32,339 nt of DNA from an uncultured Candidatus Saccharibacteria bacterium (lineage in GTDB: Bacteria > Patescibacteriota > Saccharimonadia > Saccharimonadales > CAYVSP01): NCBI GenBank assembly GCA_964625325.1, contig CAZVBA010000003.1, forward strand, positions 1-32,339, written 5' to 3'. The notes beneath the pieces are model-generated. The model was given only the letters and a program-made list of their open reading frames with translations. It did not search any database and was not told where the DNA came from. Position numbers and translations under genes: made by a program. Of this stretch, positions 1 through 32,339 are shown one piece after another (positions within the stretch are counted from its first letter, which is position 1; every line of letters begins with the position of its first letter).

Positions 1-2
1 AA

Positions 3-1184
3 ATGCTGGTGACGGCGTTGGCTTGGGACAGCTTTAAGGGCAAGTACGCCATTGGCCGCATCAGCCGCGGTGTTATCAAACCGGGCGACCAAGTTATTTT
101 ATGCAAAAAAGACGGTACACAAGCCAAGGCCAAAGTCGATAGCGTACTGATGAGCCATGGCTTATCAAAGTTTGAAGTCACCGAGGGTGTGGCCGGTGAC
201 ATCGTCCAACTGACCGGCATTAATCAAGCCCAAATAGGCGAAACCATCGCTGACGAAACCAGTCCGGAAGCCTTGCCGGTGCTGGAAGTCGAAGCGCCGA
301 CACTGAAAATCTACCTTGGCCCAAACACCTCGCCGTTCAAGGGCACAGAAGGCGAATTTACGACCAGTCGGCAGATTGGCGAGCGCCTGCAACGCGAACT
401 GGAAACCAACGTGGGGCTACGTGTGGCGGACGAGGGCATTGGCTTCAACGTCTCCGGCCGCGGTGAGTTGCACCTGAGCGTGCTGATAGAAACCATGCGC
501 CGCGAAGGCTATGAGTTTGAAGTCGGCCGCCCACAAGTCGTTACCAAAGAGGAGGACGGCAAGACGCTGGAGCCAGTTGAAGAACTTATCATCGAAGTGC
601 CGGCCGAACACGTTGGTGCTATCCAAATGGAACTGGGGACCCGTCGGGCCACCCTCAAAGAACAATTTGCCAGCCCCAAGGGCCTGACCAAATTGGTTTA
701 CGAGTTGCCAACTCGGGCATTGTTGGGCCTGCGCAGCATCTTGATGACCAGCACCAAGGGTACGGTAATTATGAATACGCTGATGATTGGCTACGCGCCG
801 CTGGGTGCAGCCTTGCAGCAACTGCGCAACGGCGTGATTGTGTCTTACGAAGCCGGTATCACCACACCGTATGCACTGGAAATGGCCGAAGCCCGCGGCA
901 TCGTCTTCGTCAACCCGGCCGACAAGGTCTACGCCGGCCAAATAGTCGGGCTGAATAAGCGTCAAGACGACATTGAAATGAACGTCTGCAAAGCCAAGCA
1001 CCTTACCAATATGCGCTCGAGCTCCAGCGACGGCGTGGTGCAGCTGACGCCGGCCACCATCTTCAGCCTGGAAGAGTGCCTGGACTTTATTGAAAACGAC
1101 GAATTGTTGGAAGTCACGCCCAAGTCGTTGCGCCTGCGCAAGCGCGAACTCGACCCCAACAAGCGCAAACGCTTCAATAAATAG
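3..1184 (+). CDS. typA: Translational GTPase TypA/BipA, 5' end lies outside the window
   Basis: Motifs VSGRGELHLSVLIETMRREGYE, EPVEEL, NVCKAKHLTNMRSS and ELLEVTPKSLRLRK of BipA domains II-V and C-terminal domain; the G domain is upstream of the window. Confidence 0.95.
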   Translation: MLVTALAWDSFKGKYAIGRISRGVIKPGDQVILCKKDGTQAKAKVDSVLMSHGLSKFEVTEGVAGDIVQLTGINQAQIGETIADETSPEALPVLEVEAPTLKIYLGPNTSPFKGTEGEFTTSRQIGERLQRELETNVGLRVADEGIGFNVSGRGELHLSVLIETMRREGYEFEVGRPQVVTKEEDGKTLEPVEELIIEVPAEHVGAIQMELGTRRATLKEQFASPKGLTKLVYELPTRALLGLRSILMTSTKGTVIMNTLMIGYAPLGAALQQLRNGVIVSYEAGITTPYALEMAEARGIVFVNPADKVYAGQIVGLNKRQDDIEMNVCKAKHLTNMRSSSSDGVVQLTPATIFSLEECLDFIENDELLEVTPKSLRLRKRELDPNKRKRFNK

Positions 1185-1244
1185 CCGAAGCTTTTTTGTT
1201 TGCTTATGCTTGCATACGTGGCTAACACATCTAGAATTAGACGC

Positions 1245-1886
1245 ATGACAACATTCTCGCCTGAGGAGGTTAAAGCTCGAAACCCTGGCGGTCTAAACTT
1301 TGCTGACGCATGGGGCCTAACCTGTGCCCAACTTGGGGAAACGGTAACTAAACTTCTTGAAGTTCGCCCGGATGTAAAATTCACCAGAGACGATTTGGTT
1401 GGTTATCACTTCGTACAGTACGGGATGGACACTGATATAACAAAAGAGGTAATCGAAGAAATAGAGGAGGCTCGCTGGTTCGACTGGGAGGGAGCAGAAG
1501 CACTTAGAAACGCTCTACCAAATGTTTTGGGTGATAGCACCACACAGGCACTAGCTTTCCGCATTAGATTGGGAGCGCCTCGGGATGTTGAACGTTTAGA
1601 ACGTGGTGGCGCTATCGACGATTACTTCGAAACCATCACCGAACCAGATCACCACAATGCCGATACAGTGAGCCTATATCCCAAAGCGGGAGTTGAGCTT
1701 ACCTACCGCGGTAGGGCGAGCTTACAGATTGGTTCAGTTATCATTAACAACACCATTCTGGATCTAACAACCTATAGCGATGTTTTAGACGTAATGGCAG
1801 ACGGAGGCTCTGTTGATCGTACGCTCGTGGCGTCATCCAGCACTAGAAGTTCAATTCAGGCCATAAGATCGCTCAGGTTGATGTAA
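1245..1886 (+). CDS. Hypothetical protein (~213 aa)
   Basis: Long ORF with no recognisable motif. Start moved from 1200 to ATG 1245 because TTGCAT-16-TAGAAT (1210-1237) lies just upstream. Confidence 0.6.
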   Translation: MTTFSPEEVKARNPGGLNFADAWGLTCAQLGETVTKLLEVRPDVKFTRDDLVGYHFVQYGMDTDITKEVIEEIEEARWFDWEGAEALRNALPNVLGDSTTQALAFRIRLGAPRDVERLERGGAIDDYFETITEPDHHNADTVSLYPKAGVELTYRGRASLQIGSVIINNTILDLTTYSDVLDVMADGGSVDRTLVASSSTRSSIQAIRSLRLM

Positions 1887-1913
1887 CTAGCCGGTTTGTT
1901 ATACTAGGGCGGC

Positions 1914-2621
1914 ATGAAAAAATTACTTACATTCTTTAGCACCTCGTTCATTAGTTTATTCTTGCTTACTAGCACCGTTCACGCCCAGGGGATTTATCAA
2001 GCCGGTACAGTTGGCAACGATGTCTCATGGCCAAACTGCAGTGCTCGGGCGCCTAAGACAGCCTTTGGCATTGTTGGCGTCACCGGTGGGCTGGGCTTCA
2101 GCCAAAATTCCTGTTTGAGCAAAGAAGCCGGTTGGTTTGGTAACAAATCTTTATACGTCAACACCGGCTACCCAGGTCAAAGTTACGGTCTGCGATACCA
2201 GAACAGTCCGCGGGCTTGCAGCAGCAGCGACCTAAATTGTCTAGCCTACAACTACGGCTACAACGCCGGCCTGTACGCCGCTGAGTATGCCTCATCGCAA
2301 GGCGTCACCTCCAACACCTGGTGGCTGGACGTTGAAACCGCCAACAGCTGGACTAGTGACTACCAACAGAACCGCAATAGCTTGCAGGGTGAGGCCGAAG
2401 CCTTAACCAGCCGTGGCGCCACGACCGTTGGCGTTTACAGTACGACGGCCCAGTGGGGCAGCATCACCAACGCCTGGCAAAACCATTTGCCCAACTGGGG
2501 CGCCACCACCTGGCAGACTGCCAAACAAGCCGCCAAATATTGTTCCGGCCATGACTTCACCGGCGGCGGTACCTGGCTGATCCAATACAAGGGATCGTTG
2601 GATCAGGACTACGCTTGTTAA
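1914..2621 (+). CDS. Secreted GH25/DUF1906-like glycoside hydrolase (putative muramidase)
   Basis: Signal peptide ending VHA-Q; GNDVSWPNC at the first strand and WWLDVE (DxE) motif, GVYST, C-terminal DQDYAC typical of GH25-like barrels. Confidence 0.65.
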   Translation: MKKLLTFFSTSFISLFLLTSTVHAQGIYQAGTVGNDVSWPNCSARAPKTAFGIVGVTGGLGFSQNSCLSKEAGWFGNKSLYVNTGYPGQSYGLRYQNSPRACSSSDLNCLAYNYGYNAGLYAAEYASSQGVTSNTWWLDVETANSWTSDYQQNRNSLQGEAEALTSRGATTVGVYSTTAQWGSITNAWQNHLPNWGATTWQTAKQAAKYCSGHDFTGGGTWLIQYKGSLDQDYAC

Positions 2622-2645
2622 TCGTTCGTTTGTTATGATTGGTGT

Positions 2646-2966
2646 ATGACGAGGTTTTATAAAGTCGAGGTCAGTGCCGATACTGAAAAGCAGGCAAATG
2701 ATATTCTCAATGCCCTGCTGGCCAAAAAATTAGTTACCGGCGGGCAGATTATCCACGCGCCGGCTCGTTTTTTATGGAAAGGCGCCATCAACGATATTGA
2801 CTACTACATGACCTGGTCATGGACGGTTGAGAAGCACAAAGAAGCTATCATCGATGAAGTACTCAAAGTGTCCGAAGAAGAGGTCCCGTCGGTAATATTC
2901 AGCTTGATTGATGGTAATGAAAAATTATTAGAATGGATTGAGGAGACGGTTGATGGCCACCTATGA
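2646..2966 (+). CDS. cutA: Divalent-cation tolerance protein CutA family
   Basis: 106 aa; A..I...LLAKKL, FLWKG, EVPSVI..IDGN...LEWIEE pattern of CutA1. Confidence 0.8.
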   Translation: MTRFYKVEVSADTEKQANDILNALLAKKLVTGGQIIHAPARFLWKGAINDIDYYMTWSWTVEKHKEAIIDEVLKVSEEEVPSVIFSLIDGNEKLLEWIEETVDGHL

Positions 2967-3285
2967 TGATTTCCAAAAGCTGGATGTGCGGGTCGGCAAG
3001 ATTATTGCGGTCGAGGATTTTCCAGAGGCGCATAACCCTTCATATAAATTGAAGATAGATTTTGGCGACGAGATTGGTATTAAAAAATCCTGTGCGCAGC
3101 TGCCCAAAAATTATTCCAAAGAAGAGTTGCATGACAAGCTGGTGCTGGCGGTGGTGAACTTCCCGCCGCGCCAGATCGGCCCAGCCGTATCAGAAGTATT
3201 GACACTAGGGGTGCCGGACGAGAATGGTGACTGCATTCTAATCGAACCGGAAAAAAATGTGCCGCTCGGCGGCAGATTGTACTAG
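2953..3285 (+). CDS. csaA: CsaA/Trbp111-type tRNA-binding OB-fold protein
   Basis: DFQKLDVRVGKI, YKLKIDFG, VVNFPPRQIG..SEVLTLG; ATG 2953 preceded by GGAGGAG. Confidence 0.88.
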   Translation: MATYDDFQKLDVRVGKIIAVEDFPEAHNPSYKLKIDFGDEIGIKKSCAQLPKNYSKEELHDKLVLAVVNFPPRQIGPAVSEVLTLGVPDENGDCILIEPEKNVPLGGRLY

Positions 3286-3533
3286 CTCAGGTCTTTTTTG
3301 AGAGCGCTGAATTCTTCTTTGCTGATTTCGCCTTTGGCGTAGCGGGTTTTGGCAATACTTAAAGCATCATTGCTTTTAGTATCGTTGTTTTTGGCGTATT
3401 TGTTGATTAACAACCACAGGCCGTAGACCACCACAGCCCAGAAGATAACCATCATCACCATAAAGATGACACCGACTACCGGGTGGGGCTGTTCGCGGCG
3501 GAAACTGCCGCCGTCATTGTAAAATGGTCGCAT
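3282..3533 (-). CDS. Small membrane protein with C-terminal SHOCT domain
   Basis: One hydrophobic helix then DALSIAKTRYAKGEISKEEF; AAGGAG SD upstream. Confidence 0.8.
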   Translation of the reverse strand: MRPFYNDGGSFRREQPHPVVGVIFMVMMVIFWAVVVYGLWLLINKYAKNNDTKSNDALSIAKTRYAKGEISKEEFSALKKDLS

Positions 3534-3571
3534 AACATTCTCCTTTATATTCTAAATTTTATAACAACCAC

Positions 3572-3588
3572 CTGAGAGCTAGCTTAGA
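3572..3588 (-). promoter_or_regulatory. Putative OmpR-family response-regulator box upstream of the SHOCT gene
   Basis: Minus strand reads TCTAAG-CTAGC-TCTCAG, 10 nt before TAAAAT. Confidence 0.55.
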
Positions 3589-3727
3589 AATAAGCCAGCT
3601 TACGGAGTTGGCGTTTGATGCGGCGAGCCATGGCCCGGTTGTAGGAGTTTTTATTGATATAAGCCTGCAGAATGTCATTGTCAGATGGCTCGAGGTATGG
3701 TGTTTTCTTTTTACGCTTGAATCTCAT
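3584..3727 (-). CDS. Small basic protein, 47 aa (not in ORF track)
   Basis: MRFKRKKKTPYLEPSDNDILQAYINKNSYNRAMARRIKRQLRKLAYF; AAGGAG 4 nt before ATG; candidate -10 TATGCT upstream. Confidence 0.55.
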   Translation of the reverse strand: MRFKRKKKTPYLEPSDNDILQAYINKNSYNRAMARRIKRQLRKLAYF

Positions 3728-3778
3728 GCTTCTCCTTTTGTCCTTTAGCGCGGACTGTCTCCAGCATATGACGGCAGG

Positions 3779-3795
3779 CTGAGGCGAAGCTTAAA
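3779..3795 (-). promoter_or_regulatory. Putative response-regulator box upstream of the 47-aa ORF
   Basis: Minus strand reads TTTAAG-CTTCG-CCTCAG, 10 nt before TATGCT. Confidence 0.45.
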
Positions 3796-3822
3796 CGCGA
3801 TAACTGAGGTAGCTAGATTAAT

Positions 3823-3856
3823 TCTCAGTTACTTCTCAGCTAAGAATCGCTACAAT
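3823..3856 (+). promoter_or_regulatory. Direct-repeat box plus -10 element of the response regulator gene
   Basis: TCTCAG-TTACT-TCTCAG (3823-3839), 11 nt before TACAAT (3851-3856), which is 6 nt before the ATG. Confidence 0.65.
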
Positions 3857-3862
3857 ACGACC

Positions 3863-4552
3863 ATGCGCATATTAGTTGTCGAGGACCAGCACAAGATTGC
3901 CAATGCCATCAGGCAGGGGCTGGAACAGCAGTCTTATGCTGTGGATGTGGCCTATGACGGCGACAAAGGGCTATCGATGGCCACCACCGAGCCGTATGAC
4001 CTCATCATCCTGGATCGGATGTTGCCGGGTACTACCGACGGCATCGATATCTTGCAATTGTTGCGCAAAGAGGGCAACCACACACCGGTGCTGCTGCTGA
4101 CCGCCAAGGACAAGGTGCTGGACCGAGCCTACGGGCTCAATGCCGGCGCGGATGACTACCTGGTCAAACCGTTCGCGTTTATCGAACTCATCGCCCGCGT
4201 ACGCGCGCTGCTGCGCCGGCCGCGCGAGGGCACTGATACTACTCTGGTCTACCACGATCTCAAGTTGGACCCGACCAAACTGCTGGCCGAACGCGCCCAT
4301 AAACCGTTGGTGCTGACGGCCAAGGAATTCGCCCTGCTGGAATACCTACTGCGTAATCCGGAGCGCATCGTGAGCAAGGACACCATCATCCAACACGTCT
4401 GGAACTATGACGCCGACGTGCTGCCTAACACGGTCGAGGTCTATGTCGGCTACCTACGTGCCAAGGTCGACAGGCCGTTCAAGGGACCGAGCCTCATACA
4501 TACCAAACGCGGTTTTGGGTATTATTTCGGAGTTAAAGCTAATGTTTCATAA
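3863..4552 (+). CDS. OmpR/PhoB-family response regulator
   Basis: MRILVVED, DLIILDRMLP, LLLTAKD, GADDYLVKPF receiver domain; LTAKEFALLEYL...VEVYVGYLRAK...RGFGY winged helix. Confidence 0.95.
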   Translation: MRILVVEDQHKIANAIRQGLEQQSYAVDVAYDGDKGLSMATTEPYDLIILDRMLPGTTDGIDILQLLRKEGNHTPVLLLTAKDKVLDRAYGLNAGADDYLVKPFAFIELIARVRALLRRPREGTDTTLVYHDLKLDPTKLLAERAHKPLVLTAKEFALLEYLLRNPERIVSKDTIIQHVWNYDADVLPNTVEVYVGYLRAKVDRPFKGPSLIHTKRGFGYYFGVKANVS

Positions 4553-5555
4553 GACTTCCATTAGGCTGACGGGGCTATACCTGACGGTGCTGATGGCTAT
4601 AAGCCTGTTCTTTAGCCTGAGTGTTTACCAGCTATCGACCCAAGAATTTGACCGCGGTTTTAGGCAGCAAGATATTATCATTCAGAATGGCCCAGGCTTC
4701 GGACTTGATCCAGATACCCGAAACCAATTGCTGCAAGAACAACAGGAGCGGTTTGACGAAGCAAAGTGGCGGGTGCTGCAGCGTCTGCTTATCATTAATC
4801 TTTTCATTCTGATTGGCGGCGGCTTTTTGAGTTATTACCTAGCGCGGCGCACACTGGCGCCGATTGAAGAAAGTCATCAAGCGCTTGAGCGATTTACGGC
4901 CGACGCCAGCCACGAACTGCGCACACCATTGTCGGCCATGCGCACCGAAACCGAAGTGGCGTTGATGAACCCCAAACTGACGCTGGCTGAATCTAAACAA
5001 AAACTGCAGAGCAACCTGGAAGAAGTCCTGAAACTGACTACCCTCTCAGACGGCCTGCTGCGCCTGGCGCGGCTGGAAAATGACGGCATCACGCATGACA
5101 TTGTGGCGGTAAAGACACTGGTGTCACGCGCGGTTAATCAACTCAAACCATTGGCCGCACAGAAAGACATCTCGTTGGAAACGCAGCTGGACAAAGGTCT
5201 GCAAGTCAGCGGTGAGGCCGCCAGCCTGATTGAAGCGCTGGTCATCATCTTGGACAACGCTGTCAAATACAGCCAACCGCACTCACCGGTGCGGGTAACG
5301 GCACAGGCCACTGAGGGGCAGGTCGAAATCGCTATCGTCGACCAGGGCATCGGCATCAAACCCAGCGAACTGAAACGAATCTTTGAACGCTTTTACCGGG
5401 CTGATGCCGCCCGCAGTAAACAGGAGGCCGACGGCTATGGCTTGGGCCTGGCGATTGCTCGTGACATCATACAGTTGCATAATGGCAGCATCGCTGTGGA
5501 AAGCACACCGGCCAAAGGCTCGACGTTTACCATCCGTCTGCCGATTAATGGTTAG
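4542..5555 (+). CDS. Sensor histidine kinase (2 TM, HisKA, HATPase_c)
   Basis: FTADASHELRTPL H-box, LDNAVKYS, DQGIGI, FERFYR, GYGLGLAI; ATG 4542 overlaps the regulator's 3' end. Confidence 0.93.
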   Translation: MFHKTSIRLTGLYLTVLMAISLFFSLSVYQLSTQEFDRGFRQQDIIIQNGPGFGLDPDTRNQLLQEQQERFDEAKWRVLQRLLIINLFILIGGGFLSYYLARRTLAPIEESHQALERFTADASHELRTPLSAMRTETEVALMNPKLTLAESKQKLQSNLEEVLKLTTLSDGLLRLARLENDGITHDIVAVKTLVSRAVNQLKPLAAQKDISLETQLDKGLQVSGEAASLIEALVIILDNAVKYSQPHSPVRVTAQATEGQVEIAIVDQGIGIKPSELKRIFERFYRADAARSKQEADGYGLGLAIARDIIQLHNGSIAVESTPAKGSTFTIRLPING

Positions 5556-5601
5556 TCGTAGTTAATATAATGTACAATATAAAAGCTAATTAGGAGGTTT
5601 T

Positions 5602-6021
5602 ATGAATAAGGGAATTGTCGTGCTTATTATCGTTATCGTCTTGGCCGCCGCCGGCGGTGTCTGGGCGCTCACCAAAAAATCCAGCAGCCCGACCACGTCA
5701 ACTACGACACCAACCGCCAGCAGCTCAACCAACACGGCCAGCCCGGCACAGTCCGCCAACACCATTACATACACCGACAATGGCTTTAGTCCGGCCACTC
5801 TGACGGTCAAAGCTGGCACTACGGTGACCATTAAGAATGCTTCTTCCAGCGTGTTGCAGTTTGATTCTAACCCCCACCCAGTCCACACCGATGACCCTGA
5901 ACTGAATGTCGGCGTAATTGCCCCCGGCCAAAGCAAGACAGTAACCGTCACGACCACCGGCACACATGGCTACCACAATCACAACAATACCAGTGACACC
6001 GGTACACTCATCGTTCAATAG
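5602..6021 (+). CDS. Membrane-anchored cupredoxin-fold protein
   Basis: N-terminal TM, Ser/Thr linker, GFSPATLTVKAGTTVT..N, G.HGYHNH...GTLIVQ; AGGAGG SD. Confidence 0.8.
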   Translation: MNKGIVVLIIVIVLAAAGGVWALTKKSSSPTTSTTTPTASSSTNTASPAQSANTITYTDNGFSPATLTVKAGTTVTIKNASSSVLQFDSNPHPVHTDDPELNVGVIAPGQSKTVTVTTTGTHGYHNHNNTSDTGTLIVQ

Positions 6022-6109
6022 TAGTCTTGTTAGATAACTTATAGCTGGTACACCGGCAGTCTGTCAGACTGCCTACGGCCAGTGGTGAGAGGCTGGCGAG
6101 GAGGTGTGT

Positions 6110-6232
6110 ATGTATAACAAAAGCCGGGACCATGTTGAGGTTTTGGATTTCATCCATGACGTTAAACCACGGCGGTCCGATAAGGTACGGCGATTGCCGT
6201 CGCAAGCCGACGAAGCAGCCGATACGGAGTAG
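6110..6232 (+). CDS. Putative small protein, 40 aa (not in ORF track)
   Basis: MYNKSRDHVEVLDFIHDVKPRRSDKVRRLPSQADEAADTE; AGGAGG at 6099-6104, 5 nt before ATG; fills the intergenic gap. Confidence 0.45.
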   Translation: MYNKSRDHVEVLDFIHDVKPRRSDKVRRLPSQADEAADTE

Positions 6233-6240
6233 CTATACTT

Positions 6241-7941
6241 TTACTGACGATGGTGGCGCACGCCCATGGCACGCCGGAGGGCGTTTAAGGTACGCGTAAA
6301 GCCGCCAAGACCGCCGCGATAGACGATGTAACGGCTGCGCCAGGCAGGTTCGTACTTGGCCTTAAAGCGGCGCAAACCCTTAAAAGAATAAAACCGGCTG
6401 CCGTTGGCGTAAACAAAGCGCAGGACGCTGTCAACAGCGCCACCGCCAGTTTGTTCATCGGCCTGCAAACCGGATAGTGGACAGAGACCCAGATTGAGGC
6501 GCTTAAAGCCTTGGCTGTGCAAATGATTAATAAGATTGATGAGCAAAAAGTCATTGATATTGCCGGCGCTGCCGCGGCTGTGCCTCAACAGGTCAAAGTT
6601 AGCCTCTTCACGGTCGACGACAGGCAGCAAGTTGATGAAGGCTTGCATGGTCTTGGCCTCGTCGCGGACCACCATGACCTCGCACTGCTGCATGTAATCG
6701 GCCGAGTAATAACCCATCATGAAACCGCGCTCGGTGCGGCCTGGGACTTGCAGCCAATCGTCGGATATCTCTTTTAAGCGACGCAGCGTGGCCGGGCTAT
6801 GTGGTGGCGACAAGACTTCACAGCTGTAGTGCTCGCTGTCAAACTTGCGGGTAATATGCCGGAAATACTTGGTTGGCTTGACGTGACTGATGAAATTAGC
6901 AATATCGACGACAGCTTCTTCGCCGATCTTTTGGGCTTCAAAGTCAAAGCGTTCATAGAGTGCTGAATGGTTGGGCAGGGTATGGATGAAGGCCGGCTCC
7001 CAGTCATTGATGTAACAAAACTCCACAAAATCTTTTAGTAGGCCGTCCAGCGCTGTTGCCGGTCCGACCGGACTGGCAACGCTTAGGGCCACGCCACCGG
7101 CGACCCGATAGGCCAGGCCAGCGCTGCGCTCGCTATTGAAAAAGTAGGCTTTATCGTGCGGCCACTGCTTAAAGAAATCTTCGCTGCTGTCAGGGTGCTC
7201 TTTAATTAAACGGGCCATGTCCTGGTAATCGCGTTCCTGGCGTATAAGGCGGAAACGAATCGGATTGAAGAATGATATGGCCACATAAAACAGCGAGCCT
7301 AAGCTAATTACGGCTAAGGAATCTAAAAACAATGTTGCTCGCCTGGTATAAGGGGTGGCGGGCTGGTTAGTAGTCAAGCCGAACTGGTCAACCACGTAGT
7401 GGGCGCTGGCAGGCACGGATATTTCCTGGTGAAAGTCCCGGTTATCCATCAATTGGAAGCCAGCTATCCCGTATAAAAAGGCCACTGCCAAAACCAAGAG
7501 GGCCCGGCGCAAGGCTAGACCTGAGTTGCGCACCTCGCTTCTAACCGTAAAAACGTTGCGATACAAAATCAAGCCACTTAAGGCAGCCAGGGGCACGAGC
7601 AGATTGAGTAGCAGCGGCAACGGATGAAAGTGAGCGGTCGGCAGATCAAAAATGTAGTGCCTAAAATTACGGACCACGATATAGCCATAGATTGGTAAGG
7701 CAACATACCAGGCCGAGCGCTTACCACGGCGCAGCAAGGTGGCCAGGTAAATGAACGTCAGGCCGGTCAGCAATGTAACATGGGCATCGGCGGTGACCAG
7801 CAGCCCGCCGCGCCGCCGTAGCTCGGCAAATAGCACACTAACAACGGTTAATACGCCAGACAGAAACACACTGGCGGCGATAATACGCAGCGGCCATTGA
7901 GCCTGTGGCTGACGGTAATGTGCGGTTGTTCTTAGCCTCAT
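6241..7941 (-). CDS. MprF/LysX-like aminoacyl-phosphatidylglycerol synthase (DUF2156 / LPG_synthase_C), short membrane domain
   Basis: About 6 TM helices, then DKAYFF, KIGEEAVVD, ERGFMMG, DLLRH, LNLGLCPLSG, FYSFKGLRRFKAKYEPAWRSRY. Confidence 0.88.
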   Translation of the reverse strand: MRLRTTAHYRQPQAQWPLRIIAASVFLSGVLTVVSVLFAELRRRGGLLVTADAHVTLLTGLTFIYLATLLRRGKRSAWYVALPIYGYIVVRNFRHYIFDLPTAHFHPLPLLLNLLVPLAALSGLILYRNVFTVRSEVRNSGLALRRALLVLAVAFLYGIAGFQLMDNRDFHQEISVPASAHYVVDQFGLTTNQPATPYTRRATLFLDSLAVISLGSLFYVAISFFNPIRFRLIRQERDYQDMARLIKEHPDSSEDFFKQWPHDKAYFFNSERSAGLAYRVAGGVALSVASPVGPATALDGLLKDFVEFCYINDWEPAFIHTLPNHSALYERFDFEAQKIGEEAVVDIANFISHVKPTKYFRHITRKFDSEHYSCEVLSPPHSPATLRRLKEISDDWLQVPGRTERGFMMGYYSADYMQQCEVMVVRDEAKTMQAFINLLPVVDREEANFDLLRHSRGSAGNINDFLLINLINHLHSQGFKRLNLGLCPLSGLQADEQTGGGAVDSVLRFVYANGSRFYSFKGLRRFKAKYEPAWRSRYIVYRGGLGGFTRTLNALRRAMGVRHHRQ

Positions 7942-7966
7942 AAGACGTTGGTGCTATTATACAGTC

Positions 7967-8704
7967 GTGAAAGCTAAAGCACGACAACTTGTCGCCTCAC
8001 CGCGGACCATCTTTGCTATCCTGCTGACGGCGACCTTGACGTTCAATAACTGGGTCCTGGCGCTGCTGCTGAACCGACCACTGTTCCTGCATGGCGGCGC
8101 TGTTAGTGAACTGAGTGCCTTCGGCCAACCCTCGGCCGTGGTCTTCCGCAGCCTGGATATAATTTCCGGCCTGTTGTTCATCACCGCTGCGGCGCTACTG
8201 CTGCAATACCAGCAACTGCACGGCCTCAAGACTTACTACGTCCTGATAGTTCTGACTGCCATCTTCGGCATCGCCAATACGGTCGACGCTATGATTCCGC
8301 TGCGCTGTTCGGTGACGCTGGCAATGGCCTGCGAAACACCGATACATATCGGGCTGAGACACCTTACCATACCCAGCCACGGCTATAGCAGCCTGATTAT
8401 TGCCGTCTGCTATCTGGCTTTGCCGTTGGTAGGGTATCTCTTTGCCCACCATGCCAAACTGCTGGCGTTTAAGACTATCAGCTTGGCCCTTTTGGCCATC
8501 GCCATCGTATCCATGGTCGCCGTGGCCGCGGAGTTTTTGGTTGTGCATACGGTCAGCGAACGAGCCTGGGGGCCGAGCCAAGAACTGCAAATGATTGCCT
8601 TCAGTCTCTGGTTCATTGCCTGGTACGCCGCCATCCTGCCGGTGGATACCCGGTTATCTCTTCGTCAACGGGCTACAGTCGCCGCTCCAGTGCAGAGTGT
8701 CTGA
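7967..8704 (+). CDS. Polytopic membrane protein, DUF998-like
   Basis: About 6 TM helices; VSELSAFGQP...FRSLD, D...PLRC and HGYSS motifs recalled from DUF998. Confidence 0.65.
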   Translation: MKAKARQLVASPRTIFAILLTATLTFNNWVLALLLNRPLFLHGGAVSELSAFGQPSAVVFRSLDIISGLLFITAAALLLQYQQLHGLKTYYVLIVLTAIFGIANTVDAMIPLRCSVTLAMACETPIHIGLRHLTIPSHGYSSLIIAVCYLALPLVGYLFAHHAKLLAFKTISLALLAIAIVSMVAVAAEFLVVHTVSERAWGPSQELQMIAFSLWFIAWYAAILPVDTRLSLRQRATVAAPVQSV

Positions 8705-8723
8705 TAGAAAACCACCATCAGAC

Positions 8724-8752
8724 TTGACGCCTCTAGACGGGTGGCCTAGGCT
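8724..8752 (+). promoter_or_regulatory. Sigma70-type promoter of the trehalase gene
   Basis: TTGACG-17 nt-TAGGCT, 9 nt before ATG 8762. Confidence 0.5.
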
Positions 8753-8761
8753 GAAACGTAT

Positions 8762-10015
8762 ATGCTTGGTAAGACAATACGATTGATAAAAGGACTATGG
8801 CACTCGCCTAGCGATCTCAACGCCGAGGAGTTGCAGTCGGCGCGTGATTATATACATGGCTTTTGGGAAAAATTAATTCGATTCCATCCCGAAGATGACC
8901 AAACGCTGCTTGGTTTGCCCAAACCATATCTAGTGCCATCTTATGAAGAAGGGCATGAGTTTGATTTTAATGAGCTGTACTACTGGGACAGTTACTTTAT
9001 GGTCCAGGGCATGTTGGACGAGGATCATAAAGAGCTGGTAATGGGAGTCTTGGAAGATTTACTAACTCTTTTCAAGCGTTTCAAGACAATCCCCAATGCC
9101 TCGCGAACTTACCTGACGGGCCGTTCTCAGCCGCCATTTCTAACCAGTTTTATCTGGGACGTCTATGAGGCCTACAAACTGGATGAAGCCTGGCTAAAAG
9201 ATGCCATCACGACTGCCGAGGCCGAATATCAGACAGTCTGGATGGGAACTACCAAACCTAATGCTCGCCAGGTCTATCAAGGCTTGAGCCGCTACTATGA
9301 CTTAAATTACATAAATGATCTGGCAGAAGCCGAGAGCGGCTGGGATATGACGCCGCGCTTTAACCGCAAGTGTCTGGATTATCTGGCAGTCGATCTTAAC
9401 GCGTTGCTTTATAAATACGAAATGGACTTCGCCCGTTATTACCAACTGGTTAAGGATAAGGCAATGACCGACAAGTGGGAGTCGGCGGCTCAGCAGCGCA
9501 AGGCTGCCATGAGAAAACTGATGTGGAGCAATGTCCGCGGCTGGTACTTTGATTACAATTTTGCAAAACACAAACGCGGTGCGGTTAACTCGCTGGCCGG
9601 GTTCTATCCGGTCTGGGCCGGCATGGTCGACAACGACCAAATGACCCAGATGGTAAAGACGCTGCGCCGCTTTGAAAGCAAAGGCGGCCTGACTACAACC
9701 GACAGCCAGCAGCTTAGCCAGTTTGTCCCCGGTGCCATTCCAACCCAGTGGGCCTATCCTAATGGTTGGGCACCACTCCAATTTCTAGTCGTCAAGGGCC
9801 TGCAGCGTTACGGCTACAATTCCGACGCTCGGCGGATTGCTCACAAGTGGCTAGGCACTAATCTAGATTGGTTTTTGGCGCACGGTGTCTTTTTAGAAAA
9901 GTACAATGTGGTCAGTCCGTTGGATCCGCCAGCCAAAGGACTGTATCCGTCACAGACCGGTTTTGGTTGGACTAACGCAGTATTCGAACGATTTTGCCGC
10001 GAATTCATTGATTGA
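8762..10015 (+). CDS. Alpha,alpha-trehalase (GH37), no signal peptide
   Basis: FNELYYWDSYF, PNASRTYLTGRSQPPF, AESGWDMTPRF, VDLNALLY, QWAYPNGWAPLQ, EKYNV, QTGFGWTN. Confidence 0.93.
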   Translation: MLGKTIRLIKGLWHSPSDLNAEELQSARDYIHGFWEKLIRFHPEDDQTLLGLPKPYLVPSYEEGHEFDFNELYYWDSYFMVQGMLDEDHKELVMGVLEDLLTLFKRFKTIPNASRTYLTGRSQPPFLTSFIWDVYEAYKLDEAWLKDAITTAEAEYQTVWMGTTKPNARQVYQGLSRYYDLNYINDLAEAESGWDMTPRFNRKCLDYLAVDLNALLYKYEMDFARYYQLVKDKAMTDKWESAAQQRKAAMRKLMWSNVRGWYFDYNFAKHKRGAVNSLAGFYPVWAGMVDNDQMTQMVKTLRRFESKGGLTTTDSQQLSQFVPGAIPTQWAYPNGWAPLQFLVVKGLQRYGYNSDARRIAHKWLGTNLDWFLAHGVFLEKYNVVSPLDPPAKGLYPSQTGFGWTNAVFERFCREFID

Positions 10016-10024
10016 TAATCTGCC

Positions 10025-10161
10025 GCTGGCCTGTTTTCTGGCGCAGCCAGAAATGCCGCCAGCTCTTGGCGCATCCCTGTGTCAGAATTTCCGGTGCTCC
10101 CTTACCGTATGTCACATACGGTTCGGTTCGCTCCTCAATTCTTCCTTGGGCTGCATCCAAG
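10025..10161 (-). repeat. Structured dispersed repeat, copy 1
   Basis: Reverse complement: CTTGGATGCAGCCCAAGGAAGAATT...ACCGTATG-TGA-CATACGGT...AATTCTGACACAGGGATGCGCCAAG followed by hairpin GCTGGC..TTCTGGC-TGC-GCCAGAA..CAGGCCAGC; matches copies 2 and 3. Confidence 0.85.
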
Positions 10162-10189
10162 CAGATTACCCTCAATGAATCGCGGAAGG

Positions 10190-11623
10190 TTAGGCTTGAA
10201 CTGTCTGAGCTAACGGTAAAGTTATGGTGAAGGTGCTGCCTTTGCCTTGCTGGCTGGTAACCGTGATGTCACCGCCGAACTCACGCACCAGCAGCCGGGA
10301 TATGTAGAGGCCGATGCCGGTGCCTTCGTAGTTGTATTCCATCAGGCCGGTGCCGCGGTGGAACTTGGTGAACAGCTTGGGCATTTCGTCGGGACCAATG
10401 CCGATACCACTATCGCTGACAGTAATGACGGCCGAGGTGCCACGCTGGCCACACTCCAGCGTTACCTGGCCGGTAGCCTTAGTGAATTTGATGGCGTTAT
10501 CCATTAGATTCCAGATGGCAATTCGTAAATGGTGGGGCGCGACTACCACCATCACCGGCGTGGCCGGGGCTTTATAAACAAACTGCAATTGATGGTCTTC
10601 GGCCAATTGCTTAGCCTTGCCGGCAATCTCGTTAGTCAAACTCAGCAAATCGACTTGCTCACTGCTGCCCGCCAGCTTCTGGCCGGCTTCGAGCTCGGAA
10701 ATAGTCAAAATGTCCTCGGCCAGGGTGCCCAGCCGGGTGCTATTAGCGGCAATGGTGTTAACCATTTTGCTGATATTTTCCGGTAGTTGCATGGTTTTCA
10801 TAACTTCCAAGTAACCGTTAATCGTCGTTAGCGGCGTACGCAGGTTGTGCGATGTGATGGTCATAAATTCGGTCTTGAGTTTGTCGACTTCCTGCAGCTT
10901 GGTGATGTCGGCTTTCAGCGAATCGGCCATGGTGTTGACGGACTGGGCCAAGTCGCCGATTTCGTCATGGCGTTCCTCGGGGATTTCCTTTTCCAAAGCG
11001 CCAGCACTAATGGCCAGGGCGGCCTGGCTGAGCCGGCGCAACGGCTGGAGCAACAAGAAGTTCATGGCCACAAATAAGGCGGATCCGGTCAACAGCAAGG
11101 CAAATAGGGCCAGCCCGATAATCGCCAGCACGCCCTGGCGAATACTGTGCTCAATCTCAGCATTGGACACCACATAAAGCACTCCATAGCGGTGGACGCC
11201 GTTATCCTCAATGAAAGGCTGAATTATGCCGGTTAGCTCGCCGCCTGAGCCATGTAGGTAAATACGGTCAAAACTAGTCGCTTGCTGATTGGTTACTGCC
11301 GGCAGCGGTTGTTTGTATTGCTGGTAGGCAACCTTACCGTCGATACCATAGACCGCCACATTGGTTATGGTTGGGTTGAGCAGTGTGAATTGCGCAACCT
11401 GCTGGTCAATCCGCACTGTGCCGGAGTCTTTGTAGATTTCAAAAGTTTTGCCGATCGGTTCGGTGGCCAGGGCGGCAAACGATTGAGCTTGGTCGGTCAG
11501 ACTCTGACGTTGCGAATGTACGGTGTTGCGAACGAACAAGATCGCCAGGACGCCGAAAATGAGCAACAACAAACCACCAAGCAACAGTAAAACCTTGATA
11601 CGGATATTGAGGCGCAATTTCAT
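10190..11623 (-). CDS. Sensor histidine kinase (extracellular sensor, HAMP, HisKA, HATPase_c), no adjacent regulator
   Basis: 2 TM; PLRRL...DEIGDLAQSVNTMA HAMP; SHNLRTPLT; NLMDNAIKFT; DSGIGI; GTGIGLYI. Confidence 0.92.
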   Translation of the reverse strand: MKLRLNIRIKVLLLLGGLLLLIFGVLAILFVRNTVHSQRQSLTDQAQSFAALATEPIGKTFEIYKDSGTVRIDQQVAQFTLLNPTITNVAVYGIDGKVAYQQYKQPLPAVTNQQATSFDRIYLHGSGGELTGIIQPFIEDNGVHRYGVLYVVSNAEIEHSIRQGVLAIIGLALFALLLTGSALFVAMNFLLLQPLRRLSQAALAISAGALEKEIPEERHDEIGDLAQSVNTMADSLKADITKLQEVDKLKTEFMTITSHNLRTPLTTINGYLEVMKTMQLPENISKMVNTIAANSTRLGTLAEDILTISELEAGQKLAGSSEQVDLLSLTNEIAGKAKQLAEDHQLQFVYKAPATPVMVVVAPHHLRIAIWNLMDNAIKFTKATGQVTLECGQRGTSAVITVSDSGIGIGPDEMPKLFTKFHRGTGLMEYNYEGTGIGLYISRLLVREFGGDITVTSQQGKGSTFTITLPLAQTVQA

Positions 11624-11710
11624 AGCCCACCGGAACCGTTAATTATCATTTCGGTTACGTTTATCTTGACAGCTCTGGTCGGGCGACGTCAAGCCAGAAC
11701 AAACAACGAC

Positions 11711-13405
11711 TTATTTAGCGTAGGCGGTGGCCCAGTTGGCGCCAAATGGTTCGCCACCACGGTCACGAGTAACCACAAACGAAGGGTCGGTGTACCAATG
11801 CTCGAGACGGACATACAGCGGAATGATACCTGCGTTGTCGCTCAACTCCTTGGAAATCTGCTGCAGTTGAGCTAGTCGCTTAGTGGCATCGATGGTTTTG
11901 TTGGATTGATTGAGCAAGCTGGTGATGGTCGGCGTGCTATACCACTTTTTAACGTAGCCGGTGTAGATGTCGCTCATATCCAGTAACTGGGTGGAAACGC
12001 TGTAGGCCCAGGAGTCAAACTTGCCGGCGGCAATATCGGCCTCAATTTTGTCGGAATCCTGATAGAGCACGATGTTGAAAGTAATACCGGCCTCTTTGGT
12101 TTCCTTGACTATCTCGGCTGGCAATCCGTTACCTTTCTGGTCGAACAGGGCAAAATTAATGGTCACGCCGTTGGGGTAACCGGCATCTTTAAGCAATTGC
12201 TTGGCTTTGGCAATGTCGCGGACGTGCGGCGGGATACTAGGGTTGTAACCGGGTATGGTTAATGGCGCGAGCTGATTGTCTACTTCAACTTCTACGCCGC
12301 GTGATTTTGCCAAAGCAGCGAGGTCGAGCGAGGCATAGAGGGCCTGCCGCACTTTGGTGTTGGCCACCACGAATTTCGGGTTATTGGTGTTAAAGAGAAT
12401 GACCGAGGTGCCGACATTGGGCGCGGCAATCTCTTTAAGTTTTGTGCTGGCTCGGGCGGTGGCAATGTCCGGGGCGTCAAACAACACGATGGTCGCATTA
12501 ACGTCACCCTTGGCGGCGGCGGCCGTCAGGCTCGCTTCATCCGGGAAACCTTTGTAGGTAACCGCTCTTGTCTTGGGCCGGCCACCATGCCACTGGTCAA
12601 AGGCCACTAACTGAATACTGTTCTCGTTGGGCGTTGTGCCAGGTTTGAGCGTATAAGGTCCGGTGCCGTTTTCGGCACTATCCTTTAGTTTCGACTGCGA
12701 ATCAATGATGTACAGGTAGGCCAACTTGTTCAACAGCAGCGGGTCGGGTGAAGTCGTCACAACTTTTACCTCATTATTATTGACGACCTGTACGGATTTA
12801 ATGGTATCGTCATAGATTTTGCCGAGCTCTGTAGTCTTGAAGTTTTCCAGACTGTATTTAACATCGGCTGCAGTCATGGTGCGACCGGTGTGAAACTTAA
12901 CATTTTGGGCCAGCTTGAAGTCCCACGTGTTGTCGTCCGGGTTAGTCCAACTGGTGGCTAGGTTAGGTTTGATCTGGTTGACGTTCTTGAATTGCACTAA
13001 ACCTTCAAAGGCCTGCTGGTTGAAGTCATAAGAATTATCAATATTTTTGGCATTCGGATAAAATATGGCACCTGAACCATCGGGCACCAAACCGACGATG
13101 ACTTGTGGGATATCTTTTTGGGTCTGGGTTGCCTGCTGGGTCGGTTTTTTGCTTTTGTGCAGTAGGGCGTAGGCGCCGACACCAATAGCAACCAGCAGCA
13201 GTAGAATAATTATGACAAAGAGTAGACCCTTCTTTTTACCAGGCGCCGCTGGTGGCATAACTGGCTTTGATGCAGTTGTTGGAGGTGTGGCTGCCGCTTC
13301 GGGCGGTGCCGGTGCTATGACCTGACCGCTGGCTGGTGGCGCTTCCGCTACGTTATTATCTGCAGCTTCATTCTTGTTTGGTTCGGAGTTAACGACAATA
13401 TCCAT
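11711..13405 (-). CDS. Family-5 (Opp/Dpp-like) solute-binding protein anchored by an N-terminal TM helix
   Basis: FEGLV, PNLATSW..PD..TWDFKL..NVKFH.G..MTAADVKYS, GTGPY, VRQAL, AKAKQLLKDAGY; Pro/Ala-rich N-tail, KKK, then TM, no lipobox. Confidence 0.88.
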   Translation of the reverse strand: MDIVVNSEPNKNEAADNNVAEAPPASGQVIAPAPPEAAATPPTTASKPVMPPAAPGKKKGLLFVIIILLLLVAIGVGAYALLHKSKKPTQQATQTQKDIPQVIVGLVPDGSGAIFYPNAKNIDNSYDFNQQAFEGLVQFKNVNQIKPNLATSWTNPDDNTWDFKLAQNVKFHTGRTMTAADVKYSLENFKTTELGKIYDDTIKSVQVVNNNEVKVVTTSPDPLLLNKLAYLYIIDSQSKLKDSAENGTGPYTLKPGTTPNENSIQLVAFDQWHGGRPKTRAVTYKGFPDEASLTAAAAKGDVNATIVLFDAPDIATARASTKLKEIAAPNVGTSVILFNTNNPKFVVANTKVRQALYASLDLAALAKSRGVEVEVDNQLAPLTIPGYNPSIPPHVRDIAKAKQLLKDAGYPNGVTINFALFDQKGNGLPAEIVKETKEAGITFNIVLYQDSDKIEADIAAGKFDSWAYSVSTQLLDMSDIYTGYVKKWYSTPTITSLLNQSNKTIDATKRLAQLQQISKELSDNAGIIPLYVRLEHWYTDPSFVVTRDRGGEPFGANWATAYAK

Positions 13406-13568
13406 AGATGCCCATCCTATTTTTAATACTTATGTTTATAATCGCACACCGTTATCTAGAGGTCAAATGAGGCCAGAAGTGCCACCCAAACGTATACCAG
13501 TGCTCCTTTGATACATAATTAACTGTAAGTCTTGCGCAAAGGATTACCGCGTAGCATACTCAAAGCAA

Positions 13569-14552
13569 ATGAGTGTCTTAGCTACTCAACCGGGCGGTGA
13601 AGGGGTAGTTGCTGATGGCCCGGCCGAATTTATTGAGACCGAAATAGATACACGGTTAGATTTGCCGTTTTCAGATGATGTATTAGCAGGCGGGGCAGTC
13701 GATTGGCCTGAAGGTGAAGCGGCGGCGCTTGATCAGATGCCAGGTGTGGAGGCCGAGCCCGATAGACTGCTTGATGCTGCTGCTAACCTAGGCCAGGTCG
13801 CCACGCCAGAGGTAGCCGAATTAGAGGAGTTTGATATTGTCGCCGAAATTAAAGCTCGAACGGGCCGTACTCTAACTGACCAGCAAATAAACCTACTAGC
13901 CACAATGATTAATAACCTGCCGGCCGAAGAATGGTTTCAGCGCAAGGACGTCGGTTACATTGAAGCTGAATATGTTTCAAAGGGAGCCTTTGACCAAGCC
14001 TATCATAAGCTTATAAAAGTACTCGAAGCGGCTGGTGTGGTTGAGCATAACGGCAAGGATAAATCCCAAAGTAAGCATCGGTTTATCAAGGCCTATGAGC
14101 CGCCGGCCCTTAAAGTGCAGGAGCCGGTTAGGCGCAAAACGCCCGATACTAAGCCGCCGGCGCCGCCCGCATCGGCAAGCCCTAAGGCAGCCACAAAAGC
14201 TCCCAAACTGGCCGGTCAAACAGGTGTGAGAGAGTGGGAGGCCAAACGTATGGAGGATATCAGAAGAAGAGCCCTCGAAAGAGAAGATGGGCGGTCCAAA
14301 AAAGAAAAGCGTAAAGAACAAACTCTTCAGGAGCGCCTGCAGGATTATTTGAATGGTGAAGCTGATTTCCCGACCGGCCTAAGCTTAGAAAATAGGCAGG
14401 CAGTGCGGGTTTTTCTGGGCGAATCGGCCGTGCAGAAGGAAGAGATACCCGGCTATCATAATCGCCACCGCCGACTGCAAGTCTGGCTAAACCCGCAGCT
14501 GGCATTTGTGATTGATCCAACGACAGGCAATGTAAATAAGCCAAGGAACTGA
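13569..14552 (+). CDS. Hypothetical protein (acidic N-terminus, possible winged-helix middle, basic C-terminal half)
   Basis: 327-aa ORF; promoter-like TTGCGC-17-CATACT (13532-13560) 8 nt before ATG. Confidence 0.6.
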   Translation: MSVLATQPGGEGVVADGPAEFIETEIDTRLDLPFSDDVLAGGAVDWPEGEAAALDQMPGVEAEPDRLLDAAANLGQVATPEVAELEEFDIVAEIKARTGRTLTDQQINLLATMINNLPAEEWFQRKDVGYIEAEYVSKGAFDQAYHKLIKVLEAAGVVEHNGKDKSQSKHRFIKAYEPPALKVQEPVRRKTPDTKPPAPPASASPKAATKAPKLAGQTGVREWEAKRMEDIRRRALEREDGRSKKEKRKEQTLQERLQDYLNGEADFPTGLSLENRQAVRVFLGESAVQKEEIPGYHNRHRRLQVWLNPQLAFVIDPTTGNVNKPRN

Positions 14553-14589
14553 TTACCAGTAGGTTTAAGGTATAATTTTGTTAGCTTGG

Positions 14590-14666
14590 GGGTTCTTAGC
14601 TCAGTTGGCTAGAGCGCAGCATTCACATTGCTGAGGTCACAGGTTCGAGCCCTGTAGGACCCACCA
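14590..14666 (+). tRNA. tRNA-Val (anticodon CAC)
   Basis: Acceptor GGGTTCT/AGGACCC, D arm GCTC/GAGC, anticodon stem CAGCA/TGCTG with loop TTCACAT, T loop GGTTCGAGCC, encoded CCA; TATAAT at 14571-14576. Confidence 0.95.
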
Positions 14667-14670
14667 GATT

Positions 14671-15153
14671 ATGACGACAATGACACAGCGACAAGCAATG
14701 CTTTTTGACCGCGAACTGGCGGCTTTTCAGCCGCTGCCAGATATAAACGTATTGACTATAGACCAGATTTTTCAATCTCCTAATATCTTATCTTCGGACG
14801 AAACGCTTTTTCTGGATTTTAATATGCACGATATTCCTGTAACCATGATTCGATCTCTCCGCCGGCTGACAGGTCGCCATGCCGAGTGTTTTGCCTCCAT
14901 CTACGCCGAACCGTGGGAAGCCTATTTGTTTGGAACAGTCCTGGACGCTCGACTAGACGTCAAACTGATTGCAACCGCCACCATACCACCTTCCGAAGTA
15001 AAGCCAGACGCAGTTGAGGAATGGAAAAGGTCGTATGCCCGTTTTGCCCTTGAGGCCGGATGCGACGGTGTAAAAATAGATTTTGTGCCCCACGAGCTTG
15101 GACAGCAATACTCCGATAGATTCTTTTTCATGATGCAAGAAGTAGGTGCGTGA
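14671..15153 (+). CDS. Truncated, degenerate OMP decarboxylase (PyrF)-like protein
   Basis: LFLDFNMHDIPVTM resembles FLDLKxHDIPNT with Lys replaced by Asn; ARFALEAGCDGV resembles the later PyrF helix-strand; only 160 aa. Confidence 0.6.
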   Translation: MTTMTQRQAMLFDRELAAFQPLPDINVLTIDQIFQSPNILSSDETLFLDFNMHDIPVTMIRSLRRLTGRHAECFASIYAEPWEAYLFGTVLDARLDVKLIATATIPPSEVKPDAVEEWKRSYARFALEAGCDGVKIDFVPHELGQQYSDRFFFMMQEVGA

Positions 15154-15656
15154 TGGTTCAAAGTGCCGGCATATTGGTTTATCGAAAAAGGGACGACAAG
15201 ATCGAGGTGCTATTGACTCATCCGGGTGGGCCATTTTGGGCGAATAAAGACGTCTGGTCGATCCCAAAAGGTGAGCTGGACAGCGACGAAAACCATATGG
15301 CCGCCGCCAAGCGCGAGTTTAAAGAGGAACTAGGTGTACCGCCACCGGCCGGTGAGCTCATTGATTTGGGCAGTAACAAAAGTAGCCATAAAACCAACTA
15401 TATATGGGCGGTGGAAGGCGATTTGGAGCCTAAGGACGTGCACTTGAACTCGATCTTTACTATGGAGTGGCCGCCAAAATCCGGCCAAATGCAGGAGTTT
15501 CCGGAAAATGACCGGGCCGAATGGTTCGAATTGTCGACTGCCAAAAGCAAAGTTTATAAATCCCAGACCGAATTTATCGACCGCCTAGCTGAAAAACTCA
15601 ACGTCGGTCTAGAAGCCACCGAATCCGCTGAAAATTCCCAACAAAGCCTTCTCTAA
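15153..15656 (+). CDS. Nudix hydrolase (COG4119-like)
   Basis: SAGILVYR, HPGGPFW, WSIPKGE...AAKREFKEELG Nudix box, EWPPKSG...FPENDRAEWF; TGATG overlap with the upstream gene. Confidence 0.9.
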   Translation: MVQSAGILVYRKRDDKIEVLLTHPGGPFWANKDVWSIPKGELDSDENHMAAAKREFKEELGVPPPAGELIDLGSNKSSHKTNYIWAVEGDLEPKDVHLNSIFTMEWPPKSGQMQEFPENDRAEWFELSTAKSKVYKSQTEFIDRLAEKLNVGLEATESAENSQQSLL

Positions 15657-15688
15657 GGTAGAATAACTAAGCACATCGGTTCTTCATA

Positions 15689-15827
15689 CTTGGATGCAGT
15701 ACAAGGAAGCAACGAGAATCGAGCGAATCGTATAAATGATACGGTGAGCGAGACTCGCAGGCAGCTGACAAAGTAATGCGCCAAGAACACCGGCAGAGTT
15801 CTGGCTCTGCCAGAAGCAGGCCGGTGT
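15689..15827 (+). repeat. Structured dispersed repeat, copy 2
   Basis: CTTGGATGCAGTACAAGGAAGC...ATCGTAT-AAATG-ATACGGT...GCTGACAAAGTAATGCGCCAAG then ACACCGGC..TTCTGGC-TCT-GCCAGAA-GCAG-GCCGGTGT. Confidence 0.85.
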
Positions 15828-15843
15828 GTTATGGAGAAACGAT

Positions 15844-17304
15844 ATGAACTATTACGTCACGACCTCAATTCCTTACGTTAATGGCGAGCCGCACCTCGGC
15901 CACGCTCTGGAATTCGTGATGGCGGATGTTTTGGCTCGGACGGCTCGCGCCGAAGGTAAGCCGGTGATTTTTAGCACTGGCACTGACGAACACGGCGGTA
16001 AAATCGCCGAAAAAGCCGCCGAACAGCAATTGACGCCCCAGGTCTTCGCCGACCAAATGAGCCAAAAGTTTAAAGACCTGACCAAGCTGCTGAATATCAG
16101 CAATGACCGCTTTATCCGAACGACCGATAAAGGCCACGAGCAACGGGCCCAACTAATCTGGAAGGCGCTCCAAAAAGACATCTACAAAGGCAAGTACAGT
16201 GGCTGGTATTGTACTGGCGACGAAGCCTTTTTTACCGAAGCGACGGTTAAGGAAAACAAGGGCGTTTGCCCGGCTCACAATCGGCCTTATGAAAAGGTCG
16301 AGGAAGAAAATTATTTCTTTAAACTGACCAAGTACGCGCCGCAAATCAAGCAGGCGATTGACAGCGGCACCTTCCGGATTCTGCCAGCCACTCGCAAGCA
16401 CGAAATCCTGAGTGTTATTAACGAGGGCTTGGAAGATATCAGCATCAGCCGGCCCAAAGATAAAATCGGCTGGGGCATTCCGGTGCCAGGTGATCCGAGC
16501 CACGTCATGTACGTCTGGTTTGAGGCATTGATGAACTATCTGACGGTGCTGGGCTATCCCGAGCACAATGACTTCAAGAAATTTTGGCCGGCCAATGTCC
16601 AGGTTATTGGCAAAGACATCTTGCGTTTCCACGCGGCGAATTGGCCCGGTATGCTACTGGGGCTCGGTCTGCCCTTGCCCGAAACGTTGTACGTCCATGG
16701 CTTCATCAATGCCGTCGGTGGTGTCAAGATGAGTAAATCACTGGGCAATGCGGTTGATCCAAGAGTTGTGGTGCAAGAATACGGCATCGACGCCTTTCGC
16801 TATTACTTGCTTCGCCACATTCCTAGTTATGATGATGGTGAGTTCAGCTTGGAGCTACTCCACAATGCCTACAACAATGAACTGGCTAACGAGCTGGGTA
16901 ACGCTGTCCAGCGCACGGCGGCCATGATTACGCAGTATCAACAGGGTGTGATTGGCGATATACCACCGGCCGAGCACGATGTCGAGAAATACCGCGAGGC
17001 GCTGGAAAACTGCAAGTTCGACAGAGCTCTCGACGAAGTCTGGGAGCAGGTCCGCGGACTCAACCAATATATTGACGAGGAAAAACCCTGGGAAGTCCAT
17101 AAGACCGGCGACGCCGACCACCTGCGCGAAGTACTGGCCTACCAGACGAGCTCGCTGTTGCAAATTGCCGATATGCTGGAACCATTCTTACCGGATACTG
17201 CCACCAAAATCCGCCAGCTGTTTAATGAAGGCGTAATTCGTCCGATGCAAAGCACCTTGTTTCCGCGCAAAGACAAAGACGCTGTGACGCAACAACCTGC
17301 TTAA
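15844..17304 (+). CDS. metG: Methionine--tRNA ligase, short form without C-terminal tRNA-binding domain
   Basis: YVNGEPHLGHA, GTDEHG, YVWFEAL, IGKDILRFHA, KMSKSLGN; ATG 15844 after GGAG. Confidence 0.96.
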   Translation: MNYYVTTSIPYVNGEPHLGHALEFVMADVLARTARAEGKPVIFSTGTDEHGGKIAEKAAEQQLTPQVFADQMSQKFKDLTKLLNISNDRFIRTTDKGHEQRAQLIWKALQKDIYKGKYSGWYCTGDEAFFTEATVKENKGVCPAHNRPYEKVEEENYFFKLTKYAPQIKQAIDSGTFRILPATRKHEILSVINEGLEDISISRPKDKIGWGIPVPGDPSHVMYVWFEALMNYLTVLGYPEHNDFKKFWPANVQVIGKDILRFHAANWPGMLLGLGLPLPETLYVHGFINAVGGVKMSKSLGNAVDPRVVVQEYGIDAFRYYLLRHIPSYDDGEFSLELLHNAYNNELANELGNAVQRTAAMITQYQQGVIGDIPPAEHDVEKYREALENCKFDRALDEVWEQVRGLNQYIDEEKPWEVHKTGDADHLREVLAYQTSSLLQIADMLEPFLPDTATKIRQLFNEGVIRPMQSTLFPRKDKDAVTQQPA

Positions 17305-17427
17305 CCGCTGAGCAGTTAACCCGTTGTTGCTCTTGGCGCATTACGGTGTCAGCCGTTCCAGTACTCGTGCAGCGTACCTTTGTACGCTTTACTCCGTGCT
17401 TCACGGCTTCCTTGTACTGCAACCAAG
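17289..17427 (-). repeat. Structured dispersed repeat, copy 3 (overlaps the last codons of metG)
   Basis: Reverse complement: CTTGGTTGCAGTACAAGGAAGCCGT...AGCGTAC-AAAG-GTACGCT...ACGGCTGACACCGTAATGCGCCAAG then GCAACAAC..TTAACTGC-TCA-GCGGTTAA-GCAG-GTTGTTGC. Confidence 0.85.
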
Positions 17428-17460
17428 CACAGTGTCTTTGTGTTCGGGTAGAATGATGAT

Positions 17461-18279
17461 ATGGAATTTGTTGATACTCACTGCCATATCCAGGAAGCGT
17501 CGACGGAAACTGGTGGCGATGAGTTTATGCGCCGCAAGTGGGCCGAAGCCGGTTTCAGCGACCCTTCAGCTTTAATTGCCAATGCCGCCGCTGCCGGCGT
17601 AACCCGACTTATTTGCGTCGGTTGCACGCTCCAAGACAGCCAACTGGCCGCCAAACTGGCCGCCAAAGACCAGCATTGTTGGGCCAGCGTCGGTATTCAC
17701 CCGCATGAAGCCAAGGACCACTTGGATAAAGCAAGCCAAATTGCCTTTGAAGAGCTGTTGAAATTGCCTAAAATCGTCGCCATTGGGGAGTGCGGTTTGG
17801 ATTATTTCTATGCCCACTCGCCGAAAGCCGACCAGCTGAAAGTACTTGAATTCCAACTTCAACTGGCACAGGACCATGATTTGCCCTTGATCCTGCATAT
17901 TAGAGAGGCTTTTGATGATTTTTGGCCCCTGTTTGATCGCTTTAAGGGTCTGCGTGGCGTAGTGCACAGCTTTTCGGCCCATCTACCCCAGCTGGAGCAG
18001 GCCCTCAGCCGCAACTTGTATATTGGTCTCAATGGCATTATGACGTTTACTAAAGACGCTCAACAGCTCGAGGCCGCCAAACAAGTACCATTAAATCGAC
18101 TACTGTTAGAGACCGATGCGCCCTTCTTGACTCCATCACCTTATCGTGGTAGAATCTGCGAGCCTAAACACGTAGTGTTGACGGCGGAGTTTCTGGCGGA
18201 TTTGCGCGGTGAGAGCCTGAGCGACTTAGCCTCAGCCACCACTCTTAACGCCAGCACCTTATTCAAACTTAAGGAGTAG
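17461..18279 (+). CDS. tatD: TatD-family nuclease
   Basis: DTHCH, GIHPH, IGECGLDY, HIREA, VVHSF, LLETDAPFL; common position downstream of metG. Confidence 0.93.
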   Translation: MEFVDTHCHIQEASTETGGDEFMRRKWAEAGFSDPSALIANAAAAGVTRLICVGCTLQDSQLAAKLAAKDQHCWASVGIHPHEAKDHLDKASQIAFEELLKLPKIVAIGECGLDYFYAHSPKADQLKVLEFQLQLAQDHDLPLILHIREAFDDFWPLFDRFKGLRGVVHSFSAHLPQLEQALSRNLYIGLNGIMTFTKDAQQLEAAKQVPLNRLLLETDAPFLTPSPYRGRICEPKHVVLTAEFLADLRGESLSDLASATTLNASTLFKLKE

Positions 18280-18280
18280 C

Positions 18281-18583
18281 ATGTCCGCACAGGATATCCT
18301 CAGCGACATCGAAGACCTACCTATCCCGCGCCCTATGCTGCGTCGGGTTGAAGAGGATCTAAATCCGGATCAAACCTACATTGATCAGGCTTTTTATAGC
18401 ATGATGGAAGCCGACCCGGAATTAAAAGCTCTAGACGAACGCTATGCTGCTCAATTTGCCGAGAATGACCCGGTACCCGTGAACGAAGAAGTAGTGGCCA
18501 TGCCGGAACCTGGCCAAGAACTAAATGCCCAAGTGTGGGGCAACGCCGCCTATAAATTAGCTGAGCGGGGTGAACGGCAATGA
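18281..18583 (+). CDS. Acidic hypothetical protein
   Basis: AAGGAG SD; tightly packed between tatD and the next gene (ATGA overlap). Confidence 0.6.
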   Translation: MSAQDILSDIEDLPIPRPMLRRVEEDLNPDQTYIDQAFYSMMEADPELKALDERYAAQFAENDPVPVNEEVVAMPEPGQELNAQVWGNAAYKLAERGERQ

Positions 18584-18972
18584 TTAAAGACATTCTCAAG
18601 AAAACCGTCCAGCAACTAACCGCGCAGCGTGAAGCCGATCGCGAAGCCGAACTGTACCGCAACCTTATCCGCCACGAGGCCAAAATTGGCGGTAAATTAT
18701 TTGGCCCGATTCCTAAAGGTCACCGCCGCGAATTCTTCTGCTTAGATGCCCACAGCTGGATTTGGCACGAGGAGTGGATAGATGAACAGGGCAACCCGCA
18801 GGTCAGAACGACCCGTTATGACATCCGTCCGACGACCATACTAAAAGCTCAGGACGGCCAACCCTACCAGAAGCTGTCCGCCCAAGAAGCCTTTAACTTT
18901 TATCAAGCTACCAAGCTATACCAGCAACAAGTTCGCAGTCAAATCTATACCTTTGCTACCCAAACCGCGTAA
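18580..18972 (+). CDS. Hypothetical protein (EAKIGGKLFGP...RREFFCLD..WIWHEEW)
   Basis: Coupled ORF; motif recalled from Saccharibacteria hypothetical proteins, unverified. Confidence 0.7.
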   Translation: MIKDILKKTVQQLTAQREADREAELYRNLIRHEAKIGGKLFGPIPKGHRREFFCLDAHSWIWHEEWIDEQGNPQVRTTRYDIRPTTILKAQDGQPYQKLSAQEAFNFYQATKLYQQQVRSQIYTFATQTA

Positions 18973-19009
18973 TGACGGCAGTTCGGCTGCTCTTCCCGAG
19001 TAGAATAGA

Positions 19010-20152
19010 GTGGTGAAGCAAATCTATCTGGACCACGCCGCTGCGACGCCGCTGCATCCGAGCGTCCTAAAAGCCATGCAGCCGTATTTTGGTCAGCAAT
19101 TTTATAATCCGTCGGCTACGTATTTAGCGGCCCAAGCCGTGGCTAAAGACTTAATGGCAGCGCGGGCTAATATAGCCCGTGTGCTCGGGGCTAAGCCGCC
19201 CGAGATTATCTTTACGGCCGGCGGTACCGAAGCCAACAACCTGGCGATTCATGGCATTATGCGCCGCTACCCCGGTGGGGAAATTATCACAGGCGCCATC
19301 GAGCACGAATCAGTGCTGCAACCAGGCGCACTCTATCAACATACGATTGCGCCAGTCCAAGCCGACGGGAGGGTTGATTTGGCGAAACTAAAACGGCTGA
19401 TTAACGATAAAACGGTACTGGTGAGTATCATGTACGCCAATAACGAAATCGGTACCATCGAACCCGTCAAAGAAATTGGCCGGCTGATTGCCGAAAAGCG
19501 CCAAGAACGCCTGGCTAAGGGTAATAAGCTGCCACTCTATTTCCATACCGATGCCTGTCAGGCGGCGAATTATCTGGATCTGCACGTCAGCCAACTTGGC
19601 GTTGACCTGATGACCCTCAACGGCGGCAAAATCTACGGGCCCAAACAGTCCGGTGCGCTGTATGTTCGCGCCGGCGTCAAGCTGGAACCGTTGATTTACG
19701 GCGGCGGGCAGGAAAGGGGGCTGCGCAGCGGCACCGAAAACGTCGCCGCGGCCATCGGCCTGGCCACGGCGCTTGCAATGGTGCAGGCCAAACGTCACCA
19801 AGAAACCGAGCGCTTACAAGCTCTGCAGCGCTATTTTATAGAGCAGATTACCGGTAAGCTGCCGACAGTTATTATCAATGGTTCGGAAAAGCACCGTTTG
19901 CCTAACAATGTCCATTTGACGATACCGGGCCAGGACAATGAACGGCTGCTTATCAGGCTGGAAGCAGAAGGTATCCTGGCGGCAGCTGGTTCGGCCTGCA
20001 GCGCCAGCAATGAAGAGCCGTCGCACGTTTTGTGGGCTATTGGTCTCAGCGATAAAGACGCGCAGGCCAGTTTGCGCCTGACGATGGGCCAACCAACCAC
20101 GCGTGAAGATATTGACAAAACAGTCACAGCCATACAGATGGCCATTGAGTGA
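19010..20152 (+). CDS. iscS: Cysteine desulfurase, IscS/NifS group I
   Basis: IYLDHAAATP, FTAGGTEANN, YANNEIGTI, HTDACQ, GGKIYGPK (PLP Lys), RSGTENV, AGSACS (catalytic Cys). Start may be GTG 19013. Confidence 0.92.
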   Translation: MVKQIYLDHAAATPLHPSVLKAMQPYFGQQFYNPSATYLAAQAVAKDLMAARANIARVLGAKPPEIIFTAGGTEANNLAIHGIMRRYPGGEIITGAIEHESVLQPGALYQHTIAPVQADGRVDLAKLKRLINDKTVLVSIMYANNEIGTIEPVKEIGRLIAEKRQERLAKGNKLPLYFHTDACQAANYLDLHVSQLGVDLMTLNGGKIYGPKQSGALYVRAGVKLEPLIYGGGQERGLRSGTENVAAAIGLATALAMVQAKRHQETERLQALQRYFIEQITGKLPTVIINGSEKHRLPNNVHLTIPGQDNERLLIRLEAEGILAAAGSACSASNEEPSHVLWAIGLSDKDAQASLRLTMGQPTTREDIDKTVTAIQMAIE

Positions 20153-20187
20153 TTACTTCTCAGGCGTTATACTAAAACGTAGCTCTT

Positions 20188-21030
20188 ATGCTAAACATAA
20201 AAAACCGTATACATATAACATGGCGCCAAGCGCTCGCTCTGATAGCGCTAGGTTTCCTGGTGGTTATTAGCCATTTGGGCCATACACCGGCGCAAACGGT
20301 TATCCAGGGCTACGATACTGACACCACCCTGCAGCACGGCATGATTATCGCTATCAGCCAGAAAGACGCCACCAAGGTCGAAGCCGCCACCAGCAGTAGT
20401 GTCGAACGTATGCGTGGCGTCGTCGTAGATCCAGCCGACGCCGCTGTGACGCTATCATCGCCCAGCCAGAAGGTGTTTGTGGCCGGCGCCGGTCGTTATT
20501 CGGTATTGGTTAGTAATCAGAACGGCTCTATCCACGCCGACGATTACATCAGTATTTCTTCATTGCCCGGTATTGGTATGAAGGCCAGAGGTGATCAAAG
20601 TATAGTCTTAGGTCGTGCCATCACGGCCTTTGATGGTACTAACCACGTAATTAGCACCGCCTCAGTTATTGACAAAAGTACCAAGCAAGTGGCCATTGGA
20701 ACAGTAACGGTCGATATCAATATAATTCGTAATCCGCTAGTCGGCACTGGTAATTCCAGCTTACCGAGCTTCTTACAATCGGCCAGCACAACGATTGCCG
20801 GCAAAGATGTCAGCCCCGGCAAAGTCTATCTGGCGGCGGTTATTTTGTTGATGGCCGGTATTATCAGCGGCAGTATGCTCTACGCCGGTGTGCGGAGCAG
20901 TATTGTGTCGATTGGTCGTAACCCTTTGTCCAAGCGTTCCATCATTGGCAGCCTGCTTCAGGTGGTCATCACCAGTCTGATTATTTTCATCGGTGGGCTT
21001 TTTGGGGTATATTTATTACTAAAGTTATAG
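20188..21030 (+). CDS. Exported-domain protein with C-terminal ATP synthase subunit-c-like hairpin
   Basis: N-terminal hydrophobic segment, ~180-aa beta-rich domain, then TM - SIGRNPLSKRSI - TM at the C-terminus; occupies the atpE slot. Confidence 0.65.
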   Translation: MLNIKNRIHITWRQALALIALGFLVVISHLGHTPAQTVIQGYDTDTTLQHGMIIAISQKDATKVEAATSSSVERMRGVVVDPADAAVTLSSPSQKVFVAGAGRYSVLVSNQNGSIHADDYISISSLPGIGMKARGDQSIVLGRAITAFDGTNHVISTASVIDKSTKQVAIGTVTVDINIIRNPLVGTGNSSLPSFLQSASTTIAGKDVSPGKVYLAAVILLMAGIISGSMLYAGVRSSIVSIGRNPLSKRSIIGSLLQVVITSLIIFIGGLFGVYLLLKL

Positions 21031-21052
21031 TTCGTAAGGCGGGTGGGAAATA

Positions 21053-21670
21053 ATGAATCTTTGGGCAGTCATAGCCGTACTGGGAATGCTGGCAGCAACA
21101 ACAGCCGCTTTCCTCTGGTTAGCCTTGAGGCTGCCGGCGTCTAAACAGTCGAAAACCGGCGCTCAACAGTTTGGCGAAGCGGCCGAAGACGACGTTGAGC
21201 ATATTTTCAATGACGAGTTTCGTGAAGAGTTACGCAACCGTGGGCGGCTGCACTTCGAGAAAATCATCGGCGAGAACGCTATGTTCCTGCAGCAGGACTT
21301 GCGCCTGACGACTTCCCAACTCAATGAATACATGAAGGGCGAGATAACTCGTACCCTACAGGAAGAATTCGCTAAATACGAGGAATCAATTACCGACGCC
21401 AAGCAACTGGCGATTGATTCAATTGAAAAGACCCAAACCGCCATTGAACAACAGCGACAACTACTTAATCAGCAACTGCAAAAGGAAGTCGCCGATGAGA
21501 AGGCGCGGCTGATTACCAACTTCGAGAAAAACATGGCCGATATCGTCAATCACTACGTTCTGGCCGCCGTTGGCAACCAAATTGACCTGAGCGACCAGCT
21601 GGACTACATCTTGAGCGAACTCCAAGATAACAAAAAAGCGATTATCGAGGACTTAACCCGTGGCTCATGA
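21053..21670 (+). CDS. Subunit-b-like peripheral stalk protein
   Basis: Single N-terminal TM then a long charged helical/coiled-coil region; atpF position. Assignment by architecture and position only. Confidence 0.6.
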   Translation: MNLWAVIAVLGMLAATTAAFLWLALRLPASKQSKTGAQQFGEAAEDDVEHIFNDEFREELRNRGRLHFEKIIGENAMFLQQDLRLTTSQLNEYMKGEITRTLQEEFAKYEESITDAKQLAIDSIEKTQTAIEQQRQLLNQQLQKEVADEKARLITNFEKNMADIVNHYVLAAVGNQIDLSDQLDYILSELQDNKKAIIEDLTRGS

Positions 21671-22139
21671 TAAACAACTAAGCTTGCCTTACTCGGTTGT
21701 CGGTCGCAGCGATGTCGGCCGGCTAATTCGCGAGCTGGAAGCTCTGGAAGCGGCTATGCAGCGCAAGACCGCTCAAAAAGATGAAAAACTATTGCCAACT
21801 TCGCGCTTACTGGACGATTTGAGTCAGCAAAACAAACTCAACCTGCTGCAGCCCGACGATCGCGCCGCCCTCAAGCAGTTTTTGGAGCAAGTGCGCAAAG
21901 ACGCACCGCAGTTACACTTCAATTTTAGTACCGATCCCTCACCGCGCTTTATGGCCAGCCTGGTCGGTTGGGTACGCCAGGAAATCCATCCGGCGGCGCT
22001 GCTGCAAATCGGCTTGGAACCGGCCCTCGGCGCCGGCTGCACGCTGCGCACCACCAACCGTTACTTCGATTTCAGCCTGCGCCACTACTTTGACAACCAG
22101 CGCGAATTGCTGCTGTCGAAGATGAAGGGCGGAGCCTGA
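21660..22139 (+). CDS. Subunit-delta (OSCP)-like protein
   Basis: C-terminal [21 protein letters not shown] matches delta's DPSLIGG..I....D.S; atpH position. Confidence 0.7.
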
Positions 22140-23565
22140 TGAGCTCTGGCAACCAACACTTTGACCGCTTGGTTAGCGCCGGCCACCCGGTTGGCGAAGT
22201 CGAAGCGGTTGACCGCTTTATTATCAAGGTGCGTGGTCTGCAACCGGTCAGCTTACATGCTCTGGTGATGTTTGAAGACGGTAGTAAAGGCTTTGTCTAC
22301 CAGATTGAAGAGAATCATGTGGTAGTGCTTCACTTGGGCGTCAAGCCGCTGGACGAGGGGATGGTAGCCGTTGTCCAACACCAGGAATTAGTCTGCAAAG
22401 TCGGTAAAGACCTGGTTGGCCGCGTTATATCGGTTACCGGCGAACCTTTAGACGGGAAAGGACCGATTGCCAGCGATGCCTCCTGGCCGGTCTTCAACGT
22501 GGCACCGGCGTTATACGAACGCCAGCTGCTGGATACTCAATTGGAGAGCGGCATCACGGTGATTGACTCACTGTTCCCAATCGTCCGCGGGCAACGTCTG
22601 GCCCTACTCGGCGACAGCAAAGCCGGCAAAACAACCATTGCTACCCAGCTGACACTGAACCAGAAGAACACCGACCAGGTGGTGGTTTACGTATTGGTTG
22701 CCAAACGGCGCAGTGATATTGATATGTTGCTCAGCCGCTTGCAGGCAAGCGGCGGTATGGACAGTGCCGTAGTGGTTGTTTCGACCGCCTTCGAATCGCT
22801 CATAATGAGCTACTTGGCACCGTATGTGGCCTGTTCGATTGCCGAATACTTGTGGCAGGTTACGAATCAGGACACCATTATTGTTTACGACGACCTGACC
22901 AGCCACGCCCAAGTCGTCAGGGAAATCTCGCTGCTAGCCGGTGTCAACCCGGGCCGCGATTCTTACCCGGGCGATATGTTTTTTGCTCATTCCAGCTTGC
23001 TCGAGCGGGCCGGCCGACTCAAGAAAAACGGCAAGTGCCTGACCAGTATTCCACTGGTGTTGGCGGTTGGCGGCGATATTACGGCTTACTTGCCGACCAA
23101 TATTATGTCGATTACTGACGGGCAGTGGATATTGGACTTGGAAATTTTTAGAAGCGGCGTCCGGCCGGCGCTCAGCATCGGTAAAAGTGTCACCCGTGTC
23201 GGCGGCATTGGCCATAACAAACGCCAAAAGCAGTTGGCTGGCAAAACCTTAAAATTGCTGGCCGACTACCGACAGGCTGAGGAGTTTTCCCACTTCGGCT
23301 CAGAGCTGGCCCTGGAATCCAAACGAGCCCTTAATACCGGCAAACGCTTATTTGAGCTGTTGAGCCAGGCACCCGAGGATACCTATTCGCTCATGGCCCA
23401 GCAACTGATGCTCGATATACTTCTGAGCGCTGAAGACACCGGCGTGCTTGACCTAAGGGCCCTCAAAACCCAGGCCAACGATTTCGCAGCAAAGGTGAGC
23501 AAAGACGAAGATTTTGATAAGGTGCGCGACGAGCTGAAAACTAAAAGCACTATGGAACTGAAGAA

Positions 23566-23569
<4 letters not shown>
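22139..23569 (+). CDS. atpA: F1-ATPase alpha subunit, divergent
   Basis: G+[15 protein letters not shown], Walker [55 protein letters not shown] (Arg finger). Confidence 0.92.
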
Positions 23570-25723
<2,154 letters not shown>

Positions 25724-25724
<1 letters not shown>

Positions 25725-25993
25725 TGGCTGACGCGAAAACCACCACTCAACCGACAATGCACGTCAAGGTTTATTCGCCTTATAAAACCTATTTTGACGA
25801 CGAAGCTTACAGTGTAACGGCCCTGAATGCTACCGGGCCGTTTGATATTTTGCCGCACCATCATAATTTTATGACTCTGCTGGGGGCTTCAGACATTACG
25901 GTCCGCGGGTCATCTGGCGACCATAATATCCGCATTTCGCAAGGTGTTATGCACGTTAAGACCGACAAAGTAATTATTTTTCTGGACGTATAA
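25724..25993 (+). CDS. atpC: F1-ATPase epsilon subunit, N-terminal beta-sandwich only
   Basis: VKVYSP, GPFDILPHH..FMTLL, ISQGVMHV; 89 aa with no C-terminal helices. Confidence 0.8.
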
Positions 25994-25996
25994 AGT

Positions 25997-26965
25997 TTAG
26001 TCGATGGCGACGTAGTCGAAGGAGAAGCTATTGGCGGCTGGGGCGGCATTAGTGGCACAAATGCTAAAGTTGGCGCTGGTGCGATTGATGTAATAGTTCA
26101 AGTTGGCCGCCGCCGAACCAACCGGCGTGATGACGACGTGCGGCGTGGCGTTAAATTTCTGCGAGAAGTTAACCGTCACAAAACAACCGGCCGCCGGGCT
26201 GCCGCCGGTACTAATGGTAACTGTGCCGGCCGTATCAGTGCCGCTGACTGAGCTGGTACCACCGCTGCCCAACGCGCCGCCGTCGCTTTTGCTGGGCGTG
26301 CCACCGCCGGCATCGATGTGGCGGTTGAGTTGCAAATCACCGTTAAGGTGCAAGGTATTTATATTCAGCGAGGCGGCCGACAAGCTGCCGCCGAAACTGC
26401 CGCTGCCGGCCACCGACAAGCCTTTCTGAACGGTAGCATTACCAGTAATAACGACGCTGTTGGCTTGGAGTTGGTCGAGTGTACTGGTACCGCCGACAGT
26501 GATGCCGGCCAGGCTCAGGCCGCCGCCAACCTTGATTTCGCCAGCCACGTCGAGGCTCTGGCGGACTAAAACAGTACCGGCGAAAATAGCGTTGGATTCA
26601 ACACTCAGAATTTTTTTGGGGTCGCCAATGGTCGCCTGGCTGCCCTTTAACTGCTTTAAGGTGTCGGCTGTCAATGTCTGGGTTGTAAGGGGGGTAACCG
26701 TGTTTTCCTTACGGTTATGCTGGATCGATATAAAGACCATAAAAATAGACGTAACTATTATCAGACAGAAGATTAGCAGGTAAATATTGAATCGTTTCAA
26801 CAATGACCGTAACCTTAGCAACCACCAGCGCGTTGGGCGAATTGGGGCGACGGCAGGCGTAGACACTTCGGGGGTTTCGCTAGCCGCCAGTGCGGGCGTG
26901 TTCTCCACCGTGGAACTGGTTTCCAGCGACTCTAGTTGCGGCGCGTTATCTGGTTTTTCGTTCAT
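25997..26965 (-). CDS. Single-pass membrane protein with Gly-rich beta-repeat stalk and fibre-tip-like C-terminal domain
   Basis: Acidic N-tail, TM, repeats such as LDVAGEIKVGG, VVITGNATV, LSVAGSGSFGG; C-terminal VNFSQKFNATPHVVITP...FSI...FDYVAID. Confidence 0.7.
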   Translation of the reverse strand: MNEKPDNAPQLESLETSSTVENTPALAASETPEVSTPAVAPIRPTRWWLLRLRSLLKRFNIYLLIFCLIIVTSIFMVFISIQHNRKENTVTPLTTQTLTADTLKQLKGSQATIGDPKKILSVESNAIFAGTVLVRQSLDVAGEIKVGGGLSLAGITVGGTSTLDQLQANSVVITGNATVQKGLSVAGSGSFGGSLSAASLNINTLHLNGDLQLNRHIDAGGGTPSKSDGGALGSGGTSSVSGTDTAGTVTISTGGSPAAGCFVTVNFSQKFNATPHVVITPVGSAAANLNYYINRTSANFSICATNAAPAANSFSFDYVAID

Positions 26966-27075
26966 ATTATCTAGCTTATGCTTTCACACCATATTAACAT
27001 GGTCAATTGCTTGTCGCATCAAGCATGAGCGGATTGCAAACTGGCCGTAATTAGGGCACAATAAAGTAGCAATTT

Positions 27076-27816
27076 ATGGGGCGCCTAAAGATAAAAATAC
27101 TGGTCCTGGTTGTTATTACGTGGCTTGTCAGTTGGCAGCCGTTGCTGCATGCCCAAACGCTCTGCTCGACTACATACTGTGCAACAGAAACGTTTGTTGG
27201 CACCGGCGGCGAACTTAATGCCTGCAGCAGCGGTGGTAATTATTGTGCTAAGGAAGCTGCCGGTGAAACGGCCGTCGGCAAGGCCGGCAGCACTAACTTC
27301 GGCATCCAAGCTGGCTTTAACACCACCGACGCGCCATATTTAGAGATGAATGTGACGGCCAGCAATATTAATATTGGTACATTGACAACCTCAGCGGCGA
27401 CCACGACAACTTCAAATTTTTACGTTCGCGCCTATCTAGCTAGTGGCTACTCAGTGATAACAATGTCTAACCCCCCGACTAATGGGAGTTACACGCTAAC
27501 TAACCTGACATCACCGACAGCTTCGGCCACTGGTACTGAACAGTTCGGCATCAATCTGAAAGCTAACACCAGCCCTACGACGTTTGGCGCTGACCCTTCA
27601 CAATACCCGGATTCGACGTTTGGGTTCGGCATCGCCGCACCGGGCTACGATACCACCAACCTCTATAAATATGTCAAAAACGACACCATCGCCAAATCCA
27701 ACAGCAGCTCCGGTCGGACCGACTACACTATCTCCTACTTATTTAATATCAGCAGTATCACGCGTGGCGGCACCTATACCTTCAACCATGACCTGGTGGC
27801 GGTCGGTACTTACTGA
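27076..27816 (+). CDS. Secreted protein with WxL/pilin-like C-terminal beta domain
   Basis: Signal peptide (LHA-Q), 4 N-terminal Cys, EQFGINLKANT, ends GGTYTFNHDLVAVGTY. Confidence 0.7.
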   Translation: MGRLKIKILVLVVITWLVSWQPLLHAQTLCSTTYCATETFVGTGGELNACSSGGNYCAKEAAGETAVGKAGSTNFGIQAGFNTTDAPYLEMNVTASNINIGTLTTSAATTTTSNFYVRAYLASGYSVITMSNPPTNGSYTLTNLTSPTASATGTEQFGINLKANTSPTTFGADPSQYPDSTFGFGIAAPGYDTTNLYKYVKNDTIAKSNSSSGRTDYTISYLFNISSITRGGTYTFNHDLVAVGTY

Positions 27817-27824
27817 AGTTTCTT

Positions 27825-28514
27825 ATGGCACTACACTTTTCGCGCGACAGCTTTTACTTCCGCCGGCTGCGCCGCCGCCGCCGGTTGATTGGTACGGCCA
27901 TACTGCTTTTAATCTTACTTTTGGTAGCAACAGCCGTGTTTATAAGTTTGTTTTGGCAGCACGGTGATCAAAACTCACCGTCAGTCATCGGCAAGCAGAA
28001 CAAACCGGTTAATTATCAACCGTACAAGACTTTTACAACCCCTTATTTTCAACTCCAAACCGACCAGAATTGGCAGGCCGTACCCGCCGAGTCGACGGCC
28101 CACGCTTACGTTTACCGGGCGTTTAAGGGCCGGCTGGTAGAACGCGACCTGACAGTGTACGTCAATGAGCTACCACCGCGCCTGATGCTGACCTATATTT
28201 TGCCGGTCCGAGTCGACGGCAACCAATTTACTGCCGGTAGTGTCAGCGACCACTGCCGAACCGCCGCGCCGGCTGCTTACCTGGCGAAGTCGCGCAACCC
28301 AATCGAGGTAACAATTGATAGTGTGCATTTTATCTGCCAGACCGATGGTACTAGCACGACAATCGGCACTGGCCTGAAGGGCGGCAGCTATCAAACAGCG
28401 TTGAGCCGGCCAAACGGTTCATCGGCCCAATACTTTTTGCTCTATCATGACTTGGCTTTCAATCCGCGGCCGCAACTCTTTAAAGACATCGTCGACTCGT
28501 TTAAAACTTTATAA
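27825..28514 (+). CDS. Single-pass membrane protein with exported domain
   Basis: RRLRRRRR followed by a TM helix and a ~185-aa domain with 2 Cys. Confidence 0.7.
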   Translation: MALHFSRDSFYFRRLRRRRRLIGTAILLLILLLVATAVFISLFWQHGDQNSPSVIGKQNKPVNYQPYKTFTTPYFQLQTDQNWQAVPAESTAHAYVYRAFKGRLVERDLTVYVNELPPRLMLTYILPVRVDGNQFTAGSVSDHCRTAAPAAYLAKSRNPIEVTIDSVHFICQTDGTSTTIGTGLKGGSYQTALSRPNGSSAQYFLLYHDLAFNPRPQLFKDIVDSFKTL

Positions 28515-28590
28515 GGTTAAGCATTTTTGCACATATACGAGCCGTACTGTAGAATGAGCCCAAATACGTGTTGAGGAGCACCTGATAAAG

Positions 28591-29922
28591 GTGAGCGGCT
28601 ATCAAATCAAACAGATTATAAAACGGCTTAAAGAGAAGGTATCTAAGCTATGGCGAAGCGGTTTGGCCGCGGCTGGCTTAGGCGTTCTCTTAGTCGCTTT
28701 AATTTTACCCTTACTAATGAATCACGCCACCGCTCTCCAAATCAATTCGCGTTCACTGACGCTCTCTACGGCTGTACCCTCGGCCGCTTCTACCTCGTAT
28801 ACTTTCGGCTTTAAGCTTGGTACCGCCGGCCAAGTCCAAGGCATGAAATTTCAAGCCTGTAATGCTGCGCTTGGTACCTGCACGGCGCCGAGTGGGTTAA
28901 GTTTCTCCAGTGCCGCAGCTCCGAGTAAAACCGGTTTTACTGGTGCCACCAACTTTACGGTTGATGGCACGGGTGCCAACGACTGTGTGGCCAGTGCCAG
29001 CATTCTATGTATTAAACGGACCGATGTAACCAGCGAAGACACGACGACCGCTAAAACTTTGTTGTTTGCGACCAGCATCACCAACCCTAGTGGTACTGGC
29101 GGTACTTGTACGACCGTCAACTGCAGCTTCTTTATTCGTATGACAACCTATACCACCAACACCTGGACCGCCGGCAGCATTGTAGATACCGGTACTGTAG
29201 CTGCATCTACGACCGCCACGCTAACCATTTCTGCCCAAGTCGCCGAGGTACTGAATTTTTGCATTGGCACCACCAGCGTCACCGACGCCACGGCCAGCCC
29301 AGGTGCCGACTGCAGCGCCATCAGTGGCACCAGCGTTAACCTTGGTACGCTGGCGTCGGGTACGATTACCACCACGCCGGTGGCGACGACCACCGGTGGC
29401 AATAACGTCAATGGTATTGCCATGTTGCGTACTAATGCCGCTAATGGTACTACCGTCAGTTACCGGGCCATTCAGGCCGGTACCGGCACCAACCACCTCG
29501 GGGCACTGCGGGTGCCAGGAGCGGTCTGTGCTTCCGGGGCCAGTAATATTGACCAGTGTTTTGCCAGCCAGGGTACTACCCAAGGAACCTTTACATCCAA
29601 TGTTGAGGACTTTGGCATGACGGTTGCAGGCACCAACTGCGGCAGCACGACCGCCTATACCTGTGCGCTGGCCAGCGGCACTAACAACCTCAAAGCTTCC
29701 AGCAACTACATTGGCGCGTCGGCAACGACCTACGGCACGACCAGTGGCTTCGCCTGGGATGAAACCGGCACCTTTGCTCAGATTGCCGCCTCAACTGGTG
29801 CTAGCACCAGCGCGGTCGATGACGAAGCGCTTATCTTAGCCTTCGCCGCTACACCTAGCACTATAACGCCAACCGGTTCATACCAGGTTCAGACCGACTT
29901 CGTGGTCGTCTCAACGTACTAA
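28591..29922 (+). CDS. Secreted Thr/Ser/Gly-rich 12-Cys surface protein, paralog A
   Basis: Signal peptide (ATA-L), RSLTLSTA, ends TPTGSYQVQTDFVVVSTY; start codon uncertain. Confidence 0.8.
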   Translation: MSGYQIKQIIKRLKEKVSKLWRSGLAAAGLGVLLVALILPLLMNHATALQINSRSLTLSTAVPSAASTSYTFGFKLGTAGQVQGMKFQACNAALGTCTAPSGLSFSSAAAPSKTGFTGATNFTVDGTGANDCVASASILCIKRTDVTSEDTTTAKTLLFATSITNPSGTGGTCTTVNCSFFIRMTTYTTNTWTAGSIVDTGTVAASTTATLTISAQVAEVLNFCIGTTSVTDATASPGADCSAISGTSVNLGTLASGTITTTPVATTTGGNNVNGIAMLRTNAANGTTVSYRAIQAGTGTNHLGALRVPGAVCASGASNIDQCFASQGTTQGTFTSNVEDFGMTVAGTNCGSTTAYTCALASGTNNLKASSNYIGASATTYGTTSGFAWDETGTFAQIAASTGASTSAVDDEALILAFAATPSTITPTGSYQVQTDFVVVSTY

Positions 29923-30039
29923 AAGCAAATTACTTCATAATATGAAATTGTGGATAAATAATGTCATAATATCGTTGAAAAGCTTGTGGTTACCCGATTG
30001 AACTGCTATATATAAGCGTATAATTCGACAAAAATAAAA

Positions 30040-31305
30040 ATGACAAAAAGAAATTATATATACAGTCGGTTACTGATAGCTGTTCTGCTGCTGGGTCTTA
30101 TTAGTGGGGCGCTGTCGAGCATTTTTGCCAGCAGAGCTAGTGCTGCCCAGTTGACCTCACGTTCCTTGACGCTTTCTACGGCAGTCATTAGTCAGACCGG
30201 CGTTAACTATGCCTTTGCTTTTACGCTTGGTACGACATCGACAGTACAGGGGCTTAAGTTTGAGGCCTGTACGGCGGCGCTTAGTACTTGTACTGCCCCG
30301 ACCGGTCTTAGTTTCTCCAGTGCGACTTTCGGTTCACAAGCCAGCTGGACTAATGCCACCAACTTTGCGGTCGATAATACCGGCGCTAACGACTGTACGC
30401 CGGCTGCCAACGTACTGTGTGCCAACCGTACTCAGGCCGGCTCGGAAACGGCCGGGGCGCGCAGTATTAACTTCGGCACCATTACCAATCCGAGCGGTGC
30501 CAGCTGCAGCAGCAATCCGAACTGTACGTTTTTTATTCACATCACTACCTACACTACCAATAACTATACTGGCGGCAGTATTACCGATACGGGAACAGTA
30601 GCCAGCTCCACCACACAAACTTTGACCATTGCCGCGCGCATTCAAGAAGTCCTTAACTTCTGCATTGGTAGTACCACCGTTAACGATGCTACCACCAGCC
30701 CGGGTACAGATTGTAGCGCCATTAGCGGCACCACCGTCGACTTGGGCGTCCTGGACTCCAGCCAAATAACCGTATCGCCCGTCTCTTCAAGTACTAGCGG
30801 TAATTCCACGAACGGCGTGGCTATGTTAAAAACTAACGCTAGTAATGGATCCAGCGTTACCTACCGGGCTATCCAGCAATCCGGCACTAATCACCAAGGT
30901 GCTCTGCGCGTGGTGGGAGCGTCGTGCAACTCGGGTACCGTTAGCACCGATCAGTGTATTACTAGTTCGTCGTCGCAGATCACCTTTACGGCCGGTACTG
31001 AAGATTTTGGCATGACGGTTGGCGGCACCAATTGCGGCAGCACCACCTCGTACAGCTGCGCCTTAACCAGCGGTACTAATAACCTGAAAGCCGTCAGTGG
31101 CTATATCGGCGCCTCAGCGACATCATATGGTACCTCAAATGGCTTCAAATGGCGCGAAGACGGCAACACCGACCAGATTGCTTCGGCCACTACGGCCGTA
31201 GATGACGAAGCGCTGATATTAAGGTTTGCGGCGACCCCCAATATCGTGACGCCGACCGGCTCCTATCAGGCCCAGGGTGACTTCATCGCCATTGCTACTT
31301 ACTAA
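30040..31305 (+). CDS. Secreted Thr/Ser/Gly-rich 12-Cys surface protein, paralog B
   Basis: Signal peptide (ASA-A), RSLTLSTA, ends TPTGSYQAQGDFIAIATY; colinear with paralog A. Confidence 0.82.
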   Translation: MTKRNYIYSRLLIAVLLLGLISGALSSIFASRASAAQLTSRSLTLSTAVISQTGVNYAFAFTLGTTSTVQGLKFEACTAALSTCTAPTGLSFSSATFGSQASWTNATNFAVDNTGANDCTPAANVLCANRTQAGSETAGARSINFGTITNPSGASCSSNPNCTFFIHITTYTTNNYTGGSITDTGTVASSTTQTLTIAARIQEVLNFCIGSTTVNDATTSPGTDCSAISGTTVDLGVLDSSQITVSPVSSSTSGNSTNGVAMLKTNASNGSSVTYRAIQQSGTNHQGALRVVGASCNSGTVSTDQCITSSSSQITFTAGTEDFGMTVGGTNCGSTTSYSCALTSGTNNLKAVSGYIGASATSYGTSNGFKWREDGNTDQIASATTAVDDEALILRFAATPNIVTPTGSYQAQGDFIAIATY

Positions 31306-31353
31306 ACAGCGGTGCGCCACTCAAACCTGTATAGTTAGCTGGTGAAGCATATT

Positions 31354-32339
31354 ATGAAAGCCATAGCTATGCCCGCAGCCTACAAAAGACCACTAGTCTG
31401 GACAAGTATCCTTCTGCTGTGTCTGGCAGTCTGGCCCCGCCATTACGCTCTGGCGGCTACCCTCAGCAATCGTTCCATTACCGTACCAACGGCGCTGACG
31501 GGGGCTACCACTAACCACCAGTTTCGCTTCAACTACATCAGTTCGTCGAGTGTCGGTTCAGTCTCATTTGAATATTGCGATAATAGTCCGCTAGACAGCG
31601 ATACCTGCAACCCGCCAGCCGGTCTCGATGTATCCAACGTTAATTTGGCGGCCCAGTCGGGCCAAGTCGGCTTTAGTATAGACAGTAATACCACCACCAA
31701 TCGCATCGTCATAACCCGGCCGGCGCTGACTGTGATTCCGGGTGCGGCCAGCTACACATTCAGTAATGCGGTTAACGCCTCGACGGCTAATAAAACGATT
31801 TTTGTGCGTATCAACACGCACGCCAGCACGGACGGCAGCGGCGCCACGATTGACAACGGGGCGGTTGCTTTTACCTTGACCGGCGGCCTGGCCGTCAACG
31901 CCTTTGTGCCGCCTTTCTTAACGCTGTGCGCCGGTGTTACTGTGGCGATTAACTGTTCAAGCACTAACGGCTTGGGCATCAACCTCGGCATACTTAGTCC
32001 TACTCACGCCAGCGTTGGTACCACCCAAACGGCCGCTGCTACTAACGATAATGGCGGTTATACCTTATCTATCCAAGGCCTGACAATGACTTCCGGTAAT
32101 AACACCATTTCGGCGCTGACTACGCCGACTATTTCCTCACCGGCCACTAGTCAATTTGGTATCAATGCGCGGGCCAACACTAATCCTAATGTCGGCCGTG
32201 ACCCTGAGGGCAGCGGTTCGGCGACACCGACGGCTGACTACAACCAGTCTAATCTGTTCACTTTCCGCAACGGCGATACCATCGCCAACTCGACGATAGC
32301 TACCGACTTTAACCGCTTCACCATATCCTACCTGGTCAA
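31354..32339 (+). CDS. Secreted surface protein, paralog C, runs off the window (not in ORF track)
   Basis: Hand translation is open to the end: MKAIAMP...LLLCLAVWPRHYALAATLSNRSITV...FEYC...TCNPPAGL...FVRINT...SQFGINARANT...FTISYLV. Confidence 0.8.
   Translation, partial: MKAIAMPAAYKRPLVWTSILLLCLAVWPRHYALAATLSNRSITVPTALTGATTNHQFRFNYISSSSVGSVSFEYCDNSPLDSDTCNPPAGLDVSNVNLAAQSGQVGFSIDSNTTTNRIVITRPALTVIPGAASYTFSNAVNASTANKTIFVRINTHASTDGSGATIDNGAVAFTLTGGLAVNAFVPPFLTLCAGVTVAINCSSTNGLGINLGILSPTHASVGTTQTAAATNDNGGYTLSIQGLTMTSGNNTISALTTPTISSPATSQFGINARANTNPNVGRDPEGSGSATPTADYNQSNLFTFRNGDTIANSTIATDFNRFTISYLV

Follow-up and report, generated by a model that had tools for sequence, protein, structure and literature searches.

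The window analysed here, a 32,339-nt stretch of DNA from an uncultured Saccharibacteria bacterium, carries three copies of a folded element that probably represents an old, slowly spreading, non-autonomous palindromic insertion family, native to Saccharibacteria as well as to a few further Patescibacteria and behaving like the Rickettsia palindromic elements (RPEs). The element has entered many unrelated sites, namely gene boundaries in either orientation and the interiors of housekeeping genes, its copies differ between related genomes, and its recent movement is almost unseen. A conserved rod with GA-containing loops may be the handle that is recognised on one folded strand (RNA or single-stranded DNA), either by a system encoded at another place or by the replication and repair functions of the host. 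Through template switching at the hairpin or through selection, the 5' arm of the closing stem would become a mirror image of the 3'-side host sequence. Spread would be rare, and copies would persist because they land where little harm results. No published description of the element was found in the literature searched.

Extent and fold of the element

An earlier note had reported three copies of a two-domain structured element of about 138 nt, at 10025-10161 and 17289-17427 on the minus strand and at 15689-15827 on the plus strand. Look-alike copies are present exactly there, with the common frame CTTGGwTGCAG..AAGGAAG...CTGACA..ATGCGCCAAGA and the covarying stems already described, but each is about 40 nt longer. 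A further 10-23 nt per side pair as an outer stem (P0), and the element thus measures about 175 nt (Table 1). This variable closing stem encloses both hairpin domains in a three-way junction. Domain 1 is a rod-like hairpin with three invariant GA-containing internal loops in its far half, where GA-N5-GGA can be read on both strands as a pseudo-two-fold pattern, while domain 2 is a second hairpin that is often present. The two-domain layout holds for the three copies but not for the whole family, domain 2 being optional: short forms without it, 124-140 nt long, account for 41 of the 82 matches in other genomes. Similarly, the AAGGAAG/CTGAC loop was recovered but is not invariant as had been thought, a plain helix taking its place in 3 of 17 copies. 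Of the base pairs of P0, the inner ones are carried along by the element and the outer ones are locus-specific. These termini are its most variable and least conserved part. Across the phylum a T-G pair is conserved (69 of 88 copies), as are specific internal loops. A subfamily marked by CAAGnTTCGC comprises only five distinct copies.

The copies matched none of the families of Rfam 15. At gathering scores the scan of the window returned tRNA-Val only, and at E <= 10 across 9900-17600 the sole overlap with a copy was Hrs13 (17.5 bits against a gathering score of 52), on the wrong strand of copy 1. The K-turn, box C/D, the SRP domain IV loop and the sarcin-ricin loop were also considered and rejected, as the loops misfit their canonical forms and no Rfam match was obtained.

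Table 1. Element copies and neighbouring genes in the window (CM, covariance model).
Feature	Position	Strand	Remarks
Trehalase-family glycoside hydrolase gene	8762..10015	+	PF01204, E 2.8e-87; 3' end forms copy 1 P0 3' arm
Copy 1, whole element	9999..10183	-	Between convergent genes; CM match 10003-10178, 154.6 bits
Copy 1, P0 5' arm	10183-10163	-	
Copy 1, domain 1	10161-10065	-	
Copy 1, domain 2	10063-10025	-	
Copy 1, P0 3' arm	10021-9999	-	
Histidine kinase gene	10190..11623	-	Pfam HATPase_c, HAMP, HisKA; stop 6 nt upstream of copy 1 5' arm
NUDIX gene	15150..15656	+	PF00293; upstream of copy 2, 18 nt before its P0 5' arm
Copy 2, whole element	15672..15848	+	Sense, in front of metG; CM match 161 bits
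Copy 2, P0 5' arm	15675-15687	+	
Copy 2, domain 1	15689-15785	+	
Copy 2, domain 2	15787-15828	+	
Copy 2, P0 3' arm	15831-15843	+	
Methionyl-tRNA synthetase gene (metG)	15844..17304	+	PF09334, E 2e-100; start abuts copy 2
Copy 3, whole element	17268..17444	-	Antisense, between metG and tatD; CM match 166.9 bits
Copy 3, P0 5' arm	17440-17429	-	
Copy 3, domain 1	17427-17332	-	
Copy 3, domain 2	17330-17289	-	
Copy 3, P0 3' arm	17285-17274	-	
TatD-family gene	17461..18279	+	PF01026, E 1.9e-69; downstream of copy 3, 20 nt past P0 5' arm

At copy 1 the 3' arm of P0 reads antisense to the final five codons of the trehalase-family gene and to its TGA stop (10013-10015), and the 5' arm is a near-exact inverted copy of this 3' arm. 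Orthologues of copy 1 occur in G001, G005 and G003, and the same gene end bears the element in G001, G003, G005 and G060. The P0 3' arm of copy 2 includes GGAG and is directly followed by the ATG at 15844; it has orthologues in G002, in G005 and at locus L301 of a metagenome, and their P0 stems show compensatory changes. Alignment with relatives without copy 3 showed that the last 10 codons and the stop of metG (17274-17304) are the antisense of this copy, which is absent at its site in G001, G002 and G005. In locus L275 a different-looking copy occupies the same nucleotide of the metG end. Contigs from four soil DNA runs of one study break inside copies 2 and 3. Two joints in the soil contigs, 17273>17461 (36 other letters between, one side only 20) and 9991>10224 (one side only 26), would fit relatives without copies 3 and 1, respectively, but are short-sided and too weak to be counted.

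The earlier proposal that the structure is under selection was borne out by covariation and by compensatory changes made in place in orthologous copies. Among 17 distinct copies of the source genome (60 pairs, 500 shuffles), 93.5% of the cells were paired versus 70.6% in the shuffles, none of which scored as high, and double, i.e., compensatory, changes occurred in 51 of the 60 pairs versus 33.1 expected. Sliding the partner by 1-3 columns reduced pairing to 29-41%. Core pairing is kept at 91% in copies lying inside genes, and the invariant GA loops are retained over phylum-level distances. Orthologous copies are conserved at least as much as the flanking genes: at metG, copy 2 is 91, 79 and 78% identical versus 64-73% for its 400-nt flanks, and in a further comparison the copies showed 72-78% versus 72-75% for the neighbouring coding DNA. 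Together with the compensatory changes, such conservation would not be expected of a purely selfish relic. The fold is also strand-specific, G-U cells numbering 375 versus 168 A-C cells. As this specificity arises mainly from three conserved G-U columns, the single-stranded form suggested earlier is likely, and it could be either RNA or ssDNA.

Distribution, insertion sites and polarity

Further copies had been predicted genome-wide, and a search with nhmmer seeded with the three copies indeed found 18 in the source genome (G000, 740,792 bp, i.e., 0.74 Mb) at E <= 9.1e-6. The covariance model returned the same 18 at scores of at least 129 bits and one divergent copy at 40.9 bits. In the same order the element is present in 48 of 61 genomes, with 1-41 matches each, and 12 of the 13 genomes free of it are 90-100% complete. 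The six genomes of the source family (completeness 77-97%) hold 4-42 copies each; G005 has 42, and G060 (98% complete) has 38. A phylum-wide sample yielded the element in 13 of 151 genomes. For public genomes, the model confirmed 80 of 80 pattern matches among the matches listed, of which 66 are titled Saccharibacteria or a synonym. Truncated relics of the element exist as well.

Intergenic copies lie in both orientations, and their orientation relative to genes is random (+E+ 23, -E- 20). In genomes with a single copy the neighbours are mraZ/rsmH, rplT/RNase H, umuC, a histidine kinase gene and RNase J/UDG, and no common neighbour was found among these genomes. A cis-regulatory leader (riboswitch, T-box, aaRS operator) was rejected as a candidate in view of the random orientation and the unrelated neighbours, and the idea of a metG leader was dropped because an upstream copy is found at only 1 of 80 metagenomic metG loci.

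Within open reading frames (ORFs) there are 17 sense copies, of which 16 are in one frame and give a common, hydrophilic peptide of about 55 residues. According to Pfam, the hosts of intragenic copies are EngA, PolA, FolD, RluD, Dus (3 copies), UDG, UvrA, UvrD, DnaG and UmuC, while TGT hosts a copy in antisense. The insert of 43-58 residues is missing from the G000 orthologue in all 9 alignments made, which cover 8 host genes (RluD twice). These observations bear on the reading of the copies as independently transcribed multicopy genes for trans-acting sRNAs, which is highly improbable. Strong covariation and the one-strand G-U pairs would suit it, but 17 copies sit in frame within genes and start codons directly follow the 3' arm. 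Moreover, no -10-like hexamer was found at a fixed upstream distance, no position being common to at least 6 of 71 copies, and no terminator-like T run follows the element. The multicopy ncRNA gene that the earlier note had offered as one option is not supported, in view of the missing fixed -10-like box, the random orientation and the many copies translated inside genes.

The insertions are polar. On the 3' side 44 of 57 element-to-gene gaps are negative and 46 of 57 fall between -69 and +2, whereas on the 5' side only 3 of 60 are negative. The P0 3' arm abuts or overlaps host starts, stops or codons, and the 5' arm rarely does. Host sequence lies within the 3' arm at the PolA, UvrD, UmuC, trehalase, TyrRS and NusA junctions; as the outer P0 pairs on this side are often host codons, a stop codon or a ribosome-binding site, insertion has a direction. 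At the end of the trehalase gene, up to ~20-28 nt of host coding sequence reappear in inverted form in the 5' arm. Such mirroring is what DNA mechanics alone might produce, quasipalindrome correction by template switching and gene conversion keeping the arms complementary in the absence of structural selection. Gene conversion would also explain why the nearest relative of a copy frequently sits at a different locus or in a different genome. Nevertheless, this explanation is very unlikely, since correction should erase mismatches, yet the internal loops and the T-G pair are conserved across the phylum, and the polarity of a host-derived 3' and a copied 5' arm holds with no orientation pattern visible along the G060 chromosome.

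It could also be argued that each copy is a structured module used by the host, an RNA or extruded-DNA platform for a conserved Saccharibacteria protein acting in mRNA processing, stability or translation start, insertional spread being only the origin of the copies and not the reason for their retention. We regard this as unlikely, even if several findings suit it: the metG closing stem, for example, hides the ribosome-binding site, and the compensatory changes made in place include P0 over this site in four lineages. The conservation of orthologous copies, the invariance of the GA loops at phylum-level distances and the pairing kept inside genes fit as well, and the GA-N5-GGA pattern would suit a dimeric binder. 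On the other hand, orientation to the neighbours is random, these are unrelated housekeeping genes, an upstream copy is almost always missing at metG, and 13 genomes of the order, most of them nearly complete, have no copy. In addition, there are copies translated within coding sequences, and truncated relics.

Insertion history and candidate mobilisers

Our preferred reading, that of an old insertion family, was further examined at empty and filled sites. Collinear flanks in the same-genus genome G003 were obtained for 14 of 27 tested G005 copies; 5 of these G003 sites are clearly empty, 3 filled and 6 unclear. For near-identical strains, a metagenome scan with MetRS yielded relatives of at most 77% identity. 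No young copies were detected in G005 or G060 at a threshold of at least 93% identity over at least 120 nt. Among 135 distinct copies (G001, G002, G017 and G020 added) there is one identical pair, C2/C63 of G000, found on a metagenome contig of 2.5 kb and possibly an artefact of assembly. The two share 13 nt in the 3' arm and only 7 nt in the 5' arm, so that these arms do not fit a simple rule of the 3' arm being host sequence. No target-site duplication flanks this one young pair, and the flanks of copies are inverted-complementary rather than direct repeats. In three cases copies of different appearance were found at exactly one and the same host site, namely the trehalase end (G003 versus G005), the RluD site (G005 versus G060) and the metG end (G000 versus L275), a situation that random insertion does not predict.

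The earlier note had also considered a mobile element served by an enzyme encoded elsewhere. The element does behave as a dispersed insertion element, and its enzyme, if any, is elsewhere. The suggested partners did not emerge: Y1_Tnp (PF01797, HUH/RAYT) occurs in 18 of 61 genomes and RVT_1 (PF00078, reverse transcriptase) in 10 of 61, but neither was found in the six source-family genomes with their 4-42 copies, nor was RVT_1 found in G060. The copies thus lack the co-occurring reverse transcriptase expected of a retroelement derivative, be it SINE-like or a group II remnant. IS110 (PF01548) is present in 2 of 61 genomes and in none of these six. The failure to find any of these three enzymes there speaks against the insertion-element reading. 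It also counts against a classical MITE, which would derive by deletion from a DDE or HUH insertion sequence and be mobilised in trans by the transposase of its parent, via terminal inverted repeats. The element is certainly small, non-coding, dispersed and hairpin-forming, and some relatives have Y1_Tnp genes, 2 of 3 in G060 lying within 2 kb of a copy. However, a MITE is very unlikely, as there are no conserved terminal inverted repeats (the P0 termini being the least conserved part), and no target-site duplication at the single identical pair, and as no parent element was found; a longer element with an ORF between two halves did not turn up in any search.

A less conventional and rather doubtful scenario is that the GA-loop rod is the handle of an undescribed insertion pathway without a known transposase family. 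Entry would take place immediately upstream of a host segment whose inverted copy becomes the 5' arm, and the closing stem would therefore be built on the host's codons, stop codon or ribosome-binding site. With the fold then preserved in situ no less strongly than protein-coding DNA, the copies may in addition have turned into genome-wide binding sites for a conserved Saccharibacteria protein. If true, such a pathway would jointly explain why the 3' polarity is strict, why closing stems are specific to their locus and why conserved genes are entered more than once at one nucleotide by copies that look different, the last being a form of homing.

Significance and relation to known systems

Among the ultrasmall Patescibacteria, the Saccharibacteria have been studied most and can now be manipulated genetically. 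By our estimate the element accounts for about 1% of the DNA in some of these very compact genomes (42 copies in G005). Metagenome assemblies break at its copies, apparent gene starts and ends are shifted by it, and about 55 residues are added to PolA, UvrA, UvrD, DnaG, EngA and similar enzymes. It also creates spurious antisense ORFs of 90-113 residues. Stop-free-frame counts by alignment column gave a rough value for the antisense strand only, since indels make the sense-strand counts unreliable. For these reasons the element matters for annotation, structure prediction and the design of genetic tools.

The bridge RNA of IS110 elements, which lack terminal repeats and target duplications, is likewise a two-domain structure of about 175 nt with internal loops. 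Bridge RNAs, however, adjoin a DEDD recombinase gene and their loops are variable guides, whereas our element neighbours housekeeping genes, PF01548 is rare in the order, and the loops are its invariant part. In integron attC sites and IS200/IS605 ends structure also prevails over sequence, one strand folds, and recognition relies on extrahelical or mismatched bases. The element resembles them in that its structure is conserved more than its sequence and its fold is strand-specific, but they need IntI or a Y1 transposase and are found in cassette arrays or at IS ends, and neither context is seen at the element. REP/REPIN sequences are extragenic palindromes with a structured fold, many copies and long persistence; their inheritance is vertical and they show compensatory changes, traits that the element shares. 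Nonetheless, REPs measure ~20-40 nt and are extragenic, while the element measures ~175 nt and also lies inside genes, and REPINs depend on a single-copy RAYT gene, PF01797 not being found in the six element-bearing source-family genomes.

Like the element, ERIC/IRU, Correia (CREE), BOX and RUP sequences are imperfect palindromes; they measure 100-200 nt and lie at gene boundaries in either orientation. Their termini are conserved inverted repeats, usually accompanied by target-site duplications, in contrast to the variable termini of the element and the identical pair that shows no duplication. As outlined in PMC10969869, they are MITE-like repeats that fold as RNA, some being co-transcribed and altering the fate of mRNA.

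The account of RPEs in section 4.2 of PMC10969869 describes palindromic repeats of about 130-180 nt, tens of which are harboured by a reduced genome. They occur between genes and also, in frame, within unrelated housekeeping genes, with one frame encoding a common peptide and no recognisable transposase. Our element corresponds to that account by kind and description rather than by homology: it is a multicopy palindrome of ~130-180 nt, both intergenic and in frame within genes, with a common peptide and no recognisable transposase. It differs in host phylum, in its three-way junction and optional second hairpin, in invariant GA loops kept across the order and beyond, and in a closing stem whose 3' arm is often host sequence. 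In biological terms it would be a second and independent instance, in a different lineage with reduced genomes, of what is known from Rickettsia and, unlike Rickettsia, Saccharibacteria offer hundreds of genomes in which to study the spread of such elements, with a clear structural handle for fishing out the machinery.

Architecture and copy number of the element

The three structured copies described in the earlier note were found at the positions it gave, with a mean column identity of 78% in alignment. Its extents were too short, since the flanks immediately outside them pair mutually over about 10-23 bp. This outer stem (P0) closes domain 1, a rod-like hairpin with GA loops, together with domain 2, an optional second hairpin, and each copy is thus a three-way junction of about 175 nt. 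The invariant core comprises the distal half of domain 1, consisting of three GA-containing internal loops, short flanking helices and a CGTA...TACG tip, with GA-N5-GGA on both strands.

The claim that the structure covaries and is under selection was upheld. In 17 distinct copies, 93.5% of cells of the 60-pair structure were found to be paired compared to 70.6% in column shuffles (none of 500 as high), both-sided changes affected 51 pairs vs 33.1 expected, and sliding the partners by 1-3 columns left pairing at only 29-41%. Across 88 copies G-U cells outnumbered A-C cells (375 vs 168), so that the strand read as a fold is the given one, as either RNA or single-stranded DNA. Three columns account for most of the G-U excess, and in one of them 69 of the 88 copies have T-G.

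A profile seeded with the three window copies revealed 18 copies in the whole assembly (G000; 740,792 bp, 63 contigs, GC 50.7%, completeness 83%). The earlier observation, including the further copies it expected genome-wide, was correct and understated. Comparison with Rfam 15, also proposed earlier, returned no family for the element: the gathering scan of the window yielded tRNA-Val only, and at E <= 10 the sole overlap with a copy was a 17.5-bit chance match on the wrong strand.

A whole-element covariance model gave matches in 48 of the 61 same-order genomes (0.5-1.3 Mb; 1-41 matches per genome, more than 400 altogether), a tally that takes in one unpublished genome (G038) on which no other result depends. 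Twelve of the 13 same-order genomes with no match are 90-100% complete. The complete genome of oral taxon 488 strain 106.1.1, a Saccharibacterium, carries a single copy, of the short form. In an even phylum-wide sample 13 of 151 genomes had matches, nine of them outside the order. In addition, a 22-base degenerate pattern derived from the invariant core of domain 1 matched at least 113 stretches of public genomes. Among the matches listed, 66 of 80 have Candidatus Saccharibacteria, Saccharimonadales, Saccharimonadia or Nanosyncoccus in their titles, and the other 14 have a different taxon label or none; the covariance model confirmed all 80 of these stretches, giving 82 matches in total, namely 19 long (175-182 nt), 41 short (124-140 nt, domain 2 absent), 14 intermediate and 8 partial. 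Some copies are paired, with a spacing of 3 nt when back to back and of 100-140 nt when in tandem.

Copies of the element and associated features (window positions unless a genome, G, and contig, C, are named)
Feature	Location	Strand	Context
Copy 1	9999-10183	-	between trehalase-family gene and convergent histidine kinase gene
Copy 2	15672-15848	+	sense, between NUDIX gene and metG
Copy 3	17268-17444	-	antisense, between metG and tatD
metG last 10 codons and TAA stop	17274-17304	+	encoded by antisense of copy 3 (P0 3' arm, linker, part of domain 2); C-terminal tails in metG of relatives unrelated beyond conserved FPRKD
tRNA-Val (CAC)	14590-14666	+	sole Rfam/ARAGORN match in window; contig depth about 140 to 555-fold in soil runs, presumably from many organisms
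Ends of soil-run contigs holding the organism of G000	15717-15822; 17360-17392		located in copies 2 and 3, where the repeat would be expected to confound short-read assembly
Divergent extra copy	G000:C27:6965-7148		GA-loop core kept, base and second hairpin different
Truncated relic	G000:C37:1889-1941		5' half of domain 1 only
Identical pair	G000:C2:36700-36878; G000:C63:1068-1246
Back-to-back pair	G046:C15:29678-29861; 29865-30040	-; +	covariance-model survey
Tandem pair	G060:C2:100916-101095; 101235-101410		covariance-model survey
Tandem pair	G060:C2:212909-213085; 213182-213357		covariance-model survey
Triple insert (L077)	G005:C3:107358-110539		three in-frame sense copies in one dihydrouridine synthase ORF (907-2370)

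Gene boundaries and the closing stem

The genes adjoining the copies are ordinary housekeeping genes, none of which recurs as a partner. Among 87 copies from G000, its relatives G005 and G060 and other genomes, orientation with respect to the neighbours was unbiased (+E+ 23, -E- 20, +E- 8, -E+ 5; 5 with one neighbour missing), and no -10-like hexamer was repeated at a fixed distance upstream of copies. The element's 3' end is flush with the adjoining gene: 44 of 57 gaps on this side are negative and 46 fall within -69 to +2; on the 5' side 3 of 60 are negative and the others are scattered over 1 to 656 nt. When the next gene lies in sense, its start codon directly follows the 3' arm (MutM, TsaB, MetRS and others), and when it is convergent, its stop codon is located in or at this arm.

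Host sequence often forms part of the closing stem. In copy 1, the antisense of the trehalase-family gene's final five codons and stop makes up the 3' arm, and the 5' arm reproduces about 20 nt of this gene in inverted, near-exact form; at the trehalase end of the relative G003, a 28-bp P0 lies on the homologous codons, with a core just 60-64% identical to other copies. In PolA of G005, the conserved I-L-L of the LLQIHD motif is encoded by the outermost 8-9 nt of the 3' arm, to which the outer part of the 5' arm is exactly reverse-complementary; PolA of G003 and G000 has no insert. Similar host overlaps of the 3' arm were found in UvrD (R-G), UmuC (V-Q), NusA (ribosome-binding site) and TyrRS (3' UTR); at the TyrRS site, no inverted partner was present beforehand in the empty G003 allele. 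The inner P0 base pairs move together with the element, CAAGnTTCGC/GCGAAnCTTG being present in five copies from three genomes. Furthermore, three host nucleotides are each occupied by copies of different appearance, at the trehalase end (G003 vs G005), the RluD site (G005 vs G060; the two share 59.5% identity and are not each other's nearest relatives) and the metG end (G000 vs metagenomic locus L275).

Three accounts of the closing stem may be considered. The 3' flank may have been copied in inverted form during insertion, or the stem may have been lengthened later through template switching at a quasipalindrome, a known mechanism. Insertion may also be targeted to short palindromes. The identical pair of G000, whose 5' arms are common over 7 nt and 3' arms over 13 nt, is a clean fit to none of the three.

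Copies inside genes

Wholly within ORFs lie 26 of the 87 copies. Re-examination of 23 of them showed that 17 are in sense and that 16 of these share one frame, the predicted translation being a hydrophilic peptide resembling LDxxQGxxEQRTEPYxKYGEG...SAKS..GVSGSA..Q. According to Pfam the host ORFs are real genes, with domains that flank the insert or stretch over it; the hosts of sense copies are EngA, PolA, FolD, RluD, Dus (three copies), UDG, UvrA, UvrD, DnaG and UmuC, and TGT is the one antisense case. The insert is absent from the G000 orthologue in all nine alignments (8 host genes, RluD twice), the net difference being 43-58 residues. Core pairs are retained to 91% in intragenic copies vs 94% in other copies.

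The remaining antisense "ORFs" have 90-113 residues and are chiefly the element itself. The antisense strand is often stop-free (roughly 47-53 of 88 copies per frame), and gene callers may annotate spurious antisense ORFs of this length, as seen in relatives at loci L026, L034, L061, L108 and L029.

Age, mobilisation and comparison with known elements

Comparison of sites among relatives, as the earlier note had proposed, revealed both empty and filled ones. The metG-tatD junction has no copy 3 in G001, G002 and G005. Of 27 G005 copies, 14 have collinear flanks in G003, of the same genus, where 5 sites are clearly empty, 3 filled and 6 unclear. Orthologues of copy 1 are present in G001, G005 and, strongly altered, in G003, and those of copy 2 in G002, G005 and metagenome locus L301. 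Orthologous copies differ by compensatory double changes (copy 1 of G000 vs G005: 10 compensatory doubles, 1 uncompensated double, 6 single breaks). They are at least as conserved as the mostly coding DNA flanking them (400 nt), identity being 91, 79 and 78% vs 64-73% for copy 2 and 72-78% vs 72-75% for copy 1.

Among 135 distinct copies from G000, G001, G002, G005, G017, G020, G060 and others, there is only the single identical pair; the copies are old. That pair, on a 2.5-kb contig, may be an assembly artefact; the next best within-genome pairs share 88-92% identity. The closest relative of a copy is often in another genome (18 of 20 for G060).

Enzymes that commonly act on structured or single-stranded substrates do not follow the distribution of the element. 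Y1_Tnp occurs in 18, RVT_1 in 10 and DEDD_Tnp_IS110 in 2 of the 61 same-order genomes, and none of the three, including the HUH and reverse-transcriptase partners suggested earlier, was found in the six copy-bearing genomes of the host's own family (77-97% complete, 4-42 copies each). G060, with 38 copies, yielded neither RVT_1 nor IS110, and profile and covariance-model searches of G000 and the 61 same-order genomes found no longer, ORF-bearing version of the element. Multicopy ORFs of about 205-260 residues in G032, G017, G050 and G060 align to Y1_Tnp over its C-terminal two thirds only (profile positions 38-120), 2 of 3 in G060 being located <2 kb from a copy. G050 also carries five identical full-length IS200-like genes, and G023 four full-length RVT_1 ORFs (413-484 residues, short contigs), possibly group II introns.

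The element is best read as an old palindromic insert, non-autonomous and slow to spread, which is tolerated both between genes at their boundaries and, in a single frame, within proteins. Of the two earlier readings, a multicopy ncRNA or a REP/MITE-like element, the latter is nearer, although the closest analogue is instead the Rickettsia palindromic element. A full-text literature search found no account of such an element in Saccharibacteria, and a perspective article on Patescibacteria contains none of the relevant terms. The in-frame intragenic copies resemble the in-gene behaviour described for Rickettsia palindromic elements in section 4.2 of PMC10969869. Beyond this analogy, the Saccharibacteria copies present in-place conservation equal to that of coding DNA, are polar towards the 3' side, where host sequence underlies the closing stem, and have come to occupy identical host sites more than once.
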